Shown here piece by piece: positions 1-64,000 of a stretch of DNA of 64,000 bases (positions are counted from its first letter, which is position 1; each line of letters begins with the position of its first letter). The DNA comes from an uncultured Candidatus Saccharibacteria bacterium. Lineage in GTDB: Bacteria > Patescibacteriota > Minisyncoccia > Phycocordibacterales > JAACPR01. Location: assembly GCA_964538855.1 (NCBI GenBank), contig CAZIEY010000001.1, positions 18,811 through 82,810 on the forward strand. The letters run 5' to 3'. Both the position numbers and the translations under genes were made by a program. The notes under the pieces are model-generated. The model was not told where the DNA came from, did not search any database, and saw nothing but the letters and a program-made list of their open reading frames with translations.

Positions 1-426
1 CACTATTCCCCTACCAGATTGTTCCGCTGCTTCATGTGCAATTTTCACGAGCCGATCTATGCGCACATTTTGTTTAATGGTGCGTTCCGTCATTATAGGC
101 ACAATCCGAGTAACACCGACTTCGACAGATTTTTGTACGACGGTTTCAAAGTTTTCTTTTTTCAAAACAGCGCAATATAGATTCACTTCGCGCTTTGGCT
201 CATTCTGATTTTTTATCTTGCCAGCAAGAGCAAGTTCAATACCATCATCTGTGATTTTCATTATCACAGCCTCTGATTCAAAACCACTACCGTTGCATAC
301 AACAATCTTCTCAGAAATCTTGAATCGCAAAACATTCACCCATTGATTGATGATTTCGGAGTTTGTGACAACCAAAGTCGATTGATCCAAATTAAAGGAG
401 GGATCGATAAAACGGTGTATTTTCAT
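1..426 (-). CDS. rsmE: 16S rRNA (uracil1498-N3)-methyltransferase RsmE, N-terminal part; the gene continues off the window edge
   Basis: Minus-strand translation from the ATG at 424-426 gives MKIHRFIDPSFNLDQSTLVVTNSEIINQWVNVLRFK...VQKSVEVGVTRIVPIMTERTIKQNVRIDRLVKIAHEAAEQSGRGIV. This matches the RsmE PUA-like N-terminus and the ELGV...SERS...AxEQSGR pattern. It was not in the ORF track because it is truncated by the edge. Confidence 0.7.
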   Translation of the reverse strand, partial: MKIHRFIDPSFNLDQSTLVVTNSEIINQWVNVLRFKISEKIVVCNGSGFESEAVIMKITDDGIELALAGKIKNQNEPKREVNLYCAVLKKENFETVVQKSVEVGVTRIVPIMTERTIKQNVRIDRLVKIAHEAAEQSGRGIV

Positions 427-465
427 GGTTTTTATTGTATCAAAAGATGGTGACCTCACAAGCTA

Positions 466-493
466 TTGACAAGTTCATAAGGGAGCGTATAAT
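466..493 (+). promoter_or_regulatory. Consensus sigma70 promoter TTGACA-16-TATAAT
   Basis: TTGACA at 466-471 and TATAAT at 488-493 are separated by 16 nt. The predicted transcription start is near 500. Confidence 0.55.
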
Positions 494-499
494 TTATAG

Positions 500-712
500 C
501 AGAGAGATATGAATGTTGCAGTTGAAAGGCTTTTGGCAAAGATTGTTTGATAATAGCTCGTTACAAAACGCCCTATTATCACTCATTTCTCTGTCACAAG
601 ACCCTTTCCTCACTTCTATCTCACCCACAGTCGCACCTCCCTGTTCTTTTTTCCCCGCGACTGTACCATTTTCAAACGCCCACCCCACCAGGTGCGCGTT
701 TTTATTTTTGTG
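500..712 (+). promoter_or_regulatory. Long pyrimidine/C-rich 5' leader ending in an intrinsic-terminator-like hairpin 20 nt before the cmk ATG; candidate attenuator or riboswitch-like leader
   Basis: The leader contains C-rich tracts (ccctttcctcacttctatctcacccacagtcgcacctccctgttcttttttcccc). The hairpin acgcccacc/ggtgcgcgt at about 677-699 is followed by a TTTTTATTTTT run. There is no room for another promoter before cmk. Confidence 0.4.
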
Positions 713-731
713 ATACTATTTCATTATCTAA

Positions 732-1325
732 ATGCCTAAAAAGACCATCATCAGCATCGCCGGAAAGCCAGGAAGTGGAAAATCAACCACAGGAAAACTG
801 CTCGCGCAACAACTTGGATACAAACACGAATCAACTGGTGATTTTATACGCATGCTCGCAGAAAAGCGCGGAATAACTTTGGACCAATTAACACACCTCG
901 CGGAAACTGACCCGGCATTTGATGAAGAGTTTGATCGCCACAATACAGAAGTTGGCAAGGGTGAAAAAATCGTAATTGACTCACGTCTCGGCTTTCATTT
1001 CATTCCAGATTCTTTTAAAGTATTTCTCGATATAGATAATACGGTCGCGGCGGAACGAATTCTTTCTAATATAAAAGTAAACCAGGCTCGAAAAAATGAA
1101 TCGCGATACAATTTTGATTCAATCAAAGATGTTGCCAGTTCCATTACCAAACGACTCGCGAGCGAACGGTTGCGATACAAAAAAATGTACAGCATACAAA
1201 ATCACACAGCACCAGAAAACTTTGACTTGGTTATTCACACAGATTCGCCAGAATTTAGCGGAAAAATTGAGGCAGTTGTTGAAAAAATTAAGAAAGAATA
1301 CGAAAATTGGCTCAATCTTCGATAA
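732..1325 (+). CDS. cmk: Cytidylate kinase
   Basis: P-loop GKPGSGKST is present, the length is 197 aa, and NMP-kinase-like blocks match cytidylate kinases. Confidence 0.8.
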   Translation: MPKKTIISIAGKPGSGKSTTGKLLAQQLGYKHESTGDFIRMLAEKRGITLDQLTHLAETDPAFDEEFDRHNTEVGKGEKIVIDSRLGFHFIPDSFKVFLDIDNTVAAERILSNIKVNQARKNESRYNFDSIKDVASSITKRLASERLRYKKMYSIQNHTAPENFDLVIHTDSPEFSGKIEAVVEKIKKEYENWLNLR

Positions 1326-1338
1326 ATTATACATACCT

Positions 1339-1366
1339 TGACATACAGAACCTGTATAGTATAATG
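1339..1366 (+). promoter_or_regulatory. Consensus sigma70 promoter TTGACA-16-TATAAT immediately downstream of cmk
   Basis: TTGACA at 1339-1344 and TATAAT at 1361-1366. Confidence 0.55.
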
Positions 1367-1372
1367 AATAAA

Positions 1373-1606
1373 GGTGCATCGGATCTGCTGATGCAACAAG
1401 GGTAATCCACCAGGAAATACCCTCACTACAGACGACAGATTAGTTGTTGCCTGACAAGAACAACTACTACCTGAGGCCAAATTTCTACGCGTCGAACTTA
1501 CATTCGACTAACGGCGTGCAGAACCGAGGTCTCCTGTCTACAGCCCAAACCAATCAAGAACGCAGCTCTGAGACTGTGTGAGATACGGTCGTGGGCTGTA
1601 TTTTTT
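1373..1606 (+). ncRNA. Unclassified ~230-nt non-coding transcript (candidate structured sRNA) running from the consensus promoter to an intrinsic terminator
   Basis: No credible ORF. Local hairpins include gcatc/gatgc, gggta/taccc, tagttgtt/aacaacta and gtcgaa/ttcgac. A terminal helix cagccca...tgggctg is followed by a T8 run at about 1596-1606. It could not be matched by eye to tmRNA, RNase P, SRP or 6S consensus. Confidence 0.35.
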
Positions 1607-2062
1607 TTATTTTCTCCACTTTCGAAACACCTCGATACGATTCATTTCTTTATCAATCAAGGCTTGGAATTTTGCAAAATCAATATCTGATTCAAATTCT
1701 TTTTCTTTTGCAATTTTAACAGCGCGAGCATGAGCTTCTTCAGCACGCTTTACATCAATGTCACTCGCCAGTTCTGATCGAGTCGCCAGAATAATCACTT
1801 CAGTTACCCGCTGTTTTTTAACCGAGCTTTCACGAACTTCAACAACACCAGATGAAATGGCGAGCGGAATAATTTCGTTGTGATCTGGTTTTTTGATGCG
1901 AATCTCCCCCGTCTGTATCATAGTTACAAGCGGACGATGATTTGGCAAAATGGTAATTTCACCCGTTTGAGTCGGCACACTAATTTCGGTAATGTTGTCC
2001 TCATATACCACGCGTTCCGGCGTTATGATTTTCAATTTAATTATGTGGAGTAATTCAGCCAT
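1607..2062 (-). CDS. atpC: F-type ATP synthase epsilon subunit
   Basis: 151 aa. Its position at the end of the ATP synthase operon and its sequence fit an epsilon-like beta-sandwich. Confidence 0.85.
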   Translation of the reverse strand: MAELLHIIKLKIITPERVVYEDNITEISVPTQTGEITILPNHRPLVTMIQTGEIRIKKPDHNEIIPLAISSGVVEVRESSVKKQRVTEVIILATRSELASDIDVKRAEEAHARAVKIAKEKEFESDIDFAKFQALIDKEMNRIEVFRKWRK

Positions 2063-2065
2063 GGA

Positions 2066-3475
<1,410 letters not shown>

Positions 3476-4387
3476 TTAACTGGTTTGTAATGCCTCTGCC
3501 CCCGCGATGATTTCTGCCACTTCTTGTGTAATGTTTGCCTGACGCGCTCGGTTATACGTCAGCACCAGCGAATCGACAATTTCGGTGGCGTTCTTTGTCG
3601 CATTCTGCATCGCAAACATTCGTGAGCAATGCTCTGATGCGCCAGCCTCGAGCATCATTTGGAACAAAAGTGTGGTGATAAAGTCCGGGATAATAGTGTC
3701 CAAAATGTGCTGCTCACTCGGCTCGAATATATATTCGGCCATACCTTTTTCGGTGGGTGTGAAGTTATCCTTGATACCATCAGAATCAAAAACGATTTCA
3801 CGAGACACCGCGGTTGTAACCGGCAAAATTTGTTTTACACAAGTCACATATGACATTTGGCTTATACATTCTGTGTAAGCCACTATGACGTGTTTGTATT
3901 TTTCACCTGTTCCGAAATTTGCAAGAATATGATTTTGCAACATCGTAATGTGCGCCGAATCAAAATCATCTTTGAACTCATTGAATCGTTCGATCACTGC
4001 AAGACCAAATCGACGTGCAATTTTTTCAGCTTGTTTACCAATAGTGATGCACTCAACAATTTCTCCAGGATGAGACTTGATATATTTATTCACCATCTTT
4101 GAGACATTCACATTGTATGAACCGCACAAACCTTTGTTCGAAGCGATAATCACCATGAGAGTTGCCGTGCCTTTTCCTTCTTCCATGAGCGGATGTGTGA
4201 TGTTTCGCTCGCTCACCAACGTCTTCAGGATTTCAAGTGCATATTTTGCATATTCACGAGATGCAGACGCGCGCGCAGTAGCTTTACGCATTTTGGCAAC
4301 CGACACCATTTCCATAGTGCGTGTAATTTTTCGGATGTTTTGCACCGAAACAATTTTTTGTTTGATTGTTTTAATTTGCGTCGCCAT
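3476..4387 (-). CDS. atpG: F-type ATP synthase gamma subunit
   Basis: 303 aa, located between the alpha and beta genes. The C-terminus AEIIAGAEALQ is gamma-like. Confidence 0.88.
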   Translation of the reverse strand: MATQIKTIKQKIVSVQNIRKITRTMEMVSVAKMRKATARASASREYAKYALEILKTLVSERNITHPLMEEGKGTATLMVIIASNKGLCGSYNVNVSKMVNKYIKSHPGEIVECITIGKQAEKIARRFGLAVIERFNEFKDDFDSAHITMLQNHILANFGTGEKYKHVIVAYTECISQMSYVTCVKQILPVTTAVSREIVFDSDGIKDNFTPTEKGMAEYIFEPSEQHILDTIIPDFITTLLFQMMLEAGASEHCSRMFAMQNATKNATEIVDSLVLTYNRARQANITQEVAEIIAGAEALQTS

Positions 4388-4390
4388 ACA

Positions 4391-5899
4391 TTATTTTACC
4401 GCCTCGTCAGCTCGACTCTTTTTAAATTCAGTGATTGCTTCCTTGAGTTGCGCTTTTACATCATCATTCCAATCTTTTTCGAGCGCGACAATCAAATCAC
4501 TTTTGCTTGTTTCCATAAAATGGTGCAAGTCTTTTTCGAATTTTTTGATGTCCGCCATCGCAACATCATCAGCGAAACCTTCGTTCACCGAGAAAATTGA
4601 AGCAACTTGTTTTGCCACACGAAGCGGTTTGTATTGATCTTGCTTCAAAATTTCAATTGTCTTTCTTCCGCGATCAATAGATTTTTTAGTTGTTGCGTCC
4701 AAATCGGAATCAAATTGCGCAAAGCTTTCCAATTCGCGGAATTGTGCAAGTGACAATTTCATTGGTCCCGCATTTTTCTTCATCGATTTTGTCTGGGCCG
4801 ATCCACCTACACGTGACACCGATAACCCAACGTTAATCGCCGGTCGCACGCCCTTGTAGAACAATGATGATTCGAGGAAAATTTGTCCGTCAGTAATTGA
4901 AATTACGTTTGTCGGAATATATGCGGAAATATCTCCACCCTGTGTTTCAATAATCGGCAAAGCAGTGATAGAACCGCCGCCCACTTCGGCACTTCGGCGA
5001 CACGCTCGTTCAAGCAATCGTGAGTGCAAATAGAACACGTCTCCAGGGTAAGCTTCGCGACCAGGCGGACGTCGAAGCAAAAGTGAAATTTCTCGATATG
5101 CATTCGCATGTTTTGTGAGGTCGTCATAAATAATCAAAACGTCTTCACCTTTTTCCATAAAATATTCGGCGATCGCAACACCGGCATACGGAGCGAGATA
5201 CAGAAGCGACGCATTATCAGAAGCTCCGGCCAAAACGACAGTTGTATACTCCATCGCACCGCGTTTTTCCAGTTCCTGAACTACGCGCATAACTTTTGAT
5301 TTCTTTTGACCGATTGCAACATACACACATTTCACGCCATTACCTTTCTGATTCACGATTGCATCGATTGCAAGCGCAGTTTTTCCTGTCTGACGATCAC
5401 CAATAATCAATTCGCGTTGACCGCGTCCAATCGGCACGAGACAGTCAATCACCTTGATACCGGTTTGCATCGGCACGTTTACAGACTGTCGATCCATCAC
5501 ACCTGGCGCAACTCGTTCAATCGGCATTTCTTTTTTGCCTTTGATCGGTTTACCACCATCAACCGGCGTCATGATCGGATCAACTACACGACCGAGCACA
5601 TCATCAGACACGAGAATAGAGAGCACTTTACCCGTTCGTTTAACACGGTCACCTTCTTTGACAGCGCTCGCATTACCAAGAATCACGGCACCGACGGTGT
5701 CTTCTTCCAAGTTAAGTGCGAGTGCGAAAAGTCCTTCACCAATTTCAAGCATTTCAGATGCCATACATCCAGAAAGCCCTGAAATTTTTGTGATACCGTC
5801 CGAAACAGACACCACATTTCCAAATTCAACCACATCAACGCTATGTTCGAATTTTTCTATTTTCCCTTGTAAGCTTTTGATAATTTCTGAGACGGCCAT
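4391..5899 (-). CDS. atpA: F-type ATP synthase alpha subunit
   Basis: [18 protein letters not shown] and the remaining alpha-subunit blocks are present. Confidence 0.95.
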
Positions 5900-5900
5900 A

Positions 5901-6290
5901 TTAGTGTGTAATTAATTGTGCTTGTAATCGTCGTAATTGATGTTTGATGCTCGCGTCATACTGAAACCCTCTGTATGTTGCAACGAATCCCCCGATAAGT
6001 TCTCTGTCTGTGTGAAGTTCTATATTCACCGCGTCATCGGCCCGCAACATTTTGGCAATGTCTCGTGTTACTGTTTGATCAATTGGTAACCCAGACATCA
6101 CATGAAGCGTCTCGAAACGCGCATCTCGCGACAGTGCATCGAGCGCAAATCGGAGAGCCCGAATTGCGAGCGTCTCTAACTTATGTTCGGCAATGTAATC
6201 AGTAAAGGCAGCAAGCACATGTTCGTGCGGATGCGTATTCTGTCGAAGTAATTGATACAGCGCTTTGCCAAGTTGTTGTGAAGAAATCAT
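5901..6290 (-). CDS. atpH: F-type ATP synthase delta (OSCP) subunit, short form
   Basis: 129 aa. The C-terminal [25 protein letters not shown] resembles the delta C-terminus, and the gene sits between atpF and atpA. Confidence 0.7.
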
Positions 6291-6775
6291 ACTTTTAATT
6301 TTTGAATGTAACTTTTTTGCATGTCTTCCGTCATGCTTTCTTTGAGAACTTTCTCAATACCAGAAATCACCATCGTGGCAGTTTCTTTTTCGAGCTGTTC
6401 TCGCATCGCTACTCGATCTGCCGCAGTTTTTTGTTCTGCCGCAGTTCTGATTTTATCGGCTTCTTGAATTGCCTTGGCTTCAGCAGCAGAGATAATTGTC
6501 TGCCCCTTTTCCGAAGCTTCGCCTACAATTTTGTTTGCTTGCAATTTCGCGTCACCAACTGTTTTATTACGAATTTCTTCGGCCATCATCACGTCAGTCG
6601 CAGCTTTTTCTGCATCAGCTAAACCCTTGGCAATTTTGTCTTGTCGTTCTGCGATGGCTTTTTTGAGCGGACCGAATGCAAACTTTTTCAAAATGAAAAA
6701 GATAATCAAAAAGTTGAACAAGTTCGCAAGTGCAACCTGCCAATCAAAACCAATTTTGCCGAGGATTTCTAACAT
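6287..6775 (-). CDS. atpF: F-type ATP synthase subunit b
   Basis: A single N-terminal transmembrane segment is followed by a long charged helix, and the gene sits in the operon position for subunit b. Confidence 0.8.
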   Translation of the reverse strand: MLEILGKIGFDWQVALANLFNFLIIFFILKKFAFGPLKKAIAERQDKIAKGLADAEKAATDVMMAEEIRNKTVGDAKLQANKIVGEASEKGQTIISAAEAKAIQEADKIRTAAEQKTAADRVAMREQLEKETATMVISGIEKVLKESMTEDMQKSYIQKLKV

Positions 6776-6802
6776 GAAGGTGGGTTAAACGATTTTAATA
6801 AA

Positions 6803-7024
6803 TTACAACATGAAGAACGCAACGAATGCGTAAATCGCTGTTGATTCCGCGAGCGCAGCACCAATAATCATTTTTGGAAAAATTGTTGCAGCTGCGTCTG
6901 GATTTCGACCCATTGCTTCCATCGCTTTTGCGATAATCCAACCTTGTGCAAATGCGGCTCCGGCTTGTGCAATCGTCATTGTGATTGCTTTTGCTATTAA
7001 TCGTACTGATTCTACGTGTTCCAT
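6803..7024 (-). CDS. atpE: F-type ATP synthase subunit c
   Basis: 73 aa. It has a two-helix hairpin with a conserved carboxylate context (GAALAESTAIYAFV). Confidence 0.88.
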   Translation of the reverse strand: MEHVESVRLIAKAITMTIAQAGAAFAQGWIIAKAMEAMGRNPDAAATIFPKMIIGAALAESTAIYAFVAFFML

Positions 7025-7115
7025 ATATTTTAAATTATTTTAATAATGTGCAAATACAATTTTGCAGTCTCGATTCTTCCCTCGCAATCCCTGGAACAAT
7101 CGACACCGCACAATT

Positions 7116-7949
7116 CTATTTGGCGGGTTCTGCTGTAGCAGATAATTCGTGATGATTGCCATGCGAAGCATCATCGCCCTCGCCTTTGGCTGCGAGCATA
7201 TAATACGACGTAATGAGCGAAGTAAACACAATCGCCTGCACCACACCGACCAAAATTGACATCGCTGTCCACGTCACCGGCAATACAAGAGCGAAAGCTC
7301 CCAAAATAAGTGTCGCTAAGACCTCGCCCGCATAAATATTACCAAAAAGACGAAGCGACATCGAAACAACTCGAGCGAGTTCACCGACGATATCCAAAAA
7401 GCCAATCGCAAAGTCGATAAGTGCGATGAAACCGTCGGCGATACTTTTCTTGAAGCCGTGGACGACTTCTTCGACTTTAATGTATTTATTAATGTATTTC
7501 CACACACCAAAATCTTTGATGGCTACAATTTGCAATGCAATCAATGTGGCGAATGCGAGCCCAAATGTAGTGTTAAAGTCAGAAGTTGAAGGTCGGAACA
7601 TGTGCATGTGATCATATTTAAATGACAAAATCCCTGGCACCATACCGAGCAGGTTTGCTGTCGCGATATACAAAAATACTGTTGCGAGTGTTGGCAATAA
7701 ATATGCCGCAGTTTTTTTACTTCCTGTAATTTGAGTGAGAAGTCCTTCAATTGCTTCTAAAATTGATTCAAAACCCGCCTGAATTTTTCCGGGGCGAATT
7801 TTATATGTTCGATACGCAGCCACACAGATGATTCCAAAGATAATTGTGATGAGTACAGAGAACAGGGTCGAGTCAGTAATTTTAAAGCCCGCTATTTCAA
7901 AAATCATATGTGGGTGAACTCCTAAAATTTCTCGGTGAAACTGAAACAT
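7116..7949 (-). CDS. atpB: F-type ATP synthase subunit a
   Basis: The LRLFGNIYAGEVL motif carrying the essential Arg is present in a polytopic membrane protein. Confidence 0.88.
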   Translation of the reverse strand: MFQFHREILGVHPHMIFEIAGFKITDSTLFSVLITIIFGIICVAAYRTYKIRPGKIQAGFESILEAIEGLLTQITGSKKTAAYLLPTLATVFLYIATANLLGMVPGILSFKYDHMHMFRPSTSDFNTTFGLAFATLIALQIVAIKDFGVWKYINKYIKVEEVVHGFKKSIADGFIALIDFAIGFLDIVGELARVVSMSLRLFGNIYAGEVLATLILGAFALVLPVTWTAMSILVGVVQAIVFTSLITSYYMLAAKGEGDDASHGNHHELSATAEPAK

Positions 7950-7953
7950 ACGT

Positions 7954-8319
7954 TTATGTCTGGTTAGATATAGATGTTACCACAGTTTTTGCAGCGAGAC
8001 GAGCTTGCTTTATTTGCTCATCCATTGTGCGCAATGTCACTAATTTTTTACGATATGCACGAATTGTAATGGCCCACGAACCGACAAAAGCAAAAAATAA
8101 AAGCACGAGCTGTATGCCCCGTGTTTCAAAAAATATATTAAGTCTTTTTCCTACAAACACTGCCAGAACTGCCGGGATTCCAAAGATGAAAATCGTATTG
8201 AAAGCTAGCCAGAAAAAGCCAGTTATGAAATCATCCCGTCTTTGTTCTAGTTCCTTAACAAGGTCCATAAAATACAAAAATACCCCGATATTATACACGA
8301 AAATGGTCCTTGTGGACAA
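7954..8319 (-). CDS. Small membrane protein heading the ATP synthase operon (AtpI/AtpZ-like); assignment tentative
   Basis: 121 aa with 3-4 transmembrane segments. It lies immediately upstream of atpB on the same strand. Confidence 0.4.
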   Translation of the reverse strand: MSTRTIFVYNIGVFLYFMDLVKELEQRRDDFITGFFWLAFNTIFIFGIPAVLAVFVGKRLNIFFETRGIQLVLLFFAFVGSWAITIRAYRKKLVTLRTMDEQIKQARLAAKTVVTSISNQT

Positions 8320-8495
8320 TGCTTGACAAAAAATGTGGGTGTGATAACGTATTTTGCAGAATTACTGAGTATCACAATTTATGGTCACACTAAACGCAAT
8401 CAAACTACCGACGTGCGTTGGATGTTTGGTCGCTGCCATTATTGAGTGATATTTGGTAATAGATAGAATCCCCAAACAGGATTCGGAAAGGTCAC

Positions 8496-9038
8496 ATGAA
8501 ACGCATCATCACGACGCTTATGACCATCGCCACGGGCTTGACCGCCTACACCGTGGAACCCCAGATCATCGGCACCATCTCCGACAAGGCGACGGGCATC
8601 CAGGATCTCAAGGGCAATCCCATCGTGGCCACCGCCTCGTCCTCGGCCCAGCTCGTGCTGGCCGGCGACAAGGAATCCTACCTGGTCCACCTGTCCATTC
8701 CCCTCAACAACCTGGGCATGGAGGAGGTCGGCCTGGTCTGCAAGGACACCAAGGACGGTGGCATCGCCATCACCGGCGCCATGAACAAGGAGAAGGGTCC
8801 CACCAAAGTGGAACTCAACTCCTACACCACGGACGGCGGATTGCAGATCGTGCTGATCAAGGGCGACACCAAGCAAACGCTGACCATTCCCGACCAGGGA
8901 GTGCGGCAGCAGATGGTGACGCAGCGCAACAAGGCCAGCGGCGAACTGAAATCCAACTTCGCGATCATGCTCGACATGAAGACGAAGTCAACCGCCAGCC
9001 TCGGCCCCGCACCCGCCGGCAATACCTCCGGCACGTAA
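8496..9038 (+). CDS. Hypothetical secreted protein encoded in a strongly GC-rich (about 62% GC) island
   Basis: A signal-peptide-like N-terminus MKRIITTLMTIATGLTAYT. The SD-like GGAAAGG lies 4 nt before the ATG. Codon usage is high-GC (ATC/GGC/ACC), unlike the neighbouring genes. A terminator follows. Confidence 0.55.
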   Translation: MKRIITTLMTIATGLTAYTVEPQIIGTISDKATGIQDLKGNPIVATASSSAQLVLAGDKESYLVHLSIPLNNLGMEEVGLVCKDTKDGGIAITGAMNKEKGPTKVELNSYTTDGGLQIVLIKGDTKQTLTIPDQGVRQQMVTQRNKASGELKSNFAIMLDMKTKSTASLGPAPAGNTSGT

Positions 9039-9039
9039 A

Positions 9040-9110
9040 GCATGGAAGCTCCCCCTAGAGGAGCTGCCCATCACCCCCAACCCTTAACCGGCGAGGGGGT
9101 CTTTTTTTAT
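9040..9110 (+). terminator. Rho-independent terminator after the GC-rich gene
   Basis: A GC stem (ccccc.../gggggtc) is followed by a T7 run at about 9098-9106. Confidence 0.5.
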
Positions 9111-9129
9111 AAAAACCATGTTTTCGACT

Positions 9130-9732
9130 TTACTTACACTCCCCCTCCTCCACATTCAAAACAACTTTTTCAAATCCAGCCATTGTAAACATTGCGGTTA
9201 ATTGCTTCTCCGCATTAGCACGCGCCACCATCAAAATCCCTGCGTCACACGCGGCTTGTCGAATTGAAATTTCAGCTGCGAGACGAGCTTCGGATTCAAG
9301 TTGAGGATCGCCTTTAGTAAAAATCCCGAGCTTGCGGTCATAGACACGAGTTTTTTCGTTGTCCAAACGGCTTACCAAAATTTCAGGGCTCGGCATGTCG
9401 ATTTCGAGGCTCGTGCCAGACACCTTTACATCGCCCGCCTCCAATTTCGCCAAATCAAAACCCGCAATCACATCCGCATGTGCAATGAGCAAAATCTTGT
9501 CGCCATATAAAATGTTTTGAAACGCGTTACCTTGGACGCCACCTTCAATAATTTTCTCGAGCGTAAATGACGCAGTTTCCAAACGATTGAACGACTTAAT
9601 TTCCTTGACCACGCTCGCCTGATTGAGCAAAATTCGCGATTCAGGTCCCGCAAAAAATGAATACAATTTGTAAGCTCCAAGCAAAAGAACAACGAACACA
9701 ATTATCGAGAGAATGTTTTTAAGAATTTTCAT
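9130..9732 (-). CDS. Membrane-anchored protein, DUF4230-like (tentative)
   Basis: 200 aa with an N-terminal transmembrane segment. The overall pattern is similar to DUF4230 proteins as recalled. No enzymatic motif was seen. Confidence 0.45.
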   Translation of the reverse strand: MKILKNILSIIVFVVLLLGAYKLYSFFAGPESRILLNQASVVKEIKSFNRLETASFTLEKIIEGGVQGNAFQNILYGDKILLIAHADVIAGFDLAKLEAGDVKVSGTSLEIDMPSPEILVSRLDNEKTRVYDRKLGIFTKGDPQLESEARLAAEISIRQAACDAGILMVARANAEKQLTAMFTMAGFEKVVLNVEEGECK

Positions 9733-9825
9733 ACTTTGTATTCTATCACAATTTCTTTGACAAAGACAGTTTATTGTTTTAAGGTGTTTACCAGGCGAAC
9801 AAACTCAACCAAAGGAGAGTCAGGC

Positions 9826-10083
9826 GTGAAAAAACCGAGTCCCAACGAGCGGGCACTGAAAATCGCAGAGAGAGCATGGCTGAAGACGCAAAAAGGAAGC
9901 CCGTCCGAAAGAAGGGCTTGGGCGTGTTGGCTGCGAATCTGCGAGACTGCGGATGAAATTGAAGAGGTAGGCGTCTTTGCATCCACTGTTGAACAGCAAC
10001 AGATGGTACTCAACCGCTTGTTGCAAATCACCAGGAAGCTGATGATTGAGCGAGATCTCCGGCACAATCCCCACAAACCATAG
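9826..10083 (+). CDS. Hypothetical 85-aa protein (GTG start) in a GC-elevated segment
   Basis: A strong SD, AAAGGAGAG, lies 6 nt before the GTG at 9826. It is in frame with track ORF 9736..10083, whose listed start is a TTG. A terminator hairpin follows. Confidence 0.45.
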   Translation: MKKPSPNERALKIAERAWLKTQKGSPSERRAWACWLRICETADEIEEVGVFASTVEQQQMVLNRLLQITRKLMIERDLRHNPHKP

Positions 10084-10105
10084 CCCTTGGAAAAAGGAGG
10101 TATGA

Positions 10106-10183
10106 ATGAACGGCCCCGCACCTGCTCGGCGGGCCGTTTTCTTTACACCACGCCCCACCCGCGTTACACTAATCTGCATATGA
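10106..10183 (+). CDS. Candidate 25-aa leader uORF (MNGPAPARRAVFFTPRPTRVTLICI) overlapping the downstream transporter start by ATGA
   Basis: GGAGG at 10096-10100 lies 5 nt before the ATG at 10106. The uORF spans the terminator hairpin at 10110-10136. Its TGA stop at 10181-10183 overlaps the ATG at 10180. Confidence 0.3.
   Translation: MNGPAPARRAVFFTPRPTRVTLICI
10108..10145 (+). terminator. Intrinsic terminator/attenuator hairpin
   Basis: The stem cggccc...gggccg is followed by TTTTCTTT. Confidence 0.5.
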
Positions 10184-11217
10184 ACAAGCAAAAATTGCAA
10201 GTATATTTTTTATTAGCTGCCCTAGTCGGATCCGCTATTATCTCTTTTTTGATCTTCAAACCCTTTATCTACGCACTCATCCTCGCCGTCGTCGTTGCTA
10301 CAATTTGTGCACCAATTCATGATCGGATTTTAGCCCGCATCAAACAAAGGAACGGAATGGCGGCAATCATTTCCACCCTACTCGTTTTAGTTATTGTCAT
10401 TATCCCTCTCTCGCTTCTCGGCACGCAAATTTTTAAGGAAGCAGGTTCAGTCTACATATACCTCACAAGTGACGAAGGTTCCCACATCATCGCATCTGGC
10501 ACCAATCACACCCTAGACGTATTACGCCAAACATTTCCTGCGCTACGCGACGTCACCATTAACGTCAATCAATACGCGCGAGATTTTTTGAGTTGGCTTT
10601 TACCATATTGGGGTTCACTCTTCTCAAACATTCTAAAGATTTTAATGAGCACATTCATATTCCTCCTCGCACTCTACTATCTATTCAAAGATGGTACAAA
10701 ATTACGTTCAAGTGTTACTTTGATCAGTCCGCTCGAAGACAAATACGACGCACTCATTTTTGCAAAAGTAGGACGAGCTATCAATTCGGTCGTGAAAGGA
10801 AATCTGATTGTTGCCATGATTCAAGGCGCACTCACTTGTATTGGCTTTCTCATTTTTGGAGTCCCGAGCGCCGTGTTATGGGGTAGCGTCGCAGTAGTCA
10901 CCGCAATCATCCCTGGAGTTGGAACAGCTCTTGTCGTCATCCCTGCGCTTGTCTATCTTTTCCTCTCTGGCCACATCATCGCATTTGTCGGTCTTTTGAT
11001 TTGGGGAATTGTGGCAGTCGGATTGGTTGATAATATTCTCGGACCACACCTCGTCGAAAAAGGAATTCAAATTCATCCGTTTCTCATTCTGCTTTCGGTG
11101 CTCGGAGGTCTCGCCCTCTTTGGCCCTCTCGGATTTTTGATGGGTCCGATTATTTTAAGTCTTCTCTTTACTCTTGCACAAATTTATTCTGACATCGTGA
11201 ACAAAGAAAACATATGA
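10180..11217 (+). CDS. AI-2E family transporter (PerM/YhhT-like, UPF0118)
   Basis: Polytopic membrane protein with AI-2E-like blocks. The track ORF begins at 10087 but its first 31 codons overlie the terminator and uORF, so the ATG at 10180 (MNKQKLQVYFLL) is chosen. Confidence 0.75.
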   Translation: MNKQKLQVYFLLAALVGSAIISFLIFKPFIYALILAVVVATICAPIHDRILARIKQRNGMAAIISTLLVLVIVIIPLSLLGTQIFKEAGSVYIYLTSDEGSHIIASGTNHTLDVLRQTFPALRDVTINVNQYARDFLSWLLPYWGSLFSNILKILMSTFIFLLALYYLFKDGTKLRSSVTLISPLEDKYDALIFAKVGRAINSVVKGNLIVAMIQGALTCIGFLIFGVPSAVLWGSVAVVTAIIPGVGTALVVIPALVYLFLSGHIIAFVGLLIWGIVAVGLVDNILGPHLVEKGIQIHPFLILLSVLGGLALFGPLGFLMGPIILSLLFTLAQIYSDIVNKENI

Positions 11218-11684
11218 AAACAAACATCACATGGGTAGTTGCACTTATTGTTATTATTCTCGGATTCTGGGCTTATTCAAAAAATCAACAAACGATCGTG
11301 GTCGAAGCTCCGACTGTGACCGAAACTACTACTGAAACTGCCACATCAACCAAAGATCTTTCCGATTTGATTGTTGTGACGACACCTGTTGCAAACGCCA
11401 CATCGAGCGTCACAAACCCAATGGAAATTACCGGCAAGGCTCGCGGTTTCTGGTTTTTTGAAGCTTCATTCCCTGCAAAAATTGTTGATGCGAACGGGGC
11501 CGAGCTCGCTGTCTTCTCGATCGAAACAACTGACGAATGGATGACGACTGAATTTGTGAATTTTAGCGTGGTAGTTCCGTTTGCGACTTCTACAACAGCG
11601 ACAGGCAGCCTGATTTTACAAAAGAGCAATCCAAGCGATTTGCCGGAAAATGCGGCGGAGTTGGTGATTCCAATTGTGTTTTAA
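11214..11684 (+). CDS. Gmad2 immunoglobulin-like domain protein
   Basis: N-terminal transmembrane segment. ITGKARGFWFFEASFPAKIVDANG matches the Gmad2 Ig-like domain pattern. The start overlaps the upstream gene's stop by ATGA. Confidence 0.55.
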   Translation: MKTNITWVVALIVIILGFWAYSKNQQTIVVEAPTVTETTTETATSTKDLSDLIVVTTPVANATSSVTNPMEITGKARGFWFFEASFPAKIVDANGAELAVFSIETTDEWMTTEFVNFSVVVPFATSTTATGSLILQKSNPSDLPENAAELVIPIVF

Positions 11685-11711
11685 TGAGAGTTTTTTAGTG
11701 TTATAAAATAA

Positions 11712-11897
11712 GTAGAGCGCTGAGGTGGCCGGCGCTAGAACTGACCCAGGCCCTGACTAGGAAAAGATTGTCTCCCACGCTCGCCCAACCAGGCACCGCG
11801 TACCAATCTTTCTTAGTTGCATTGAAGGAGACGACACATCTCCTTCAATGATATAATGCATCAAGGCCCGGCGGAAATTACACCGTCGGGCCTCTTT
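11712..11897 (+). ncRNA. Candidate structured RNA in GC-elevated intergenic DNA (unclassified)
   Basis: No ORF. There is a perfect hairpin cattgaaggaga...tctccttcaatg at 11820-11850. A terminator ggcccggcgg/ccgtcgggcc with a T-run lies at about 11863-11900. A possible -10 TATAAAAT lies upstream. Confidence 0.25.
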
Positions 11898-11903
11898 ATA
11901 TTT

Positions 11904-12620
11904 TTAGATAAACTCTAGAGTTAGATACCTCTTTCTCTCACTACTAGAAAACCTCTCTATTGCGTATCGCAACATTGTACGCGGCATGTTGTGTGCGTGC
12001 AGTTTCAAAAATGTAACGAGTGTTTTTTCTGACTTCTTGCCCACTTCGCGCAACATCCAACCGGTGGCTTTGTGAATTAAGTCGTGCGAATCGCGCAACA
12101 GAATTTTGGCGAGGCGAAGTGTGTCCTGATATTGTCCTTCACGAATTAAAGTTTGCGTCGCAACAATTGCCACGCGACGTTCCCAGATATTTTCAGAACG
12201 TACCAATTTATAGAGAATTTTTCGGTCGGCCAATTTTTTATCTACGAGCCACGCGCCGAGAATGTGTGGCGCAGATGTATCTACCAAATCCCAATTATTA
12301 ACGCGGTGTAAATTTTTTAAATAAAATTTAACGATGTTGCGGCGGCTCGAATCGTGAGGGGCGCGTTTGAATTGGATGGCTAGAATCTCGAGCGCGGTAA
12401 AACGATGCTCATGGATTTTGCTTTTTAAGAGAAGTGAAATATCAGCGAGCGATGCGTCTTGAAATTTTACAGCGATTTTCCGTTGTTCCGGCACCGTCAC
12501 ACCAATAAAAATATCACCCGCACCATATTGGCCTGGAGCGGTTTTGAAAAAGCGAGCACAATTGTGTGCTTTTTGTTTGCTCGATATATTCGATAGAGAT
12601 TTGACTATTTCCCGTACCAT
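11904..12620 (-). CDS. DNA alkylation repair enzyme, AlkD/AlkC-like HEAT-repeat glycosylase
   Basis: FFKTAPGQYGAGDIFIGVTVPEQRKIA and the helical-repeat architecture are typical of the DNA_alkylation (AlkD) family. Confidence 0.75.
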   Translation of the reverse strand: MVREIVKSLSNISSKQKAHNCARFFKTAPGQYGAGDIFIGVTVPEQRKIAVKFQDASLADISLLLKSKIHEHRFTALEILAIQFKRAPHDSSRRNIVKFYLKNLHRVNNWDLVDTSAPHILGAWLVDKKLADRKILYKLVRSENIWERRVAIVATQTLIREGQYQDTLRLAKILLRDSHDLIHKATGWMLREVGKKSEKTLVTFLKLHAHNMPRTMLRYAIERFSSSERKRYLTLEFI

Positions 12621-14110
12621 TATTTCATCAAACTCTCCCCTGTCATTACTTTTGGCTTTTTCAACCCCATCAATTCAAGCACAGTTGGAGCCAAATCTGA
12701 CAACGCACCATCACGCATTGTAATTCCTTCTTTTGTCACAATGCATGGCACAAGACTTAATGTATGCGCCGTATGTTTATCACCTGTCACCGGATCCACA
12801 TTCAATTCGGCGTTTCCATGATCAGCAGTAATCACCGCGACTCCTCCGTGCGCCAGCAGCGCTTCGACAAATCGTTTCAAGTTTACATCCATCACTTCAA
12901 TCGCCTTTTTAATCGCAGGCACATTCGCAGTATGACCGACCATGTCGGGATTTGCGTAATTAATAAAAACAAAATCAACGCCAGCTTCGAGTCGCTTAAT
13001 CGCCTCATCGGTAATTGCTTCGGCGCGCATTTCAGGCGCTTCATCATGAGTCTTCACGTCCTTTCGACTCGCGAGCATCACATGTTCCTCGCCTTTGTGA
13101 GGCTCTTCTTTTCCACCATTCAAAAAGTATGTCGCGTGTGGAAATTTTTCGGTCTCAGCAACGTGCGCCTGTGTTAAACCTGCAAGTGAAATTTCATTCG
13201 CAAGCGTCGTTTCAATCGAATTCGGCGTAAACACCACATGGCAATCAAACTTTTTATCATACTCGGTCAATGTTGCGACGCACAATTTTTTCTCAACTTT
13301 TTGTTCAAGCAATTTTGAAAGCAACATTCGCGCGCGGTCTGCCCGAAAATTCATCACGATGATGCCGTCATTGGCTGCGATTTCACTTCGAGCTATCACG
13401 AACGGTTCAATATGTTCGTCAGTCTTACCAGCTTCGTGCTGCTTTTTAATTTCAACAAGCGCATCAGTAGTCAATGCAGTTGTATCACCCACAGAAATCA
13501 ATTTCATAAACCGTTCCATTCGATCCCAATTATTATCACGATCCATCGCGTAATATCGTCCAGCAATTGTTGAAACGAATACATTACCTGTTGCAATTTT
13601 TTGAATTTCAGCCACCGCATGAAGTGCATCATACGGACCCGAATCGCGACCGTCTGTAAAAAGATGCAAAGCCACGCGAGCAATATTTTGTTCTTGAGCT
13701 AATTTTACCAGCGCCAAAAAGTGTTCCTGATGAGCATGAACACCACCTTGCCCCACCAACCCCATTACATGCAACGTTGAATTGTGTTGTTCGACATGTT
13801 TGAAGACTTTTTCAAATACAGGATTCGTATCAAATTCCCCATTTCGCACCGCTTTTGAAATTCGCACCAAATCCGTATCAATCGTTTTCCCAGCACCAAT
13901 TGTCATGTGACCAATTTCGCTGTTACCAACCTGACCCGCTGGCAAACCAACTGCCTCTTCGCCCGCCTTCAATAAACTGTGTGGATATTTTTTCCAGAGC
14001 GCATCAAAAAAATCCTTTTTCGAGGCAGCAACCGCGTTATGTGTCGTGTCTTCACGATATCCAAATCCGTCGAGAATTATTAAAGCTACTTGTGGTTTTT
14101 TTGCTGTCAT
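12620..14110 (-). CDS. gpmI: 2,3-bisphosphoglycerate-independent phosphoglycerate mutase
   Basis: 496 aa. N-terminal ALIILDGFGYRE... and metal-binding blocks match iPGM. Confidence 0.92.
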   Translation of the reverse strand: MTAKKPQVALIILDGFGYREDTTHNAVAASKKDFFDALWKKYPHSLLKAGEEAVGLPAGQVGNSEIGHMTIGAGKTIDTDLVRISKAVRNGEFDTNPVFEKVFKHVEQHNSTLHVMGLVGQGGVHAHQEHFLALVKLAQEQNIARVALHLFTDGRDSGPYDALHAVAEIQKIATGNVFVSTIAGRYYAMDRDNNWDRMERFMKLISVGDTTALTTDALVEIKKQHEAGKTDEHIEPFVIARSEIAANDGIIVMNFRADRARMLLSKLLEQKVEKKLCVATLTEYDKKFDCHVVFTPNSIETTLANEISLAGLTQAHVAETEKFPHATYFLNGGKEEPHKGEEHVMLASRKDVKTHDEAPEMRAEAITDEAIKRLEAGVDFVFINYANPDMVGHTANVPAIKKAIEVMDVNLKRFVEALLAHGGVAVITADHGNAELNVDPVTGDKHTAHTLSLVPCIVTKEGITMRDGALSDLAPTVLELMGLKKPKVMTGESLMK

Positions 14111-14147
14111 ATGATATGTATCATAGCAAATTCACAAAAATTAAAAA

Positions 14148-14176
14148 ACCGCGGGTGCCCATTCCGCGGTTGAAAC
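14148..14176. terminator. Bidirectional terminator hairpin
   Basis: aaccgcgg...ccgcggtt flanked by A and T runs. Confidence 0.5.
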
Positions 14177-14184
14177 CAGTGCCG

Positions 14185-14724
14185 TCATTTAGCAACGGTG
14201 GTTTGAGGTACTACAACCATCTCCAATTGCTTAACCAATGCTTTGATTGCAAAACGATTGAATGTTTCGTAATATGCCTCATCACCGGAATCTTTTATAG
14301 CATGCCACACATCCATGAAACTGGGCACAATCAAGTACACTTCGGGGTACTTATCTTTCTCTAGAGTGAACTGCGTCAAAGCAAATTGATTCGTGTGACG
14401 CACTTGAGAAAAACAGTACACTATTGGGTACTCGTACACATCTCGGACGCGCCATTCCAAATCTTTGTAGTAATTGGCAATGCCACGTGAATCTTGGCCA
14501 CGCAACCTATGCAAAATCCTTACGAGATGATTTGTGGCGAATTCTCCAATGTCTTCAACCTCATAATCATCACACGTAACCTCGTAATTGAAATTGATTG
14601 TGTGAATCTCGGAGCGTATTTTTTCAATACGATCTTGTGCTTTTTCGCATTTGTGATCCCAGAACGTGAAGGTGCCAAGAATCACGACAGCCGCAAGTAG
14701 CCATTTCGTCATTGACGGGTTCAT
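14185..14724 (-). CDS. Hypothetical membrane-anchored protein
   Basis: 179 aa with an N-terminal transmembrane segment. No recognisable domain. Confidence 0.5.
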   Translation of the reverse strand: MNPSMTKWLLAAVVILGTFTFWDHKCEKAQDRIEKIRSEIHTINFNYEVTCDDYEVEDIGEFATNHLVRILHRLRGQDSRGIANYYKDLEWRVRDVYEYPIVYCFSQVRHTNQFALTQFTLEKDKYPEVYLIVPSFMDVWHAIKDSGDEAYYETFNRFAIKALVKQLEMVVVPQTTVAK

Positions 14725-14817
14725 AAAGCCTTCCTCCTGATGTAAACGGACTTATTATGCTGGACCTCCCAGCATTTCAATTCTTATATTACAACGTATT
14801 TTAATATATGGCAAATA

Positions 14818-14848
14818 CTTGACATATATTCTATATATGATACAGTAT
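14818..14848 (+). promoter_or_regulatory. Promoter TTGACA-N16/17-(TG)ATACAGT
   Basis: TTGACA at 14818. The leader is followed by an SD and a micro-ORF. Confidence 0.35.
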
Positions 14849-14881
14849 CAGGTGAGTGTACCCCCAAAAAGGAGAAATTGG

Positions 14882-14938
14882 ATGAAAATCGTCCGCGACA
14901 AGATGAGTCAACCGCTCGTGCACTTATGTTGCCCGTAG
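14882..14938 (+). CDS. Micro-ORF, 18 aa (MKIVRDKMSQPLVHLCCP)
   Basis: GGAG lies 7 nt upstream of the ATG. The ORF is immediately followed by a bidirectional terminator. It has its own promoter. Confidence 0.3.
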   Translation: MKIVRDKMSQPLVHLCCP

Positions 14939-14944
14939 CGGAAA

Positions 14945-14990
14945 AACACCCCCGTGCATGGCGCAGCGGCAGGGTGTTTTTTTACTTTTT
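14945..14990. terminator. Bidirectional intrinsic terminator shared by the micro-ORF (plus) and eno (minus)
   Basis: acaccc...gggtgt stem with A5 on the 5' side and T7 on the 3' side. Confidence 0.55.
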
Positions 14991-15008
14991 ATAAACTCCA
15001 ACAAAAGA

Positions 15009-16307
<1,299 letters not shown>

Positions 16308-16363
16308 TTAATCCACTTTTTAATAAGTTCACATTATACACGAACGGAGGTATAATTTACAAT

Positions 16364-17131
16364 ATGACACTACTTTTAATTACACTTGCGTTTGCAGTGG
16401 GTTTTAATTTGCTTTTATTCATTCCTGCGTTTGCGTGTAAGACTGACAAACTGACCGACATTTCGTATGGCCTGACGTTTTTTGTAATTGCGCTTGCGTT
16501 ATGTTTCAAAGTCTCTGCTGGTTCTGCACATCAATTACTCGCGCTCATGGTAATGGTGTGGGCGGCGCGGCTCGGCATATTTTTACTCGTCAGAATTTTC
16601 CGTCAGAAAAAAGACAAACGCTTTGATGGTATGCGCGAGGATTTTGTGCGCTTTTTCCGTTTTTGGTTATTGCAAGGCATATCAGTCTGGGTAATTTTGC
16701 TGCCGACAATTTTATTTTTTACTCATATCGGAGAAACTGCAGGTGTTGCAGGACTCCTTTCAATACTTGGATTTGTGGTCTGGGGTGTTGGCTTAATCAT
16801 CGAAACTATTGCTGACATACAAAAATTCCTGTTCAATCGAAATCCAGAAAATCACGGCAAGTGGATTGCGACTGGATTATGGAAGCGTTCTCGTCACCCG
16901 AATTATCTCGGTGAAATTTTAGTCTGGATTGGTGTGTATATTTTTACATTCCCGCTTTTGTCTACATTACAAGCCATCATCGCGCTCGTCTCACCAATCT
17001 TCATATTTGTGCTGTTGCGATTTGTTACGGGCGTACCATTGCTCGAAAAATCTGCTGATGCAAAATGGGGCGCCGATCCTGCGTACATCGAATACAAGTC
17101 AAAATCTGGTATACTGATGTTCAAGCTTTAA
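16364..17131 (+). CDS. DUF1295 / steroid 5-alpha-reductase-like membrane protein
   Basis: The SRHPNYLGE motif is present in a polytopic membrane protein. The gene is leaderless, with TATAAT 7 nt before the ATG. Confidence 0.7.
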   Translation: MTLLLITLAFAVGFNLLLFIPAFACKTDKLTDISYGLTFFVIALALCFKVSAGSAHQLLALMVMVWAARLGIFLLVRIFRQKKDKRFDGMREDFVRFFRFWLLQGISVWVILLPTILFFTHIGETAGVAGLLSILGFVVWGVGLIIETIADIQKFLFNRNPENHGKWIATGLWKRSRHPNYLGEILVWIGVYIFTFPLLSTLQAIIALVSPIFIFVLLRFVTGVPLLEKSADAKWGADPAYIEYKSKSGILMFKL

Positions 17132-17146
17132 TACATTCATACACAT

Positions 17147-18043
17147 ATGACATTCAAAGAACATATTCAAAAACACATGTCGCAAGAAATTCAGGCTGCT
17201 ATCTCACTTGTGATTATTGTTGGATTGATATATGTCTGGTGGGATACGCGTGATATACAAAATACTGCGGCTCATAATGACGCACAGATTGCGTCACTTA
17301 CAGAAAAAGTTACAACTCTTGAAGAAAATTTCAAAGCGCTTTCTGAAGATAACATCAATTTGTCCAATGCGCTCCAAGAAGCCACTGATGTTGCTGACTC
17401 TGTAAAAAGTCAGCTTAAAAAAATCGACAACACTGTTGATGACCTAGAAAAATTATCGAAAATAGATCCACAATTGCTTCAAAAGTATTCTAAAGTGTAT
17501 TTCTTAAATGAACACTTTGTACCATCAGGACTTTCAAACATTGATCCGGAATTCACAGCTGGCGGAAAACAAATTCAAATACATAATAAGGTCGCAAAAC
17601 ACCTTAATAAACTACTCGAGGATGCAAAAGATGATGGTTTATCATTGCGCGTTATATCTGGATATCGGTCTTTTGATACACAAAAAAATCTCAAAACAAC
17701 CTATAGCGTAATATACGGTGCAGGAACAGCAAATACATTTTCTGCTGACCAGGGATATTCAGAACACCAACTAGGAACTACAGTTGATTTCACCACTCCA
17801 TCAATCATGGGCACCGAAACAACTTTTGATCAAACACCTGAATTTGCGTGGCTTCAAAAAAATGCCAATGAGTACGGTTTTACATTATCATATCCAAAAG
17901 GCAACCCGTATTACATGTACGAGCCGTGGCACTGGCGTTTCGTTAGTCGTGATTTAGCAGAAGAATTGTATGATCGCAAGAAAGGTTTTTACGATTTGGA
18001 TCAACGTGAGATTGATACATATTTAGCAGACTTTTTTGATTAA
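17147..18043 (+). CDS. D-alanyl-D-alanine carboxypeptidase, VanY/M15B family
   Basis: SGYRSFDTQ, SEHQLGTTVDF and WHWRF Zn-peptidase blocks are present. It has an N-terminal transmembrane segment and a coiled coil. Confidence 0.8.
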   Translation: MTFKEHIQKHMSQEIQAAISLVIIVGLIYVWWDTRDIQNTAAHNDAQIASLTEKVTTLEENFKALSEDNINLSNALQEATDVADSVKSQLKKIDNTVDDLEKLSKIDPQLLQKYSKVYFLNEHFVPSGLSNIDPEFTAGGKQIQIHNKVAKHLNKLLEDAKDDGLSLRVISGYRSFDTQKNLKTTYSVIYGAGTANTFSADQGYSEHQLGTTVDFTTPSIMGTETTFDQTPEFAWLQKNANEYGFTLSYPKGNPYYMYEPWHWRFVSRDLAEELYDRKKGFYDLDQREIDTYLADFFD

Positions 18044-18485
18044 TATGAAGCCTGAATTTGACCCAGAATTTAAACCGGACCTGACCCCACAACAAATGCT
18101 TGAGTTAGGTATTTTTGGAGGATTGTATATGTCTGATAAACCACAAGAGTTCCCTCGCTCGTGGTTTACAAAAGCAAAATTATCCCCGGACGGAAAACGA
18201 CACGCTGATTTAAACTTCTTTAAGGTGAATGCAAGTCAACCACTGTCAGTATGGCAAGCAAAGGGTTGGATTCATCCAGATGATCCGCGCGGATGGTTTG
18301 AATGGTATTGTAAATATTTTCTAGGACGTCGCCACGCGGATGATACACGACAAATCAAACGATGGAAAGCAATGAAACGACACATCGCACAAATTGCTCA
18401 CAATTGTCGTGTCGGTGACTTAAATTGCCGACGCCGACAGCGACAAGCGCTTTTGCACTGGGCGTACGATAGTAGAAAGTTTTAA
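18036..18485 (+). CDS. Conserved hypothetical protein
   Basis: 149 aa. Trp-rich blocks GWIHPDDPRGWFEWYCKYFLGRR are present. No family is confidently recalled. Confidence 0.5.
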   Translation: MINMKPEFDPEFKPDLTPQQMLELGIFGGLYMSDKPQEFPRSWFTKAKLSPDGKRHADLNFFKVNASQPLSVWQAKGWIHPDDPRGWFEWYCKYFLGRRHADDTRQIKRWKAMKRHIAQIAHNCRVGDLNCRRRQRQALLHWAYDSRKF

Positions 18486-18547
18486 AATTAAGAATCACGC
18501 CCGCCAAGACAATTATTGATAAGGTGTAATTTTATTGGTTGCTGTGT

Positions 18548-18585
18548 AATTAGTGGAAAAGTCGGTCCGGAAAAAACCAGACCGA
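18548..18585. terminator. Bidirectional terminator
   Basis: agtcggtc...gaccgact flanked by A and T runs. Confidence 0.5.
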
Positions 18586-18890
18586 CTTTTGAAGAAAAAA
18601 GGGTGGCTCTGTCGATCAACTTTGGCTTTTCTTGAGCGCCAATCGAAGAGCCCAAACAAAACATGCCAAAATACCAGCACACCCAAAAAGGAATACCTCG
18701 TCCTTCAGTAAGGCCTGGTAATATTTGTTCATGTACAATATTCCACCTGTGCATACCGAGAAAAAAGTACCGCCGATAAAGATCACCTTCACGCGAATCT
18801 CCTGATTTGGCACGAACCTCCATGGTACGTCCGTGTAATAAACTATCTGTTATACATTAGAATGTCAACACCTTACACTCAGATATTGAA

Positions 18891-19691
18891 CTAGCACAAT
18901 GATCCAGGGTGCTCTGCGCTCCATTTATACAACACCACCGCAGCACTCGCCGCCGCATTCAATGATTCACATTTTGGATGCATTGGAATCGATAGTAGTA
19001 CGTCGCACGCTTCTTTTGTTTTTTCGCGCAAACCGCGCCCTTCATTACCGAGCACAAATGCTGTCGCCTTTTCAAATTTTTCGGCGTTGAGACTTTGCTT
19101 TGATTCACCATCCAAACCGTATACCCAAAATCCGCGCTTTTTCAAATCTTCAATTGTGTTATTTACGTTGCCAATAGAGACGAGCGGAATTCGAAATGCC
19201 ATACCGACAGAGACTTTGACCACTGTGCCGTTTACCGGAGCTTGATTATGTTCAGGAATAAGCACCGCTGACACACCAAATGCAGCAGCCGATCGAATAA
19301 CCGCACCGACGTTATGAGGGTCTTCTACTTCGCCTAAGATTAATACCGAAGTGTCCGGTGTCACGGCGAGAGTTCCAATGAATGAATCATATGATACAAC
19401 GAGTTCGCTCGCAAGAATGCGCGCAGCCATACCTTGATGTGTTGCACCTGATGGCAAATTATTCAAAATAGTTTTCGTATCGACTGACACAATTTTGATT
19501 TTGTATTCGTGCGCAATCTTTTTAGCACGGATAATTTCATCCTTTGCATCCACGTCATTTTCAATCAGAAAAATTTCTTTGACTGATTTTGGTCGGTGAA
19601 TTAACGCTTCACTTACCGCATGCTTTCCGTATATAAAAATATTTTTGAGGTCGCGTGCCATACAATAATTATAATTTAAGTTCTTCGTCAA
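18891..19691 (-). CDS. rlmB: 23S rRNA (guanosine-2'-O)-methyltransferase, SpoU/TrmH family (RlmB-like)
   Basis: SpoU motifs are present (EDPHNVGAVIRSA, FVLGNEGRGL, ESLNAA). Confidence 0.8.
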   Translation of the reverse strand: MTKNLNYNYCMARDLKNIFIYGKHAVSEALIHRPKSVKEIFLIENDVDAKDEIIRAKKIAHEYKIKIVSVDTKTILNNLPSGATHQGMAARILASELVVSYDSFIGTLAVTPDTSVLILGEVEDPHNVGAVIRSAAAFGVSAVLIPEHNQAPVNGTVVKVSVGMAFRIPLVSIGNVNNTIEDLKKRGFWVYGLDGESKQSLNAEKFEKATAFVLGNEGRGLREKTKEACDVLLSIPMHPKCESLNAAASAAVVLYKWSAEHPGSLC

Positions 19692-21114
19692 TGCGAATTT
19701 GTTTCAAAAATTCAGGAACGTGGCTGACAATAATCATCGCGCCTTTGTAATCGTGGAGCGCTTTTGCAATCACTGGCAAGTGGCGGAAATTAATGTGGTT
19801 TGTTGGTTCATCCAAAATCAAAAGTCCTGGTTTCAAGAGCACGAGCTGCGCAAATGCAACGAGACCTTTTTGCCCTTCTGACAAATCCCCAATTTTATTA
19901 CTCATCAAATCACGCGTAATCAAAAATCCAGCCGCGGTTGAACGCAACGTGTGTTCATCAGGCTTTTTCATCACTTTTTCAAGTGCATGATATACAGTAT
20001 CTTCGAAATTGAGCGTCGAGAAGTCCTGACGATAATATCCGACAACTACACCAGGAGCGATTTTAGCGCCTTCTGATTTTCCATCAGCGAGAGTTTCGAG
20101 CAACGTTGTCTTGCCGATACCATTTGGACCAGACAACATAAGGTGTTGATTTTTTCTCAAAGAAATTTTTGCTTTCTTTTGAACTACCTTGTGATTCTGC
20201 ATAATTGAATACGAGCTAATATTCATAATCTCGACAGGCAAATTATCTTGAGCAGGAATTTGAAATTCGCGAATCGTATGATCGTCTTTACGTTCATCAA
20301 CTTTATTTTCTTCCATTTCTTCAATTTCGACACGCAATTTTTTCGCAATCAAACGCATCTTACCTCCCTTTGCAGCGAAAAAGTTTACCTTGTCTTTATT
20401 GTCTTGAATCTTTTTATCATATTGCGCGTTTTTACGCTTTTCTTTTTCGATTCGCACCGCAATTTGCTCTACCACATCGAAATAGTTTCCGACGTATTGC
20501 TCGACCTGTTTGTTATACACGTTCAAATATAAAACGCCGTCCGTAAATGTATTCAGAAAGTCCGCATCGTGAGAAATTACAATAACTGTCTTTTTATACC
20601 CAAGCAAAAATTGTGTGAGATGTTCGATACCAGCTTTGTCCAAGTTATTTGTCGGCTCGTCGAGCAACAACAAATCAGGATTTTGAATGAGCGCTGATGC
20701 GAGCAAAAGGCGCGCCTGTTGACCACCTGAAAATGTCTTTATGATTTTATCGTGATCGGCATGCAAATTTACAATTTCAAGAACTTCATCAATTCGCGGA
20801 TCGATGTCATATACTTTTGTATCAAAACATTTTTGAAAGAATTCACGAACCGTGAGTGTCATATCGTCACGCGGAATAACTTGGCGTGCCATCGCAATCG
20901 ATAAATTTGGAGCTCGATGAATCACACCGTCACCGATTTCATATTCGCCTGTAATCATTTTGAAGAGCGTCGATTTACCCGCACCGTTTTGACCCATGAG
21001 CGTAATTTTAGAACCGCGACGTACATTGAAATTCGCCTCCTTTAAAATAGGTCGGCCTTCACCGTGATCGAATGACACGTCTTGAAATTTGAGTATTGAT
21101 TCGTTGCTTGACAT
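19669..21114 (-). CDS. ABC-F family ATPase (two tandem ABC domains, no transmembrane domain)
   Basis: Two Walker A motifs (GQNGAGKST and GPNGIGKTT) and two LSGGQ-type signatures. Confidence 0.8.
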   Translation of the reverse strand: MSSNESILKFQDVSFDHGEGRPILKEANFNVRRGSKITLMGQNGAGKSTLFKMITGEYEIGDGVIHRAPNLSIAMARQVIPRDDMTLTVREFFQKCFDTKVYDIDPRIDEVLEIVNLHADHDKIIKTFSGGQQARLLLASALIQNPDLLLLDEPTNNLDKAGIEHLTQFLLGYKKTVIVISHDADFLNTFTDGVLYLNVYNKQVEQYVGNYFDVVEQIAVRIEKEKRKNAQYDKKIQDNKDKVNFFAAKGGKMRLIAKKLRVEIEEMEENKVDERKDDHTIREFQIPAQDNLPVEIMNISSYSIMQNHKVVQKKAKISLRKNQHLMLSGPNGIGKTTLLETLADGKSEGAKIAPGVVVGYYRQDFSTLNFEDTVYHALEKVMKKPDEHTLRSTAAGFLITRDLMSNKIGDLSEGQKGLVAFAQLVLLKPGLLILDEPTNHINFRHLPVIAKALHDYKGAMIIVSHVPEFLKQIRIDEELKL

Positions 21115-21186
21115 TGACCCTGTATTTTGTCATAATTTGCTCGATTTAGCAAGGGCTTTCGCCACATTGCGACTCTCACAGAAACC

Positions 21187-22449
21187 ATGCAACACAGCGA
21201 ACACTACGATACTATTGTTATTGGAGGCGGAGCATCAGGAATGATGGCTGCTGGCGTTTTGGCTATGCGAGGCAAAAAAGTACTTATTTTGGAGAAGAAT
21301 CGCAAAATTGGAGAAAAACTCGGCATTACTGGCGGAGGACGTTGCAATATCACGAACGCAGAATACGACATCCACGCTATGCTCGATAATTACGGAGCAG
21401 CAAAACCTTTTCTCTATTCCCCATTTTCACAATTTGGCGTCGAAAGCACTTTCAAGTTTTTTGAAGAGCGGAAATTGCCAATTGTTGTAGAAGCTCGCAA
21501 ACGAGCTTTTCCAAAATCTCAAAAGGCTACCGATGTAGTTAAGGTGATGCACAAATTCGCAAGCGGGAAAGAAACCAAACCATTTGGAAATGTCACAATT
21601 AAAACTGGCCATCCCGTCACTAAAATGATGACCGCGGACGGAAAAATCAGCGGAGTCAAATCTCATCGCGAAACTTTTACCGCTGACACATATGTGTTGT
21701 CCGTTGGTGGTGCATCTCGACCTGAAACTGGTTCAACCGGAGATGGATTCAAGTGGCTTGCTGATATTGGGCACACAGTCAAAACTCCTAGTCCAAATAT
21801 TGTCCCACTCCGAGTCAGCGACAGATGGGTTCATAACTTATCTGGAACATCCCTCTCATTTATGAAAATTACTTTCTTTTGCGACGGCAAGCGCGAATTT
21901 TCAAAAGAAGGAAAAATTCTCTTCACACATTTCGGATTATCGAGCCCACTCATTTTGAATTCGGCACGCGAAGTTGGCGAGCTTTTGAAATCTGGCGTCG
22001 TCACCGCAACTATCGACTGTTATCCAGACACTGATATAGGTGCGCTTGATAAAAAGATTTTGAAAATATTTGATGAAAATAAAAATCGAGATTTTAAAAA
22101 TGTGCTCGCAGACATAACTCCTATTGGTTTATCTGAGGTATTAATCGACCTGAAAGTTATCGCAGATCCAAACATCAAGGTTCATAGTATCTCAAAAGAG
22201 GATCGCAAAAGGATTGCGCACATATTGAAAGCACTTCCTCTCACAGTTGATGGGCTTATGGGCATGGATCGTGCGGTCGTTTCTGACGGAGGCGTTATTC
22301 TAGAAGAAGTAGACACTAAAACAATGCGATCGAAAGTTTTTCCTAACCTCTTTTTTACTGGTGATATTTTAAATATTAACCGACCATCGGGCGGTTTTTC
22401 TCTCCAATTATGTTGGACCACTGGTTGGGTGGCGGGACACAACGCTTAA
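21187..22449 (+). CDS. FAD-dependent oxidoreductase, HI0933/YhiN (aminoacetone oxidase-like) family
   Basis: N-terminal GGGASG dinucleotide-binding motif plus HI0933-like blocks. Confidence 0.8.
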   Translation: MQHSEHYDTIVIGGGASGMMAAGVLAMRGKKVLILEKNRKIGEKLGITGGGRCNITNAEYDIHAMLDNYGAAKPFLYSPFSQFGVESTFKFFEERKLPIVVEARKRAFPKSQKATDVVKVMHKFASGKETKPFGNVTIKTGHPVTKMMTADGKISGVKSHRETFTADTYVLSVGGASRPETGSTGDGFKWLADIGHTVKTPSPNIVPLRVSDRWVHNLSGTSLSFMKITFFCDGKREFSKEGKILFTHFGLSSPLILNSAREVGELLKSGVVTATIDCYPDTDIGALDKKILKIFDENKNRDFKNVLADITPIGLSEVLIDLKVIADPNIKVHSISKEDRKRIAHILKALPLTVDGLMGMDRAVVSDGGVILEEVDTKTMRSKVFPNLFFTGDILNINRPSGGFSLQLCWTTGWVAGHNA

Positions 22450-23132
22450 TTGCGCCGTTCTTTCGTAAAGAGTTCTTCGGCCTTAATCAAATCTTCTGGA
22501 GTCGTAATTTGAAACCACGTCCGCGATTCGACAGCTTGAATAGACATTTCATTCCGCGCAGACAAAATAGTTTGAGGTAATCCAAACTCCTTATCTGAAA
22601 TAGGAACCATTTCGTAAGAAAAGATTATTGGTGTAAGTGTATACATTCCTGCGCATACAAACCCAGGACTATTACCAGTATTCTTTTCCTGGATTTCAAG
22701 AATACGACCATCACTATCAGTTACTACCTTGGCCCTACCTAACATCGCCGGTACCGAATACACCAAAATCGAAAAGTCATTTTTGCAACACGCTTCAATA
22801 TCTTCGCGAGTATATATATCGTCCCCCATCATAACAATAAAGCGCTCGTTCAGATGTTGTTGACACAGAAATAAAGCGTGTGCTGTACCTCGCAGTTCAT
22901 CCTGAACCACATAAGTAATTTTTCTACCACGATAATTATTCCCAATTGTATTAATGATTTTTTCCTTAAGATATCCAACAACAATAATTACTTCTGAAAT
23001 CGTATCTGGCAAAGAATCAAGTTTATATTCGAGCAAAGTTTTTCCGAGCACCGTAAGCATAGGCTTTGGCACATCTTCTGACAACAACCCCATACGTGTT
23101 CCACGACCAGCAGCGAGTATAACGGCTTTCAT
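22446..23132 (-). CDS. Sugar-phosphate nucleotidyltransferase (NTP_transferase domain)
   Basis: MKAVILAAGRGTRMG...KPMLTVLGK is the hallmark N-terminus of nucleotidyltransferases. Confidence 0.8.
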   Translation of the reverse strand: MKAVILAAGRGTRMGLLSEDVPKPMLTVLGKTLLEYKLDSLPDTISEVIIVVGYLKEKIINTIGNNYRGRKITYVVQDELRGTAHALFLCQQHLNERFIVMMGDDIYTREDIEACCKNDFSILVYSVPAMLGRAKVVTDSDGRILEIQEKNTGNSPGFVCAGMYTLTPIIFSYEMVPISDKEFGLPQTILSARNEMSIQAVESRTWFQITTPEDLIKAEELFTKERRN

Positions 23133-23223
23133 TTGAAAATCTTATCATACCTGAATAAAACTCCAATATAAGCTTACACATCAATGCGGATGGGCTTTCC
23201 CACATATTACACGTTATTCACGA

Positions 23224-23252
23224 TTGACAAAATGATTCAAATAGTATATACT
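23224..23252 (+). promoter_or_regulatory. Promoter TTGACA-17-TATACT with a ~95-nt 5' UTR of the cold-shock gene
   Basis: TTGACA at 23224-23229 and TATACT at 23247-23252. Confidence 0.5.
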
Positions 23253-23345
23253 CTACAAATCAAATAAACTTGAGTTAAAGTGCTTCACGCGTTTAATCTT
23301 TAGGTTCATATTTGAGATTTATTCACGTAGTATTAAAGCATAAAA

Positions 23346-23549
23346 ATGAAACAAGGAACAATTGTAAGAATTATGGATAAGGGTTACGGTTTTATCAAAA
23401 CTGACGGAATGGAAAAAGATCTTTTCTTCCACTCTAACGAATTACAAAACGCTCGATTCGACGACCTTAAAGAAGGTATGAAAGTTGAATTCGAAGTTGC
23501 TGACGGCCAAAAAGGTCCACAAGCTGTAAAAGTTACTGTCCTTAGCTAA
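23346..23549 (+). CDS. Cold-shock protein (CspA family)
   Basis: 67 aa. GYGFI and FFH RNA-binding motifs are present. Confidence 0.95.
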   Translation: MKQGTIVRIMDKGYGFIKTDGMEKDLFFHSNELQNARFDDLKEGMKVEFEVADGQKGPQAVKVTVLS

Positions 23550-23561
23550 CTCTACAAACAA

Positions 23562-23596
23562 GAAGCCGCTCGAAAGGGCGGTTTTTTGTTTGTCCT
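23562..23596 (+). terminator. Terminator after csp
   Basis: A short GC stem ccgc...gcgg followed by T6. Confidence 0.45.
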
Positions 23597-23673
23597 CATG
23601 AAAATACAAAAGCCCGCTGCGACGAACTTTTGTATTTGTTCGGCGAGGGCGGGCTTAAAGACTGAAATCATCG

Positions 23674-23934
23674 TCAGGGTTGGGTTCCTTCCGATTCCTC
23701 CAGATGTGCGTTGTTTGCTCGGCAAACTGCCGGGACATCAATTCGGGCGACAGTGATAATTTCCGACTGCATTGACGGCATTCGACTCAACCGCTTACCG
23801 TGTTCTTCGGCGAGCCTATCGCACGCTTCCCGGTCTTTCCCTTCGAAGGTTTTCACTTCGTAGAGTTGACTTTGCTCACCATGCCGCCTGTTGTCAAAAC
23901 GGTACTCGTATCTCACATTGTCATCGGTAGGCAT
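23674..23934 (-). CDS. Hypothetical 86-aa protein in a GC-elevated segment
   Basis: SD GGAGAA lies 6 nt before the ATG. A long imperfect terminator hairpin follows at 23600-23650. Confidence 0.45.
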   Translation of the reverse strand: MPTDDNVRYEYRFDNRRHGEQSQLYEVKTFEGKDREACDRLAEEHGKRLSRMPSMQSEIITVARIDVPAVCRANNAHLEESEGTQP

Positions 23935-24064
23935 CTGGACTTCTCCGTGAGGGGTTTAGTCATAACGACAGCCTAAGGTGCTGTTCAAATGTACAATAAC
24001 ACTTTGTGTATCAAATGTAAATAATTCCCATATTTTGACTACTTCAACCAACAAATTTTGTATT

Positions 24065-24754
24065 TTATTTTTTCAACACCTGCTCCCTATCAAACAACCC
24101 ATCCGACAAATGCACGATCCGGTCCGTCTCCAAACCATACTCTTCTTCGTGCGTCACCATGATAATAGTCTGACCTTTTTTATTGAGTTCCTTCAAAACA
24201 TCGATCACTTTCCGAGCAGATTCCGCATCCAAGTTTGCAGTCGGCTCGTCGGAGAAAAGAATTTTTGGATTATGAGCAATTGCACGGACAATAGAAACAC
24301 GTTGTTGTTCACCGCCAGACATTTGGCTCGGTAAATTATATATTTGATGACCAAGACCCAATTCGTGCAATAATTTTTCAACACGGGCATACGCTTCTTT
24401 TTGCGGAACACCTTGCATCAAAAGAGGAATCGAAGCATTCTCAAGCGCGGTCAATTCTGGCATCAACGCATAATCCTGAAACACATACCCCATTTGGCTG
24501 AGGCGGAATTTTGTTTTTTCATCGCTCGATAATTTTAAAACATCACGGCCCTCAATATTAATTTCACCCGCGCTCGGATCATCGAGAAGACTTAATTGGT
24601 ACAAAAGTGTACTCTTACCTGCACCAGATCGACCCATAATAGAAAGAAATTCACCCTCCCGTACATTCAAATCAATACCCTTAAGTACATGTGTAACAAG
24701 CTCCCCATTTTGAAAACTTTTTTTAATATTTTTTGCTTGAATAATGTAGTTCAT
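24065..24754 (-). CDS. ABC transporter ATP-binding protein (MacB/LolD/FtsE-like)
   Basis: Walker A GRSGAGKST and the ABC signature LSGGEQQR. Confidence 0.9.
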   Translation of the reverse strand: MNYIIQAKNIKKSFQNGELVTHVLKGIDLNVREGEFLSIMGRSGAGKSTLLYQLSLLDDPSAGEINIEGRDVLKLSSDEKTKFRLSQMGYVFQDYALMPELTALENASIPLLMQGVPQKEAYARVEKLLHELGLGHQIYNLPSQMSGGEQQRVSIVRAIAHNPKILFSDEPTANLDAESARKVIDVLKELNKKGQTIIMVTHEEEYGLETDRIVHLSDGLFDREQVLKK

Positions 24755-24778
24755 AATTTTGTGTTTATGCCGCGGTTT

Positions 24779-26038
24779 TTATTCTCTTCCCAAAATAGAA
24801 TTGAGGGTATTTTTCTTTACTACGATGCGCGCTGGAATATATCCAGCGATTACTGTCGTCAAAATTAAAAGCGCAATTCGAATCGATGTGCCGATTGCCG
24901 GTGCCACCAGAATTCCATCGCTGAACGGAAAATCTATCGGGTGATTCTGGAAAAAAGGCACAAGTAACCCATACACCAAAAATATTCCTATAGTCGATCC
25001 GAGAAGCGCATAGATGAGTGACTGAAATACATATGACATTTCGATTGCAATTGCACTAACACCAATCCCCTTCATGATGCCGATATATTTTCGACGTGTA
25101 ATCGCGTTAATAAAGATCACGATAAAAATAGTGATAGAAGCCACAACAAGACCAATCGAGCTAATAATATTGCCGAGAAGCGCGAATGTATTTTTAATAT
25201 CAAGTAAAAACTTCGGCTGAGCATCTTCATATGTCTGAATCTTGCCGTCATTTTCAAATCCATTTTCTTGTAAGGTGGCTTTAACCGCAGTCGGACTCAC
25301 GTTTTGATCAAGTGACACTGCGATTTCAGAATAATTCGAATCGCTGCGCGATATCATAGAACGCAATTGGGAATCAACCATAAAAATACGTCGATCGACT
25401 TCATCAACTTTACCCTTTAAGATTCCTTTCACTCGAACTTCACGGGTAGTGTCTCCGATTTTAAGTCGAATGCGCGTACCGATTTCCACGTCATCGAGCA
25501 AAGCAAACCCCGGCGACTCAATCGGCAAATATTTTCGCAACAGAGAGGCTCCGACAAGAACCTCATCGAAATCAGTTCGCTCCAAATACACACCTTCCAC
25601 AATCAATTTTGATAGACCAGTAACAGTGTCTTCTTTAGCTGGATCAATACCGGCGATAATGGTGCCAACCACCTCTGGATCGGTTGTAAAATCAATACGA
25701 TCTTTGTAATTCGATTCGACACTACCGCTCGTCATATAACGCGGGCTCACATTTTTAACACCTTCTATCATCGCCAAATTAGAGACAATATTCTGACTGT
25801 TTTCAATATAAGCCTTATCTTTGTGATTTGAAATAAATAAATCGCCTGTATGATACGTACGAATTGCATACACAGAACCTTCGATCAGACCAACCAAAAG
25901 CCCCGACACCACGACAAGGTTCAGGAATGTGAGCACCATAATTGTGACAATTAATGCATTCGACCAAATCGAAGCACGTTTTAATTGCCTTATCGCCAGA
26001 AACCATCCGATTTTTATGACATTTACATCAAACCACAT
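24779..26038 (-). CDS. ABC transporter permease, FtsX/MacB-like
   Basis: 419 aa. N-terminal transmembrane segment, a large extracytoplasmic domain and C-terminal FtsX-like transmembrane helices. Confidence 0.8.
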   Translation of the reverse strand: MWFDVNVIKIGWFLAIRQLKRASIWSNALIVTIMVLTFLNLVVVSGLLVGLIEGSVYAIRTYHTGDLFISNHKDKAYIENSQNIVSNLAMIEGVKNVSPRYMTSGSVESNYKDRIDFTTDPEVVGTIIAGIDPAKEDTVTGLSKLIVEGVYLERTDFDEVLVGASLLRKYLPIESPGFALLDDVEIGTRIRLKIGDTTREVRVKGILKGKVDEVDRRIFMVDSQLRSMISRSDSNYSEIAVSLDQNVSPTAVKATLQENGFENDGKIQTYEDAQPKFLLDIKNTFALLGNIISSIGLVVASITIFIVIFINAITRRKYIGIMKGIGVSAIAIEMSYVFQSLIYALLGSTIGIFLVYGLLVPFFQNHPIDFPFSDGILVAPAIGTSIRIALLILTTVIAGYIPARIVVKKNTLNSILGRE

Positions 26039-26039
26039 A

Positions 26040-27479
26040 TTATTTTTCTAGCGCAATAATTTCGCCAATTGAAACCCCGGATTCGATGATAATAGACCCT
26101 TTACCATCTTTTTCACCTACAACCACTGCACGCTTTTCCAGACCCTTGCCTTTTTTCACATTCACAAATGTTTCACCGCCCTCCGATAGAACAAATTGAT
26201 TTGGCACAACAATCACATCGCTCATTTTATTTTTCACAATTTCAATATCCGCGGTCATACCAGGTTTCAAATCTTGATTCAGAGATGTAAAGTCAATAAG
26301 TGTTCGGTATGTGGTAATTCCTTCTTTTTCGGTTTCGCGAGGATCGATATGTGAAATAACTACATCAAAAGCACGATCTTCACCGAAAGCATCGAGATTT
26401 GCGGAGCCGTTATTACCAACCCGAATTCCTACAATACGGACCTCTGGAATAAAAGTTTCGATCTCAAGCCCAATTTCTCCCATCACTGAAATCACCTCAT
26501 CGCCAGATGTTGCAATTTCCCCTTTTTCAATATCGACACGTGTGACAATCCCATCAAATGGTGCCCTGATAATGTATTTCTCGTTTCGAGATGCAACCTT
26601 GTAAAGAGTCGATTGAGCATTTTGTACCTTGGCCTGTTGTACGGGAATTTCGGATTCAACACCGCGCACAGATTCAGCAGTTTGATTAATTTCGACAATT
26701 AAACCAGCAATTGTATTTCGAGCCTGGCTAATCATAGAAATGTATGCATCAATTTGAGCTTGGGTTACATCACCACTCGGAGAAAACTTGGCTGTGCCGG
26801 AAGAAATAGTAGCCAATAAACTCTCTACTATTTTTAAATTCTGAATGCTGTAATTCACATCAGCAGAAGTCACAGTTGCGGAAGAAAGTTTATTATTTTT
26901 TTCAAGCCATGCTTCAAAAACACTTTGAAGTGCGTAACGCTGTTTATTTATGTCTTGTCGTAAAAAATAATCACCGAGTGTACTATCTATTTCTGGAAAT
27001 CGATTATTTGGCTTTTCAAAAAAAGTATCAACTTTATTACGAACAACGTCATCGGCTACCACATACGATTTCTTCAAGGTGCTGAGCAATTCTTCGCGGT
27101 TATTATCTAATTTATTATTCAACCCACCAATCAAACTTTCTAAAGTTGATTTTTCGCTATTGAGTGTCGCCGAATATTCACCAATTTCGTTTGAAATTTC
27201 AGACGTGACGAGGCCAGCTAAAATATCCCCTTTTTTAACTTGGTCACCTGGTGCGACAAGTACAGTCGCAACTTCACCTGTTACTTCAAACGACAAGTTG
27301 GTTTCGAGCTTTGGAACAACTTTTCCAGAGATGACAACTGTTTTAGTAAAATCACCTCGATTAATTTCATGAACAACATAATCTGGACCTTTGAACAAAT
27401 TAAAGGCATACAAACAAATTACGACAACTGCAACCGCCCCGAGCACAATTTTCTTTTTTGTATTAAATATTTTTTTCAT
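26040..27479 (-). CDS. HlyD/MacA-family periplasmic adaptor (membrane fusion protein)
   Basis: Biotinyl/lipoyl-like hairpin blocks (GDQVKKGDILAGL) and a coiled coil. The start is moved to the ATG at 27479 (MKKIFNTKKK), which overlaps the upstream small ORF's stop by ATGA. Confidence 0.75.
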   Translation of the reverse strand: MKKIFNTKKKIVLGAVAVVVICLYAFNLFKGPDYVVHEINRGDFTKTVVISGKVVPKLETNLSFEVTGEVATVLVAPGDQVKKGDILAGLVTSEISNEIGEYSATLNSEKSTLESLIGGLNNKLDNNREELLSTLKKSYVVADDVVRNKVDTFFEKPNNRFPEIDSTLGDYFLRQDINKQRYALQSVFEAWLEKNNKLSSATVTSADVNYSIQNLKIVESLLATISSGTAKFSPSGDVTQAQIDAYISMISQARNTIAGLIVEINQTAESVRGVESEIPVQQAKVQNAQSTLYKVASRNEKYIIRAPFDGIVTRVDIEKGEIATSGDEVISVMGEIGLEIETFIPEVRIVGIRVGNNGSANLDAFGEDRAFDVVISHIDPRETEKEGITTYRTLIDFTSLNQDLKPGMTADIEIVKNKMSDVIVVPNQFVLSEGGETFVNVKKGKGLEKRAVVVGEKDGKGSIIIESGVSIGEIIALEK

Positions 27480-27706
27480 TTGTTTATTGTTGTTCCTGTA
27501 CCACTCGTCCAAATAATGCGATTTTTCCATAATTGATAAACCGACAATAGGAAGACGATGGCTATAACTGAGACTGTGATCGTTCCGACCGGACCGAGCA
27601 ATACCGCAATTACCAGCAACTCCTTATTCAAAATTAATAGTAAAGAACCCAAAATTGCGGCAACAACAGCCCATATCACATAAAAAAACTTTTTCATGTG
27701 TGTCAT
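27476..27706 (-). CDS. Small two-transmembrane-segment protein, translationally coupled between ackA and the HlyD gene
   Basis: 76 aa, hydrophobic. Its start overlaps ackA's stop by 1 nt. Its stop overlaps the HlyD start (ATGA). Confidence 0.45.
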   Translation of the reverse strand: MTHMKKFFYVIWAVVAAILGSLLLILNKELLVIAVLLGPVGTITVSVIAIVFLLSVYQLWKNRIIWTSGTGTTINK

Positions 27707-28887
27707 TATAACATTTCAATAGCTCTTCGCGCCATCTCGCCCATTTCGTCAGTTTCGATAATCTCAACGGAAATATCGCTCTTTGGTTCGTTAATGAACG
27801 CAAAACCATTCACATCATTTTGATTTAATTTCGCATCAAGCTTTACTCCGATCGCAGACAGACCCGCGCAAATTTTTGCACGCATTGGATGAGATCGTTC
27901 ACCAATTGTTCCCGTAAAAACAAGCAGATCGAGCCCGCCAAGAAGCATGAAGAAAGCCCCGATGTATTTTTGAATATGGTACGCGTAATTGTCGAGTGCA
28001 AGCGCCGAATCATGATCTCCGTGCGCCACATTATCGAGAAGCACACGCACATCGTCCGAGCTGTTGCTGATACCCTTGATACCACATTCGTAATACACAA
28101 AATCACGGATTTCTTTCACATTGAAATGCTCCAAATCTGTGATAGCGAGAAGTGCACCGGCGTCGATATCACCGACACGTGTCGACATAGTCAATCCTTC
28201 GAGGGGCGAATATCCCATTGTGGTGTCCAAACTTTGGCCGTTTTTGAGAGCAGTAATACTTGAACCGCCACCGAGATGGCACACAATGACACGAGACGGG
28301 ACTTTTCCGACTCGCTCCTTTATTTTATGCACCACCGAAGCGATTGAAATGCCGTGATATCCAAATCGATAGATATCGAATTCTTCGCGTACTTTTTTAG
28401 GAATGGCATAGATGCGCGCATATTCAGGAATCGTCTTGTGGAAACGACTATCAGAAATCGCGACGATACGGACGTCTGGCAAGCGCTTGTGGACTTGGTC
28501 AAATTCAGCCTTCATTTTATCAATGTGAAGTGGAGTTTGTTCATGAGCAATTTCGAGATTTTTCACAAATTCGCGATCAATGACACGATCGAATGTAAAG
28601 TAAGTTCCCGGCGCCACAACACGAAACACCGCAGCTTTAATATCGCTTTCTCGCATGACTTGTTTCTGAGTCACCATCAAATTAACTGCATGATCAAAAG
28701 CGTGCGCGTATTCGTTATCAGAAACTTTTGTTGTGCGTGCAACAGACTCACCCAGCTTTTCGTGAAGTTCGAACCCTTGCTCTGTTTTTTCATAATGAAA
28801 GGTAGCGATTTTTTTATCGCCTTCGTACAGCGCATATTTTTTCGACATACTACCACTGTTGATGATAATTATCTTTTCCATGTCCAT
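27706..28887 (-). CDS. ackA: Acetate (propionate/butyrate-family) kinase
   Basis: N-terminal IIINSGSMSKKYALY and HLGGGSSITA...EGLTMSTRVGDID blocks match ASKHA acetate kinases. Confidence 0.85.
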   Translation of the reverse strand: MDMEKIIIINSGSMSKKYALYEGDKKIATFHYEKTEQGFELHEKLGESVARTTKVSDNEYAHAFDHAVNLMVTQKQVMRESDIKAAVFRVVAPGTYFTFDRVIDREFVKNLEIAHEQTPLHIDKMKAEFDQVHKRLPDVRIVAISDSRFHKTIPEYARIYAIPKKVREEFDIYRFGYHGISIASVVHKIKERVGKVPSRVIVCHLGGGSSITALKNGQSLDTTMGYSPLEGLTMSTRVGDIDAGALLAITDLEHFNVKEIRDFVYYECGIKGISNSSDDVRVLLDNVAHGDHDSALALDNYAYHIQKYIGAFFMLLGGLDLLVFTGTIGERSHPMRAKICAGLSAIGVKLDAKLNQNDVNGFAFINEPKSDISVEIIETDEMGEMARRAIEML

Positions 28888-31241
28888 TCGTCGATTTCTT
28901 CCGGATCGACTCCGTTAACTTTGATAAACTCTCGATGTGCGACTAATTTCTGTTCGTATTTTGCGATGAGTGCAGCTGAAACTTTTTGATCAATCGTTTT
29001 GTGTTCGAGAAGCATTTTTGCAGCTTGAATTAACAAATCGTAACGGCTGGTGTGATTTCGCACATACATATCGAATGGTGTTGTTGTCGAACCGGATTCC
29101 TCGTAACCGTGCACAGAGAAACGAGATGGATGTTCTGCGTAATCAAACAAAATTTGTTTAATAGTTTGAGGATATCCGTGATAATTGATGATCACAGGTT
29201 TATCTTCTGTGAAATAATTTTTGAAATCGTTGTGACCAAGCACATTTCCACCCGAACCAAATCCCGACCATGACAAAGTCGTCACATTTACAAATCGACT
29301 ACGAACTTTTGGTAATTCTGTTTTAAGCAAATCGAGCGCGGCAAGTGCTTCTTTTGTCATATAATCTCCAATACCAACAAATACAATATCTGGTTTATCT
29401 TCGCTCGCAAATTTCCAGATTGCGAGACCTTCGTCAAGAGTTTTTTTGGCGAAATCAGTTGTGACCCAGCGAGGTTCCTGAGTTTTACCGGCGCAAATTA
29501 CATTGATTTGATTGTGTGACGAAAGTGTTTTTTCCAAAATAGCAAGCGTCGTGTTCCCGTCAGAAGGAAAATACACGTTGATGAAGTCACCTTCGCGTTG
29601 CAACATGTCATCCAAAAATCCTGGATTTTGATGAGAAAATCCGTTGTGTTCCTGACGCCAACCAGATGACGTCAAAATGTAGTTAAAAGAAGGCACAATT
29701 CCCCGCCACGAAATTTCCCGGGCCTGCTTCAGAAATTTCGCATATTGATCAGCCATGCTCGCCACAATTTGAATGAAAGCTTCGTACGAAGCAAACACAC
29801 CATGGCGTCCAGTCAATACGTAACCCTGCATTAAACCTTGTAACGAGTGTTCGCTAAGCATCTCCATAGAACGCCCGTTTGTTGCAATATCATTGTCCCA
29901 CTTTTCGAGAGGCCACATGAAAGCGCGCTTTGTCGTCTCGAAAATTTTATCGAGCTTGTTTGAATATGTTTCATCAGGTGAAAAAAATCTGAAGTTTTTA
30001 TTTTTCGCATTCAATTTGAATACGTCGTTCAGATAAGCACCTGCGCGAATCATTGAACTTGAGCCAATAGTACCTGGAACAAGCGCGTTTTCCTCGTGTT
30101 TTTCGAGCGCCGGTAATTCGAGAGGCTTCATAACGTCGGGTCCTCCGCGTGCATGTTTTGTTGCCCCCATCAAGTATCTGTCCTCTGGCAAGACAGACAA
30201 AATTTCCGCGATAAAGCCGTTTTTCCCGTCAAAAAGTTCTTCGAATTTATACGATTGTAGCCATTTCTCGAGAGCACGGCGTTCAATCGCATCAATGCGG
30301 GCTTCTTTGAGAGGGACCTGATGTGAATAATGATTTCCCTCCATTTTTTTACCGGCGACTTCTTTGACACCAGTCCATCCTTTTGGAGTGCGCAATACAA
30401 TCATCGGGAATCGGGGTTTTGTTGGACTACCAGTTTTGCTTTTTCGAGCAGTTGTTTGAATTGCACGAATTTCAGCATAGCAATTTTCGAGCGTCTCTTG
30501 CATTAATTTATAGATTCGGTCTTCGTCTTCTGGAGAACCATCAGTTTCGACAAAATGGGGTCTATATCCATAACCAGTAAAAAGATGAGTCAATTCCGTA
30601 TCATCCATACGAGCAAGCATTGTCGGGTTCGAAATTTTGTAACCATTCAAGTGCAAAATTGGTAAAACCGCGCCGTTTTCTGCCGGATCAACTAATTTAT
30701 TTAAGTGCCATGCCGTTGCGATTGGACCAGTTTCTGCTTCACCATCACCAATCATACAAGCAACAATCAAATCGGGATTATCGAGCACCGCTCCATACGA
30801 TGTAGAGAGAGAGTAGCCGAGTTCACCACCTTCCAAAATCACACCCGGAGCGGCTGGGCTCGAGTGGCTTGGATATCCATAAGGCCAACTGAATTTGTTC
30901 GCGATTTCTCTGATACCAGCATGAGTGCGTTGTGCCTGAGGATAAAATTTACCGAGAGTTCCTTCCAAAAAGAGGTTTGATTGAATAGCCGGAAAACCAT
31001 GACCAGGACCAAGCACAAACATCATATCAATTTTATGCTTCTTGATAAGATAGTTAAGATGTGCGTACACAAAGTTTATACCCGGACAAGTTCCCCAGTG
31101 ACCAAGTAAACGTTTTTTGATGTCATTCGACAATAAAGGTTTCTCTAGTAAGTAATTATCTTGTAAGAAAATTTGAATTGCGCTCAAGTAATTTGTTGCC
31201 CGGACGTACTTTTTAATGTTCTCTATATTTTTATCAATCAT
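28869..31241 (-). CDS. xfp: Xylulose-5-phosphate/fructose-6-phosphate phosphoketolase
   Basis: 790 aa. GHWGTCPG, EGGELGYS and GDGEAETGP thiamine-diphosphate phosphoketolase signature blocks. Confidence 0.93.
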   Translation of the reverse strand: MIDKNIENIKKYVRATNYLSAIQIFLQDNYLLEKPLLSNDIKKRLLGHWGTCPGINFVYAHLNYLIKKHKIDMMFVLGPGHGFPAIQSNLFLEGTLGKFYPQAQRTHAGIREIANKFSWPYGYPSHSSPAAPGVILEGGELGYSLSTSYGAVLDNPDLIVACMIGDGEAETGPIATAWHLNKLVDPAENGAVLPILHLNGYKISNPTMLARMDDTELTHLFTGYGYRPHFVETDGSPEDEDRIYKLMQETLENCYAEIRAIQTTARKSKTGSPTKPRFPMIVLRTPKGWTGVKEVAGKKMEGNHYSHQVPLKEARIDAIERRALEKWLQSYKFEELFDGKNGFIAEILSVLPEDRYLMGATKHARGGPDVMKPLELPALEKHEENALVPGTIGSSSMIRAGAYLNDVFKLNAKNKNFRFFSPDETYSNKLDKIFETTKRAFMWPLEKWDNDIATNGRSMEMLSEHSLQGLMQGYVLTGRHGVFASYEAFIQIVASMADQYAKFLKQAREISWRGIVPSFNYILTSSGWRQEHNGFSHQNPGFLDDMLQREGDFINVYFPSDGNTTLAILEKTLSSHNQINVICAGKTQEPRWVTTDFAKKTLDEGLAIWKFASEDKPDIVFVGIGDYMTKEALAALDLLKTELPKVRSRFVNVTTLSWSGFGSGGNVLGHNDFKNYFTEDKPVIINYHGYPQTIKQILFDYAEHPSRFSVHGYEESGSTTTPFDMYVRNHTSRYDLLIQAAKMLLEHKTIDQKVSAALIAKYEQKLVAHREFIKVNGVDPEEIDEWTWKR

Positions 31242-31590
31242 TTGGTCTTATTCTATCAAATATAAGCGAAACAAAGTCCAGTTTTCCCTACTTAGACAAT
31301 CAATTTGAAACTGTGAGACGTTTTAAAGTACGCCACAATTTTCTGCCAGCGAGATTTCCGAAGACCGAGGCGATTATTTCTATTTTGAAGATCTCTGAAC
31401 ATGTTTTTGTGAATTATTTTATTAATGATGAAATTCGATATTCGTACCCTTATTATATTCACAGGCTTTTCTTTGTCAAGTTTTCTAGTTTTATATGTAT
31501 GTGGATAACTCCTTTACAAATTCTAGAAAAGTACTACTATAAAGCTTAACCAAGGGGGTAGGAATAGAGATTAATTATTAAACACACACT

Positions 31591-32226
31591 ATGCACAAAA
31601 TTCAAGAAAATATTATTGAAATATTACAAAACAAAAATCTTAGCGGAATGACACTGCGCGAAATTGGCGAATTGGTTGGTGAAAAATTCCCTCAAAAAAT
31701 CAAACACCACTTGGATCAGCTAGTAAAACGTGGACTCATCAAAATCGACAAGACCACTAAAACTATTTCACGAGCAGCGGCAGGTGCAGTGAAAAATACA
31801 CAACTCATCTCCATCCCTATCGTCGGTATGGCAAACTGTGGACCCGCGACAATTTTTGCAAACGAAAACATCGAGGGGTATTTGCGCATCTCAAAAAGCA
31901 TTTTAAGAAAATTTAAAAACATCTTTGCTATTCGCGCTCAAGGAATTTCAATGAACCGCGCACAGGTGAACGGTCAAACTATCGAGGACGGCGACTACCT
32001 CCTCGTCGACAGTGAACAAACCGACCCTCGCAACGGCGACATTGTTCTCTCTGTCATTGACGACATGGCCAATATCAAAAAATACGTCTGGGATGAAGCC
32101 AACAATCAAATCGTACTCGTTTCTCAATCAACAAAAGACATTCCACCAATTTACATTCACGAGGACGACAGCTTTATGATTAACGGCAAGGTGATTCAGG
32201 TGATTAAAAAGCCTAAATTTTCATAG
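31591..32226 (+). CDS. lexA: LexA repressor (S24 peptidase)
   Basis: N-terminal winged HTH. AQGISM carries the catalytic Ser in the Ala-Gly cleavage context, and a downstream Lys is present (KVIQVIKK). Confidence 0.88.
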   Translation: MHKIQENIIEILQNKNLSGMTLREIGELVGEKFPQKIKHHLDQLVKRGLIKIDKTTKTISRAAAGAVKNTQLISIPIVGMANCGPATIFANENIEGYLRISKSILRKFKNIFAIRAQGISMNRAQVNGQTIEDGDYLLVDSEQTDPRNGDIVLSVIDDMANIKKYVWDEANNQIVLVSQSTKDIPPIYIHEDDSFMINGKVIQVIKKPKFS

Positions 32227-32252
32227 TTGACTAACCTGTGGAGAAATCTTGA

Positions 32253-32283
32253 CGTTTTTTGTGATTGGTGTATATTAGTCAGG
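32253..32283 (+). promoter_or_regulatory. Promoter TTGACG-16-TATATT driving the YGK micro-gene
   Basis: TTGACG at 32253. It is preceded by TGTGGAGA 4 nt upstream. Confidence 0.4.
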
Positions 32284-32393
32284 TACAGCACCGATGCTGA
32301 GTCGTTCTTTGCAGAGATTGAGCCTTGCTCGACCTCTATTTTGAATGCTTGGCAAAAGTGCGATGTGAAACGAACCCCCACACGGAGATGACG

Positions 32394-32468
32394 ATGAACA
32401 TCCAGTACAGCTACGGCAAGTACGGCAAGTACGGCAAGTACGGTCGCAACACCGCCGCCGGCTACTAA
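32394..32468 (+). CDS. 24-aa Tyr/Gly/Lys-repeat peptide MNIQYSYGKYGKYGKYGRNTAAGY (GC-rich micro-gene)
   Basis: GGAG at 32384-32387 lies 6 nt before the ATG at 32394. It contains three exact TACGGCAAG repeats. A terminator follows at 32506-32545. Confidence 0.4.
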   Translation: MNIQYSYGKYGKYGKYGRNTAAGY

Positions 32469-32505
32469 GCTGGCAAACCGTGAAGGTCGCAAAGACCATC
32501 ACGGT

Positions 32506-32545
32506 CAAGCCTCGGACGCGTACCCACGCGCCCGAGGCTTTTACT
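32506..32545 (+). terminator. Intrinsic terminator after the YGK peptide gene
   Basis: agcctcgg...ccgaggct followed by TTTT. Confidence 0.55.
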
Positions 32546-32585
32546 ATATTTTATTTATACTTTACTTTTTTGTTATACTATCCCT

Positions 32586-32978
32586 ATGAAAAACTTTATA
32601 AATGAATTTAAGTCTTTTGCCATCAAAGGCAACATGATTGATTTAGCAGTCGGTGTGATTATTGGTACGGCGTTTGGAAAAGTCGTCAGCTCGTTGGTGT
32701 CAGACATTATCATGCCACCACTCGGATGGATTACTGGCGGAATTGATTTTTCAGAGAAGGTTTGGAATTTGCCAACAATTTTGGGTGTCGGTTCACCAGT
32801 TGCTGTCAATTACGGATTGTTTTTAAATAGCCTCATAAACTTTATCATCGTGGCGTTTGCAATTTTTATGGTCATCAAACAAATTAATCGCTTTAAGAAA
32901 GTTGAGGAAGCAAAACCAGCAACGACACCAGAGGATATTATGTTGTTGCGAGAAATTCGAGACAGTTTGAAGAAATAG
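32586..32978 (+). CDS. mscL: Large-conductance mechanosensitive channel
   Basis: [40 protein letters not shown] is the canonical MscL N-terminus. Confidence 0.92.
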
Positions 32979-32984
32979 AGTAAA

Positions 32985-33017
32985 TAAAAAACTTCGCACG
33001 ATCGCGAAGTTTTTTAT
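32985..33017. terminator. Bidirectional terminator
   Basis: acttcgcacgatcgcgaagt hairpin flanked by A6 and T6. Confidence 0.55.
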
Positions 33018-33745
33018 TATCTTTTCACAAACTCTGCGCAAACTACAGAATTAGCGTCGGTGAAATTTGGATAATACTTTAAGAAAAAATCTCGATGCTT
33101 ATTTCTCCATTCTTCAATTGATGTGTCATTTTCTCCTTCTAATACAACGTAGTCAAAAGTTACATCTAAAAAAGGCTTTATTTCGACTTTTGTGTATTGA
33201 ATTATACATACACGATCACCTCGCATATCTACTATTTCACCATAATCACCGACGTGCTCTACTTCAGAATCTTGCTGATACAAACCCGTAGTAGCAGTTT
33301 TCCTACCTGAAAGCACTAGCTGATGCAGCTTATTTGCAAAAGTCTTATCATCACCGAAATTCCAGCGGTGCGAGATGAAAATATTCCCCGCCCTCTCGTA
33401 AGCTTCTTTTTCATATTTATTCTCTCTATACCCCCGTCGTAAGCTTTCAATTTCATACACAGCCAAAAATATAAGCGGGATGTGCATAAACTGTTCGACA
33501 TGAACAAGCTCATGTTCTTTGTCTTTCGGTAACGCGCGTGGCCCAAGCATTACAACATTACCTAATGCCATACCACGAACATATTTTGCTCCTGGAATCC
33601 AGGAATACCACCAAAACGACTTTATATGAAAGATGATTGCAAGAGGTGTATAAGAAGATTCAACTTTATGAGGTCTTGAGACGATCACCAGACATAGTGC
33701 AATCAATGTCCAAGGTAGATTCAAAATTAACGCAACAAATTTCAT
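33017..33745 (-). CDS. Fusion protein: N-terminal membrane-anchored HExxH metallopeptidase-like module plus C-terminal ASCH domain
   Basis: HELVHVEQ (HExxH) follows an N-terminal transmembrane segment. The C-terminal LSGRKTATTGL...EGE blocks are typical of the ASCH (PUA-like) fold. Confidence 0.6.
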   Translation of the reverse strand: MKFVALILNLPWTLIALCLVIVSRPHKVESSYTPLAIIFHIKSFWWYSWIPGAKYVRGMALGNVVMLGPRALPKDKEHELVHVEQFMHIPLIFLAVYEIESLRRGYRENKYEKEAYERAGNIFISHRWNFGDDKTFANKLHQLVLSGRKTATTGLYQQDSEVEHVGDYGEIVDMRGDRVCIIQYTKVEIKPFLDVTFDYVVLEGENDTSIEEWRNKHRDFFLKYYPNFTDANSVVCAEFVKR

Positions 33746-34711
33746 TTATTTAATCCGCTTCTTAAACTCTTCAATCATCGGCACCTGCTCGGGTTCAGTT
33801 CCATAAATTTTAGCGAGTTCAAGCGTCGTCCAGTCTGCGAGAATAATTGAGTTAAATATCTTTTCCATTTCGCTGTCACCTTCGAGGAAGAGCGAAGTCA
33901 CACCCATGCCCTTTTCCTGATAGAGTGCCTCTGTCGTTTTCATGCGCAATTCGATGCGCTGCGCATCTTTTGAATCATGAAGAAAAATAAAGTGCGTCGA
34001 TACCGAGAGGGCGCGGGTCGCGTCGACGTAATCAAAACCTTGCATTTCATTGTGATTTAGTTCTGGGAAACAATTGTAGAACGAAGGCACCTTACCAGTT
34101 TCATTCATCTTGATTTTCCAAATGTATGCAAGAGCGCGGTTTTGTAGTGAACTGTAAATGACCGGCATTTTACCCGAGAGTGTTTTTGCGATGTCACGAC
34201 CCAGGTCGTGCAACGCTTCTGGTTGTAATACGGAACGCATACTTTCTAATTCAAGAATTAATTCCGGAGCGCAGAGCGTAGCAAGCGCGAGTGACGCAAA
34301 GCCGAGCGCGGCGCGCGGCTGAATACCAGTGTCAGGAATGACGATGTACGGCAAGCCGTTTTCCTTGGCAAATTCAAGCAACTTTCCACCGGTTGTAATG
34401 ACTGCAACATCGTAACCTTTTGAATATGCGGCGTCGGCGAATTCGAGAGTCTCTTCGGTGTTGCCGGAATAAGAGCTCGCAATCAAAAGTGCATTTTGCA
34501 AAAATACGTCATCGTACGCCGGCAACCCATAGTCGCGATGAATATATAAATTGATGCCTGGCTTAAAAATATGAAAAAGTCCTCCAGCTAAATGCGAGCC
34601 GCCCATACCTCCGAGCACGAATGCTTCGTAATCATCTTTTAATCGGTCCCGATTTTGAATCTCGGGCTTGAAATCGAACTGTTCTGCGAATTTTAATATT
34701 GATTCTTCCAT
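33746..34711 (-). CDS. Bifunctional phosphoglucose/phosphomannose isomerase (SIS-domain PGI/PMI family)
   Basis: GGMGGSHLAG and SYSGNTEET SIS blocks. The start is set at the ATG at 34711 (MEESILKF), preceded by TATAAT-6 nt in a leaderless arrangement. The track start at 34729 is also possible. Confidence 0.8.
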   Translation of the reverse strand: MEESILKFAEQFDFKPEIQNRDRLKDDYEAFVLGGMGGSHLAGGLFHIFKPGINLYIHRDYGLPAYDDVFLQNALLIASSYSGNTEETLEFADAAYSKGYDVAVITTGGKLLEFAKENGLPYIVIPDTGIQPRAALGFASLALATLCAPELILELESMRSVLQPEALHDLGRDIAKTLSGKMPVIYSSLQNRALAYIWKIKMNETGKVPSFYNCFPELNHNEMQGFDYVDATRALSVSTHFIFLHDSKDAQRIELRMKTTEALYQEKGMGVTSLFLEGDSEMEKIFNSIILADWTTLELAKIYGTEPEQVPMIEEFKKRIK

Positions 34712-34741
34712 GAGGATATTATAGCGCATTTCTGCGCGGCG

Positions 34742-35377
34742 TTAGTTATCTTGTAAAAGCACCGCGCGTGCAGGCGCACCGTCAGCGTCGGCGATATTCA
34801 ACGGAAACGCCGCAAGAGTATATGAACCCTCGGCAACATCACGCAAATTAACACCTTCTAAAATTGCGATATTTTTATCGAGCAACGCCGTGTGAGGACG
34901 ATTGTCTTTGCTTCCCTTTTGTTTAATCGAAAGATAATCGATTCCGACGAGCACCACGCCGCGATTCGCCAAAAATTCCGCAGCATCGCCTGACACATAC
35001 ACGAAATCAGAATAGAACGAGTCGTATCCGCGAGCTGAATTTGAAGTCTTGAATAAAATACGATCACCCGCCTGAATATCTTTTGATTCGAGGTCCGCGA
35101 CTTTTACTGCATCACCAGGGGCAAGATGCGACATATCAAAAACTTTTGCAGGACCATAAAAATGCGAGAGCGGAAGCGACGCAACATCACCCGCATCAAG
35201 CATCGCATGTTTCGGAGCATCAACGTGCGTACCTGTGTGCGAACCAAAAGAAATTCGCGAGACGTCAGATGAAGCTCCCTCTGCAATTTTTGAAACTTGT
35301 TCAATCACGACTGCCGGATTGTTCGGATACACTGTCATGCCGGTGCGAACAGGAATTGAAATATCGAGGATTTTCAT
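34742..35377 (-). CDS. Cyclase-family protein (kynurenine formamidase-like)
   Basis: HTGTHVDAPKH motif. Confidence 0.8.
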   Translation of the reverse strand: MKILDISIPVRTGMTVYPNNPAVVIEQVSKIAEGASSDVSRISFGSHTGTHVDAPKHAMLDAGDVASLPLSHFYGPAKVFDMSHLAPGDAVKVADLESKDIQAGDRILFKTSNSARGYDSFYSDFVYVSGDAAEFLANRGVVLVGIDYLSIKQKGSKDNRPHTALLDKNIAILEGVNLRDVAEGSYTLAAFPLNIADADGAPARAVLLQDN

Positions 35378-35412
35378 AGGAATATTATATCAAATTTTTA
35401 TGAAGTTTTTGC

Positions 35413-35442
35413 TTGACTTTATCTTTTTCCAGCTGGTATAAT
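35413..35442 (+). promoter_or_regulatory. Near-consensus promoter TTGACT-18-(TGg)TATAAT
   Basis: TTGACT at 35413-35418. Extended -10 TGGTATAAT at 35434-35442. Confidence 0.5.
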
Positions 35443-35448
35443 CATTGG

Positions 35449-35506
35449 GTAGATTTAGCCACCGAAAAAGCACGGCTCTGGGTTTCGTCCCTTGGCAGTG
35501 TTTTTT
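35449..35506 (+). ncRNA. Candidate ~58-nt sRNA running from the promoter to the terminator
   Basis: No ATG. The hairpin cacggctctggg/cccttggcagtg at 35471-35500 is followed by T6. The same hairpin serves as the terminator of the convergent NYN gene. Confidence 0.35.
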
Positions 35507-35510
35507 CATT

Positions 35511-35999
35511 TTAGGAACGAGATATGTTATCCCTTAATTGTTCCATACTAAATATCTTTTCTTTTGCTTCAAATTTTAATAACCGAGAACATCTTTGTAT
35601 GCTTGGAGTAAAAACTATCTTTAACTTTTTTCGTCTATACAAAAACTTCACAGTCGAATAAAAATCTCCGTCGCTTGTAAGCAATATCGCTCCGTCATAA
35701 TTATGAATTTTAGAGGCAACATATAACACCATGTCAGCATCACAATTACCCTTGATTAGTATTGATGTATCATTCATAACGGGTTTAAAAATAAGAATGT
35801 AACCACACCTCCGGAGAAAATCGTAAAACAAAGTATTCTTTTCGATATAGCCAATAAAGACGAAAACTTTATTGACGGTGTATTTGTCGAGCAAATATAG
35901 CATCAGTTTACGCCAGTCCAAGTCCCACCCCAACCGACGGATACCCATCGTAACATTCTGAGCATCAATAAAAGCGAAATTCTTGGGCTTTTTTAGCAT
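35511..35999 (-). CDS. NYN-domain (LabA-like, PIN-fold) protein
   Basis: FIDAQNV...GNCDADMV...LTSDGDF matches NYN/PIN acidic-residue blocks. Confidence 0.75.
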   Translation of the reverse strand: MLKKPKNFAFIDAQNVTMGIRRLGWDLDWRKLMLYLLDKYTVNKVFVFIGYIEKNTLFYDFLRRCGYILIFKPVMNDTSILIKGNCDADMVLYVASKIHNYDGAILLTSDGDFYSTVKFLYRRKKLKIVFTPSIQRCSRLLKFEAKEKIFSMEQLRDNISRS

Positions 36000-36110
36000 G
36001 TATGCATTATACTGATGCGAGCTAAAATATTTTTAAAGAAAAATTAAAGAAAAAATCAAGAAATTCTAAAAATTGATTGATGTCATGCAACTTGCTATCC
36101 TTATCATCAA

Positions 36111-36947
36111 ATGCCACCAAAGACGCCGATTCCATTCGTCCATAACAAATGCCTCATGCAGGCCTGCAGAAATCTGCGGATTCCGTTCACGATTTTGGAG
36201 GAACATGGGAATTTTTTGAAGCTCGAGATACACAGCAAAATTTTGTTTTTTGTGAATTTCAATGTGCCATGGAATAATTCGGGTGCCGAAAAAATCGCGC
36301 GCGACAAGGGCTACTCGTATCAACTTCTTCACGAACACGTGCGCATGCCGAAATCGATCGCCTATTTTGATCCGCGCTACACCGACGCGAAATACGAAGT
36401 CTATCGAAAATTTAAGAACATTCCGGAAATTGTGCGAGATATTTGCACACAATTCACATTTCCTTTTGTCATTAAAATGAATAGTGGTTCAAAAGCTCGT
36501 AACATGTTCATTTGCCACGACGCAGAAAAAGTCACTCGGGCCTTGCGCTGTATCTTTAATAAAAAAAGCCGCCATTACGATTATGCGGCAACTGCACAGG
36601 AGCTCATCGACATCGCCGACGAATTCCGTGTCATCATGTTTCGAGGCGAAATTATGCTCGTCTACAAGAAAAATCCGGCACGAGTGACGAAAATTAAATC
36701 GAACGCCAAGGCCGAAATTGTAACCGACAAAAAGCTACTCGCGAAATTGCAAAATTTTGTTCGGCCGATTTATGACATATCAAATATTGAATATGTCGCG
36801 CTTGATGTGGCGATGAATAAACAGAGTGAGCTCTGTCTATTTGAATTAAACGTCGCACCCGGTTTCGATTATTTTGTGCGTCATAACGGCGAGCAACCGC
36901 TTGTGAAAATGTTTGAGAGGATTTTGGAGAAAGCGATGGAGAAGTGA
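36111..36947 (+). CDS. ATP-grasp domain protein (RimK-like ligase fold; substrate unknown)
   Basis: FPFVIKMNSGSKARNMF is an ATP-grasp central-domain pattern. Size is about 280 aa. Confidence 0.55.
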   Translation: MPPKTPIPFVHNKCLMQACRNLRIPFTILEEHGNFLKLEIHSKILFFVNFNVPWNNSGAEKIARDKGYSYQLLHEHVRMPKSIAYFDPRYTDAKYEVYRKFKNIPEIVRDICTQFTFPFVIKMNSGSKARNMFICHDAEKVTRALRCIFNKKSRHYDYAATAQELIDIADEFRVIMFRGEIMLVYKKNPARVTKIKSNAKAEIVTDKKLLAKLQNFVRPIYDISNIEYVALDVAMNKQSELCLFELNVAPGFDYFVRHNGEQPLVKMFERILEKAMEK

Positions 36948-36948
36948 A

Positions 36949-37848
36949 TTATTTCTCCCCCACATCATGCCCACCAAACTGATTTCGCAACGCCGAGACG
37001 ACTTTGCCAGTGTAGGTTGGATTGCCGGTTGATTTTTTGCGGAAGTCGAGAGAACCTTTGATGATCGGAGTTTTGACGCCGAACTTACGCGCCGCTTTGA
37101 CGGTCCACTCGCCTTCGCCACTGTGAGAAACTTCGCCAGAAATACCGTTCAATTCAGTTGTATTTTTTGCAAACGCCTGACCGAGCCAACCGACGAGACG
37201 TGATTCGATCACCGACCCGTGATTATAAATTCGCGCCACCTCCGCGAGATCAAAATTAAATTCGGACTTTTTGAGCACTTCGAATCCCTCACCAATCGCC
37301 TGCATCATGCCGTATTCGATGCCGTTGTGCACCATTTTTGCAAAGTGACCCGCGCCCGACGCGCCCATGTACGCAAAGCCCTGCGCAACCGACAAATCCG
37401 CAAAGAGCGGAGTCAATTCGTCGTAGAGAGCCCGTTCGCCACCAATCATGAGACACGCCCCGTTGCGCGCTCCACCCGGACCGCCCGAAGTACCGATGTC
37501 CATAAAGCGAATGCCTTTGCGAGTCAATTTTTTGGCACGCTTGACCGTTTCGGTGTACGGCGAGTTTCCTCCGTCAATCAAAATGTCGCCCTTCGACAAG
37601 AATGGCGCGACCCGTGCAATCATTTCATCGACTGCTTGCCATGGCACCATGAGCCAGACAATTTTGCGCTCGTTGCCGAACTTTTCAAAAATTTCTGCGA
37701 TGCTGTGCGCTGCGATTGCCCCGCGAGTCGCGAGCTGGTCCGCCTTTTCCGGACTGCGATTCCACGCAACCACCTCGTGCCCCTTTTCCAAAAGCCGCTC
37801 CGCCTGCCCCATCCCCATTTTCCCAAGTCCAATGTATGCAATTTTCAT
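36949..37848 (-). CDS. gnd: 6-phosphogluconate dehydrogenase (short, YqeC-like form)
   Basis: MKIAYIGLGKMG Rossmann motif plus 6PGDH-like blocks. The start is moved to the ATG at 37848, which has TATAAT 6 nt upstream. The track start at 37896 adds 16 residues. Confidence 0.8.
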   Translation of the reverse strand: MKIAYIGLGKMGMGQAERLLEKGHEVVAWNRSPEKADQLATRGAIAAHSIAEIFEKFGNERKIVWLMVPWQAVDEMIARVAPFLSKGDILIDGGNSPYTETVKRAKKLTRKGIRFMDIGTSGGPGGARNGACLMIGGERALYDELTPLFADLSVAQGFAYMGASGAGHFAKMVHNGIEYGMMQAIGEGFEVLKKSEFNFDLAEVARIYNHGSVIESRLVGWLGQAFAKNTTELNGISGEVSHSGEGEWTVKAARKFGVKTPIIKGSLDFRKKSTGNPTYTGKVVSALRNQFGGHDVGEK

Positions 37849-37883
37849 GAGGAGATTATAGCATTTTTGGGTTGAGGGATAAG

Positions 37884-37930
37884 GGTTTGTGGACACTTGA
37901 CTATACGTGTATATTATGCTATTATATATT
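37884..37930 (+). repeat. Promoter module R1, GGGTTTGTGGACACTTGACT-N17-TATTAT (copy 1 of 2)
   Basis: TTGACT at 37897-37902. It is nearly identical to the sequence at 39919-39963. Confidence 0.6.
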
Positions 37931-38060
37931 CATAGCCGAATCTTCAAATTCGGTGGACCACCCGAGAATCTGCTCAGGATTCTCATCATGTATCAATCGA
38001 ATATCTCGGTTGTGATGATCCCATTATGGGGAGCGGTAAATCTCTCGAAAGGAGATAAAA

Positions 38061-38408
38061 ATGAGCAACAAGGTAAGAGGAGTCATCGAAAACGCCATCG
38101 GGACAATGCAACTGCGACAAGTTGCATATCAATTCCGAGGAAGGCCCCGTTCGGAACTCCAAGATTTCGTCTTCAACGCAGTCCTTGCGACGACAGTCGC
38201 TCAGATGACTGGAGAAAAAATGGGGGAGCTCTTAGTATACCCTCTATCCCAGTACGAAAAGAGCCCTAGCGTAGGTAAGTTCAATCAGTACGTCACCTAC
38301 GTTGAAGGCGACTACCGTGGCTTCTTGAGGCGCGCGACCGCATTTTATCTCACGTTCAAAATCATGGAAATCATCCGTCCGATGACTGGAGACAATCCCG
38401 AGTCTTAA
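38061..38408 (+). CDS. Hypothetical 115-aa protein driven by promoter module R1
   Basis: GGAG lies 6 nt before the ATG. The 5' leader has two perfect hairpins (ccgaatcttcaaattcgg and gagaatctgctcaggattctc). A terminator lies at 38418-38465. Confidence 0.5.
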   Translation: MSNKVRGVIENAIGTMQLRQVAYQFRGRPRSELQDFVFNAVLATTVAQMTGEKMGELLVYPLSQYEKSPSVGKFNQYVTYVEGDYRGFLRRATAFYLTFKIMEIIRPMTGDNPES

Positions 38409-38417
38409 CTGGCTCAC

Positions 38418-38465
38418 CCACCCGCAAACGGAAAGCACTTTGCTTTCCAGCGGGTGTTTTCTTTT
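38418..38465 (+). terminator. Intrinsic terminator
   Basis: acccgc...gcgggt stem with an internal hairpin, followed by TTTTCTTTT. Confidence 0.5.
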
Positions 38466-38473
38466 GTCTAAAG

Positions 38474-39883
38474 TTACTTGAGTCTTTTCACTGCTTCCAC
38501 CTCACTCCCCCTCTCATACACGCCGAGCTTCACTTTTTTCACGGCTTCCATCACTTTTGAAATCAGGCGCCACTGCAAAGCGACTTCTTCGGTGCTCGTG
38601 AACAATGTTTGATCGCCGAGAATGCAGTCGTAGAGAACTTTTTCATACGCGTCGGACAGCATCGACATGCCGGACTCATATTTGAATGAGAGCGTTTTTT
38701 CTTCGAGCCCAAATGCGAGCCCAGGAGTTTTCTTCCAAAACGAAACGGAGATATTTTCTTCGGGCTGAACGTTGATAGTGATTGTGTTGCCATAGTGACA
38801 AATGTCGTCGACTGGGCAGACGCAACTTTCTTCCTCGCGGAATGTGATTTTTATTTGCACCAGATTTTTAGAAAGCGCCTTGCCATAGGTAATCAAAAAC
38901 GGCACGTTTTTCCAGCGGCGGTTTGCGACGTTCAATTTGAGCTCGAAAAATGTTTCGGTCGTCGAGTCTGGTTTAACGCCGGCTTCGTTCGTGTAGCCTG
39001 CATATTGTGCCACACGAATAAATTCGTCGGGAGTGCGGCTGGCTGGGACAATGTCCGCCAAAACTCGTGCGCGCGCTGTGCGGATTTTGTCGGCGGTGAT
39101 TCCCTGTGGATCTTCCATCGCGATCAAGGCGAGCATTTGCAAAATGTGATTTTGTCCGACGTCACGGAGGGCCCCGATTGGATCATAAAAATTCCCACGC
39201 TCTGACACCGTGTTTGTCTCGAGAAAATTAATTTCGACGCGATCAATCAAATCACGATTCCAAATCGGCCCAAAAATCGGATTCGCAAAACGAAACGCGA
39301 TGATGTTTTGGAGAGCTTCTTTTGCTAAATAATGATCAATGCGGAACACTTGGTTTTCATCGAACAATTTCCCGAGCAATTTATCGAGCCGAAGCGCACC
39401 TTCTGGGTCGCTGCCGAATGGTTTTTCTACGAGCACGCGTGTCCACGTCCCCTCTGCATGTTTGTCGCACGGCGTCACCAAATTCGCCTCGTCGATGTGC
39501 GTGAAGACCGGCTCATACAAATGCGGTGGCACTGCGAGATAGAAGAGTTTGTTCGTGCAGACGCCGATTCGTTCGTCCGTCTTTTTCAAGTACGCACCGA
39601 GATTGTCGTAACTCTCAGTTGTGTTGATGTCGCCTTGGACGTAGCGGAAATTTTCAACAAAAGTTTTCATAAGACTCGCGTCGATGTTTGGTCGCTTTTT
39701 CAAAAGCGAATCAGTCACGAATTTTTGATAGTCGGCGTCCGACAGCGGTTTACGCGAAAATCCAACAATAGTCACTGTGCTCGGCAAAAGATGCTTGGAA
39801 TATAAATCAAAAAGCGCCGAAAAAATCTTGTTCTGCGCGAGGTCGCCTGTGCCGCCGAAGATGACGAATGTGATGGGTTTCAT
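38474..39883 (-). CDS. zwf: Glucose-6-phosphate dehydrogenase
   Basis: N-terminal FVIFGGTGDLA NADP motif, plus the RIDHYLGKE-like block (DHYLAKE). The start is at the ATG at 39883 (MKPITF), with TACAAT 8 nt upstream. The track ORF extends to 39994. Confidence 0.88.
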   Translation of the reverse strand: MKPITFVIFGGTGDLAQNKIFSALFDLYSKHLLPSTVTIVGFSRKPLSDADYQKFVTDSLLKKRPNIDASLMKTFVENFRYVQGDINTTESYDNLGAYLKKTDERIGVCTNKLFYLAVPPHLYEPVFTHIDEANLVTPCDKHAEGTWTRVLVEKPFGSDPEGALRLDKLLGKLFDENQVFRIDHYLAKEALQNIIAFRFANPIFGPIWNRDLIDRVEINFLETNTVSERGNFYDPIGALRDVGQNHILQMLALIAMEDPQGITADKIRTARARVLADIVPASRTPDEFIRVAQYAGYTNEAGVKPDSTTETFFELKLNVANRRWKNVPFLITYGKALSKNLVQIKITFREEESCVCPVDDICHYGNTITINVQPEENISVSFWKKTPGLAFGLEEKTLSFKYESGMSMLSDAYEKVLYDCILGDQTLFTSTEEVALQWRLISKVMEAVKKVKLGVYERGSEVEAVKRLK

Positions 39884-39918
39884 ATGGGAATATTGTAGCA
39901 TTTTGATGCTTATTTTTA

Positions 39919-39963
39919 AGGGTTTATGGACACTTGACTTTATAGATATATATGCTATTATAA
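39919..39963 (+). repeat. Promoter module R2, GGGTTTATGGACACTTGACT-N16-TATTAT (copy 2 of 2)
   Basis: TTGACT at 39934-39939. It is back-to-back with the zwf promoter. Confidence 0.6.
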
Positions 39964-40032
39964 GAACAAGGGAGTTTCGCTTACTCCACAACAAGGTCCA
40001 CAGACCGCAAAAGCGAGAAAGGAGAATAAACC

Positions 40033-40152
40033 ATGAAAAGACTCATCTGCGCTGTTGCTATCATCGCCACAATGGCGAGTTGCAGCGCCCCGCGCGGGGA
40101 GAAAATCCCCGGGATGGTGTGGGAGAAATCCCATGTCCCGTCGATGCCGTAG
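40033..40152 (+). CDS. 39-aa putative secreted or lipo-peptide (MKRLICAVAIIATMASC...) driven by module R2
   Basis: AAAGGAG SD lies 8 nt before the ATG. A signal-peptide-like N-terminus has a Cys after the hydrophobic core. GC-rich. A double-hairpin terminator follows at 40153-40206. Confidence 0.35.
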   Translation: MKRLICAVAIIATMASCSAPRGEKIPGMVWEKSHVPSMP

Positions 40153-40206
40153 AACCCCCACGGGGGTCTTACGTCAGCGCCCTGATCACTCGGGGCGTTT
40201 TTTATT
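40153..40206 (+). terminator. Intrinsic terminator (two GC hairpins plus T6)
   Basis: cccccacggggg and gcgccc...ggggcg followed by TTTTTT. Confidence 0.5.
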
Positions 40207-40223
40207 TAAAATACAAGAATCAA

Positions 40224-40973
40224 TTACTTTTCCTTCCTCGTCTCCAACACCCGCGTCATACAATACGCACAATGTTCGCACGTTTTGCTGCGCGCCGGAA
40301 TTTTTGGAGAGTCCAATAGTTTTTTAATATCGACGATTATTGCTTCAACCCAATCAGGATTACCTGTGTACGGATGAAGTGTCAATTCAAAATCGAGCCG
40401 CTCTGCGAATTCATCTCGATTCACGAGCGCGTTTGCATACACAAAATATCCGGTGTCGGCGACCTTGAAACCTTTTTGTCGCAACAACCATTGATAAATT
40501 TCCATTTGGCGTTTGTAGCCGTCTTTCCAGGTGTCGTCCATATTAACCCCCTCTTCTTTGCTGGTGGCTTTGTAATCCACGATGATGAGCTCGCCCGCGG
40601 GATTCACCCACAAATCATCGACTGCGCCCGACACGACCAAGCCGGTCGGTTTATGCACAATTTGCACGCCTTCGAAATTTTCGCGCCACGTCGCCAATTC
40701 TTTGTGAGCAAATGGTACTGCATCGACACCGTGCTCAACCATTATTGGATGAGGTTTTTGCGCCGCGCGATATGTATCGAATTCTTTTTTCAATAACATG
40801 TCGACAGCATTGTTGATATTAAACGGAGGCATCGACGGACGGCGAATTCCCATTTTATTATCCAAATAGAAACAGCGCGGACATTCCAAAAACATCGCGA
40901 TTTTCGAGCGACTCAATTTCCAATTCGAACCGCCATAATTCCAGCCGGGGTGGCGCTTTTTGTATTCTTGCAT
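40224..40973 (-). CDS. PD-(D/E)XK nuclease superfamily protein, Cas4-like, with a four-Cys cluster
   Basis: N-terminal CPRCFY and C-terminal CEHCAYC Cys pairs, as in Cas4/AddB Fe-S nucleases. IVDYK fits D-x(n)-(D/E)xK. Confidence 0.65.
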   Translation of the reverse strand: MQEYKKRHPGWNYGGSNWKLSRSKIAMFLECPRCFYLDNKMGIRRPSMPPFNINNAVDMLLKKEFDTYRAAQKPHPIMVEHGVDAVPFAHKELATWRENFEGVQIVHKPTGLVVSGAVDDLWVNPAGELIIVDYKATSKEEGVNMDDTWKDGYKRQMEIYQWLLRQKGFKVADTGYFVYANALVNRDEFAERLDFELTLHPYTGNPDWVEAIIVDIKKLLDSPKIPARSKTCEHCAYCMTRVLETRKEK

Positions 40974-40980
40974 GCAGATA

Positions 40981-42126
40981 TTATATCATCAATCTTTTGT
41001 AAATTTGATTGACGAGACGTAGGGCATTCACCGCACTTGCGACCTGTGTACCTGCTCCTCCAATCATCGCGGTATGTGTACCAATTTTTAAGATTGGTAA
41101 TGTTTTGTTAGAAAGCGAATATGGAGCAGACCAACCATACTCAAAATCAATTTCTTGACCGAAAATTTTATCAGCGTATTTCTGAATACTGTGCATATGT
41201 CTTTCTTTGTGTGACATATCATAATTTCTGGAAGTAGTTTTAATGTCTCCAAACCCCATTAATAAACGAAAATCTTTGGTTATTTTTGAATAATAGAAAT
41301 CATGATCTGGATTATTATCGCTCACAAGCATATCCTTATCCGACATGTGGTGAGCTTTCCAGAAATTTTGATGGTATGGTTTTGAAATACAAATTGTTGT
41401 AACGTAATTTTCTAAATTTTTGTCTTTTTGGAAAACTCCGCTCGCGTCGATAATAAAATTACTTGTAACTGAACCAGATTCCGTTACAATCACTTTACCC
41501 TTTTGATTAACAACTGGTGTTTTTTCAAAAATTCGCACACCTTGTTCGCGCAACACATCAGCTAATCCCTGCGCAAAAGCGAGCGGATTCACCGATAATC
41601 CCTTATTTAACAATTCAACTTCTTTTACGTGCTGCAATCGAATTTCATTACGTGCTTGTACAGGAGACAAAATAGCAGATTTGATATGCAATTCTTTCCT
41701 CAATTTATAATCATGCAATTCTGACATCCGCCAATTAAAACCTTCGCCTATTGCCAAAAAATCTTGCCACTCAGGATCACAATCTATTTTATGTTTTTGA
41801 ATAATAGTCGAAATTTGTTGCAACATCTGAACATTCTCTTTCATATATTGCTGTGCCTCCGTAATACCAAGCATATCGATGAGGTTTTGCCATGACGCAG
41901 TTTCGATATCAGAAACCAACATTCCCGCAGAATGTCCGGTAGACCCCGAACCAACAATATTTCTTTCTAGGATTACAATATCTTTAACACCCTTTTCCCA
42001 TAAAAAATATGCGGCAGACAAACCGGATATGCCACCACCAATAATAACCACATTTGCTGATACAGCTTGTTTCAGGACTGGACCGATTTTATAAGATGGA
42101 TTTTTCCAAAAGACTTCGTGCTTCAT
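40981..42126 (-). CDS. FAD-dependent oxidoreductase (DAO family)
   Basis: N-terminal VVIIGGGISGLSAA Rossmann motif. Length 381 aa. Confidence 0.75.
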   Translation of the reverse strand: MKHEVFWKNPSYKIGPVLKQAVSANVVIIGGGISGLSAAYFLWEKGVKDIVILERNIVGSGSTGHSAGMLVSDIETASWQNLIDMLGITEAQQYMKENVQMLQQISTIIQKHKIDCDPEWQDFLAIGEGFNWRMSELHDYKLRKELHIKSAILSPVQARNEIRLQHVKEVELLNKGLSVNPLAFAQGLADVLREQGVRIFEKTPVVNQKGKVIVTESGSVTSNFIIDASGVFQKDKNLENYVTTICISKPYHQNFWKAHHMSDKDMLVSDNNPDHDFYYSKITKDFRLLMGFGDIKTTSRNYDMSHKERHMHSIQKYADKIFGQEIDFEYGWSAPYSLSNKTLPILKIGTHTAMIGGAGTQVASAVNALRLVNQIYKRLMI

Positions 42127-42135
42127 ATTGACATA

Positions 42136-43488
42136 TTATAACCCATTCACCGCATTTTTGAACGCGCGACCTACTTCCTCGAAGTTTTTCATATGAAAGA
42201 CGTGACCGCCACCTGGAGACAACAACACAACGTCGCCATCCGTGGCAATTGCACGAACGCGTTGCATTACATCATAAAAGTTTTGAACACGTGATGTTTC
42301 AATATCGTGTGCATCAGCGACTTTTTTAATACGCTCTAAAGTGGATTCGTAACCTTCTAATAAAATAACGTGTTTGACGTATTGATTGAAATGGTCGGAG
42401 ACTGAATTAAAAGTTCCACCTTTGTCAGAGCCGCCAGCAAGCAATACAATATTTTTATGATCACCGAGAGCTTCGAGAGCCACACGCATTGCATCAGCGC
42501 TTGTTGATTTAGAATCGTTGATGTAACGTACACCATTCAATTCCCTGACAAATTCAAGACGATGTTCGAGTCCTGCATAGGTACGAATCGCTTCTACAAT
42601 CTGACTATCGATCTTGATGTTAAGTTTTTTGAGGACTTCAACCACCATCGCAATGTTATATAAATTATGTTCACCTTTGAGGGCGCGTCGTGTCGGATCA
42701 ATAAATTGCTGTGCCTCGCTGGATAAGTCAGAGAGTGAGATTGCTTGGACCATCTTTTTATTTACTTTCGGAAGAATATATTTCTGCGTACCTGCATCAT
42801 CTGCAACCAAAATCAAGTTCGTTTTATCAGGATGTGCGATCTTTAATTTCGCATCGGCATACAATTGCATCTTGCCCTCGTATCGATCAAGGTGATTTTC
42901 TGTGAGATTTGTGATAACAGCAATACCGACGTAATCATCATTCTTAAAAAGCTCTAACTGATAACTGGAGAGTTCAGAAATAACTATTGTTCCATCCTGA
43001 TGTTCTCTGAGCAAATCAGCGAGCGGAGAATTTCCAATATTACCAACTAAAATATTTGGTTGGCCAATCGTATTTAACACGTGATGAAGGAGTGACACAG
43101 TTGTACTTTTTCCATTTGAACCAGTCACGCCAACAATCGGACCAATTTTGCGCCACTCTTTCAAAAAATAGGTGATGTCGTTATGCACCATAATGTTGTT
43201 TTTCAAAGCGGCCTGAATTGAAGGGTGTGTAATTGGACACCCAGGACTCGCCATGACCATTTCGAAATCAGAAATATTTTCAATTACATCAGATCCGAAA
43301 TGTATAGTAACTCCTGGCAACCTAAAAAAACCCGTCAAAATGTTTTTGGAAAAAGCCTCTTCGGCCTGCCTTTCAAAGACATGAATTTCTTTGACGCCGA
43401 TTTGAGAAAAGTATCGAATTGCCGCTTGTCCCGTAATTCCAAAACCGAGAATCGCGATTTTATTATATTTTATCTGCGTATCTCTCAT
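42136..43488 (-). CDS. murD: UDP-N-acetylmuramoyl-L-alanine--D-glutamate ligase
   Basis: Mur ligase P-loop GSNGKSTT with a MurD-like N-terminus. Confidence 0.88.
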   Translation of the reverse strand: MRDTQIKYNKIAILGFGITGQAAIRYFSQIGVKEIHVFERQAEEAFSKNILTGFFRLPGVTIHFGSDVIENISDFEMVMASPGCPITHPSIQAALKNNIMVHNDITYFLKEWRKIGPIVGVTGSNGKSTTVSLLHHVLNTIGQPNILVGNIGNSPLADLLREHQDGTIVISELSSYQLELFKNDDYVGIAVITNLTENHLDRYEGKMQLYADAKLKIAHPDKTNLILVADDAGTQKYILPKVNKKMVQAISLSDLSSEAQQFIDPTRRALKGEHNLYNIAMVVEVLKKLNIKIDSQIVEAIRTYAGLEHRLEFVRELNGVRYINDSKSTSADAMRVALEALGDHKNIVLLAGGSDKGGTFNSVSDHFNQYVKHVILLEGYESTLERIKKVADAHDIETSRVQNFYDVMQRVRAIATDGDVVLLSPGGGHVFHMKNFEEVGRAFKNAVNGL

Positions 43489-43508
43489 AGTTTATTTATT
43501 ATACACAA

Positions 43509-44249
43509 TTACTTGTCTGAAATCCTGGTCCGTTTTAGTTTATAAAGGCAGGCAGGAATTTTGAGTTTCATTCCTAATTCATGGGCCAAACCGCGAATAT
43601 AAGTACCAGATGAAACATGGAATTGCACACGGGCAATCAAAAAATTATGACCTCTCAAATTATTCAATAGTCGTTCCCATTCGGCTACAATTTCACCTTG
43701 TCTAAAATCACCACGTACCAGCAAAATACTAGATTTGATATAACCAAGCACATCATCCGCCGAAATTGATTCAAGTGCAATTAATTTCACCTTTTTGATT
43801 GCAATTTTTCTTTTAGGCAAAGTGATTTGATCGATTTGACCGGATTTCTTCCATTCAAAAAGCGGACGACCTTGCACGGTCTTTGAGGAAAATTCTGGAT
43901 AGACCTGTGTTTTCTTTTTGAGAAATCCCGTTACAATAGTTTTAATCTTTTTCTGTTGGGCCGCTGTTATCGCACTGTCTTTATGATCAATTACGAGACC
44001 AAGCATATCGTGCGTATCAGTAGCAAAACCCAATAGAATGTCCGCCTCGTATTCTTTATCAAAACCAAGATATTTTTGGCGATTTTTATTTTCTTCTTCA
44101 CCGATCAAGATAAGCATTTCACCCTCAGCCATAGGATCAAGACGTCCGGCGTATGACATTACTTCGCCTTGTAATTTTGGATTATCGCGGCGGATTTCGT
44201 CAATGACGTCGAGCGGTGTTTGTCCGACCTGTTTATACACTTTGAGCAT
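43509..44249 (-). CDS. truB: tRNA pseudouridine(55) synthase
   Basis: GRLDPMAEG carries the catalytic Asp motif. The start is set at the ATG at 44249 (MLKVYKQ), with TACACT 6 nt upstream. The track ORF extends to 44297. Confidence 0.85.
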   Translation of the reverse strand: MLKVYKQVGQTPLDVIDEIRRDNPKLQGEVMSYAGRLDPMAEGEMLILIGEEENKNRQKYLGFDKEYEADILLGFATDTHDMLGLVIDHKDSAITAAQQKKIKTIVTGFLKKKTQVYPEFSSKTVQGRPLFEWKKSGQIDQITLPKRKIAIKKVKLIALESISADDVLGYIKSSILLVRGDFRQGEIVAEWERLLNNLRGHNFLIARVQFHVSSGTYIRGLAHELGMKLKIPACLYKLKRTRISDK

Positions 44250-44375
44250 GAGTCGAGTGTAAACGTAACAGAGCAAAATAGCAAGCCGAATCTTCATGTT
44301 TTCTTTAGGACTTCTTCATTATTTCTTGATACTTTTTTAAATGGTTCTTCATAACGAATCCGTATACTATGTGGC

Positions 44376-45746
44376 ATGTATAAAAAAATATTTTTTGTAG
44401 GGGTTGGTGGAAAGGGCTTAAACGGTATCGCAAAAATTTGTCTTGAGCAAGGTTTCGAAGTCAGTGGTGTTGACACAAATCCAAAACCAGAAACAGTAGA
44501 ATTGGAAAATTCAGGTGCAAAAATATATTACACGCACAGCGCTAACAATATTTCGGCGGATGTTGATTTAGTGGTATATTCGTCAATCACTCACAACGCT
44601 CCTGAAATCAAACGAGCCAAAGAAATAGGAATTCATATCATGAAACGTTCCCGATTTCTCGCATTCATCACGCGCGAAAGTTTCAGAATATGCGTGTGTG
44701 GTAGTCATGGCAAAAGCACCACCACAGCCCTTCTCGGAATTGGTGCAATGCGTGGCGGTGTCGACGCCACTATTTTTGGAGGAGCTTATACCCGCGAATT
44801 TGCTGGGTACAATCACCTCGGAAAATCTTCATACGCCATCATCGAAGCATGTGAGTACGACAGATCTTTTCATGATTTCATCGGCGACACCACTATTGTT
44901 ACTTCAGTTGAAAAAAGTCACCTTGAATATTACAAAAACGAGCGCGAAATGATCGATTCATTCAAACATTTTATTTCGCAACACAAACCAACCGCACTTG
45001 TAATTGCAAATGGCGACAGTCTGAAAGTGCGTGAAGTTACAGGAGTTGCACAATGCCCCGTGCTTTATTTCGGATTCAATCAGGCCAATCACTACGCAAT
45101 TTGTGATGTGCGAAAAAATGAACACGAATCCATATTTTCTATCATATTCAACGGAAAAATAATTATCGAGAATATGCACATTAAAATTCCTGGTGACTAC
45201 AACATATTAAACTATGTCGCGGTGGTAGCAACGCTACATCAACTTGGTATTCCACTCCATGGAATCATCGAAACTGCAGCGGAATTCACTGGAGTCGCGA
45301 GAAGATTTGAAATTAAAACCGCTCCGAGCGGACAAATCTTCATTGACGATTTTGCCCATCATCCAACCCAAGTCAAAAACTTTTTCTACGGCGTTCGGCA
45401 ATTTTATCCAAAAAAACCAGTCTGTGCAGTATTCCAACCTCGGCAGTTTAATCTCATTAAAAATTTCCTGCGAGAATATGGATCAGCATTTGACTTGGCA
45501 GATGAAATAATTTTGACTGATATCTTGCCGGCACTCAATGACACCCCCAAAGATGTTGCGAGTCTCACCACGACCGACGTCGCCAATTCCATAAAAGTCT
45601 ATTCGCGTAAACCCGTAAAAATGATAAATAGTTTTGAGGAAATCAGCGCATATATTCAGAAAAAATATGGTCCGGACTCTATAATTGCTACAATTGGTGC
45701 AGGAAACGTCTATAAAGTGCGGGATATGATGTTACAAAAAAACTAA
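44376..45746 (+). CDS. murC: UDP-N-acetylmuramate--L-alanine ligase
   Basis: FFVGVGGKGLNGIA and GSHGKSTTT. Leaderless, with TATACT 7 nt before the ATG. Confidence 0.9.
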   Translation: MYKKIFFVGVGGKGLNGIAKICLEQGFEVSGVDTNPKPETVELENSGAKIYYTHSANNISADVDLVVYSSITHNAPEIKRAKEIGIHIMKRSRFLAFITRESFRICVCGSHGKSTTTALLGIGAMRGGVDATIFGGAYTREFAGYNHLGKSSYAIIEACEYDRSFHDFIGDTTIVTSVEKSHLEYYKNEREMIDSFKHFISQHKPTALVIANGDSLKVREVTGVAQCPVLYFGFNQANHYAICDVRKNEHESIFSIIFNGKIIIENMHIKIPGDYNILNYVAVVATLHQLGIPLHGIIETAAEFTGVARRFEIKTAPSGQIFIDDFAHHPTQVKNFFYGVRQFYPKKPVCAVFQPRQFNLIKNFLREYGSAFDLADEIILTDILPALNDTPKDVASLTTTDVANSIKVYSRKPVKMINSFEEISAYIQKKYGPDSIIATIGAGNVYKVRDMMLQKN

Positions 45747-45747
45747 T

Positions 45748-46242
45748 ATGTATTATCTACTCAACATTGCAAAATGGCTTCGCAAAATATGGTTGTATAA
45801 AATTCTTAAACGTCACACTCATGGTGTACGTGTAATTCTGCGCGATGGTGAAAAGATTCTTCTTGTAAAACACCCTTACGATAATTTTTGGGTATTCCCA
45901 GGAGGTATGGTGGAAGAAAATGAACAAGCCGACGTGGCCGCGCGGCGCGAAGTTCAGGAAGAAACCCCGTACATCATTTCCGGTGAAATGAAGTTATTCG
46001 GTTATTACGCAAATCATACTGGCGGAAAAAATGATTCCATCACCCTGTATCTCGCAGAAGAGTACAAACCTCAGGACATGAAAAAGCGCAAAAAATCTCA
46101 ACGAATCATCGACAAAATCGAGATCCAAAAATGTCAGTGGTTTCATCTACATCAACTACCAACAATTTCGACTGCAACTCAAAAAAGAGTTGACGAGCTC
46201 TTGCGTCACGAAATTTCATCTATACCGAGAGAATGGGCCTAA
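45748..46242 (+). CDS. NUDIX hydrolase
   Basis: Nudix box GGMVEENEQADVAARREVQEETP. Confidence 0.8.
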   Translation: MYYLLNIAKWLRKIWLYKILKRHTHGVRVILRDGEKILLVKHPYDNFWVFPGGMVEENEQADVAARREVQEETPYIISGEMKLFGYYANHTGGKNDSITLYLAEEYKPQDMKKRKKSQRIIDKIEIQKCQWFHLHQLPTISTATQKRVDELLRHEISSIPREWA

Positions 46243-48029
46243 GCCTTGGCTCCCGCTTTCTTTCGATCGGATTCCTTAAGTAATTTCTTTCGCAAACGAA
46301 CCTGAGTTGGAGTAATTTCCAAATATTCATCTTCGTTCATCATACCCATCGCTCGTTCCAAAGTGAGATCGAAGTGTGGAGTAAGCATAATACATCCATC
46401 AGAACCAGAAGCTCGCATGTTTGTTAACTGCTTACCTTTTGTTGGGTTAACTGTCATGTCGTCACCCTTTACTGTATACCCAATTACCATACCTTCGTAG
46501 ACCTGCGTCGTTGGTGGAATATATAAAACTCCGCGGTTTTGTAAGTTATCGAGTGAGAACGCGAGTGCTTTTCCGTCGGCCATAGAAATCATAGAACCAT
46601 ATTCAGTCTTTTTCACTGGACCAGCGTATGGCATAAAATCATGGAACACAGTTGTCATAATTCCCTCACCTTTTGTATCAACTACGAATTCATTTCGATA
46701 ACCAATGAGACCTCGAGTCGGCACAAGCATCGTGATTTTCTGATTCACGTTTTCTTGCGCCATATTTGTGATAATACCTTTTCGATTACCAAGTTTCGCA
46801 ATGACGCTTCCAGCAAATTCGTCTGGCACAATCAAAGTTACTTCTTCGAAAGGTTCCATTTTCACCCCGTTAACTTCTTTAACGATAACTTCTGGTTGAG
46901 AAACGGCAAGTTCAAATCCTTCACGTCGCATATTTTCAATCAAAATTGCGAGGTGCAATTCACCGCGACCGTACACCTTGAAATACGAACCGGCGCTGAG
47001 ATCGATTTTGAGACCGACGTTAATTTCGAGCTCTTTTTCCAATCGCTCGCGAATTTGTCGAGATGTCAAAAACTTTCCCTCTTTCCCACCAAACGGCGAG
47101 TCGTTTACATACATGTTCAATGACATTGTAGGTTCGTCGACGTGAATCGAAGGTAACGCTTCTGTTGCTTCGTTATCAACCAAAGTTTGACCGATATAAA
47201 TTTCAGGAATTCCAGCGATCAAAACGATGTCACCAGTAAACGCCTCATCAACGTCTTTTCTAGAGAGACCTTCGAATGTAGAAAGTTTCGTCAATTTTCC
47301 AGAGAAAGTTTTTCCATCAGGAGTTTTTACGAATAAATTTTGCCCAGCTTTAATCGAACCAGAATAAATTCGGCAAATACCCATACGACCGAGGAAGTTG
47401 TCGAACGCAAGATTGAATACCTGTGCGGTGAGTGGCATGTTTTTCTTTTTCTCCTCAGACGCCTGTGGAACTTTTTCCAAAACCAAATCCAAGAGTGGTG
47501 ACAAATCTTTGAATTCGTCTTCCATTTTTCGTTTCGCGACACCTTGTCGGCCAATCGCATAAATAGTTTCGAAATTTAATTGTTCGTCATTTGCACCGAG
47601 GTTAAAGAATAATTCGTACACTTCGTCATGTGCGCGTTTGACATCAGCACCCGGCTTGTCGATTTTATTGAGCACAAGAATTGGTTTAAGACCAAGTTCG
47701 AGCGACTTCTTCAAAACGAATTTAGTTTGTGGCATTGGACCCTCAGACGCATCAACAATCAAAAGTACAGAGTCAATCGAACGCAAAACTCGCTCTACTT
47801 CGGAACCGAAATCGGCGTGACCTGGCGTATCCAAAATATTAATTTTAGTGCCTTTGTAAAACACTGAAGTGTTTTTCGCATAAATAGTAATGCCTCGCTC
47901 TTTTTCGAGGTCGTTACTGTCCATTGAGACATCTTCGTGCACCATTCCCGTTTGTTTGAGAATTGCGTCAGTCAAAGTTGTCTTTCCATGGTCAACGTGT
48001 GCAATGATTGCAATATTTCTGATTTCCAT
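46239..48029 (-). CDS. typA: Translational GTPase TypA/BipA
   Basis: AIIAHVDHGKTTL and DTPGHADF GTPase motifs. Length 596 aa. Confidence 0.93.
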   Translation of the reverse strand: MEIRNIAIIAHVDHGKTTLTDAILKQTGMVHEDVSMDSNDLEKERGITIYAKNTSVFYKGTKINILDTPGHADFGSEVERVLRSIDSVLLIVDASEGPMPQTKFVLKKSLELGLKPILVLNKIDKPGADVKRAHDEVYELFFNLGANDEQLNFETIYAIGRQGVAKRKMEDEFKDLSPLLDLVLEKVPQASEEKKKNMPLTAQVFNLAFDNFLGRMGICRIYSGSIKAGQNLFVKTPDGKTFSGKLTKLSTFEGLSRKDVDEAFTGDIVLIAGIPEIYIGQTLVDNEATEALPSIHVDEPTMSLNMYVNDSPFGGKEGKFLTSRQIRERLEKELEINVGLKIDLSAGSYFKVYGRGELHLAILIENMRREGFELAVSQPEVIVKEVNGVKMEPFEEVTLIVPDEFAGSVIAKLGNRKGIITNMAQENVNQKITMLVPTRGLIGYRNEFVVDTKGEGIMTTVFHDFMPYAGPVKKTEYGSMISMADGKALAFSLDNLQNRGVLYIPPTTQVYEGMVIGYTVKGDDMTVNPTKGKQLTNMRASGSDGCIMLTPHFDLTLERAMGMMNEDEYLEITPTQVRLRKKLLKESDRKKAGAKA

Positions 48030-48053
48030 AAATGTCGTGAATTAATTTCTGAA

Positions 48054-49670
48054 TTATTTTTGATTGATAAATGTGAGAGCCTTACCTTTTTTGTTACCGC
48101 GACCTGTTCGACCAATTCGATGAACGTAATCATCGTAACTTTCTGGGATGTCAAAGTTTATCACATGTGAGACGTTTGGAATATCGAGTCCGCGCGCAGC
48201 AACGTCAGTTGCAACTAAAATCTTTGCATTATGCTCTTTGAAAGCTCGCAATGATCGCTGTCGTTGGCTATGTGATTTATCACCGTGAATCGATTCGGCT
48301 TTGAAACCTCGTCGCACCAAATCGCGCGACAAATTTTCCACACCATGCTTTGTACGGCCGAAAATAATGACTTTTTCGAAATCCGGTTGAATGAGCAAGT
48401 TATGAAGCGTGTCGATTTTATCTTCTTTTGTATTAAATCGAACCACGTCCTGATCGACATTTTTAGAAGTGTCTCCTGTTTTTACAGAAATTGAAATTGG
48501 ATTCTTTAAGAAATCTCCAATCAATTTTTGAATTTCTGGAGACATAGTTGCAGAGAAAAACAATGTTTGTCGTTCCTTTGCCATGAGTCCCATGACATAT
48601 CGCATATCATTGATGAATCCCATGTCTAACATGCGGTCAGCTTCGTCAAGAACTACGCTTTTGAATTTCGCGAGATTAATTCGTTTTCGTTCAATCAAGT
48701 CCTTCAAACGACCCGGTGTTCCAATAATAAAATGATGATGCTTTCGTAATTGTGAAATTTGCAAACCAATTCCCATACCACCCACACAAACGACTGAATG
48801 AATGTAGAGGCCTTTTGTAAATCCTCGCAACTCTTCTTCAATTTGAATCGCAAGTTCACGAGTCGGAACAATAATCAAAACTTGTTCGCGGGGATCAAGC
48901 ATGATTTTGTTAATCAGCGGAATCAAAAATGCACCAGTTTTTCCTGTACCAGTGTTTGCGATTCCGACAACATCTGCACCCTTCAAGATGTGCGGGATCG
49001 TCTTGTCTTGAATTGGAGTTGGTGTCTCATAACCTTTTGCAATAATCGCCTCTTTCAGTTTTGGTGTAACCAAAAAATCCGCAAATTTGTGTTCTGGAAC
49101 GAATTTTTCAACAATCAAAGTTTCGACTGCCTTATTAATGAAACGATTGATGTTAATTTTTTCACCTGGATTTGGTCGGCCGTTTTTTCCACCACGTCCA
49201 ATCCCTCCTCGATTACCTCCTCGGCCACGTCCGCCTGAAAATCCGCCACGTGATGCACCGCCACTAAAACCTCCGGCAAAACCGCCACGAGAAAATCGAG
49301 GTGCTGATGCCGGTCGTGCGCTATATGTGCTTGGTGCAGACGATGTGCTTCGTGAATAACTTGAACCACCTACTGAACCAGTTGAAGTTGTCGATGATGA
49401 AGAATTTCTCCATCGGAAAGTTGCGCCGCTCGGACGAGGTGTGCTGTATGATGAACTTCGGGCAGATCCGTATGATGAAGATACCGAAGGAGAATACCCG
49501 CCCGCATAGCTTTTTTTAAATGGTGTTACTCGACCACCTGAAGACCGATGTGGTCGACCAGTTGATGAGCCGAATGTACGTCGTGCGCCGCCTCCGTGCG
49601 AAGGACGTGACGAGTGAGATGAAGCACTTCTATTAAACCCACCTCCATGAGAGGCATTATTTATATTCAT
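48054..49670 (-). CDS. DEAD-box ATP-dependent RNA helicase with a ~180-aa N-terminal Ser/Gly/Arg-rich low-complexity extension
   Basis: TGTGKT (motif I), DEAD, SAT and HRIGRTGR. The N-terminus is rich in RGG, SS and GG repeats. Confidence 0.88.
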   Translation of the reverse strand: MNINNASHGGGFNRSASSHSSRPSHGGGARRTFGSSTGRPHRSSGGRVTPFKKSYAGGYSPSVSSSYGSARSSSYSTPRPSGATFRWRNSSSSTTSTGSVGGSSYSRSTSSAPSTYSARPASAPRFSRGGFAGGFSGGASRGGFSGGRGRGGNRGGIGRGGKNGRPNPGEKININRFINKAVETLIVEKFVPEHKFADFLVTPKLKEAIIAKGYETPTPIQDKTIPHILKGADVVGIANTGTGKTGAFLIPLINKIMLDPREQVLIIVPTRELAIQIEEELRGFTKGLYIHSVVCVGGMGIGLQISQLRKHHHFIIGTPGRLKDLIERKRINLAKFKSVVLDEADRMLDMGFINDMRYVMGLMAKERQTLFFSATMSPEIQKLIGDFLKNPISISVKTGDTSKNVDQDVVRFNTKEDKIDTLHNLLIQPDFEKVIIFGRTKHGVENLSRDLVRRGFKAESIHGDKSHSQRQRSLRAFKEHNAKILVATDVAARGLDIPNVSHVINFDIPESYDDYVHRIGRTGRGNKKGKALTFINQK

Positions 49671-49849
49671 ATGTTTGTATATTTAAAGGCAAGAGCCTTG
49701 ATAACTCGTCCGATCTGTTATTAATGATATGCGTATTTCGCACGATCAGTCGTTTCTCCGAGTTTCAAGATCACCTTCTAAATAAGGGCCAAAACCAATG
49801 AGATTTAGTTATTGCTGGTTATAATAGCGCGAAAGAGGTGGTTTGTCAA

Positions 49850-50809
49850 CTAACCCCGTTTTAAGAACTTCCTATTCAACCACAACGTCCCATACCCTAC
49901 CGCAATCACCACAAAGCCAATAAAAATGAGGGCGACTGGCCAACCAATAGAATCCGCAAAATATTCCACAGTCAATTTTCCGATATGAATCATGAGAAAA
50001 AGTGCCGAAAGTAAAAGCACTCCTCGACTCTTCAAAAAGATACTTCCGTAAAAGCCCGCAAACAGTACGGCAATGTAGAGAACATCAAAAAATCCGCCGA
50101 AAGAAATTCCGGCAAGTAAAATAGAGAATGCACCAACTGCATATAAAATACCGGCCACTGCATTATTCTCTACACTAATAACCTCACTGTCTTTTGTAGC
50201 AAAACCACGTGCCATTAAAATATAGGCGGCGCCAGCAACAATCGCGGCCCATTTCAAAATATCTCCATCGAACAGACTCGATTCAAATGTTTTTGCAAGC
50301 ACTGCATAATATGCCCACGACCCGAATCCAACAGTGATAAGCACTAAAATATTTTTCCGAGTTGCCCAATATGCGACTCCATATACAACCGCCAGTATGA
50401 ATGCGAGCACTACATTAGTAGTTAACGACATTGTCATATCTGCCTCGTCGATTAATACCAAAGATCCAATTGGAGCGAGTACTGCCGAAATGAAAAACAT
50501 AACTTGAGACAATTTATTTTGATGCGGAGCGCACAATACAAAACCGGCAACAAATGTTGCAAGTGAAATTCCAAGTGTCACTGCGATGCGACCGACAAAA
50601 CCAATCTCGTTCCAATTCTGAGCAATCAAAATAATCACACCAACAATGGCAATAATGGCGCCAATTGTATACAGCACACTCACCATTTTATGAGGAGCAC
50701 TGTCGATATCTGCGCTAGACGTCGACGTTAGTGCGACTAACTCCGATTTTGTGATCAAGCCTTCCTGTAATTGCTGTTTCAATTCTGCGAGTAATTGTTG
50801 TTTTTCCAT
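49850..50809 (-). CDS. Polytopic membrane protein, DUF2157-like (tentative)
   Basis: 319 aa, about 9 transmembrane segments, with an N-terminal soluble helix. Confidence 0.5.
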   Translation of the reverse strand: MEKQQLLAELKQQLQEGLITKSELVALTSTSSADIDSAPHKMVSVLYTIGAIIAIVGVIILIAQNWNEIGFVGRIAVTLGISLATFVAGFVLCAPHQNKLSQVMFFISAVLAPIGSLVLIDEADMTMSLTTNVVLAFILAVVYGVAYWATRKNILVLITVGFGSWAYYAVLAKTFESSLFDGDILKWAAIVAGAAYILMARGFATKDSEVISVENNAVAGILYAVGAFSILLAGISFGGFFDVLYIAVLFAGFYGSIFLKSRGVLLLSALFLMIHIGKLTVEYFADSIGWPVALIFIGFVVIAVGYGTLWLNRKFLKRG

Positions 50810-50813
50810 GTTG

Positions 50814-51341
50814 TTATTTTATCCAGCCAATAAACATCATGTCGTCGCTCCAGCGATCAGCTGTTGGAATTGCAATTTTCCTGTCACCGTTGCCTTTTGA
50901 AATTACATAACCACGGCTCGAGTCATCTGAACCAAAAATTTCAAAAATACCGTTGTGTCCATATTCGTAACGTACTACATATCCATCCGGCGAACTTGGA
51001 CCAGCATCAAGTGAGAGTTTAGACGCTTCTTCAAATGAAATTTTACGAGAAGTGTCTTTTTCTACATCGTAGATAAACAAATCTGGATCATATGTAGTTG
51101 CATTCGTGTCAGAGCGAAGTACGGCTTTTTTCAAGGTCAAAGTATCATTCTCTACAATATATTGATTTGGCACCATTTCAATATAGTAGCCATTGTAATG
51201 AGGCTGCGAACGCATTGCGTATACAAAATCGTGTTCTGGTTGAATCGAAGCTCTTGCGGTAAAAATGTAAATTGAAATTGCGATGATGAAAATAACTGGT
51301 AATGCGATGCCGATAATGATTGGTATGTGTTGCTTGTTCAT
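50814..51341 (-). CDS. Membrane-anchored protein, possibly a GDYXXLXY-domain partner of DUF2157 (tentative)
   Basis: The start is set at MNKQHIPIIIG (an N-terminal transmembrane segment). A DGYVVRYEY segment loosely resembles the GDYxxLxY motif. The track ORF extends to 51497. Confidence 0.4.
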   Translation of the reverse strand: MNKQHIPIIIGIALPVIFIIAISIYIFTARASIQPEHDFVYAMRSQPHYNGYYIEMVPNQYIVENDTLTLKKAVLRSDTNATTYDPDLFIYDVEKDTSRKISFEEASKLSLDAGPSSPDGYVVRYEYGHNGIFEIFGSDDSSRGYVISKGNGDRKIAIPTADRWSDDMMFIGWIK

Positions 51342-51451
51342 GCTCTTTATTTTAGCATGTTTTAAGAATTGAAAAGCCCGATGAGACAAAAAAGTTAAAT
51401 CAACAGCACCACACTGAATTTTATGAATATGAAATACAAAAATAAGTGGTA

Positions 51452-51502
51452 TAAAAAAATCCTCGGCATTACTACCGAGGACTCTTCCGCAAACCACGGA
51501 AG
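51452..51502 (-). terminator. Terminator (two hairpins) after the small minus-strand gene
   Basis: cttccg...cggaag and cctcggta...tgccgagg followed by T7 on the minus strand. Confidence 0.5.
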
Positions 51503-51506
51503 ATAT

Positions 51507-51680
51507 TCAGCCGATGGCGATGTCCACCAAGATCATTGCTCCGCACAACGCTCCAAGGGCCATCATCGGCAACGACTTCACCGCTTTCCACAGCGTGACC
51601 TCAGGGTCGACGCGAGGGGCGGCTCGATAGCGCATGAGTCCTAGCGCTATCGCATAAACTCCCAGACAAAGAGCAGTCAT
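51507..51680 (-). CDS. 57-aa hydrophobic peptide (MTALCLGVYAIALGLMRYRAAPRVDPEVTLWKAVKSLPMMALGALCGAMILVDIAIG), GC-rich micro-gene
   Basis: GGAGG lies 5 nt before the ATG. A TTGACA-17-ATAATA promoter is upstream and a terminator downstream. It is absent from the ORF track because it is under 60 aa. Confidence 0.4.
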   Translation of the reverse strand: MTALCLGVYAIALGLMRYRAAPRVDPEVTLWKAVKSLPMMALGALCGAMILVDIAIG

Positions 51681-51780
51681 AAACACCTCCGGTTACCTCT
51701 ACTCCAATAATTTTGAAGTTTATGAGGTTGATAATATTATATATCATATAGCGATATTGTCAAGTATCTCAATGAGTTGC

Positions 51781-51808
51781 AATAAACCTTTATTTATAAA
51801 GGTTTATT
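51781..51808. promoter_or_regulatory. Perfect 12-bp inverted repeat aataaaccttta-N4-taaaggtttatt (candidate operator) in a divergent promoter region
   Basis: Exact palindrome arms, lying between the micro-gene promoter and the PAP2 gene. Confidence 0.35.
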
Positions 51809-51860
51809 GGATATCCTCACAATATACTAAACATACCAAATTTTCTGCTACAATATTTCC

Positions 51861-52343
51861 ATGCACGGCTTTCTCATCACTACTTCATATTGGATTCATG
51901 AATTTTTTACTACCATAGCACTCATTGGTGCAGGTGGTTTAATTGTCTCGCACATGTACATTAAAAAAGAACTACGGCAAATTATTGCACTTATTGGCGG
52001 ACTCATAACGACCGGCGGAGCAGTTTACGTGCTCAAAAACATTTTCCAAGTACCCCGCCCCATCGACGCGTACATTTTGGAAACGGGTTATGCGATGCCG
52101 AGCGGACATGCGAGCTTTAGCTTTTTCTTAGCAACGTTTTTAATTTATTACATCATCAAACAGCCAGACAATCGATTCACAGAATTTCTCAGTTGCATTA
52201 TTATCGGCGCTATTGCAGTCATAATCACCGCGAGCCGCGTTTTTCTGCACGTTCACACCATTACCCAGGTTCTCTGCGGAGCGCTTCTCGGGATACTTAT
52301 CGCATACATTGCAATACTTTACACACGCCATAAAAAATCGTAG
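51861..52343 (+). CDS. PAP2-family phosphatase (undecaprenyl-diphosphatase-like)
   Basis: PSGH and SRVFLHVHT PAP2 motifs in a membrane protein. Leaderless, with TACAAT 6 nt before the ATG. Confidence 0.8.
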   Translation: MHGFLITTSYWIHEFFTTIALIGAGGLIVSHMYIKKELRQIIALIGGLITTGGAVYVLKNIFQVPRPIDAYILETGYAMPSGHASFSFFLATFLIYYIIKQPDNRFTEFLSCIIIGAIAVIITASRVFLHVHTITQVLCGALLGILIAYIAILYTRHKKS

Positions 52344-52355
52344 TATCATTTCCCT

Positions 52356-52937
52356 ATGCATCATCACCACGCAAAATATTTCAAAGCCTTTCTCGTCGTC
52401 TATTTAATCTTTTCTATATATATGTTGTCGGAACACAATTTCGGCAACTTGATGGGAATGCTCGGAATTGGGCTCGGTCTTTTGGTTGCGGTACTTGCCC
52501 ACTCTCGTTATGGATATTTAACAATCGGACTTTTGCTCGTGCACATGTTTATCGAATGGAGCGAACACGGCATGCATTGGGCCGGCTATTCACACGGTGA
52601 AATTGCAATGAATGTGATTCACATTGCGCTCGACTTTATTTTCTTGTATCAAGAATTGCGCGTTCACGCAGCCCGATATTTCAAGCCAATTTTTTCTGGC
52701 GTCATTATCGCACTCTGTCTCACTTTCGCACACGGCGCATATATAGGGCATCACGAACATGACACGCATGAAGCCGAAGCAGTTCATCACGAGGAGGAAC
52801 ATGCGGATAAACACGAGGGAGAAGAACATGCTCATGAAGGCTCACTCATCGAAGCATTCGTTGTTGGCGGTATGTTTGGTTGCATCCTATCGCACCTTTT
52901 CAGACGAAAGGATGAGTGCGGGGAAAGACACGATTAA
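52356..52937 (+). CDS. His-rich membrane protein with a C-terminal His/Glu/Asp-rich metal-binding-like tail
   Basis: MHHHH N-terminus, four transmembrane helices, and the tail HHEHDTHEAEAVHHEEEHADKHEGEEHAHEG. Confidence 0.55.
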   Translation: MHHHHAKYFKAFLVVYLIFSIYMLSEHNFGNLMGMLGIGLGLLVAVLAHSRYGYLTIGLLLVHMFIEWSEHGMHWAGYSHGEIAMNVIHIALDFIFLYQELRVHAARYFKPIFSGVIIALCLTFAHGAYIGHHEHDTHEAEAVHHEEEHADKHEGEEHAHEGSLIEAFVVGGMFGCILSHLFRRKDECGERHD

Positions 52938-53050
52938 AAATAAAAACTCCCAATTTTAAAAGTCTGGTTGAGCATCAACACAAAACGTACATCCATTATC
53001 GAATGTACGTGATGCGACCCGAGGACTTTAAAATTGGGAGTTTTTATTTT
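52938..53050. repeat. Long-hairpin element E1 (copy 1), a bidirectional terminator between convergent genes
   Basis: The outer stem aaaaactcccaattttaaaagtc/gactttaaaattgggagttttt continues into inner stems gcatca/tgatgc and cgtacat/atgtacg, flanked by A and T runs. It has a homologue at 59367-59490. Confidence 0.6.
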
Positions 53051-54463
53051 TTAATCTTTCTTCTGTGCTTTCACACTTAAACCCAAATCGGTTAATTGAT
53101 CAATTGATGCAACAGACGGTGCATTCATCATCAAGTCACGACCTTCACCAGTCTTTGGGAAGGCAATAACTTCACGAATGTTAGGCTCACCCATCATGAG
53201 CATCACAATTCGATCGATTCCAGGCGCAAACCCACCGTGTGGAGGCGCACCATATTTAAAGGCTTCTAACATGTGACCAAATTTTTGTTGTTGTACTTCT
53301 GGACTGATATTCAGCAACTCAAATACTTTTTGTTGCATATCAGATTTATGAATTCGAATACTTCCTGATGACAATTCATATCCGTTCAAAACAAGATCGT
53401 ATGATTTTGCACGAATAGACATCAAATCCTCGCCTTTCATAAATTTATCCATATCCTCGTCATTAATAGAACAGAATGGATGGTGCGCCGCTTGAATTCC
53501 TCCTTCTGGAAGTTTTTCAAACATTGGGAAATCTACAACCCACGCAAATGCAAGTTCGTTTGGATTGTTTTTATCCTTTCGCATATCAGGCTTATCGCTG
53601 CCATATTTTGCCATTGATTCAGCATACGTGATTCGCGGGAAAGGAATTTGAGTGATTGTTTTCTCTGGGAACAATTTTGTCACCATTTCGATAAACATTG
53701 GTTCGGTAAAACTCAAAATGTCTTCTTGATCAACGAATGACATTTCGAAGTCGAGCTGAGTAAATTCTGGTTGTCGATCACCTCGCAAATCTTCATCACG
53801 CATACATCGCGCAATTTGGAAATATCGTTCAAACCCACCAATCATACTGAGTTGTTTAAATTGTTGTGGTGATTGAGGAAGCGCATAAAACTTTCCTTTT
53901 TCAATTCGTGATGGCACTAAATATTCTCGTGAACCTTCTGGAGTTCCCTTCATCAAAATCGGAGTTTCGATTTCGACGAATTTATTTTTGTGCATATAAT
54001 CTCGGAAGAATGAAATGATTGCATCACGTGTACGAATATTTTTCTGCAAACGTGGTCGTCGCAAATCCAAATAACGATATTTGAGGCGAACTTCTTCACC
54101 AATTTCCTTGCCATCACCTCGCACATCGATTGGCGGAGTTTCAGCTTCATTCAAAACTTTAATACCTAAAATTTCAAGTTCAATATCGCCGTTTTGCTTG
54201 TCGGCTTGAACATTTTTTGGAGGACGAGCATTAACTTTTCCAGACACTTCAACAACCCACTCTGGTCGCAAAGTTTCTCCGACAGCTTTTGCTTCTGTCG
54301 CGCCCGGCAATACAACACCTTGTACATATCCTGACATGTCACGAAAATCTAGGAAAATGAGTTTTCCTTGATCTCGACGTACATCAACCCAACCGAGAAT
54401 TGTAACCTCGGTACCAATATGATTCTTTAACTCTTCAATAAAAATTCTTTTTTTCATAAGCAT
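53051..54463 (-). CDS. aspS: Aspartate--tRNA ligase (short form lacking the GAD insertion)
   Basis: FYALPQSPQQFKQLSMIGGFERYFQIARCMRDED (motif 2) and GGFAPGIDRIVML (motif 3). N-terminal OB fold. 470 aa. Confidence 0.9.
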   Translation of the reverse strand: MLMKKRIFIEELKNHIGTEVTILGWVDVRRDQGKLIFLDFRDMSGYVQGVVLPGATEAKAVGETLRPEWVVEVSGKVNARPPKNVQADKQNGDIELEILGIKVLNEAETPPIDVRGDGKEIGEEVRLKYRYLDLRRPRLQKNIRTRDAIISFFRDYMHKNKFVEIETPILMKGTPEGSREYLVPSRIEKGKFYALPQSPQQFKQLSMIGGFERYFQIARCMRDEDLRGDRQPEFTQLDFEMSFVDQEDILSFTEPMFIEMVTKLFPEKTITQIPFPRITYAESMAKYGSDKPDMRKDKNNPNELAFAWVVDFPMFEKLPEGGIQAAHHPFCSINDEDMDKFMKGEDLMSIRAKSYDLVLNGYELSSGSIRIHKSDMQQKVFELLNISPEVQQQKFGHMLEAFKYGAPPHGGFAPGIDRIVMLMMGEPNIREVIAFPKTGEGRDLMMNAPSVASIDQLTDLGLSVKAQKKD

Positions 54464-54499
54464 TCGCGAGTCTCCCCGCGTTTATTTTTTATAGAAGTC

Positions 54500-54690
54500 G
54501 GAGAAACAAAAAGCCCCTCCGAATTCATGTTGATAAATTCGCAGGGGCGATTTTGTCGCGGTGCCACCCTGTTTGTTGCTCATTATGACGTCTTTCGGGC
54601 GTCCAGTTCCGAGGGCTTCTACGTGCGCCGCACATTGCAAACGCATTTCCTGCCCCGTATCTCGCCGGTGTCTGCCGGGTCATTGATATA
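54500..54690 (-). promoter_or_regulatory. T-box riboswitch leader upstream of aspS
   Basis: The minus strand carries AACAGGGTGGCACCGCGA, which matches the T-box core AGGGTGGNACCGCG. The terminator gcccctgcgaat/attcggaggggc plus a T-run lies just upstream of the aspS SD. A candidate specifier GAC sits in the loop ccggcaGACAccgg. A TTGCAT-N16-TATACT promoter is upstream. Confidence 0.65.
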
Positions 54691-54721
54691 TACAGTATAC
54701 GGAAGTGAGAGCGAAATGCAA

Positions 54722-55888
54722 CTAGAATTTATCTGCTGCGTCTTCTGCCAATTCTTGAGCCTCTTCAGCAGCATCAATTGCATCCTCATAATCTTCATCA
54801 TCGAATGCCTCTTCAGCTTCATCAAGAGCATCTCGTGCATCGTCGAGTAATTCTTCTGCTTCATCAATATCATCTTCATCTTCATCATTATCCTTTGCAT
54901 CGTCAATTGCCTCCTCCGCATCATCAATTGCATCTTTTGCATCATCAATTGCATCTTCGGCTTCGTCCGCTTCATCATTTTCACCAATTGCGTCTTCGGC
55001 ATCTTTAGCTAAATCTTCCGCTTCCTCGGCAAGATCGATGGCCTCTTCATAATCTTCATTATCCATTGCCTCTTCAGCTTCTTCTAATTTTTGCTCTGCT
55101 TCATCAAGCAACTCTTCCGCCTGGTCAACATCTTCATCATTATTATCTGCGTCTTCTATTTTTTGCTCCGCAGCATCAATTCTATCTTCGGCTTTATCAA
55201 TTGCATTATCTGCTTCATCTTCATCAGTTTCACCACCTGCGTCTTCGTATGCATCAACTGCATTATCATACGCATCTTCAGCAGATTTCAATGCATCTGC
55301 ATAATCTTTCGAGAAATACGCATCGATTGCATCGAACAAATCAGTTCGCGCATCGTCAAGATTATCATCAGCTACATTTGTATCCTCACCATCGTCTTGG
55401 GCATCATCAATTTGCTCATCTGCATCTTCGACTGCTTTAATTGCCTTTTTAATCATTGCCTCAGCATCTCTTTGTTGAAAAGATATCACAGGAGAAGTGT
55501 TCGATACTGGAGGTGGAGTAACTACAACCGGAGCAGTTGAAGTAACAGGAGAAGCAGTTGCCGTATTCAAACTTGCAAATTTTGCACGAGACAACGGGCC
55601 GAAAGTCCCTGTGGCAGGAGAAATACCTTTCGCAATTTGCCATTTTTGAACCGCAACGCGTGTAAGTGGTCCGAATTTATTTGTCTCTGCTCCAGCAGAT
55701 CCAGGGCCTGTGCTTGTAATCACATATCCATTACTATTCAAATATTTTTGAAGGCAACGAACTTCTTCGCTCACAACCCCCTCTTCTAAATCAAGTGTAA
55801 AAACACAAGACGCCGCTGACGCTGGTGTCGCCACAAATGCCACCATCACCAGTGAACCCGCGATAATAATTTGTTTATATGCTTTCAT
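54722..55888 (-). CDS. Secreted peptidoglycan-binding-domain protein with a ~250-aa poly-acidic (Asp/Glu/Ala) repetitive tail
   Basis: A signal peptide MKAYKQIIIAGSLVMVAFVATPASA is taken as the start; the track ORF extends to 55939. The PG_binding_1-like block is LQKYLNSNGY...FGPLTRVAVQKWQ. The rest is D/E/A repeats such as DEAEEAIDDAKDAIDDAEEAIDDAKD. Confidence 0.65.
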   Translation of the reverse strand: MKAYKQIIIAGSLVMVAFVATPASAASCVFTLDLEEGVVSEEVRCLQKYLNSNGYVITSTGPGSAGAETNKFGPLTRVAVQKWQIAKGISPATGTFGPLSRAKFASLNTATASPVTSTAPVVVTPPPVSNTSPVISFQQRDAEAMIKKAIKAVEDADEQIDDAQDDGEDTNVADDNLDDARTDLFDAIDAYFSKDYADALKSAEDAYDNAVDAYEDAGGETDEDEADNAIDKAEDRIDAAEQKIEDADNNDEDVDQAEELLDEAEQKLEEAEEAMDNEDYEEAIDLAEEAEDLAKDAEDAIGENDEADEAEDAIDDAKDAIDDAEEAIDDAKDNDEDEDDIDEAEELLDDARDALDEAEEAFDDEDYEDAIDAAEEAQELAEDAADKF

Positions 55889-55954
55889 GATAATGCTATT
55901 AATGATTAATGTAGATATTATACCCCGATAAAGATACACGAGTCGTGAGTTTTC

Positions 55955-56896
55955 CTAACTATATAGCACTGCAAAATTAAACAAGACATTGAATTGCTTA
56001 CACCACACGAGTGCGTACGGATATTCACGAGGATCAATGCCGGCAGGAATTTCATAATTCACGTTTCCTTCGGTGGCTTTGACTGGGCCGAGGTTTACAA
56101 AGTCGGTCGCATTGATGTCTTTTGATAGGTACACGAAAATATCTGGGCCGTTTACCGTTTTAAAATTCTCGTAGCGCAAAAAATGTGCGAGGCCAGATTG
56201 TACAACGCGCACAGTACCAGACGCAGGATGCAGCGGAGTATCGATTAATTGTTTCGGTGATGTTTCGTAGTTGATTGCCGCGACATTATCTTCTGCGACA
56301 GTAGAGGTGGCATTCTGTACAGAGGCAACAGGAAGCGCTTCATCCACGCGAATATTGATGAAGAGTGGCGAAATTGTGTAGTACAAGAACCAGGCGATTA
56401 ATAGGACAATGACTCCAGCAATTAATTGTTTTATTTTTCTGATACACATATAACGTTTGAGGTCTTTAAATACAGCGCTCGGTTTCATATATTCATCAGC
56501 AGCCGTTGCAATTAATACATTATCACCGACATCAAATGATTGTGAGCTGATATTCCCAGGATTTGGCGCATGTGGTCCACATTCATCTTGTAACTGCACC
56601 GCGACTGGCACGTGGGAAATATTATGTGCGTGCATTACTTGTATGCGATGATTGCCGGTTTCCAATCGATATTTTTTATTTTTAAGTCCTACTCGTACGA
56701 TAAGCGGCTCAAACATTCCATTAGTGATCAAATCAATCCATAATTTCTCAAAGTCGACCATATCACCATTCATCAAATCAGTATACGGCTCGACATCAGT
56801 GCCACGAATTTTCATAACCCACTCGATCGGAATCAACTCGACAAATCCTTGTTTATAGAGAACGTGTTTTTTCCAATGTGGTTGTATCCTATTCAT
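55955..56896 (-). CDS. Fusion protein: ParB/Srx-like nuclease N-domain, transmembrane helix, and C-terminal DM13 domain
   Basis: The N-terminus has the ParB N-domain pattern (PLIVRVGLKNKKYRLETGNHRIQV). A single transmembrane segment, IAGVIVLLIAWFLYY, follows. The C-terminus GPDIFVYLSKD...YPYALVWCKQFNVLFNFA matches DM13. Confidence 0.55.
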   Translation of the reverse strand: MNRIQPHWKKHVLYKQGFVELIPIEWVMKIRGTDVEPYTDLMNGDMVDFEKLWIDLITNGMFEPLIVRVGLKNKKYRLETGNHRIQVMHAHNISHVPVAVQLQDECGPHAPNPGNISSQSFDVGDNVLIATAADEYMKPSAVFKDLKRYMCIRKIKQLIAGVIVLLIAWFLYYTISPLFINIRVDEALPVASVQNATSTVAEDNVAAINYETSPKQLIDTPLHPASGTVRVVQSGLAHFLRYENFKTVNGPDIFVYLSKDINATDFVNLGPVKATEGNVNYEIPAGIDPREYPYALVWCKQFNVLFNFAVLYS

Positions 56897-57098
56897 GTGA
56901 TTTTTTCCGCTGTGCTTTATTCCATTGTATCAAACTATTGCCTTTGGATTTTTTACCAACATATGTGCCGCCCCGCTTTTTATATAATGTCACCGCGTGT
57001 TGCATCGCGCGTGCAGAAAATTTTCCCATTTTAAATACTGCTTCTTTTTTACAAGCTTCCCATAATTCGGGGTTGGTGCGAGTAGTAGGCGTTGACAT
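56889..57098 (-). CDS. Small conserved hypothetical protein (69 aa)
   Basis: NPELWEACKKEA...GKFSARAMQHAVTLYKKRGG pattern. It overlaps the downstream gene start by 8 nt. Confidence 0.45.
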   Translation of the reverse strand: MSTPTTRTNPELWEACKKEAVFKMGKFSARAMQHAVTLYKKRGGTYVGKKSKGNSLIQWNKAQRKKSHE

Positions 57099-57101
57099 AC
57101 G

Positions 57102-57542
57102 TTAGTTATACAGTACGTATGATTTAGTCAATGAATTTACTGCGTCAGTTGGGCCGTACAACAACGCACCTAAATATTCTAACTCTGCATCACTTTTCGA
57201 TTGAATAGACTGAACCAACTCATCGTCGTGCCGAGTATCCAACATGTCGCGTGGAAAATCGATCAAAGTAAGACCGGCAGTCGAACGAGCTTTTGAAATA
57301 GTTTCGGCGATATGCGACACAGTCCCCTTTTTAATAATAAAACCAAAACGTGCGATGCCTTTGTGGATAACACCGTCTTTATCGAGCAACACATCTCGCC
57401 CCATCAACATGTCGTCCTTGTGTGCCCCAAGCGAAACCGCCATATGTCCAAGCACATTCATAGCTTGCCATGGTTCGAGATTTTCTGAAATAATTGCGAC
57501 GATTTTGTGGGATTTGTAGTCGTATGTCATATTACTGTGCAA
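57102..57542 (-). CDS. DUF2000-like protein (tentative)
   Basis: 146 aa. KIVAIISENLEPWQAMNVLGHMAVSLG pattern. Confidence 0.45.
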   Translation of the reverse strand: MHSNMTYDYKSHKIVAIISENLEPWQAMNVLGHMAVSLGAHKDDMLMGRDVLLDKDGVIHKGIARFGFIIKKGTVSHIAETISKARSTAGLTLIDFPRDMLDTRHDDELVQSIQSKSDAELEYLGALLYGPTDAVNSLTKSYVLYN

Positions 57543-58407
57543 GAATAGTCTTAATCACCGCCTCCAACCCCGCCAAATTTTGCTCGAATTCAACTGTCTC
57601 GTGAGTTTTTAATTCGACACCAATTGATGGAATACCGACAGTTGAAAGCCAATCGCTCGCGTCGCCTGTCACTACATACTGACTAAAGGTGTCGTTCATG
57701 GGATATCCAGACGCAGTCGAGTACGCAGACATGAACGCACGTGTTGAAGCTGCAATTGGCGCATTACAGCCCGCACCAAATACTCCGTTTGAAGCGCTAT
57801 GAGCAAAGATAACAACTCGAGGCATTCGAGCCGTCACCCAATCACGAAACCCCGCCGTTTCAGGTTCGGAAAATGCAGCAGTACCAGCACTAACTTTTTT
57901 GTTTTGCCACACACCTTTGGCTTGCCAATTACAATCGAAATTACGATTCAAATCCACCCCATGTGCATTAAATCGTCCAGGTGCAGTACCCATCACATCG
58001 GGAATCGTTGCAAGATTCACAAAACGATCCGTTGTTCCTGTGATTTTGAAATATCCATCAGGATTCAATGTAGGAATAATTGTTACTTTGAGATGCGCAG
58101 GGATAATGGCCCGATTCACATCAAAATAATCCATCAAACGATACGCGAGTAACACGGTATTCCACTCATATCCGCCATGAATACCTCCAACAAACACAAT
58201 TTCATTCGGTCCACTTCCGTATGTATGAGCTTCGATCGAACGCCCTTCTACCGAAGTCGCCACCGTTGATGTTGTGTAGGTTTCAACAATTGGCAGTGTA
58301 GGAACTTCGACTACAGGCGCGTCGGTGAAAAATTCTCCACGAAACAAGAAAAGCCCGACACCAATCAGGATGATTGCAAAAATGACGAGCAAACTTTTCT
58401 TGTTCAT
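57532..58407 (-). CDS. Secreted M14-family zinc carboxypeptidase-like protein (paralogue 1, ligands intact)
   Basis: N-terminal transmembrane/signal segment. IHGGYEW (His...Glu), the M14 hallmark GVDLNRNF, a later FAHSAS His, and GVELKTHE Glu. Confidence 0.75.
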   Translation of the reverse strand: MNKKSLLVIFAIILIGVGLFLFRGEFFTDAPVVEVPTLPIVETYTTSTVATSVEGRSIEAHTYGSGPNEIVFVGGIHGGYEWNTVLLAYRLMDYFDVNRAIIPAHLKVTIIPTLNPDGYFKITGTTDRFVNLATIPDVMGTAPGRFNAHGVDLNRNFDCNWQAKGVWQNKKVSAGTAAFSEPETAGFRDWVTARMPRVVIFAHSASNGVFGAGCNAPIAASTRAFMSAYSTASGYPMNDTFSQYVVTGDASDWLSTVGIPSIGVELKTHETVEFEQNLAGLEAVIKTILAQ

Positions 58408-58416
58408 AACCGATTT

Positions 58417-59307
58417 TTATTTAGAGAATTCTGCGAGAACTGCCTGAATACCCTTTAGATTTTTATCCCATTCAACTTGGCTGTGTGTTGCGAGAATTAC
58501 TCCGACTGCTGGAATATTCATCTTTGAAAGCCAGTCGCTCATGTCGCCCGTGATTGAATAGTCTTCGAATGAGTCATGACCTGGGTAACCAGATGCTTTG
58601 GCATACGTGCTCACAAGTGCCTTTGTTGCTGCAGAAATACTGCCACATCCAGATGCATACACACCGTTTGCTGCGCTGTACCAAGAAATTACCGCCGCAG
58701 GAGTATTCGCTGTTACATAGTCACGAAATGCAGCTGCTTCTGGTTCTGAAAAAGCAGATGTTCCCGCACTAATAGTTTTGCTCTGCCATGTAGCATCCGC
58801 CTTCCAATTACAATCAAAGTTTCGGTTCAAATCCACATTGTGTGCATTAAATCGTCCTGAAATAGTTGCTGGAGTTTCAGGAATGTTGCTGAGATCGATA
58901 TCTGCAGTCGTAGTACCCATAATTTTATAAAATCCATCCGGGTTCAAAAGAGGAATCACTGTGACTTTCAAATTTTCAGGAACGACAGTTGGATTAGCTT
59001 CCAAATAATCCATCAAACGATACGCAAGAAGCGCTGTGTTCCAAGAATATCCTCCGTGCACACCTCCAACAAAAAGAATTTCTTTGTCGCCGTTTCCGTA
59101 TGAATGCGCCATAATGTCACGACCTTCAACAGATTTTCCAATGACACCAGTTGGAGTTTCCTCTACGACAGGCGCTGTAGTTGTGGAAGTTGTTGTGGTA
59201 GTGGTAGTCGTGGTTATTGTAGGAGCCTCGACTTGGTCTTTGTTAAAAAATGCAAATCCTGCCCACGCAATCAAAACCACTGCAATAATAGTAACGAGAT
59301 ATTTCAT
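58417..59307 (-). CDS. M14 carboxypeptidase-like paralogue 2 with substitutions at the presumptive Zn-ligand and catalytic positions (likely pseudo-enzyme) and a poly-Thr linker
   Basis: It aligns colinearly with paralogue 1. At the aligned positions VHGGYSW has Ser for Glu, SWYSAA has Tyr for His, and GVILATHS has Ile for Glu, while DLNRNF is retained. A T9-S-T3 linker follows the transmembrane segment. Confidence 0.7.
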   Translation of the reverse strand: MKYLVTIIAVVLIAWAGFAFFNKDQVEAPTITTTTTTTTTSTTTAPVVEETPTGVIGKSVEGRDIMAHSYGNGDKEILFVGGVHGGYSWNTALLAYRLMDYLEANPTVVPENLKVTVIPLLNPDGFYKIMGTTTADIDLSNIPETPATISGRFNAHNVDLNRNFDCNWKADATWQSKTISAGTSAFSEPEAAAFRDYVTANTPAAVISWYSAANGVYASGCGSISAATKALVSTYAKASGYPGHDSFEDYSITGDMSDWLSKMNIPAVGVILATHSQVEWDKNLKGIQAVLAEFSK

Positions 59308-59366
59308 GTTTTTATGAATTAAGCTTGTAAAACCTGAATGAGCTATTGCCTATAGTATAGCACGAA

Positions 59367-59490
59367 GCCCCAATTACAAAAACCCTCGATTTTAAAGTCC
59401 TCGGGTCACATCACGTGAGTTCTACAATAGAAATACGTTTATATTGATGCTCAACCAGACTTTTAAAATCGAGGGTTTGTGTAATTGGGG
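59367..59490. repeat. Long-hairpin element E2 (inverted copy of E1)
   Basis: Its reverse complement shares two exact core blocks with E1: TTTTAAAAGTCTGGTTGAGCATCAA (25 nt) and a 28-nt block that differs only at one C/T position. The outer stem shows compensatory changes (ccctcgatt/aatcgaggg here versus ctcccaatt/aattgggag in E1). Confidence 0.6.
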
Positions 59491-59648
59491 TAAGACCCAA
59501 GTTATGCTTTTGCTTTCGGTTTTTTCTTTACTTCTTTTCTACGTGAATTGTTGCCTTTTGCCATGATGTTTGGTTATATTGGTAATGGGGATATTATATA
59601 TCAAAATGATTGTAATTTTAAATACTTATCAAATTTGTAGGCGTAATA

Positions 59649-60365
59649 TTACGAGCGCCAAGCTTCTTTTATTTTTTCTGACATTTTTCTAAAGTACTTA
59701 TCATTCGTGAGCGTGTTATCTAAAAAGGTTTGTTCATCGGCTGTAATTGTGTGGGCGACTGACTTTTTAAGCGCTAGTAATTTAAGCCGTTCAAATCTGT
59801 ATGTCTCGGTATCAGCTTCAAAATGTGGTTTTGAATTCGCATATGGACCGCGCACAACTTTCATAGAAGCCGCGTCAAATCGCGTATCTATTTCGTTAGG
59901 ATATTTTTCCAGCGACGAGAGAAACGTGTAAATATCATCCAGGCTCATTTCAATACCAATTTCACGTAAATCTGAGTCTGACTCTACGTCCATAATATGT
60001 GTCTTCCAAGCCACATACTCATCTGCCAAATCAATTGCGCGTCTCTTTTCTATAAATTCTTGGAGTGCGGGATGTCCGTCCATTTCCTGCTCTATCTTCG
60101 CTTTAGCTTCATCTGAAGCGTTGGGATTTATATATTCAAAATATCGACGCAGAAACAACATACGAACACGTATTGATTCTGTCTGCGCCTCAGTAGCACG
60201 ACGAAGATATTCTTGCAATTCCTGCTTTTCTTCCTCAGAAACGGTGATTTGTAAAATTTGAGGAAACGTCGCCTTGAGAAAAATAAGAGCCAGTTTCTCC
60301 AAGAGTGCTTCATTGAGCGGCTCATTCGATTCAAAATCTGGTTCTCCTGGTTCCGTGAATGGCAT
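59649..60365 (-). CDS. Hypothetical protein
   Basis: 238 aa, acidic and helical. No recognisable motif. Confidence 0.5.
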   Translation of the reverse strand: MPFTEPGEPDFESNEPLNEALLEKLALIFLKATFPQILQITVSEEEKQELQEYLRRATEAQTESIRVRMLFLRRYFEYINPNASDEAKAKIEQEMDGHPALQEFIEKRRAIDLADEYVAWKTHIMDVESDSDLREIGIEMSLDDIYTFLSSLEKYPNEIDTRFDAASMKVVRGPYANSKPHFEADTETYRFERLKLLALKKSVAHTITADEQTFLDNTLTNDKYFRKMSEKIKEAWRS

Positions 60366-60417
60366 GTAATTTATATTAATTAGCTTAGTATTAGTCTTCT
60401 AAATTTTAGTAAATAAA

Positions 60418-61422
60418 TTAAGAAGCCAAGTTAATAAGCATTTTTTCATACTCTCTATCAAGCTCAATATCAGTATCATCGGTCACACCAATTTTCTTTT
60501 CGAGATTTCGATCACCGGGCACCTGGACTCTATCAACTCCCTTCTTTGGTTTTTGTGCACGAATTTCCTCGTTGATAATTTTCACGGAAGTATCATATTT
60601 TTTGCGACTAGTGACTTTATCAATATCAATCGCAATAATAAATCCGCCATGTTCAGTTTCGATGTAGGCGTCACTCATTTCAGAACTGATTCGTGCACCA
60701 ATGAGGGCGCTTGTCATAATCTCAATCAAGTAATTAATATTATAGCCCTTGTAGTTTCCACCCATTGGGAGCAGATTGGAAACTTCCTTTGCATCGAGCG
60801 CCTTGGCCGCATCAGTAGTCAATTCGCCCTCGCCATCAACCGCAGTATTTTCTGGCAAAGGAGTTTGATCTTTTTTAGCGCCTACTATTTTAAAGTATGG
60901 AATTTCTGATGTCGCCATATCAATCACAATGTCGCCCTTGTCGCCTGGGAAAGCATATGTCATGGGATTTGTTCCGAAAATTCCTCTGGTTCCATTAATT
61001 GGTACAACCGCATCTGGTCCACCATTCCAAGCACCAAGCGCGAAAAGTCCGCGTTTTGCTAAGCCCTGTGTCCAAAGATGCATTGTATGCATACCTCCGG
61101 AATTAATAATACTTACCATCGAAATTCCATTTATTTTCGCTTTCTGAACTAATTCATCATGAATTTCTTTAATTTTCAGAGACGGGCCTTTACCCTCGAA
61201 ATCATATTGAGTATAGCCTGGCAAATCAATCGACTTTTTTAGTGTTGGATTTTTACCTTCCCAAGATTTAATATCTTCGATTAGACCTGAGCTATATTTC
61301 TTGCGTGGTGGCTTTCGAATATCGGTTTCAACTATTTCCTCCGCGAAATATTCAGCCTCTTTTGGACTAACATATTTCCCAACAGCTTTAATGAGCAATT
61401 TTTTGATTTCTAATATTTTCAT
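60418..61422 (-). CDS. Ldh_2 family (malate/L-lactate/sulfolactate dehydrogenase type 2) oxidoreductase
   Basis: FGTNPMTYAFPG and IDMATS blocks are characteristic of the Ldh_2 family. Confidence 0.7.
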   Translation of the reverse strand: MKILEIKKLLIKAVGKYVSPKEAEYFAEEIVETDIRKPPRKKYSSGLIEDIKSWEGKNPTLKKSIDLPGYTQYDFEGKGPSLKIKEIHDELVQKAKINGISMVSIINSGGMHTMHLWTQGLAKRGLFALGAWNGGPDAVVPINGTRGIFGTNPMTYAFPGDKGDIVIDMATSEIPYFKIVGAKKDQTPLPENTAVDGEGELTTDAAKALDAKEVSNLLPMGGNYKGYNINYLIEIMTSALIGARISSEMSDAYIETEHGGFIIAIDIDKVTSRKKYDTSVKIINEEIRAQKPKKGVDRVQVPGDRNLEKKIGVTDDTDIELDREYEKMLINLAS

Positions 61423-61425
61423 AAA

Positions 61426-61959
61426 TTAAATTTCTTTAAATGATACGTTAGCCGGCACCGTAAACTTCCCCTCATCCGCAGACCATGCCTCGCAATTATA
61501 ATCGCCGATTTGCTGTGCATTCCATGAATATGAAGCTGACATTGCAGCGCCAGTGTTTACTGCGGCGTTCTCAACGACTTTTGCTTTGAAGCCCGCGGTT
61601 GGCGCCATCGAAGTCCATGTGTACGAATATCCGTCGCGCACGATCAGATTTGTTGCGATGTTCATACCCGCGGTTTGTGTAGCATATTCCCCGCGAATTC
61701 GTCCACCGTCGATGTAGGTGGTGCCGACAGTGTCAGTACCCGCGATGCTTTGATTGACGGTGCATTTGTATGAGCCGCCTTGTTTCAAAAAGTCCGCAAA
61801 TGCCATTTTCTTGCCGGATTCGGTTGGAGCTGAAGCCTGCGGTTGTGGTGCTGCATATTCCTGCACGATATCTGCCGGAGTCTTATTCATTTTCAAATAT
61901 GCAAAGCCTGCGACTGCGGCGAGCACGACGATTATTGAGCCAATTGTTTTGATGTTCAT
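61426..61959 (-). CDS. Hypothetical secreted or membrane-anchored protein
   Basis: An N-terminal transmembrane/signal segment, with two Cys in the mature part. Confidence 0.5.
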   Translation of the reverse strand: MNIKTIGSIIVVLAAVAGFAYLKMNKTPADIVQEYAAPQPQASAPTESGKKMAFADFLKQGGSYKCTVNQSIAGTDTVGTTYIDGGRIRGEYATQTAGMNIATNLIVRDGYSYTWTSMAPTAGFKAKVVENAAVNTGAAMSASYSWNAQQIGDYNCEAWSADEGKFTVPANVSFKEI

Positions 61960-62004
61960 ATAGTAATTTTCGCAGAAATGGAGAGGGTTGGCAAATTATC
62001 CAAC

Positions 62005-62373
62005 TCATCTTCGTATAAATATGCTATAAAAATGCTTCAAACCATTCCCAACTTGTCTGATTACAACCGTAATTTCTTTTCCAGATATAACAACAGTCAA
62101 GCCCCAATATTGAATTTTACTTGTTTCAATTGGTACAATTCTATATTCAATAGAAGCATTTGCTGATTGTATGATGATATCTGCATGTTTTAAAAGCGTG
62201 AGGCGACTCATAATCTCGGAATGTTTTCGAGGCCTCATACCTTTCCAAATCAAATGTTTAAATCCGACATCATTAAAATGAACAATACTATTGCCTATTG
62301 CGGGACAAATAACGTCCTCCAACTTTTTATATCTTTCATGATGGTATCTAAGTATTCTTTTGTAATTATGCAC
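62005..62373 (-). CDS. Hypothetical protein
   Basis: 122 aa. No motif recognised. Confidence 0.4.
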   Translation of the reverse strand: MHNYKRILRYHHERYKKLEDVICPAIGNSIVHFNDVGFKHLIWKGMRPRKHSEIMSRLTLLKHADIIIQSANASIEYRIVPIETSKIQYWGLTVVISGKEITVVIRQVGNGLKHFYSIFIRR

Positions 62374-62526
62374 ATTAAAACCATAGCAAAACAGGTATGA
62401 AGAACACTTAAAGAAAACCTCAAGAAATTCTAAAGTTTCTGCTTGACTTTTTTATGCAAAACACTAATATAAATATATAGCTTGTGGGGCTCACGCTCCG
62501 ATCGGCTCAAGCTGATAGCAAGCCTA

Positions 62527-62556
62527 CAAAAACCCCTCGCGGGGTTTTTGTTTTTA
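62527..62556. terminator. Bidirectional terminator
   Basis: aaaaacccctcgcggggtttttgttttt. Confidence 0.55.
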
Positions 62557-62566
62557 TATACCTCTC

Positions 62567-63121
62567 CTAAAGTTTCTTAAACCCCATCGTAAACATCCCC
62601 GGCGACTCAACTATTTCGGATTTGTCGAGGATTTCTCGCAAAAACTCGGCAATGAGTTCCTTTGTTGCGACGACTTGGCTTTTATCTTCGACCGGAATTT
62701 CGACCTCGAGAAAATATCGCATCTCTGGAGAGTGATCGAATTTCACGCTGTCGATAGTGAGACTGATCGGCGTCCCCTGATATGACCCACTAAACCACTC
62801 GCGGTCTTTTTTGATGGCAAGAGCGTGTGAAAATTCGGCGACTGCAGATTCAAATTGCTCTTTTGAAACTTCGTGCTGATCTTCTTTACGGAAAGGTCGG
62901 CCTTCAATCAACTCCCACACTTTTTCGGTATAGATATATTCGTCGCCCTCATGTCGATATCGCTTCAAATCAAAACCTCCGTGCGGAGATTCTTTGGCTT
63001 CAATATAAAAATCATTTTGAGGAGTCATCCCGCGGAACGCGAAATTCTGCACTTTGAAAACTTCGAGCAATTTTTGCTTTTCTGAGAAAGTGAGCTCGAC
63101 TTTTGTTTCGATTTCGTACAT
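62567..63121 (-). CDS. CYTH-domain protein (triphosphate tunnel metalloenzyme / class IV adenylyl cyclase-like)
   Basis: The N-terminus MYEIETKVEL gives the ExExK signature. The start is set at the ATG at 63121. The track start at 63163 is a TTG. Confidence 0.65.
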   Translation of the reverse strand: MYEIETKVELTFSEKQKLLEVFKVQNFAFRGMTPQNDFYIEAKESPHGGFDLKRYRHEGDEYIYTEKVWELIEGRPFRKEDQHEVSKEQFESAVAEFSHALAIKKDREWFSGSYQGTPISLTIDSVKFDHSPEMRYFLEVEIPVEDKSQVVATKELIAEFLREILDKSEIVESPGMFTMGFKKL

Positions 63122-63180
63122 GGGTGTAAAATAGACCACTGAACAAATCTTTACATTTTTCAAATTAAACTACAGACATA

Positions 63181-63468
63181 CTATACGATTTTCAAATTGC
63201 TCCATGTTCGACCGGCTGACTCAGTAACTAAAATTTCAGCAGTTTTTCCACGCACAACTTTAACTGCATCTTTAGCAAAACCAAGTACCTGATCTCTGGT
63301 ATAGCTTCCTACTATATTATATTCAGCAGACGGAAGCTGATAAATGATTCCATCGTTGGATTCAATAGTTCTGCTAAACCCCAACTGCTCCATCTTCAAA
63401 TGTAGATTATCATAATCTGATTCAGATGAACTTCCTCTTAATAAAATTCTTGTTGTAAATGATGCCAT
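63181..63468 (-). CDS. Conserved hypothetical small protein (95 aa)
   Basis: SDYDNLHLKMEQLGFSRTIESNDGIIYQLPSAEYN resembles a widespread small-protein family (possibly DUF2622 from memory; uncertain). Confidence 0.45.
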   Translation of the reverse strand: MASFTTRILLRGSSSESDYDNLHLKMEQLGFSRTIESNDGIIYQLPSAEYNIVGSYTRDQVLGFAKDAVKVVRGKTAEILVTESAGRTWSNLKIV

Positions 63469-63493
63469 ATATTTTTATATTTAATAGATTATA

Positions 63494-63838
63494 TCACTTC
63501 AAATAAGAATTCTTAGCTCTCAAAAGGTCTATTTGTTTCTGCACATTAGACGCCTTATCATCGACTTCCATAAGTTTATCATACAAACCACCGTAAACTG
63601 AATCTTCGTGTCGAGTTGATAAAATAACTTCAACTGCCACAGTTACCACTATCAAAACAAAGGCAAAAATAACCGCATAAAAAGCGTTCTGATTTTTAGA
63701 TTCTTGCCTATCATTATTATGTTCCTGTCTTTCAACTATTTTTTCGACTTTGACAACTCTTTCAGAAAGGTCCTGTGTAGTTTGAGACTGTGCCACAACC
63801 AAATCAAGAACTTTTTGATCTTTTGGAGCTTTACTCAT
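63494..63838 (-). CDS. Hypothetical membrane-anchored coiled-coil protein
   Basis: One transmembrane segment (AFYAVIFAFVLIVVTVAV). The start is moved to MSKAPKD to avoid overlapping the upstream gene. Confidence 0.4.
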   Translation of the reverse strand: MSKAPKDQKVLDLVVAQSQTTQDLSERVVKVEKIVERQEHNNDRQESKNQNAFYAVIFAFVLIVVTVAVEVILSTRHEDSVYGGLYDKLMEVDDKASNVQKQIDLLRAKNSYLK

Positions 63839-63848
63839 ATCAGTCAGA

Positions 63849-64000
63849 ATAAAAACCTGCAATTTTTAATGGACCTTCACTGTTATTTTGAAGATCAATT
63901 GCTATTGCTCGACTCTTATATAAATGAAAATCTATACCGCCATAGACAACCCCTTTTTGAAATTTGAAACCTGCATCATAAATCGTTGAACCTACTTCAA
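63849..64000 (-). CDS. Hypothetical protein, C-terminal fragment; the gene continues off the window
   Basis: An open minus-strand frame ending ...GPLKIAGFYSD with a TGA at 63849-63851. It is not in the ORF track. Confidence 0.35.

What the first reader, a model, noticed from the sequence alone, without database searches (positions are those of the whole stretch)
35413..35506. Tiny independent transcription unit: near-consensus extended -10 promoter to ~58-nt hairpin RNA to terminator, antisense-adjacent to the NYN nuclease gene end
TTGACT-18-TGGTATAAT gives a predicted start near 35449. The transcript contains no ATG and ends at a strong hairpin plus T6 (35471-35506). That hairpin is also the terminator of the convergent NYN-domain gene. 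It is a candidate trans-acting sRNA or a convergent-transcription regulator of the NYN gene.
Basis: seen in the sequence. Interest (0 to 1): 0.55.

Follow-up and report, generated by a model that had tools for sequence, protein, structure and literature searches.

The report
Conserved small RNA partnering NYN nuclease
The tiny promoter-to-terminator unit is real. It is one copy of an apparently undescribed ~53-58 nt hairpin RNA gene that lies tail-to-tail with a NYN-family RNase gene in hundreds of loci from ultra-small (CPR/Patescibacteria) bacteria, which suggests an RNA-nuclease pair in which the RNA restrains or directs the enzyme.

Summary
TTGACT-18-TGgTATAAT (35413-35442, +) is followed by a 58-nt ATG-free transcript (35449-35506) that ends in a stable hairpin plus T6. 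The hairpin is flanked by A5, so it can also terminate the convergent NYN gene (35511-35999, -). The new result is comparative. All 78 NYN-homologue loci I searched, from unrelated genomic contexts, carry the same unit just past the NYN stop. It has a near-consensus promoter, a short 5' tail, and a hairpin with a conserved loop (GG-UUYYGU-CC) and 3' arm (GCGGUGC), followed by a U-run. The stem covaries: 11 of 17 pairs show compensatory changes. G.U pairs outnumber A.C pairs 107 to 4, which places the selected structure on the small-RNA strand. The RNA is 90% identical between two loci whose NYN genes are 71% identical. A distant, much larger NYN subfamily has the same layout with a different hairpin core. 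There is no Rfam match, no conserved protein neighbour, and I found no literature on it. My best reading is a dedicated RNA partner of the NYN RNase that acts like an antitoxin. Whether it binds the protein or acts as an antisense RNA on the NYN mRNA 3' end is unresolved, and no transcript has been observed.

The parts
35413..35418 (+). -35 hexamer TTGACT of the small-RNA promoter
   Evidence: TTGAC at the equivalent place in 72 of 86 NYN ORFs examined.
35434..35442 (+). Extended -10, TGgTATAAT (18-nt spacer from the -35)
   Evidence: A TAnnnT hexamer 16-19 nt after TTGAC is conserved across loci, often as TGcTATAAT.
35449..35506 (+). Predicted 58-nt small RNA (start inferred 7 nt after the -10; end at T6)
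   Evidence: Covariance-model hit at 35453-35506, 49.2 bits, E 4e-9, the only significant hit in the window.
35449..35464 (+). Single-stranded 5' tail GUAGAUUUAGCCACCG
   Evidence: Tail positions are partly conserved across loci, with invariant U and A at columns 8 and 13. The tail begins identically (cattggGUAGA) in the second NYN module from the same metagenome sample, which is probably the same genome. It has no complementarity to NYN mRNA beyond chance.
35465..35506 (+). Hairpin: A5, then 13-nt arm, loop, 12-nt arm, then U6; intrinsic terminator of the small RNA
   Evidence: The structure is supported by covariation in 62 homologues: 93.8% of cells paired, 11 of 17 pairs compensatory, 0 of 500 shuffles as good.
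35480..35491 (+). Conserved hairpin tip GGG-UUUCGU-CCC (family consensus GG-UUYYGU-CC)
   Evidence: Loop columns 36-41 are invariant or restricted to Y. The tip is kept in the divergent paralogue L105, whose stem is otherwise different.
35465..35510 (-). 3' end of NYN mRNA: the complementary hairpin plus U5, beginning 10 nt after the stop codon; fully complementary to the small RNA hairpin
   Evidence: Read directly from the sequence. In many homologous loci the NYN stop codon lies inside the hairpin (distance d = 27-45 nt from the end of the -10 hexamer to the NYN stop codon).
35511..35999 (-). NYN (LabA-like) RNase gene, 162 aa, probably leaderless (TATAAT-N6-ATG)
   Evidence: Pfam PF01936. 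AF2 model pLDDT 91.4. Closest folds are 2qip (TM 0.82) and the MARF1 NYN domain (TM 0.68). D12, N15, D87, D110 and D112 are invariant in 48 homologues.

Best explanation
35413-35506 is a genuine, independently transcribed small-RNA gene. It is the RNA half of a two-part module whose other half is the adjacent LabA-like NYN ribonuclease. A near-consensus sigma-70-type promoter should make a short, abundant RNA consisting of a 5' tail of 8-16 nt and a 13-bp hairpin that is also its terminator. I propose that this RNA keeps the nuclease in check, like an RNA antitoxin. The main route would be direct recognition: NYN binds (and possibly cleaves) the conserved hairpin tip and lower stem as a pseudo-substrate, which resembles type III logic. 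The RNA is also perfectly complementary to the 3' end of the NYN mRNA, and this overlap gives a second, antisense layer of control. If synthesis of the RNA stops, free NYN would cleave cellular or phage RNA. What the comparative evidence shows: the promoter, RNA structure, strand, and obligatory linkage to NYN. What is inferred: that the unit is transcribed, that NYN is toxic, that the RNA is an antagonist, and that it binds the protein.
For: Linkage:
- All 78 NYN loci searched with covariance model R1 have the element next to NYN, at 39.7-75.8 bits (one is cut by a contig end). None of 17 control loci has it, and there is no second copy in the 64-kb window.
- Neighbouring proteins are not conserved. 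The largest neighbour cluster has 3 members across 77 loci.

Promoter: TTGAC-N16-19-TAnnnT is found in 72 of 86 NYN ORFs at a fixed distance from the hairpin.

RNA-level selection:
- 11 of 17 pairs show compensatory changes. 93.8% of cells are paired, against 47-63% in slid controls.
- G.U pairs number 107 against 4 A.C pairs, so the fold is selected on the small-RNA strand.
- The U-run is invariant, while the A-run that NYN termination would need is looser.
- The RNA is 89.7% identical between the window and L024, against 70.9% for the NYN CDS.

Sequence constraints that antisense pairing does not need:
- The loop UUYYGU, the arm GCGGUGC and a U.C mismatch are conserved.
- The same loop is kept on a different stem in the second paralogue from the same sample.
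- The tail is conserved but not complementary to NYN mRNA.

Co-divergence: a NYN subfamily at 32% identity (2878 proteins) has the same convergent promoter-RNA layout, with a different conserved core, AAACGGNNAAMUACCUAA.

Orientation independence: in L086 the RNA unit is inverted but intact, and in L089 the RNA is intact while NYN carries an in-frame stop.

Phage link: NYN plus RNA lies beside a terminase-like ORF, and one phage contig has an orphan type-2 hairpin.
Against: - There are no expression data, no toxicity data and no binding data.
- The convergent 3' overlap is kept in about 97% of loci and in both subfamilies. A purely protein-binding RNA would not need this.
- The module lacks the defining type III features: no tandem repeats, and the RNA is not upstream of the toxin.
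- NYN genes are rarely pseudogenised (about 2 of 77) and are very common in CPR. That fits a housekeeping enzyme as well as a toxin.
- The phage decoy argument rests on a single contig. About 0.6 chance matches are expected for the bare 18-nt core, although the flanking stem and U7 argue against chance.
Confidence: 0.45

Rival explanations
1. Pure cis-antisense control, like type I toxin-antitoxin systems. The small RNA acts only by pairing with the complementary 3' hairpin of the NYN mRNA, starting with a loop-loop kiss and extending to a duplex. This triggers RNase III or 3' exonuclease decay, as with txpA/RatA or bsrG/SR4. Alternatively it stabilises the mRNA, as with GadY/gadX.
For: The convergent overlap with a shared terminator is nearly universal in both NYN subfamilies. 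The NYN stop codon often lies inside the hairpin. The architecture matches par of pAD1, where converging RNA I and RNA II share a terminator, and matches the type I loci of Gram-positive bacteria generally (PMC4147584). A strong promoter would give an excess of antisense RNA.
Against: Antisense complementarity is automatic and cannot explain several observations:
- the conserved loop, 3' arm and tail;
- the excess of G.U pairs on one strand;
- the RNA evolving more slowly than the CDS;
- the same loop appearing in two paralogous modules from one sample;
- retention of an intact promoter and hairpin after inversion in L086.

The tail shows no pairing to the NYN start region or to any other part of the mRNA, unlike the DRa/DRb repeats of RNA II. 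The loop has no YUNR U-turn motif.
Confidence: 0.25
2. A ribonucleoprotein rather than a toxin-antitoxin pair. NYN and the hairpin RNA form a housekeeping or defence RNP of CPR bacteria. The RNA would be a cofactor, guide or scaffold (the variable 5' tail could select targets), or the dedicated substrate that NYN matures.
For: The family is very large and widespread in CPR (490 relatives in one scan; 2878 proteins in the sister clade). It lies among housekeeping genes such as aminoacyl-tRNA synthetases, RuvA/RuvB and tRNA genes. NYN is rarely disrupted. In this genome, consensus promoters also drive other apparent stable RNAs. The RNA core co-diverges with the NYN subfamily. The hairpin tip GG-UUC..-CC loosely resembles a tRNA T-arm, and a stem of about 12-13 bp with a 5' leader resembles an RNase P minihelix substrate. 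This resemblance is my own reading and was not tested.
Against: The 5' tail is only 8-16 nt and is largely conserved rather than hypervariable. The convergent overlap would be unexplained. One sample contains two divergent copies, one locus has a tandem duplicate (L038), and copies are borne on phage contigs. These features are more typical of selfish or defence modules.
Confidence: 0.2
3. No dedicated function. The hairpin is simply the NYN terminator, and the promoter match is fortuitous or is pervasive antisense noise.
For: AT-rich intergenic DNA produces -10-like hexamers easily. The general promoter scan finds no more sites than shuffles do (6 against 7.7).
Against: The full TTGACN-N16-19-TATAAT pattern is about 40-fold enriched in the window. 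It recurs at the same offset from the hairpin in 72 of 86 homologous ORFs, although the spacer sequences are unrelated. Terminator hairpins are not normally conserved in sequence at about 50% protein identity. The G.U asymmetry favours the non-NYN strand.
Confidence: 0.02
4. The conserved sequence encodes a small peptide on the NYN strand that is translationally coupled to NYN through an ATGA overlap. This would be the mini-ORF MKKHR..., which is 35390-35509 (-) in the window.
For: In the window and in 32 other loci an ATG overlaps or directly follows the NYN stop, and the peptides begin MKKHR.
Against: Only 33 of 72 distinct loci have the ATG. ORF lengths range from 5 to 56 aa with unrelated tails. 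The variation follows base pairing and G.U rules on the opposite strand, not codon periodicity.
Confidence: 0.01

Closest known systems
[quoted passage not shown]
   Same: [quoted passage not shown] The antitoxin is a very short RNA made of a 5' tail plus the shared terminator hairpin (PMC4147584; the ~65-nt size of RNA II is from my own knowledge).
   Different: The 'toxin' here is a 162-aa NYN RNase, not a 33-aa membrane peptide. The tail has no complementarity to the partner mRNA start region. The loop and stem sequence are conserved across very divergent loci. There is no YUNR motif.
txpA/RatA and bsrG/SR4 of Bacillus subtilis (type I systems with 3' overlap)
   Same: The genes are convergent with 3' overlap. 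The proposed outcome is RNase III-dependent decay of the toxin mRNA (PMC4147584).
   Different: The overlap there is 75-120 nt and the antitoxins are about 200 nt. The overlap here is about 43 nt, all of it terminator hairpin. Those toxins are small hydrophobic peptides.
ToxIN, AbiQ and other type III toxin-antitoxin systems
   Same: An endoribonuclease toxin is neutralised by an abundant cognate structured RNA that it binds as a (pseudo-)substrate. These systems are linked to phage defence, and phages can carry antitoxin mimics (the mimic point is my own knowledge; the rest is from PMC4147584).
   Different: ToxI is an array of 36-nt tandem repeats upstream of toxN in one operon, with a terminator between them. 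Here a single hairpin RNA has its own promoter and lies downstream of and convergent to the gene. NYN has a PIN-like fold, not the ToxN/AbiQ fold.
SymE/SymR and RalR/RalA (type I systems whose toxins are nuclease-like proteins)
   Same: They show that an RNA antitoxin can control a nuclease-type protein rather than a membrane peptide (PMC1891008; PMC4041452; listed).
   Different: SymR overlaps the 5' end of symE. RalA is trans-encoded with 16 nt of complementarity and needs Hfq. Neither shares a terminator with its target, and neither partner is a NYN protein.
LabA-like NYN proteins (PF01936 / COG1432; PDB 2qip; MARF1 NYN domain)
   Same: The protein partner belongs to this family by sequence and by predicted fold.
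   Different: No RNA partner has been described for the family. A 2017 survey states that bacterial NYN proteins had not been studied functionally (PMC5499597). Alphaproteobacterial plasmid homologues at 25-30% identity show no such unit.

Membership tests
Sigma-70-type promoter | -35 TTGACA-like and -10 TATAAT-like hexamers 16-19 bp apart, with an optional TGn extension | tested here: met
   11 of 12 matches plus TG. The pattern is enriched 5 against 0.13 in the window. It is conserved in position in 72 of 86 homologous ORFs.
Sigma-70-type promoter | Transcription actually initiates there | not testable with these tools
   No expression data are available.
Intrinsic (bidirectional) terminator | A G+C-rich hairpin followed by a U-tract, on both strands | tested here: met
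   A5-hairpin-T6, -24.7 kcal/mol. Across homologues the U-tract on the small-RNA strand is invariant, while the tract on the NYN strand is weaker and absent in type-2 loci.
Any Rfam 15 RNA family | Covariance-model score at or above the family's gathering threshold | tested here: not met
   No hits in the window at gathering threshold. Only chance-level hits (E 1.9-8.7) in 35300-35650. Nothing except tRNAs in seven type-1 and type-2 loci.
tRNA / tmRNA | Cloverleaf or tmRNA detected by ARAGORN | tested here: not met
   No genes found in the window.
Type I toxin-antitoxin system (3'-overlap class) | An antisense RNA complementary to the toxin mRNA, convergent, with overlapping 3' ends | tested here: met
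   The hairpin region of at least 43 nt is shared by both predicted transcripts. The layout is conserved.
Type I toxin-antitoxin system (3'-overlap class) | The toxin is a small (under ~60 aa) hydrophobic peptide | tested here: not met
   The partner is a 162-aa soluble NYN-fold protein. SymE and RalR are known exceptions.
Type I toxin-antitoxin system (par-like) | The antitoxin 5' region pairs with the toxin translation-initiation region | tested here: not met
   Cognate -7.12 against non-cognate -7.24 kcal/mol, p = 0.65. Against shuffled tails the mean z is +0.59, and 0 of 55 loci have z below -2.
Type I or type III toxin-antitoxin system | The protein is toxic and the RNA neutralises it | not testable with these tools
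   This needs expression experiments.
Type III toxin-antitoxin system (ToxIN, CptIN, TenpIN) | The antitoxin is an array of tandem repeats upstream of the toxin in one operon, separated from it by a terminator | tested here: not met
   A single hairpin with its own promoter lies downstream and convergent. Two loci carry a second, diverged copy of the RNA unit next to the first, and one carries a tandem duplicate of the whole module.
Type III toxin-antitoxin system (ToxIN, CptIN, TenpIN) | The toxin has the ToxN/AbiQ fold and binds or processes its RNA | tested here: not met
   The fold is NYN/PIN-like (2qip, MARF1). Binding was not testable.
NYN / LabA-like (PF01936) | Pfam domain match above threshold, the NYN fold, and conserved acidic active-site residues | tested here: met
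   45 bits against a cutoff of 24.2. TM 0.82 to 2qip. D12, D87, D110 and D112 are invariant.

The most novel reading that the evidence does not exclude
NYN-plus-hairpin-RNA may be a previously unrecognised and very widespread class of RNA-protein module in CPR/Patescibacteria and their phages. A single-hairpin RNA with its own consensus promoter would specifically bind and silence, or alternatively guide, a LabA-like NYN RNase. That would be a new architecture for RNA-antitoxin or abortive-infection systems, with at least two RNA families that co-diverge with NYN subfamilies and with phage-encoded orphan decoys. It would also give the first functional handle on bacterial LabA-like NYN proteins.
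Probability: 0.4. Interest if true: 0.85.

Novelty: new variant of a known kind. Interest (0 to 1): 0.72.

Why it matters
Bacterial LabA-like NYN proteins are abundant, but they had not been characterised functionally as of the 2017 PIN-superfamily survey (PMC5499597). CPR bacteria have almost no described regulatory RNAs. This finding offers four things:
- a conserved RNA family that can be searched with a covariance model and has no Rfam entry;
- a testable two-component system (one 162-aa protein and one ~55-nt RNA) that can be rebuilt in E. coli or in vitro;
- a natural case for separating antisense from protein-binding modes of RNA antitoxins, using the inverted and orphan copies and the two RNA types;
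- a possible RNA-based defence and counter-defence axis between CPR bacteria and their phages.

It also shows that near-consensus sigma-70-type promoters mark stable-RNA genes in this lineage, which is useful for annotating CPR genomes.

Tried and rejected
- Known RNA families. Rfam at gathering and at permissive thresholds, and ARAGORN, found nothing.
- Repeats of the 31-nt hairpin elsewhere in the window. None found. Covariance-model scan of the window with filters off: only the one site.
- The promoter drives the cyclase. Rejected on orientation and because the cyclase has its own TGaTATAAT-N6-ATG.
- A conserved third gene such as the divergent ATP-grasp gene at 36111-36947. Rejected: no neighbour cluster exceeds 3 of 77 loci. 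The closest cyclase relative, L004, lacks NYN, the ATP-grasp gene and the RNA altogether.
- The 5' tail pairs with the NYN start region or elsewhere in the mRNA. Rejected.
- A small peptide on either strand. The RNA has no ATG in the window. The MKKHR mini-ORF on the NYN strand is present in only 33 of 72 loci, with lengths of 5-56 aa.
- Type-1 RNA in viral contigs. One strict pattern gave no matches. A looser pattern gave 18 matches, all rejected by the covariance model.
- NYN in INPHARED phages. None found.
- Extension to alphaproteobacterial plasmid NYN genes. No promoter-hairpin unit by simple scans.
- PADLOC. Only a weak partial hit to a 310-aa LabA-like model. NCBIfam found nothing for NYN.
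- Literature searches for NYN with small RNA, antitoxin, CPR or defence. Nothing relevant.
- I could not fetch the NCBI copy of the second paralogue P0009. I used its 90% cluster mate P0098 instead.

Full report
**1. The observation**

The + strand reads TTGACT (35413-18), an 18-nt spacer, then TGgTATAAT (35434-42). The consensus scan scores it 11 of 12 with a TG extension. The stricter pattern TTGACN-N16-19-TATAAT occurs five times in the window against 0.13 expected, and no shuffle reaches five. Near-consensus promoters are therefore a real feature of this genome.

Seven bases after the -10 the predicted transcript starts at G35449. It is 58 nt long, has no ATG, and ends in a hairpin plus T6 (35465-35506). 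The fold has an MFE of -24.7 kcal/mol and z = -3.75. A5 precedes the stem, so on the minus strand the same sequence reads as hairpin plus U5, beginning 10 nt after the stop codon of the NYN gene (35511-35999; PF01936).

One detail needs correcting. NYN and the cyclase (34742-35377) are both on the minus strand. The cyclase has its own TGaTATAAT six bases before its ATG, on the minus strand. The + strand promoter therefore cannot serve the cyclase.

**2. What it is**

Rfam 15 and ARAGORN find nothing here.

The window comes from a Saccharibacteria-like CPR bacterium. The nearest cyclase homologue (70% identity) is in a Saccharibacteria MAG. There the 6-phosphogluconate dehydrogenase gene abuts the cyclase directly, so NYN, the ATP-grasp gene and the small RNA are all absent.

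The decisive result came from following NYN instead of the cyclase. NYN homologues at 71% identity (L024) and 59% identity (L021, flanked by an ABC transporter and a Band_7 gene) carry the same arrangement on the opposite strand, just past their stop codons. The arrangement is TTGACW, then 16-18 nt, then TATAMT, about 6 nt, a short tail, an A-run, a hairpin with tip GGUUCCGUCC, and a U-run.

A metagenome scan with a NYN alignment found 490 relatives, of which the best 80 were kept. In 72 of 86 NYN ORFs a TTGAC-N16-19-TAnnnT promoter lies at the expected place. Most of the remaining cases have a slightly degenerate promoter or are cut by a contig end.

Sixty-two distinct RNA sequences, median length 53 nt, align well. 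The consensus is GnAUnnAUAnGAAAAAGCACUUCUUAAGGUUUCGUCCUUnAGCGGUGCUUUUU.

**3. Evidence that this is a selected RNA**

- *Structure.* For the 17-pair hairpin, 93.8% of cells form standard pairs, against 47-63% when the partner columns are slid. Eleven pairs show compensatory double changes. No shuffle out of 500 reaches the observed values. RNAalifold independently predicts the same helix.
- *Strand.* G.U pairs outnumber A.C combinations 107 to 4. On the opposite strand every G.U would be a C.A mismatch. The fold is therefore maintained on the small-RNA strand, which is + in the window, and not on the NYN mRNA strand. Consistent with this, the U-run after the hairpin is invariant, whereas the A-run that would supply a U-tract for NYN termination is looser.
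- *Rate.* Between the window and L024 the RNA is 89.7% identical. The NYN coding sequence is 70.9% identical, with third codon positions at 46%, and the promoter spacer is 60%.
- *Specificity of the linkage.* Covariance model R1 hits the window once, at 35453-35506 (49.2 bits, E 4e-9). It hits next to NYN in all 78 NYN loci searched, at 39.7-75.8 bits, with one hit cut by a contig end. It hits none of 17 control loci. The model was built from 62 of these sequences, so those hits follow by construction. The roughly 16 other NYN loci and the negative controls are the informative part.

**4. The module has two parts only**

Flanking genes are unrelated from locus to locus. The largest neighbour cluster has three members in 77 loci, and the neighbours are aminoacyl-tRNA synthetases, RuvA, a sigma factor and the like. 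The divergent ATP-grasp gene in the window is therefore not part of the module.

The same metagenome sample yields a second NYN paralogue (57% identity, L105) with its own unit, TTGACC-18-TATAAT-cattggGUAGA.... Its stem is different, but the tip GGUUCCGUCC is the same. This paralogue is probably in the same genome, because the two proteins are recorded on contigs of identical length (388,209 nt).

Further observations:
- L038 has a tandem duplicate of the whole module.
- L094 and L066 each have a second, diverged RNA unit beside the first.
- In L086 and L089 the whole RNA unit is inverted, so it lies co-directional with and downstream of NYN, yet the promoter and hairpin are kept. L089 also carries an in-frame stop in NYN.

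**5. A sister family**

A distant NYN (32% identity), on a viral contig beside a terminase-like ORF, also has a convergent TTGACT-17-TGcTATAAT promoter. It drives a ~55-nt RNA with a different core. That NYN subfamily is much larger, with 2878 proteins at E <= 1e-10, and some are labelled Saccharibacteria or Nomurabacteria.

All four further loci sampled (51-72% identity, with different neighbours) carry the same layout. They share the conserved loop AAACGGNNAAMUACCUAA inside a variable stem. Their 5' tails (AUUACGACGAAG) resemble some type-1 tails (AUCACGACGAAA), so the two RNA families appear homologous and to have diverged along with their NYN partners. Neither family is in Rfam.

Type-2 hairpins lack the upstream A-run. 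In those loci the NYN mRNA would have to read through the RNA gene.

One phage contig without NYN (L119) carries an orphan type-2 hairpin, AGUUCC-AAACGGCUAACUACCUAA-GGAGCU-U7. From the hit rate of a control pattern I expect about 0.6 chance matches to the bare core. The flanking complementary arms and the U-run make chance unlikely, but this is still a single case.

**6. The protein**

The AF2 model is confident, with pLDDT 91.4. Its closest structural matches are the LabA-like protein 2qip (TM 0.82) and the MARF1 NYN endoribonuclease domain (TM 0.68). D12, N15, D87, D110 and D112 are invariant in 48 homologues, which is consistent with an active metal-dependent nuclease (inference). The 2017 survey of the PIN-like superfamily notes that bacterial NYN proteins had not been studied functionally (PMC5499597).

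**7. How it most likely works**

Comparison shows a conserved small-RNA gene that is obligatorily linked to NYN and selected as a structured RNA on its own strand. What it does is inference.

The architecture is that of type I loci with 3' overlap. The closest is par of pAD1, whose converging RNAs share a terminator (PMC4147584). Antisense pairing alone, however, does not explain these points:
- the conserved loop, 3' arm, U.C mismatch and tail;
- the G.U strand bias;
- the RNA evolving more slowly than the gene;
- the shared loop in two paralogous modules from one sample;
- retention of the unit after inversion.

The tail does not pair with the NYN start region (cognate -7.12 against non-cognate -7.24 kcal/mol, p = 0.65). 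It does not pair anywhere else in the mRNA better than shuffled tails do (mean z +0.59).

The only other constant component is the NYN protein, and the RNA core changes when the NYN subfamily changes. I therefore favour direct recognition of the hairpin by NYN, with the RNA acting as an abundant inhibitor or pseudo-substrate. This resembles type III logic with a new architecture. The 3' antisense overlap would be a second layer of control or a legacy of ancestry. My confidence in this reading is 0.45. The rivals are pure antisense control (0.25), an RNP in which the RNA is a cofactor, guide or substrate (0.2), no function (0.02), and a coupled mini-ORF (0.01; only 33 of 72 loci have the ATG and the lengths are 5-56 aa).

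**8. Novelty and verdict**

I found no Rfam family, no paper in the searchable library, and no defence-system model beyond a weak NYN domain hit that describes this RNA or its pairing with NYN.

It is best filed as a new variant of a known kind: an RNA antagonist of a nuclease, or a cis-encoded small RNA. It fails the defining features of both type I systems (a peptide toxin; tail pairing with the translation-initiation region) and type III systems (a repeat array upstream; the ToxN fold).

The main caveat is that every conclusion rests on sequence. Transcription, toxicity and binding are all untested.

Noticed in passing
window 1338-1610 (+): TTGACA-16-TATAAT (1338-1365) drives a ~239-nt apparently non-coding transcript that ends in a hairpin plus T8. 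It lies between convergent genes. MFE is -78.9 kcal/mol, z = -4.34, and 0 of 200 shuffles fold as well. There is no Rfam hit even at E <= 1. It is a candidate novel structured RNA.
   Followed up: partly
window 466-712 (+): TTGACA-16-TATAAT (466-493) is followed by ~200 nt without a long ORF and by a terminator-like hairpin near 690-712, just before the gene at 732. This could be another small RNA or a long regulated leader. No Rfam hit.
   Followed up: partly
window, genome-wide (e.g. 35377-, 35999-, 34711-, 40973-, 16364+): 18 of 67 likely genes have a TAnnnT hexamer (at least 5 of 6 matches) 5-8 nt upstream of an ATG start, against 3 of 358 internal ATGs. Leaderless mRNAs appear common in this organism. 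The cyclase, NYN and the PGI-like gene (from its second Met) are among them.
   Followed up: partly
window 35378-36948 compared with L004 3077-4633: In the closest genome found (cyclase 70% identical), the 6PGD gene directly abuts the cyclase. The ~1.57-kb segment holding the ATP-grasp gene (36111-36947, +), NYN and the small RNA is therefore an insertion in the window lineage or a deletion in the other.
   Followed up: partly
window 51507-51763 (-): A consensus promoter (51763-51736) precedes a small ORF of ~58 aa that has an SD sequence and encodes a hydrophobic protein (MTALCLGVYAIALGLMRY...). The ORF is followed by a strong terminator. It falls below the ORF size cutoffs I used elsewhere.
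   Followed up: no
window 31241-31479 (-): A consensus promoter (31479-31452) lies ~210 nt upstream of the 790-aa gene at 28869-31241. This would be a long AT-rich leader of unknown role.
   Followed up: no
L086 1996-2096 and L089 1640-1735: The whole small-RNA unit (promoter to terminator) is inverted relative to NYN, yet it is intact in both loci despite sequence divergence between them. NYN in L089 has an in-frame TAA.
   Followed up: partly
L094 2093-2185 (-) and L066 1534-1600 (-): A second, diverged copy of the small-RNA unit lies immediately upstream of the NYN-linked one (31-35 bits against R1). These are either orphan RNA copies or remnants of a lost second module. L038 has an exact tandem duplicate of the whole module.
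   Followed up: partly
L119 6580-6630 (+) (IMG/VR contig with an HNH gene): A phage contig without a NYN gene carries a type-2-like hairpin (conserved loop AAACGGCUAACUACCUAA, a 6-bp stem and U7) right after a small gene. It may be a phage decoy for the NYN system, comparable to pseudo-ToxI.
   Followed up: partly
L105 3654-3724 and L114 882-965: A tRNA gene lies directly beside the small-RNA promoter in two unrelated NYN modules. tRNA genes are common integration sites, but no integrase was looked for.
   Followed up: no

Follow-up and report, generated by a model that had tools for sequence, protein, structure and literature searches.

Two similar predicted divergent promoter regions with exchangeable small genes at gnd and zwf in a Candidatus Saccharibacteria genome

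Introduction

Classic divergent control regions are those of regulator/target pairs and of supercoiling-coupled pairs such as ilvY-ilvC. In symmetric bidirectional promoters, the start sites lie roughly 18 bp apart. Replacement-type flexible genomic islets occur between conserved core genes. The Patescibacteria (candidate phyla radiation) are nearly all uncultured, and most have few recognisable regulators. Transcription control is poorly understood in these bacteria, and, to our knowledge, few regulatory RNAs have been characterised in the phylum.

Two published groups of promoters come close to the locus described here. Prokaryotic bidirectional promoters are reported to have pseudo-symmetrical, overlapping -10 elements (PMC12825309, PMC10268837). 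Putative mobile promoters are upstream regions of at least 50 nt that share at least 80% identity, with coding sequences on either side that do not align, and two-member families are the commonest size in the survey (Matus-Garcia, Nijveen and van Passel, 2012; PMC3488235).

The window, that is, the whole 64,000-nt stretch of DNA that was analysed, contains two similar regions of predicted divergent transcription, one upstream of gnd and one upstream of zwf. We lean, with modest confidence, towards reading them as paralogous resident control regions that share a cis-element and face swappable cargo, and not as a mobile element.

Two copies of one control region

The promoter regions and the two metabolic genes are laid out as follows.

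36949 to 37848, minus strand: gnd, a short decarboxylating 6-phosphogluconate dehydrogenase of 299 aa (Pfam NAD_binding_2, 2e-41; 6PGD, 1e-18)
37855 to 37863, minus strand: extended -10 element TGCTATAAT of the predicted leaderless gnd promoter, the ATG being the 7th base past the hexamer TATAAT
37880 to 37902, plus strand: shared block, copy 1, made up of TAAGGGTTTGTGGACAC and the -35 element TTGACT (37897-37902) of the outward promoter
37915 to 37926, plus strand: extended -10 element TATGCTATTATA of predicted outward promoter 1 (hexamer 37920-37925, 17-nt spacer)
38474 to 39883, minus strand: zwf, a glucose-6-phosphate dehydrogenase of 469 aa (Pfam G6PD_C, 5e-80; G6PD_N, 9e-55)
39892 to 39900, minus strand: extended -10 element TGCTACAAT of the predicted, near-leaderless zwf promoter, the ATG being the 9th base past the hexamer TACAAT
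39917 to 39939, plus strand: shared block, copy 2, made up of TAAGGGTTTATGGACAC and the -35 element TTGACT (39934-39939)
39951 to 39962, plus strand: extended -10 element TATGCTATTATA of predicted outward promoter 2 (hexamer 39956-39961, 16-nt spacer)

The original prediction paired each copy with an opposing promoter of the leaderless type in front of a pentose-phosphate gene, and the sequence bears this out, with the gnd ATG at 37848 and the zwf ATG at 39883. The gnd start MKIAYIGLGKMG is kept in relatives. The gnd -10 box and its spacing also occur in L088, L090, L092, L093 and L003, and the zwf -10 box with its 8-nt spacing is present in L088, L090, L092 and L003. Starts of the leaderless form TATAAT-N6-8-ATG are common in the window.

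The similarity between the copies, which lie 2037 nt apart, sits mostly in functional blocks. The first is the 23-nt block TAAGGGTTTRTGGACACTTGACT, which reads TAAGGGTTTGTGGACACTTGACT at 37880-37902 and TAAGGGTTTATGGACACTTGACT at 39917-39939 (22/23 identical). The second, TATGCTATTATA, is identical at all 12 positions in the two copies (37915-37926 and 39951-39962). To the left, the similarity goes beyond what had been noted and reaches as far as ATTRTAGCATTTT, which on the minus strand reads as the extended -10 element (TGCTAYAAT) of gnd and zwf. The spacers between the -35 and -10 elements have diverged, with lengths of 17 vs 16 nt and about half of their bases unlike. The predicted module was thus correctly positioned, but its description as almost identical was too strong. 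Local alignment of the copies gives 75% identity over 80 columns, the best 50-column stretch reaching exactly 80.0%, and the score of 39 is far above chance (10.4 +/- 1.9, with a maximum of 20 in 2000 shuffles).

This comparison supports a shared ancestry for the two regions, that is, a duplicated control region and not a generic resemblance between promoters. Shuffles never reach the observed score, and eight other TTGACA/TATAAT promoters in the window are without the block, which is therefore not a generic upstream element of strong promoters. In motif counts, GGACACTTGACT with at most two mismatches has 3 matches vs 3.35 expected, and AAGGGTTTNTGGACAC with at most three has 3 vs 1.8 expected; from these counts, it is just the two exact copies that carry meaning. 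An assembly duplication artefact is scarcely conceivable and is ruled out for practical purposes: the copies differ from each other (only 75% identity over the 80 columns, with unlike spacer lengths), each has unique flanks, both are recovered in the independent assembly SRR13208906, with copy 1 also in SRR26856460, and the relatives have the same architecture.

A fixed geometry

In the window, the gap between the left -10 and the right -35 elements is 36 bp. The two -10 hexamers are separate, at 59-60 bp from each other, with 82-84 bp between the predicted start sites. Copy 1 of the block falls at about -34 to -49 of the predicted gnd start and at about -36 to -51 of the predicted outward start. 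Across eight modules in five genomes, the gap measures 35-37 nt, and exactly 36 in six of them. Its length is kept even where its sequence has diverged, as at zwf in L088 and L003, and in L092. The promoter-pair geometry is common, at gnd and/or zwf, to L088, L090, L092 and L003 (up to seven relatives), and the duplication is therefore probably old and the module resident.

Selection on the shared block

Identity at four-fold degenerate sites served as the neutral reference for purifying selection. Between the window and L088, all 53 positions from the gnd ATG to TTGAC are identical (neutral 0.73, P = 5e-8), including the whole 17-bp part of the block (17/17, neutral 73%). Compared with L090, 66 of 78 positions of the promoter part are identical (P = 3e-9) and 16 of the 17 in the block (P = 3e-4), at a neutral identity of 0.53. 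The spacer on the left side of the block has changed in L090, but not the block. To judge by these figures, part of the promoter region is under purifying selection.

The conservation is confined to part of the clade. In L092, the block agrees at 11/17 positions, which is the neutral rate, and the gnd and zwf copies of that genome have another sub-segment in common, GCATTTTTGGGTT.A.G.ATA, the block positions having drifted in both. The block is missing from L093, from L097, from the gnd side of L003 and from the zwf side of L090. The same -10 box is used without a divergent promoter at zwf in L090 and at gnd in L093, and the gnd -10 box of L003, also without a divergent promoter, lies inside the 3' end of a reverse-transcriptase gene. 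By this comparison, the block is not needed for gnd or zwf promoter function. At the zwf site, the block sequence is found in the window genome alone, with diverged sequence of the same length in L088, L092 and L003, and nothing in L090. Any co-regulation of gnd and zwf through the block would thus be lineage-specific, or else the identity could be a local gene-conversion tract without regulatory meaning.

The latter idea extends to a wider one, which we regard as a serious but minority possibility: the two regions would be old duplicates in which only the basal elements (-35 and extended -10) are selected, the block would have no function of its own, and the 23-nt identity would be a short conversion tract or be retained by chance. 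The neutral drift of both block copies in L092, where a different sub-segment is shared, gives a patchy pattern such as intragenomic conversion makes. The block is dispensable in L093, L097 and L003, and it has no operator-type symmetry, since AAGGGTTTRTGGACAC contains no clear dyad or direct repeat, and only a weak GTG..CAC dyad in copy 1. However, a functionless block is hard to reconcile with 17/17 identity in L088 and 16/17 in L090, where the neutral expectation is 73% and 53%, or with a block kept in L090 next to a spacer that has changed.

If the block is a regulator's binding site, its distribution is suggestive, the only two copies in the window lying upstream of the two oxidative pentose-phosphate genes; the PGI-like gene (33746-34711), like the rest of the window, has none. 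No regulator gene was found among the annotated neighbours of the module. Resemblances to CRP-like, HexR-like, marbox, sigma-54 -24/-12 and DnaA-box (7/9 and 6/9) motifs were all rejected, as their spacing does not fit or their matches are within chance.

Small units behind the outward promoters

Each outward promoter faces a short unit.

37932 to 38060, plus strand: structured 5' leader, 129 nt, predicted to form five or six hairpins, the last of which pairs with the ribosome-binding site
38061 to 38408, plus strand: 115-aa ORF, predicted to be all-helical, with no detectable family
38419 to 38467, plus strand: intrinsic terminator of the 115-aa unit (hairpin 38419-38456, then a U-run; -23.1 kcal/mol, z = -4.7)
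39968 to 40032, plus strand: leader of the 39-aa ORF, 65 nt, weakly structured (z = -0.8)
40033 to 40152, plus strand: predicted 39-aa ORF, whose product would have a signal peptide and a lipobox-like MASC (MKRLICAVAIIATMAS followed by C), as read from the sequence
40176 to 40205, plus strand: intrinsic terminator of the 39-aa unit (10-bp stem, then TTTTTT; z = -3.7)

As anticipated, both units have a ribosome-binding site (GAAAGGAGA in each) and a strong hairpin followed by a U-run. The 115-aa and 39-aa ORFs are not related. Only the 115-aa ORF itself comes back from a word-indexed search of 5.8 billion proteins and from an exhaustive phmmer search of 1.84 billion representatives, and neither this ORF nor any other cargo protein has a Pfam or PHROG match. 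The single-sequence AF2 model of the 115-aa ORF is of low confidence (pLDDT 57), and its codon-position GC pattern is like that of the neighbouring genes. The 39-aa ORF, with AGGAG 8 nt upstream, does carry the features of the predicted signal or lipo-peptide; it was not found in the protein collection or in any relative, and its leader has no counterpart in the relatives examined.

The GC content of the gnd-zwf block is elevated, as had been noted (0.47-0.51 at 37-41 kb vs 0.42 on average over the window). That the small genes are GC-rich holds only to the degree that it does for the neighbouring gnd, zwf and PD-(D/E)XK genes: GC3 is 0.52-0.75 in gnd, the 115-aa ORF, zwf, the 39-aa ORF and the PD-(D/E)XK gene vs 0.31-0.37 in the next genes.

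Exchange of cargo between relatives

Comparing the gnd-zwf junction in related genomes reveals that the fixed promoter geometry is kept while the cargo is replaced. The outward promoter is followed by a family-less ORF (39 to 238 aa) or a retroelement, by a terminated RNA of 65 nt, or by nothing. The identity between the window and L088 ends directly past TTGAC, after which L088 has a different gene, of 127 aa; its zwf-side cargo is only a terminated RNA of ~65 nt. In L092, the outward promoter leads into a gene of 238 aa. An outward promoter is lacking in L093, where the break comes after GCATTTTT. In L003, L076, L091 and L094-96, a diversity-generating retroelement occupies that place, and relatives also have toxin-antitoxin genes in this neighbourhood. 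Neither L088 nor L090 has the 39-aa unit. As far as these comparisons go, the promoter copies stay, and the small family-less genes behind the outward promoter are swapped between relatives, with break points at the promoter or close to it.

Site-specific recombination at the block was considered and rejected, since the break points differ by genome pair (TTGAC in L088, GCATTTTT in L093). The idea that the cargo ORF encodes the regulator that binds the block was also rejected: the divergent ORF is replaced in L088 and only 22% identical in L090, where the block is unchanged and 16 of 17 identical, respectively, and it is therefore not the cognate regulator.

The exchange raises the question of mobility, as the original prediction had proposed a mobile or duplicated promoter cassette. 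The shared ancestry speaks for duplication; the mobile part is not supported, there being no inverted ends, no further copies in ~81 kb, and the same loci in relatives. In its strong form, a promoter with or without its small gene would copy itself around the genome as a MITE, an outward promoter derived from an insertion sequence, or a gene cassette. Similar promoter regions before genes that are non-homologous on both sides are indeed the signature of putative mobile promoters (PMC3488235), and the window pair, at 80.0% over its best 50 columns and 75% over the full 80, stands at the edge of that survey's definition. The coding sequences around the two copies do not align: gnd and zwf belong to unrelated Pfam families, and no repeat longer than 23 nt exists among the four genes save the module. 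Moreover, the 39-aa unit and its promoter constitute an insertion/deletion difference from L088 and L090, and the cargo junctions lie at the promoter. We nevertheless find a mobile cassette improbable. Terminal inverted repeats are missing around both units, the window nowhere contains the block in inverted form (up to three mismatches), and no transposase or integrase adjoins, the Pfam-assigned neighbours being gnd, zwf, a PD-(D/E)XK nuclease, a DAO oxidoreductase, an ATP-grasp protein and a NYN protein. An integron-type gene cassette also fits poorly, with no adjacent integrase, with ordinary terminators in place of attC-like imperfect inverted repeats at the 3' ends, and with break points that vary by genome pair. 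A search for further copies found only the two in the window plus 17.2 kb of flanks (~81 kb of a 388-kb contig). In JGI metagenome contigs, the block with its -35 element (GGGTTTNTGGACACTTGAC) has 5 matches, in unrelated contexts with GC of 0.33-0.60, which point to chance. Viral contigs scanned for the block and one leader hairpin gave nothing, and neither did a blastn comparison of the module and the 115-aa unit with a phage collection. Finally, the module has identical geometry at the same two loci in relatives and is therefore most likely inherited vertically. On the sequence evidence, mobility of the promoter unit is not supported.

A conserved leader before a divergent ORF

The most unusual feature, judged from the comparison with L090, is the 129-nt leader, which is 97.6% kept there while the ORF behind it, a 112-aa positional counterpart, is only 22% identical to the 115-aa ORF. 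Core genes of the two genomes are ~80% identical. The two perfect hairpins reported in this leader are present, with three or four further ones, and the predicted minimum free energy is -39.9 kcal/mol (z = -1.9). In the predicted fold, the last stem pairs with GGAGAU. The same fold is predicted for L090, and every difference is at an unpaired position. The leader is thus conserved far above the neutral rate between the window and L090, two sequences in all. An upstream ORF does not account for it, as the sole ATG (37988) is ATA in L090. Searches with Rfam 15 returned no overlap with 37932-38060 or 39968-40032 at E up to 10, and no match anywhere in the window at the gathering score. As a post hoc observation, the 6-mer GTGGAC / GTCCAC recurs in the block and in three leaders.

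The leader bears on another explanation of the promoter pair, in which the outward promoter would serve gnd and zwf and not the cargo. At a fixed 84-bp phasing, this strong promoter would boost or gate the weak one that has no -35 element, by way of transcription-driven negative supercoiling or by competition for RNA polymerase; the transcript itself would be irrelevant, and hence swappable. Such a role would fit a geometry that is kept while the cargo is unrelated in every genome (down to the ~65-nt RNA on the zwf side of L088), as well as the lack of a known family for any cargo protein. We consider it rather unlikely, since zwf in L090 and gnd in L093 and L003 use the same -10 box without a divergent promoter, and since the extreme constraint on the 129-nt cargo leader suggests that the outward transcript matters.

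A model of the locus

In the model that we prefer, of resident paralogous control regions, each copy would consist of two sigma-70-type promoters placed back to back at a fixed distance, with starts ~84 bp apart, equal to eight helical turns. The leftward promoter would be an extended -10 promoter (TGCTAYAAT) independent of a -35 element, and the gnd and zwf mRNAs would begin at, or 2 nt before, the ATG, and so be leaderless, as gene starts in this genome usually are. The rightward promoter, near-consensus (TTGACT, 16-17 nt, TGCTATTAT), would transcribe a short unit that has its own ribosome-binding site and terminator. Across and between the two -35 positions lie the 17 bp AAGGGTTTRTGGACAC, which we infer to be a cis-element common to both promoters and most probably bound by a single regulator. 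Located at about -42 of either start, such a regulator would weigh one direction against the other and so tie the expression of gnd to that of zwf. Both regions would derive from one ancestral sequence, already duplicated in the ancestor of a small clade, and their similarity would be kept by selection on the promoter parts and possibly by gene conversion. The cargo would be exchangeable, with junctions at or near the promoter.

A bolder proposal, which we put forward tentatively and hold to be on the unlikely side, is that of an undescribed Patescibacteria module in which a phase-locked promoter pair with a regulator site is combined with a 129-nt cis-regulatory leader and a small, fast-diversifying helical protein under the leader's control. 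This protein could possibly be part of a conflict or host-interaction system. If so, the zwf-gnd slot would be a dedicated diversification site, holding a diversity-generating retroelement in one lineage and a leader-controlled hypervariable gene in another. Should the 129-nt leader be a sensor RNA, it would represent a new class of regulatory RNA.

The locus is a concrete case in which predicted leaderless extended -10 promoters of two central-metabolism genes have a divergent partner at a fixed phase, and it offers a 17-bp element with measurable purifying selection. It also presents, at the scale of a single locus, a predicted strong resident promoter as a landing pad for new family-less genes that are swapped among close relatives. 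Current understanding is not overturned, as examples of both duplicated promoter regions and variable islets are already known.

Comparison with known systems

Divergent promoters with a shared central regulator site resemble each copy in having two outward promoters less than 100 bp apart and a conserved segment at about -42. Unlike divergent regulator/target pairs, the locus has no adjacent regulator gene, and its partner ORF is exchangeable and family-less. As in the symmetric bidirectional promoters, divergent transcription is predicted from one short intergenic region; in contrast to them, the promoters here are separate, with a -10 element each and predicted starts 82-84 bp apart (PMC12825309, PMC10268837). 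The likeness to putative mobile promoters lies in homologous upstream sequence before non-homologous genes, in one genome and with two members, but the window pair is at the limit of the threshold, appears vertically inherited at the same loci, and spans two promoters (PMC3488235).

The 129-nt leader is similar to the structured leaders that sequester a ribosome-binding site (riboswitches, RNA thermometers and protein-binding leaders) in that its last stem is predicted to cover GGAGAU, and in its conservation far above neutral with differences at unpaired positions. It differs from them in having no Rfam match, in being represented by two sequences only, without covariation support, and in preceding a gene of no known function. 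As for replacement-type flexible genomic islets, the gnd-zwf slot shares with them conserved flanks (gnd with the promoter block, and the zwf stop codon) that bracket variable content; it is distinguished by its very small size (0.3-2.5 kb) and by its constant position behind a conserved resident promoter.

Paired promoters at gnd and zwf

The two intergenic regions that flank zwf carry matching promoter sequences, laid out as follows.

36949-37848, minus strand: gnd, clear Pfam match
37880-37902 and 39917-39939: shared stretch 1, TAAGGGTTT[G/A]TGGACACTTGACT, 22/23 identical
37915-37926 and 39951-39962: shared stretch 2, TATGCTATTATA, 12/12 identical
38061-38408, plus strand: 115-aa open reading frame (ORF), between gnd and zwf
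38474-39883, minus strand: zwf, clear Pfam match
40033-40152, plus strand: 39-aa ORF, upstream of zwf
40224-40973, minus strand: PD-(D/E)XK nuclease gene, next after the 39-aa ORF

A third shared stretch, ATT[A/G]TAGCATTTT, lies to the left of the other two in both regions. Local alignment gives 75% identity over 80 columns, with a score of 39 against 10.4 +/- 1.9 in 2000 shuffles (maximum 20). The similarity is blocky, and the copies differ mostly in the -35/-10 spacers (17 and 16 nt) and to the left of the main block. The copies are also found in independent assemblies from other sequencing runs, which excludes an assembly artefact. The repeat described in the original prediction is genuine, and the account with the best support is that of two paralogous back-to-back promoter regions resident at these loci.

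Read on the minus strand, ATTRTAGCA becomes TGCTAYAAT, an extended -10 box, and the ATG is the 7th base past the -10 hexamer for gnd and the 9th for zwf. The leaderless promoters proposed for these genes are plausible but ordinary: TATAAT-N6-8-ATG recurs at many further gene starts in the window (34711, 35377, 35999, 40973, 42126, 44376, and 51861, for example), so that leaderless initiation is apparently the norm and leaderless mRNAs look, from sequence, like the default gene-start type of this genome. The 115-aa and 39-aa ORFs stand out in this genome by their classical ribosome-binding sites. On the plus strand, both copies hold a near-consensus outward promoter (TTGACT, 16-17 nt, then TGCTATTAT), with predicted start sites at ~37932 and ~39968. 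Each downstream unit carries a ribosome-binding site, GAAAGGAGA, and ends in a strong hairpin followed by a U-run (z = -4.7 and -3.7). A 17-bp block, AAGGGTTTRTGGACAC, sits over and between the two -35 positions, at about -34 to -49 from the predicted leftward start and -36 to -51 from the rightward one. Eight other strong canonical promoters of the window are without it. The block core, GTGGAC, is met again near the start of three outward transcripts, in one orientation or the other: at 37955-37962 (GGTGGACC) and 39996-40002 (GGTCCAC) in the window, and just past the -10 in the zwf-side leader of the public contig L092 (GGTGGACC). A second operator half-site is one possibility, simple chance for a 6- to 8-mer another.

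Conserved geometry in relatives

The source organism is a member of the Patescibacteria. Its relatives by zwf are metagenome-assembled genomes labelled Paceibacteria or Saccharibacteria. Close relatives, represented here by public contigs (L-numbers), were collected through their zwf and gnd homologues and grouped by zwf nucleotide identity. The window and L088 are 91% identical, L090 and L092 92%, and the two pairs about 80% to each other, while L003, L091, L097, and L094-96 are about 70% identical to the window. The back-to-back pair is present at gnd in the window, L088, L090, and L092, and at zwf in the window, L088, L092, and L003/L091. Left -10 and right -35 are separated by 35-37 nt, six of the eight cases having precisely 36, and the predicted start sites are 82-84 bp apart, spacings that are kept even where the sequence in between has diverged. 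L092 likewise shows a resemblance between its gnd and zwf copies, but in another sub-segment (GCATTTTTGGGTT.A.G.ATA), which makes the duplication of the control region older than the clade. Different lineages seem to have kept or homogenised different patches of it.

The outward promoter is missing at zwf in L090, where the PD-(D/E)XK stop codon abuts AAAATGCTACAAT, and at gnd in L093 and L003; in L003 the 3' end of a reverse-transcriptase gene takes in the gnd -10 box. Thus both the block and the partner promoter are dispensable for transcription of gnd or zwf. That the partner promoter serves only to drive gnd or zwf, via supercoiling, strikes us as improbable.

The promoter unit had also been suggested to be mobile. 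By their operational definition, “putative mobile promoters” share at least 50 nt at 80% identity or more between non-homologous flanking genes (PMC3488235), and the gnd/zwf pair falls exactly on this threshold of length and identity. Against mobility, no third copy of the block was found in the 64-kb window or in a further 17.2 kb lying beyond it (81 kb of this genome together), the window is free of inverted copies, and inverted repeats bracketing the units were not found either. Scanning JGI metagenome contigs for the block with its -35 gave five matches in unrelated contexts, taken as chance, and viral contigs and phage genomes gave none. Nothing in the window and the additional 17.2 kb indicates a mobile element, and true mobility of the unit is unlikely.

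Selection on the promoter region

As the neutral yardstick we took the identity of gnd and zwf at their four-fold degenerate sites. In L088 (neutral 0.73) the 53 nt from the gnd ATG to TTGAC match the window at 53/53 positions (P = 5e-8), and in L092 (neutral 0.61) the 32 nt adjoining gnd match at 32/32 (P = 1e-7). In L090 (neutral 0.53) the promoter part is conserved at 66/78 (P = 3e-9) and the block at 16/17 (P = 3e-4), but in L092 the block, at 11/17, is indistinguishable from neutral, which implies constraint in some lineages and none in others. A functionless block whose identity is due to a gene-conversion tract deserves some weight as a minority possibility. We prefer to see the block as a putative regulator contact, probably coupling the two directions of transcription and, in this genome, probably also gnd with zwf.

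Exchangeable cargo

Between the window and L088, homology ends exactly past TTGAC and picks up again at the zwf stop codon, with an unrelated 127-aa gene of L088 in between. What the outward promoter would transcribe (its cargo) varies in both slots.

Cargo of the two slots in the window and related contigs
zwf-gnd slot, window: 115-aa ORF and 129-nt leader
zwf-gnd slot, L090: 112-aa ORF and the same leader as the window
zwf-gnd slot, L088: 127-aa ORF
zwf-gnd slot, L092: 238-aa ORF
zwf-gnd slot, L097: 137-aa called ORF
zwf-gnd slot, L093: same-strand membrane protein, outward promoter absent
zwf-gnd slot, L003, L076/L094, L091, L095, L096: diversity-generating retroelement (DGR), or the part covered by the contig
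zwf-upstream slot, window: 39-aa lipobox ORF
zwf-upstream slot, L092: 64-aa hydrophobic ORF (two membrane spans, by eye)
zwf-upstream slot, L003/L091: 60-aa hydrophobic ORF (two membrane spans, by eye)
zwf-upstream slot, L088: terminated transcript, roughly 65 nt
zwf-upstream slot, L090: nothing

Comparison of the gnd-zwf junction upholds the duplicated architecture, but it is the cargo, not the promoter, that is exchanged; the outward promoter would act as a fixed site of expression, with cargo replaced behind it. No cargo protein matched Pfam or PHROGs, the 115-aa protein found only itself among 5.8 billion and 1.84 billion sequences, and the 39-aa ORF is absent from the protein collection. 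With no counterpart in the relatives, the 39-aa ORF is a putative gene, recognised by a ribosome-binding site, a terminator, a lipobox, and a signal peptide of its own. A 137-aa ORF called in the public contig L001 (2607-3020, window ~39906-40319, plus strand) spans this unit in another frame; it is probably spurious, as its start precedes the predicted promoter and its far end runs into the 3' end of the PD-(D/E)XK gene.

The DGR is described from L003 (7570-10078) and L076/L094 (966-3045), since the L091, L095, and L096 contigs cover part of it. Its target protein has the C-terminus ...YLYWNGDAWN...NPAARVRK, a template repeat lies ~300 nt downstream, an Avd-like 115-aa gene is on the opposite strand, and the reverse-transcriptase stop codon falls within the TATAAT box of gnd. 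In these distant relatives the element occupies the position of the family-less 115-aa ORF of the window. Toxin-antitoxin genes are also found nearby (L092 1746-2135; L003 4237-4794; L091 4285-4824), the toxins being PemK and YafQ, the latter preceded by a small ORF without annotation, possibly the antitoxin. Upstream of zwf, these genes occur to both sides of PD-(D/E)XK and mark the whole stretch as an accessory-gene hotspot. A small conserved transcription unit, absent from the window, is shared by L088 (~5950-6060, minus strand) and L092 (~2140-2235, minus strand): TTGACT, 16-17 nt, TATAAT, then ~65 nt up to a terminator hairpin. The two copies agree at 85/96 positions, the differences including an A-U to G-C change in the stem. 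The unit adjoins the 3' end of PD-(D/E)XK in L088 and of the PemK toxin gene in L092, and may be a small RNA.

A structured leader before the 115-aa ORF

The most unusual observation at this locus is the conservation of the leader (window 37932-38060; L090 4752-4880, minus strand). From the promoter -10 through codon 3 (MSN), a stretch that takes in the whole of the 129-nt leader, the window and L090 are 97.6% identical (122/125; P = 3e-30 against the neutral rate), as compared with 80% for zwf, 77% for gnd, and 86% for PD-(D/E)XK. Directly past codon 3 the DNA is unalignable. Both genomes keep an ORF of nearly equal length behind the leader, the GC pattern across codon positions is coding-like, and the 115-aa and 112-aa proteins are co-linear with similar ends (22% identity over 74 residues; shuffle test z = 3.4, p = 0.007). 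The leader is predicted to fold into five or six hairpins (-39.9 kcal/mol, z = -1.9), the last pairing with the ribosome-binding site, and the L090 leader has the same predicted fold. Three substitutions and two indels separate them, all in loops, an internal loop, or the spacer ahead of the AUG, positions that the predicted fold of the window leaves unpaired. L090 gains base pairs through two of the three substitutions, two sequences having no power to reveal covariation. No Rfam family matches the leader. The conserved stretch is sharply bounded by the -10 and the start codon, which speaks for selection on an RNA element and against a recent recombination tract: at the start codon, such a tract would lack the homology needed to resolve. 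On sequence grounds, the leader is a candidate new cis-regulatory RNA.

Across the whole window (1-64000), no Rfam family reached its gathering score, tRNA included. The 932 nt at 23133-24064 contain no ORF of at least 90 aa and hold a strong TTGACA-17-TATACT promoter at 23224; at two more consensus promoters, 466 and 1338 (plus strand), no long ORF is obvious immediately downstream. These promoters may drive small genes or RNAs. GC content is highest at 8001-9500 (0.50-0.55 against a mean of 0.42), above that of the gnd-zwf block.

Gene regulation in this phylum is, to our knowledge, little studied. The interest of the locus lies in the fixed phasing of the promoter pair, in the constraint that can be measured on 17 bp of non-promoter sequence, and in a very strongly conserved structured leader before a hyper-divergent, family-less ORF. 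The phenomenon itself is of known kinds, combining propagated or paralogous promoter regions with small variable islets between core genes.

Follow-up and report, generated by a model that had tools for sequence, protein, structure and literature searches.

Two long hairpins of a Saccharibacteria contig are copies of a small palindromic mobile-element family widespread in Patescibacteria, probably lodged in host terminator loops

The stretch of DNA analyzed here (64 kb; hereafter, the window) contains two long hairpins, E1 and E2, which are its two longest local inverted repeats. The E1 composite hairpin (positions 52932 to 53056, plus strand; arms 52932 to 52964 and 53024 to 53056) occupies the entire gap between two convergent genes, namely, an open reading frame (ORF) of 193 aa with no family match (52356 to 52937, plus strand) and aspS, coding for an aspartate-tRNA ligase of 470 aa (53051 to 54463, minus strand). 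The stop codons of these genes (52935 to 52937 and 53051 to 53053, respectively) fall within the arms of the hairpin. The E2 composite hairpin (59368 to 59490, minus strand; outer arms CCCCAATTACACAAACCCTCG and CGAGGGTTTTTGTAATTGGGG) lies 3' of a basic 20-aa ORF (MAKGNNSRRKEVKKKPKAKA; 59502 to 59564, minus strand), which is conserved in the related locus L184 and whose region displays a promoter-like TTTAAA-18-TATAAT sequence (59622 to 59593, minus strand). An earlier note on this DNA had described two inverted hairpin copies, each 3' of a gene end, and both observations hold, with E1 following the 193-aa ORF and additionally abutting aspS and E2 following the 20-aa ORF.

The 64 kb contain exactly two occurrences of AGTCTGGTTGAGCATCA and two of TGATGYGACCCGAGGACT, one in each element and in opposite strands, against chance expectations of 0.15 and 0.04 matches, respectively; the shared blocks are identical except for one C/T position. 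E1 folds with −53.1 kcal/mol (z score, −10.2) and E2 with −57.4 kcal/mol (z score, −8.0), and 0 of 200 shuffles were as stable in either case; for E1, either strand is as stable as the other (about −52 to −53 kcal/mol each). Under a covariance model trained on 43 members of the family (see below), E1 and E2 score 74.5 and 69.7 bits, while the next match in the window scores 13.5 bits, and neither this model nor an exact-block search recovered a third copy in the window. The element proper of E1 (84 nt; 52952 to 53035, plus strand) aligns with E2 and with a copy from another locus (L013) and comprises short arms (AATTTTAAAA and TTTAAAATT), a core in two blocks (GTCTGGTTGAG at 52962 to 52972 and GACCCGAGGAC at 53016 to 53026), and, between them, an inner helix GCAUCA/UGAUGC with a variable apical hairpin, ACGUACAU...AUGUACGU (52973 to 53015). 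The corresponding element of E2 is 81 nt long (59389 to 59469, minus strand), with arms ATTTTAAAA and TTTAAAAT, core blocks at 59460 to 59450 and 59407 to 59397, and its own apical hairpin. The apical helix varies in sequence among E1, E2, and L013, yet pairing is kept, and genuine compensatory change is thus present in the element itself.

At the same sites, relatives of the window carry ordinary terminators. In the syntenic loci L184 and L185, the gap between aspS and the ORF is 50 nt and holds a terminator of the form A6-CAGACUCG-loop-CGAGUCUG-U6, and the E2 site, following the conserved 20-aa ORF, holds a plain terminator, GCCCGC-CUUGU-GCGGGC-U5, without the element. The 84-nt E1 segment is missing from the orthologous terminators of L184 and L186 to L188; the last three read AAAUAAAACUGCCAUUAAUGGCAGUUUAUUUU, where the window reads AAAUAAAAACUCCC, the 84 nt, and GGGAGUUUUUAUUUU. 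In L189, the loop of this same terminator holds a different hairpin element. The third copy of the window subtype, that of L013, lies directly 3' of a 5S rRNA within an A-tract/stem/U-tract hairpin, and all three copies of this subtype are found in terminator loops. At E1, the element is flanked by the left half of the host terminator (A tract and stem CTCCC, 52936 to 52951, plus strand; its homologue in the relatives is AAAUAAAACUGCC) and by its right half (stem GGGAG and T tract, 53036 to 53052, plus strand). Judged by sequence comparison, the outer helix of E1 (CUCCC/GGGAG) is the homologue of CUGCC/GGCAG in L186 to L188 and hence the stem of the host terminator. Because this stem and the A/U tracts would predate the element, the G+C-rich stem base and the U tract belong to the host and not to the conserved core.

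Both composites retain the hallmarks of intrinsic terminators, namely, a stem with a G+C-rich base and, after it, a U tract (CUCCC...GGGAG-UUUUUAUUUUUU in E1, mirrored on the opposite strand, and CCCUCG...CGAGGG-UUUUUGU in E2), at the canonical terminator sites of the relatives, and E1, with A and U tracts on both sides, resembles a bidirectional terminator. They differ from conventional intrinsic terminators in their length of 120 nt, as a structured insert of 81 to 84 nt replaces a loop of 4 to 9 nt. The proposal that both copies are at terminator positions is thereby borne out, since the syntenic relative has conventional terminators at exactly both sites. The earlier note had also read a conserved RNA structure from compensatory changes in the outer helices (ctcccaatt/aattgggag versus ccctcgatt/aatcgaggg). 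That difference is real, but the orthologous sites indicate that these are the stems of two different host terminators rather than one homologous helix, and hence this covariation is no evidence of a conserved RNA helix; with the E1 outer stem attributed to the pre-existing terminator, the structural reading of the outer helices lapses.

A search for the pattern GTCTGGTTGAG-N30-60-GACCCGAGGAC across 185,579 species genomes retrieved 97 stretches, nearly all from metagenome-assembled genomes (MAGs) of Patescibacteria, which share the architecture GUCUGGUUGAG…(C)GACCCGAGGAC enclosing a variable apical stem-loop. E1 and E2 are true copies of this small palindromic mobile-element family, which is widespread in Patescibacteria (CPR), with tens of copies each in LBYO01, MFAC01, JBBTTR01, and JAGXAA01; the covariance model added ~35 copies with mutated cores within the same loci. 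The sequence specificity of the core that the earlier note had judged to go beyond a generic terminator is thus that of a family of homologous hairpins, in which copies are many and compensatory variation is real. An asymmetric core of 22 to 23 nt is common to subfamilies with unrelated arms. Conservation peaks internally and the ends differ between subfamilies, an effect exaggerated by the core-based selection of copies, and the search itself dictates that GTCTGGTTGAG is invariant in 107 of 107 retrieved instances. In MFAC01, a subfamily whose core is altered (GUCUAUUUGAG/GAUUCAAGGAC) has nonetheless spread, indicating that the core is not strictly required for spread. Internal conservation with variable ends is the opposite of what is expected of an end-recognizing transposase. 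The conserved mismatches are G.U and potential G.A pairs on only one of the two strands. This strand is the better-folding one in 75 copies of 100 under RNA and in 85 of 100 under DNA parameters, a bias that hints at a single-stranded functional form for which the simple model of a double-stranded DNA transposon has no need. The core can be drawn as GG-UU-GA-G/C-GA-CC in the style of a K-turn or tandem G.A motif, while RNAalifold favors GGUU/GACC with a GA bulge, and as all of its positions are invariant, covariation is silent on this drawing.

The evidence for mobility comes from other members of the family. Class-1 copies (~113 to 117 bp) have the inverted ends YYTTGAATTACGAAA... and ...TTTCGTAATTCAWAG, whose outermost 4 to 5 nt vary between subfamilies with complementarity kept; 31 of 71 copies display an exact direct repeat of at least 7 nt at a fixed offset just outside these ends, and in one nested insertion, a copy lies within another and is flanked by the duplication TATAAGA. 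This subfamily constitutes a true MITE, duplicating 7 bp at its target site. The family at large is likewise short, noncoding, and dispersed in multiple copies with terminal inverted repeats (in the window subtype, the arms adjoin the core), and the insertion sites of subfamilies other than that of the window are plain A/T-rich 7-mers. At E1 and E2, no target-site duplication is visible, so their mobility is deduced from that of their relatives. In ~700 kb of flanking DNA, we found neither a transposase nor an autonomous partner whose ends match, and no split halves, gene-adjacent solo ends, or multicopy transposase-like ORFs. Other copies lie inside essential genes, in the zinc-finger loop of LigA (L008 and L094) and in IleRS-like (L055, L074, and L045), UvrD-like (L036 and L095), and PolA-like (L066 and L067) genes, where they are in frame, stop-free, and read in three different frames, always antisense to the core as written. 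Uninterrupted LigA orthologues are without the ~29 to 32 aa at the position of the element. Together, the target-site duplications and the in-frame insertions are better explained by a mobile DNA element than by a gene dedicated to an RNA.

Rickettsia palindromic elements (RPEs; Ogata et al. 2000, summarized in PMC10969869) are noncoding palindromic repeats of ~100 to 150 bp that are intergenic but also occur in frame and stop-free in unrelated housekeeping genes, being tolerated in surface loops (PMC10969869). The LigA, IleRS-like, UvrD-like, and PolA-like copies, in which the reading frame is kept, parallel these, as do the reduced genomes of host-dependent bacteria and the missing candidate for a mobilizing enzyme in both cases. 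The likeness is one of features, with no sequence relationship expected across phyla, and the present family differs in the 22- to 23-nt core shared by unrelated arms, in the 7-bp duplications of one subfamily, and in the intergenic location of both window copies. SPRITEs of Streptococcus pneumoniae (PMC10969869) and Correia elements of Neisseria are similarly small palindromes at gene ends that form long transcript hairpins and may supply or modify terminators. In contrast to SPRITEs, which bring their own terminator-like sequence, the predicted termination signals of E1 and E2 are those of the host, with the element in the loop. Correia elements duplicate TA and carry an IHF site. IS1397 and ISKpn1, full insertion sequences with transposase genes, insert into the loops of REP/BIME palindromes; as here, insertion in an existing hairpin loop leaves flanks that are complementary yet copy specific, but the element described here is non-autonomous and its window-subtype targets are terminator loops. 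REPs are 20 to 40 nt long, carry a GTAG motif, and make no target duplication, and their doublets (REPINs) reach ~100 nt; REPs are not known to occur in frame within genes. The resemblance to RAYT-mobilized REPs and REPINs lies in imperfect, mostly intergenic palindromes of many copies, long-lived in a lineage and with conserved mismatches, and the description "REP-like" in the earlier note is apt if taken broadly to mean any small, palindromic repeat. The elements of this family (81 to 125 nt, without coding capacity of their own) lack a GTAG motif and, in class 1, have the 7-bp duplication. The family had no match in Rfam at gathering thresholds in the window (E-value thresholds gave only sub-threshold noise of the miRNA-type long-hairpin kind), is not described in the literature searched, and belongs to a phylum that a 2024 review of MITEs does not mention; within that coverage, it is probably undescribed so far.

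We consider it likely that E1 and E2 are old copies of a non-autonomous, palindromic, MITE-like element whose family is specific to Patescibacteria/CPR, each inserted in the loop of an intrinsic terminator that was already present. With its short A/T arms, conserved asymmetric core, and variable apical stem-loop, the element is self-complementary, and its insertion would therefore extend the host hairpin rather than break it. The G+C-rich stem base and the U tract of the host would still close the composite structure, so that termination is predicted to survive, bidirectionally in the case of E1, and the insertion to be tolerated. A selfish element may thus persist in terminator loops because its self-complementarity leaves the terminator hairpin intact. 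We infer from these sequence features that the composite hairpins still terminate transcription. The compensatory changes in the apical helix may be maintained by selection that keeps the hairpin continuous or, alternatively, by palindrome-templated correction; the conserved core, in turn, is presumably a site recognized by a putative mobilizing enzyme or another protein.

The pairing data invite the alternative that the hairpins are a structured RNA module selected in place, i.e., a protein-binding, processing, or stabilizing 3'-UTR element whose core is functional and whose mobility is secondary. Pairing involves 90.7% of cells over 43 diverse copies, compared with 67.4% after shuffling, and the covariation score is 0.535 versus 0.14 in shuffles and 0.25 with partners slid by one column; the apical helices of E1, E2, and L013 diverge with pairing retained, the variable helices contain more G.U (27) than A.C (10), one strand keeps two invariant G.U pairs along with 3' CGA and 5' GA bulges (alternatively, a tandem G.A motif), and class-2 copies carry extra purine-rich internal loops (CGAG/CGAG and GCGNAGC/GCGAAGC). 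However, the inverted ends of any transposon mimic covariation without RNA function, the better-folding strand is antisense to the mRNA in every in-gene copy, all four orientations to neighboring genes are found (15 copies lie between divergent genes), and cores decay in intergenic copies. Further, the syntenic loci L184 to L188 manage with plain terminators, 0 copies were recovered at 80 loci around aspS relatives (53 to 82% identical; synteny in none of the top 30), and no Rfam family matches. We accordingly regard an RNA module as unlikely.

Less probable still is a hairpin element of single-stranded DNA, be it of the REP/RAYT type, of the IS200/IS605 type, or of another structure-recognizing system, in which an HUH-type or similar enzyme binds the bulged core and the structure sets the ends. 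Such a system would accommodate the fixed bulges of the imperfect internal hairpin, which recall REP and IS608 ends, the strand preference under DNA parameters (85 of 100 copies), the orientation bias (in-gene copies all antisense and co-directional intergenic copies 37 versus 18), and the class-1 ends that vary with complementarity kept. The fixed 7-bp target-site duplication of class 1 speaks against it, as IS200/IS605 and REP make none, as do the separation of E1 and E2 by 6 kb in opposite orientations and a size (~85 to 125 nt) much larger than that of REP; no Y1/HUH gene, RAYT included, was noticed in a nonsystematic look. Finally, the inverted pair with its identical blocks of 25 and 29 nt brackets the 6.3-kb aspS-M14 segment, which the earlier note had suggested might be invertible. 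That the copies drive inversion or rearrangement of this segment is highly improbable: between Ldh_2 and PAP2, relatives lacking both copies have their genes in the same order and orientation, an independent assembly of the same strain crosses E2 in unchanged orientation, the identical blocks are short and split by the diverged apical region, and no recombinase gene is adjacent.

Beyond insertion into terminator loops as the favored account of E1 and E2, we entertain a bolder and rather doubtful conjecture, that the invariant asymmetric core (GUCU/GGAC helix, 3' CGA bulge, GG/CC, and GA bulge) is the recognition module of a CPR-specific enzyme or protein acting on a folded single strand and that the family consists of structure-defined mobile hairpins targeting the hairpin loops of terminators and tolerant protein loops phylum-wide. 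If so, the mechanism would be distinct from that of end-defined MITEs, e.g., a single-stranded-DNA- or RNA-mediated, "bacterial SINE-like" element, and with several sister families, many CPR housekeeping proteins would have been reshaped.

The two odd 120-nt hairpins of the window can thus be explained as terminators, each probably carrying a passenger element, and neither an RNA gene nor an invertible segment needs to be invoked at these sites. Copies of the element are natural markers for strain-level comparison; they also affect assembly, as contigs of one public assembly break off within E1, and the way in which genes are called and domains annotated in CPR MAGs, with extra loops of 20 to 35 aa appearing there. 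With this family and the several sister families seen in LigA, the tiny genomes of CPR bacteria appear heavily colonized by palindromic elements, for which terminator loops and the surface loops of essential proteins would be two "safe havens."

The longest two local inverted repeats in the 64 kb are the hairpins E1 and E2, which have the sequences and the inverted arrangement described in the earlier note; every other hairpin in the window is a short terminator of ordinary type. E1 (52932-53056, + strand) fills the gap between aspS (53051-54463, -) and a convergent 193-aa ORF (52356-52937, +), with the stop codons of both genes inside its arms. E2, read on the minus strand (59490-59368), adjoins a 238-aa ORF (orf238; 59649-60365, -) and lies 60 nt ahead of an M14 peptidase gene. 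Folding gave -53.1 kcal/mol for E1 (z = -10.2) and -57.4 kcal/mol for E2 (z = -8.0), and either strand of E1 folds at about -52 to -53 kcal/mol. The two conserved blocks of the core, which flank a variable apical stem-loop, each occur twice in the window, once per element, against about 0.15 and 0.04 occurrences expected by chance. In Rfam, no family reached its gathering threshold, and relaxed thresholds brought up nothing but noise from miRNA-like long hairpins.

We also examined the surrounding genes. The 3' end of a very basic 20-aa ORF (59502-59564, -; MAKGNNSRRKEVKKKPKAKA) lies 11 nt from E2; it is preceded by a promoter-like TTTAAA-18-TATAAT (59593-59622), has a counterpart in the syntenic relative L184 (MAKGNNAQQKKIKKPKKAKA), and is probably a real micro-gene. 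When checked as a possible transposase, orf238 had no Pfam or NCBIfam match; it is the sole member of its 90% cluster and is missing in the otherwise syntenic loci L184 and L185. The aspS product, only 470 aa long, aligns with the 590-aa bacterial AspS model as two separate segments, indicating that the usual insertion domain is absent. The protein encoded at 54722-55939 (-) is acidic, has PG_binding_1 and DUF4398 domains, and is built of degenerate repeats with a unit of about 39 nt (15 in-register copies). A 72%-identical 68-nt direct repeat with TTGACT...TATA-like strings (37847-37914 and 39884-39951) may be a duplicated promoter region.

To compare orthologous sites, we reached close syntenic relatives via the aspS cluster and the 193-aa ORF. 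At the E1 site of L184 and L185, the 50-nt aspS/ORF gap is occupied by a bidirectional terminator of canonical form, A6-CAGACUCG-loop-CGAGUCUG-U6, with -27 kcal/mol whichever strand is folded. In three further relatives (L186 to L188) the sequence at this site is AAAUAAAAUAAACUGCCAUUAAUGGCAGUUUAUUUUAUUU, and its counterpart in the window is AAAAAUAAAAACUCCC-[84 nt]-GGGAGUUUUUAUUUUU. Thus, E1 owes its A and U tracts and its 5-bp stem to a host terminator, which differs from the relatives by one compensated G-C to C-G change, and the element proper is the 84 nt at 52952-53035 within the terminator loop. At the E2 site, L184 has the 20-aa ORF, a plain terminator (GCCCGC-CUUGU-GCGGGC-U5), and then TTCGTGCTATA(A/C)T, a conserved stretch ahead of the M14 gene; in the window, E2 occupies the position of this terminator. 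A third copy of the same subtype (L013) lies directly after a 5S rRNA, within an A-tract/stem/U-tract hairpin. The window copies therefore sit in the loops of terminators that carry no insert in relatives, which bears out the placement of both at terminator positions. The covariation earlier read from the outer helices of E1 and E2 is refuted by the same comparison, since these helices belong to two different host terminators. The apical helix of the element itself differs among the three copies yet stays paired: CGUACAU/AUGUACG in E1, UUCUA/UAGAA in E2, and GCUCUU/AAGAGC in L013. In a more distant relative (L189:1895-1960), the loop of this aspS/ORF193 terminator is taken up by another hairpin element (...GUCCUCGC...GGAGGAU...), which suggests that terminator loops are hit repeatedly. 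We additionally observed that the stem of the plain terminator at 9414-9463 of L184 is CAGACUCGG/CGAGUCUG and that CGAGUCUG is close to the arm/core junction CGAGU-GUCUG of copies found within genes; this resemblance could be either a coincidence or a footprint.

The distribution of the family was determined by scanning the pattern GTCTGGTTGAG-N30-60-GACCCGAGGAC over 185,579 species, one genome each. This recovered 97 stretches, nearly all from MAGs of the Patescibacteria (CPR), including Paceibacteria/Parcubacteria, Campbellbacteria, Nomurabacteria, and Saccharibacteria; four matches in G+C-rich non-CPR genomes have no hairpin and look like chance. The arms and apical stem-loops are highly diverse among the 107 instances, to all of which the two core blocks are common by construction of the search. 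Core and arm mismatch rates are skewed by this selection of copies and were not used as evidence. A covariance model recovered only E1 (74.5 bits) and E2 (69.7 bits) in the window, the next match scoring 13.5 bits, and yielded further copies elsewhere, with 147 matches in 98 loci, about 35 of them with mutated cores that the pattern had missed. RNAalifold on 43 representatives gave a single long hairpin. Its outer helix is variable and leads, past a small internal loop, to an invariant GUCU/GGAC helix; a CGA bulge of 3 nt in the 3' strand separates this from a second invariant helix, GGUU/GACC, and each of the two invariant helices includes a U.G pair. Farther in are a GA bulge in the 5' strand, one G-C pair, and a variable helix and loop. 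Pairing holds for 90.7% of the cells in this alignment, compared with 67.4% after shuffling. The covariation score of 0.535 compares with 0.14 in shuffles and with 0.24 to 0.25 when partners are slid by one column, and double-sided changes occur in 17 of 26 pairs. Covariation within the family is thus strong. G.U exceeds A.C in the variable helices by 27 to 10, and the better-folding strand is the one with the core as written in 75 of 100 copies for RNA and in 85 of 100 for DNA, a modest bias.

Evidence for mobility comes from the high-copy subfamily (class 1), whose arms have the form ...TTGAATTACGAAAYGCAAAAATTTATG / CTAAATTTTTGCRTTTCGTAATTCA.... An exact direct repeat of at least 7 nt lies at a fixed offset immediately outside the inverted ends in 31 of 71 class-1 copies, and 10 more show a 6-nt match at that offset. 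These repeats are A/T-rich and copy specific, in the manner of target-site duplications. One locus (L019:3716-3940) is a MITE within a MITE, the inner copy lying in the apical loop of the outer one and being flanked by a TATAAGA duplication. The family also includes decayed copies and a spreading sublineage with an altered core (GUCUAUUUGAG / GAUUCAAGGAC). On these sequence features, transposition is demonstrated in one subfamily, and the family is at least in part a mobile DNA element. Searches for a partner across about 700 kb of loci found no transposase and no split autonomous copy, and those for solo arms, split core halves, and multicopy ORFs returned only truncated copies and orthologous housekeeping genes. 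Annotated plasmids and phages had no match to the family, and IMG/VR viral contigs gave 0 and 1 matches. In L071, two copies 250 nt apart (3693-3758 and 4008-4092) have near-identical arms, and one has a minimal tip, GCCC-AGCA-GGGC, indicating that the apical domain can be almost wholly dispensed with.

A separate group of copies, richer in G+C, is embedded in long ORFs; the ORF always runs on the opposite strand from the core as written, and its frame is kept open. Three frames are used (GPRV...LNQT, RSSGR...AQPD, and VLGS...STRP), and in this antisense orientation 8 of 11 in-gene copies have two stop-free frames, whereas most intergenic class-1 copies lack any such frame. Host sites comprise the LigA zinc-finger loop (L008 and L094), an IleRS-like loop just ahead of the TTTPW motif (L055, L074, and L045, at one site with different frames and unrelated arms), UvrD/PcrA-like genes (L036 and L095), and PolA-like genes (L066 and L067). 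LigA orthologs lacking the insert read CPxCGGKVEKK-6 aa-SVAYYC, and in L008 these anchors are separated by 35 aa. Among 120 CPR LigA orthologs of 668 to 784 aa (P0001 to P0120), inserts of at least 12 aa occur in the zinc-finger loop in 66 and in a second loop in 49. They form many recurring hairpin-encoded peptide families of 20 to 35 aa at few loops (e.g., SGAFALGDKGQGTHDALN, KNSSALLHPAGGTFREKNF, and ESSSSKGPRFSG..QTISHRTL), and a single LigA (L008:98-2368) holds three different ones. The DNA of all nine LigA inserts examined folds into long hairpins, some of which retain a reduced GUCUG...CCGAGGAC core. The GCGNAGC repeats that border some of the in-gene copies may have arisen by target duplication or may belong to the hairpin itself. 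In L100, a DGR-type pair (6463-7816) of a bAvd-like gene and a reverse transcriptase directly follows a LigA gene that has two hairpin inserts. The family consists of palindromic, noncoding elements, some of which reside in frame within genes, and this stop-free residence resembles that of the Rickettsia palindromic elements (RPE; PMC10969869).

We considered whether the hairpin might instead be a dedicated RNA gene or a regulatory RNA, in line with the conserved RNA structure proposed in the earlier note. This is unlikely: copies occur in all orientations, those within genes are antisense, intergenic copies decay, and close syntenic relatives use plain terminators without the element. Moreover, 80 metagenome loci around more distant aspS relatives (53 to 82% identical) contain no copy; none of the top 30 is syntenic, and the set is hence useless for orthologous-site comparison. 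Resemblances of the core to hammerhead and hairpin ribozymes, BHB introns, attC, SRL, and the tRNA T-arm were considered by eye and dropped, since it lacks essential consensus positions or the geometry that these require. REP/IS200-type elements are unlikely, since they are not known to make target duplications. Inversion of the 6.3-kb segment between E1 and E2, which had been raised earlier, finds no support: relatives that lack the repeats keep their genes in the same order and orientation, and another assembly of the strain agrees in orientation where it runs through E2. Two contigs of the Logan assembly of SRR13208906 end inside E1 from opposite sides (L001 10591-10626; L183 9414-9506), which could be taken as a sign of a multicopy repeat; because the same assembly reads through E2, a perfect-palindrome artifact is at least as likely, and in CPR genomes short-read assembly may fail at long perfect palindromes.

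For the mobile palindromic element, a self-complementary insert would leave the host stem and U tract able to close one hairpin, so that termination would be retained, at E1 in both directions. Continued pairing may be selected by the host or produced by palindrome-templated correction, either of which would explain the compensatory changes. The core might be conserved since only intact-core copies propagate or since a protein binds it. The conserved part of the family lies internally, an unusual location, and this, together with the one-strand folding bias and the G.U excess, leaves a small probability of a recognition step that would act on a folded single strand.

The literature searched contains no account of elements of this kind from CPR bacteria, and a 2024 review of prokaryotic MITEs (PMC10969869) does not mention CPR. 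We file the family among the MITE/RPE-like palindromic repeats, where its notable aspects are the conserved internal core and the scale of in-frame colonization of CPR housekeeping genes.
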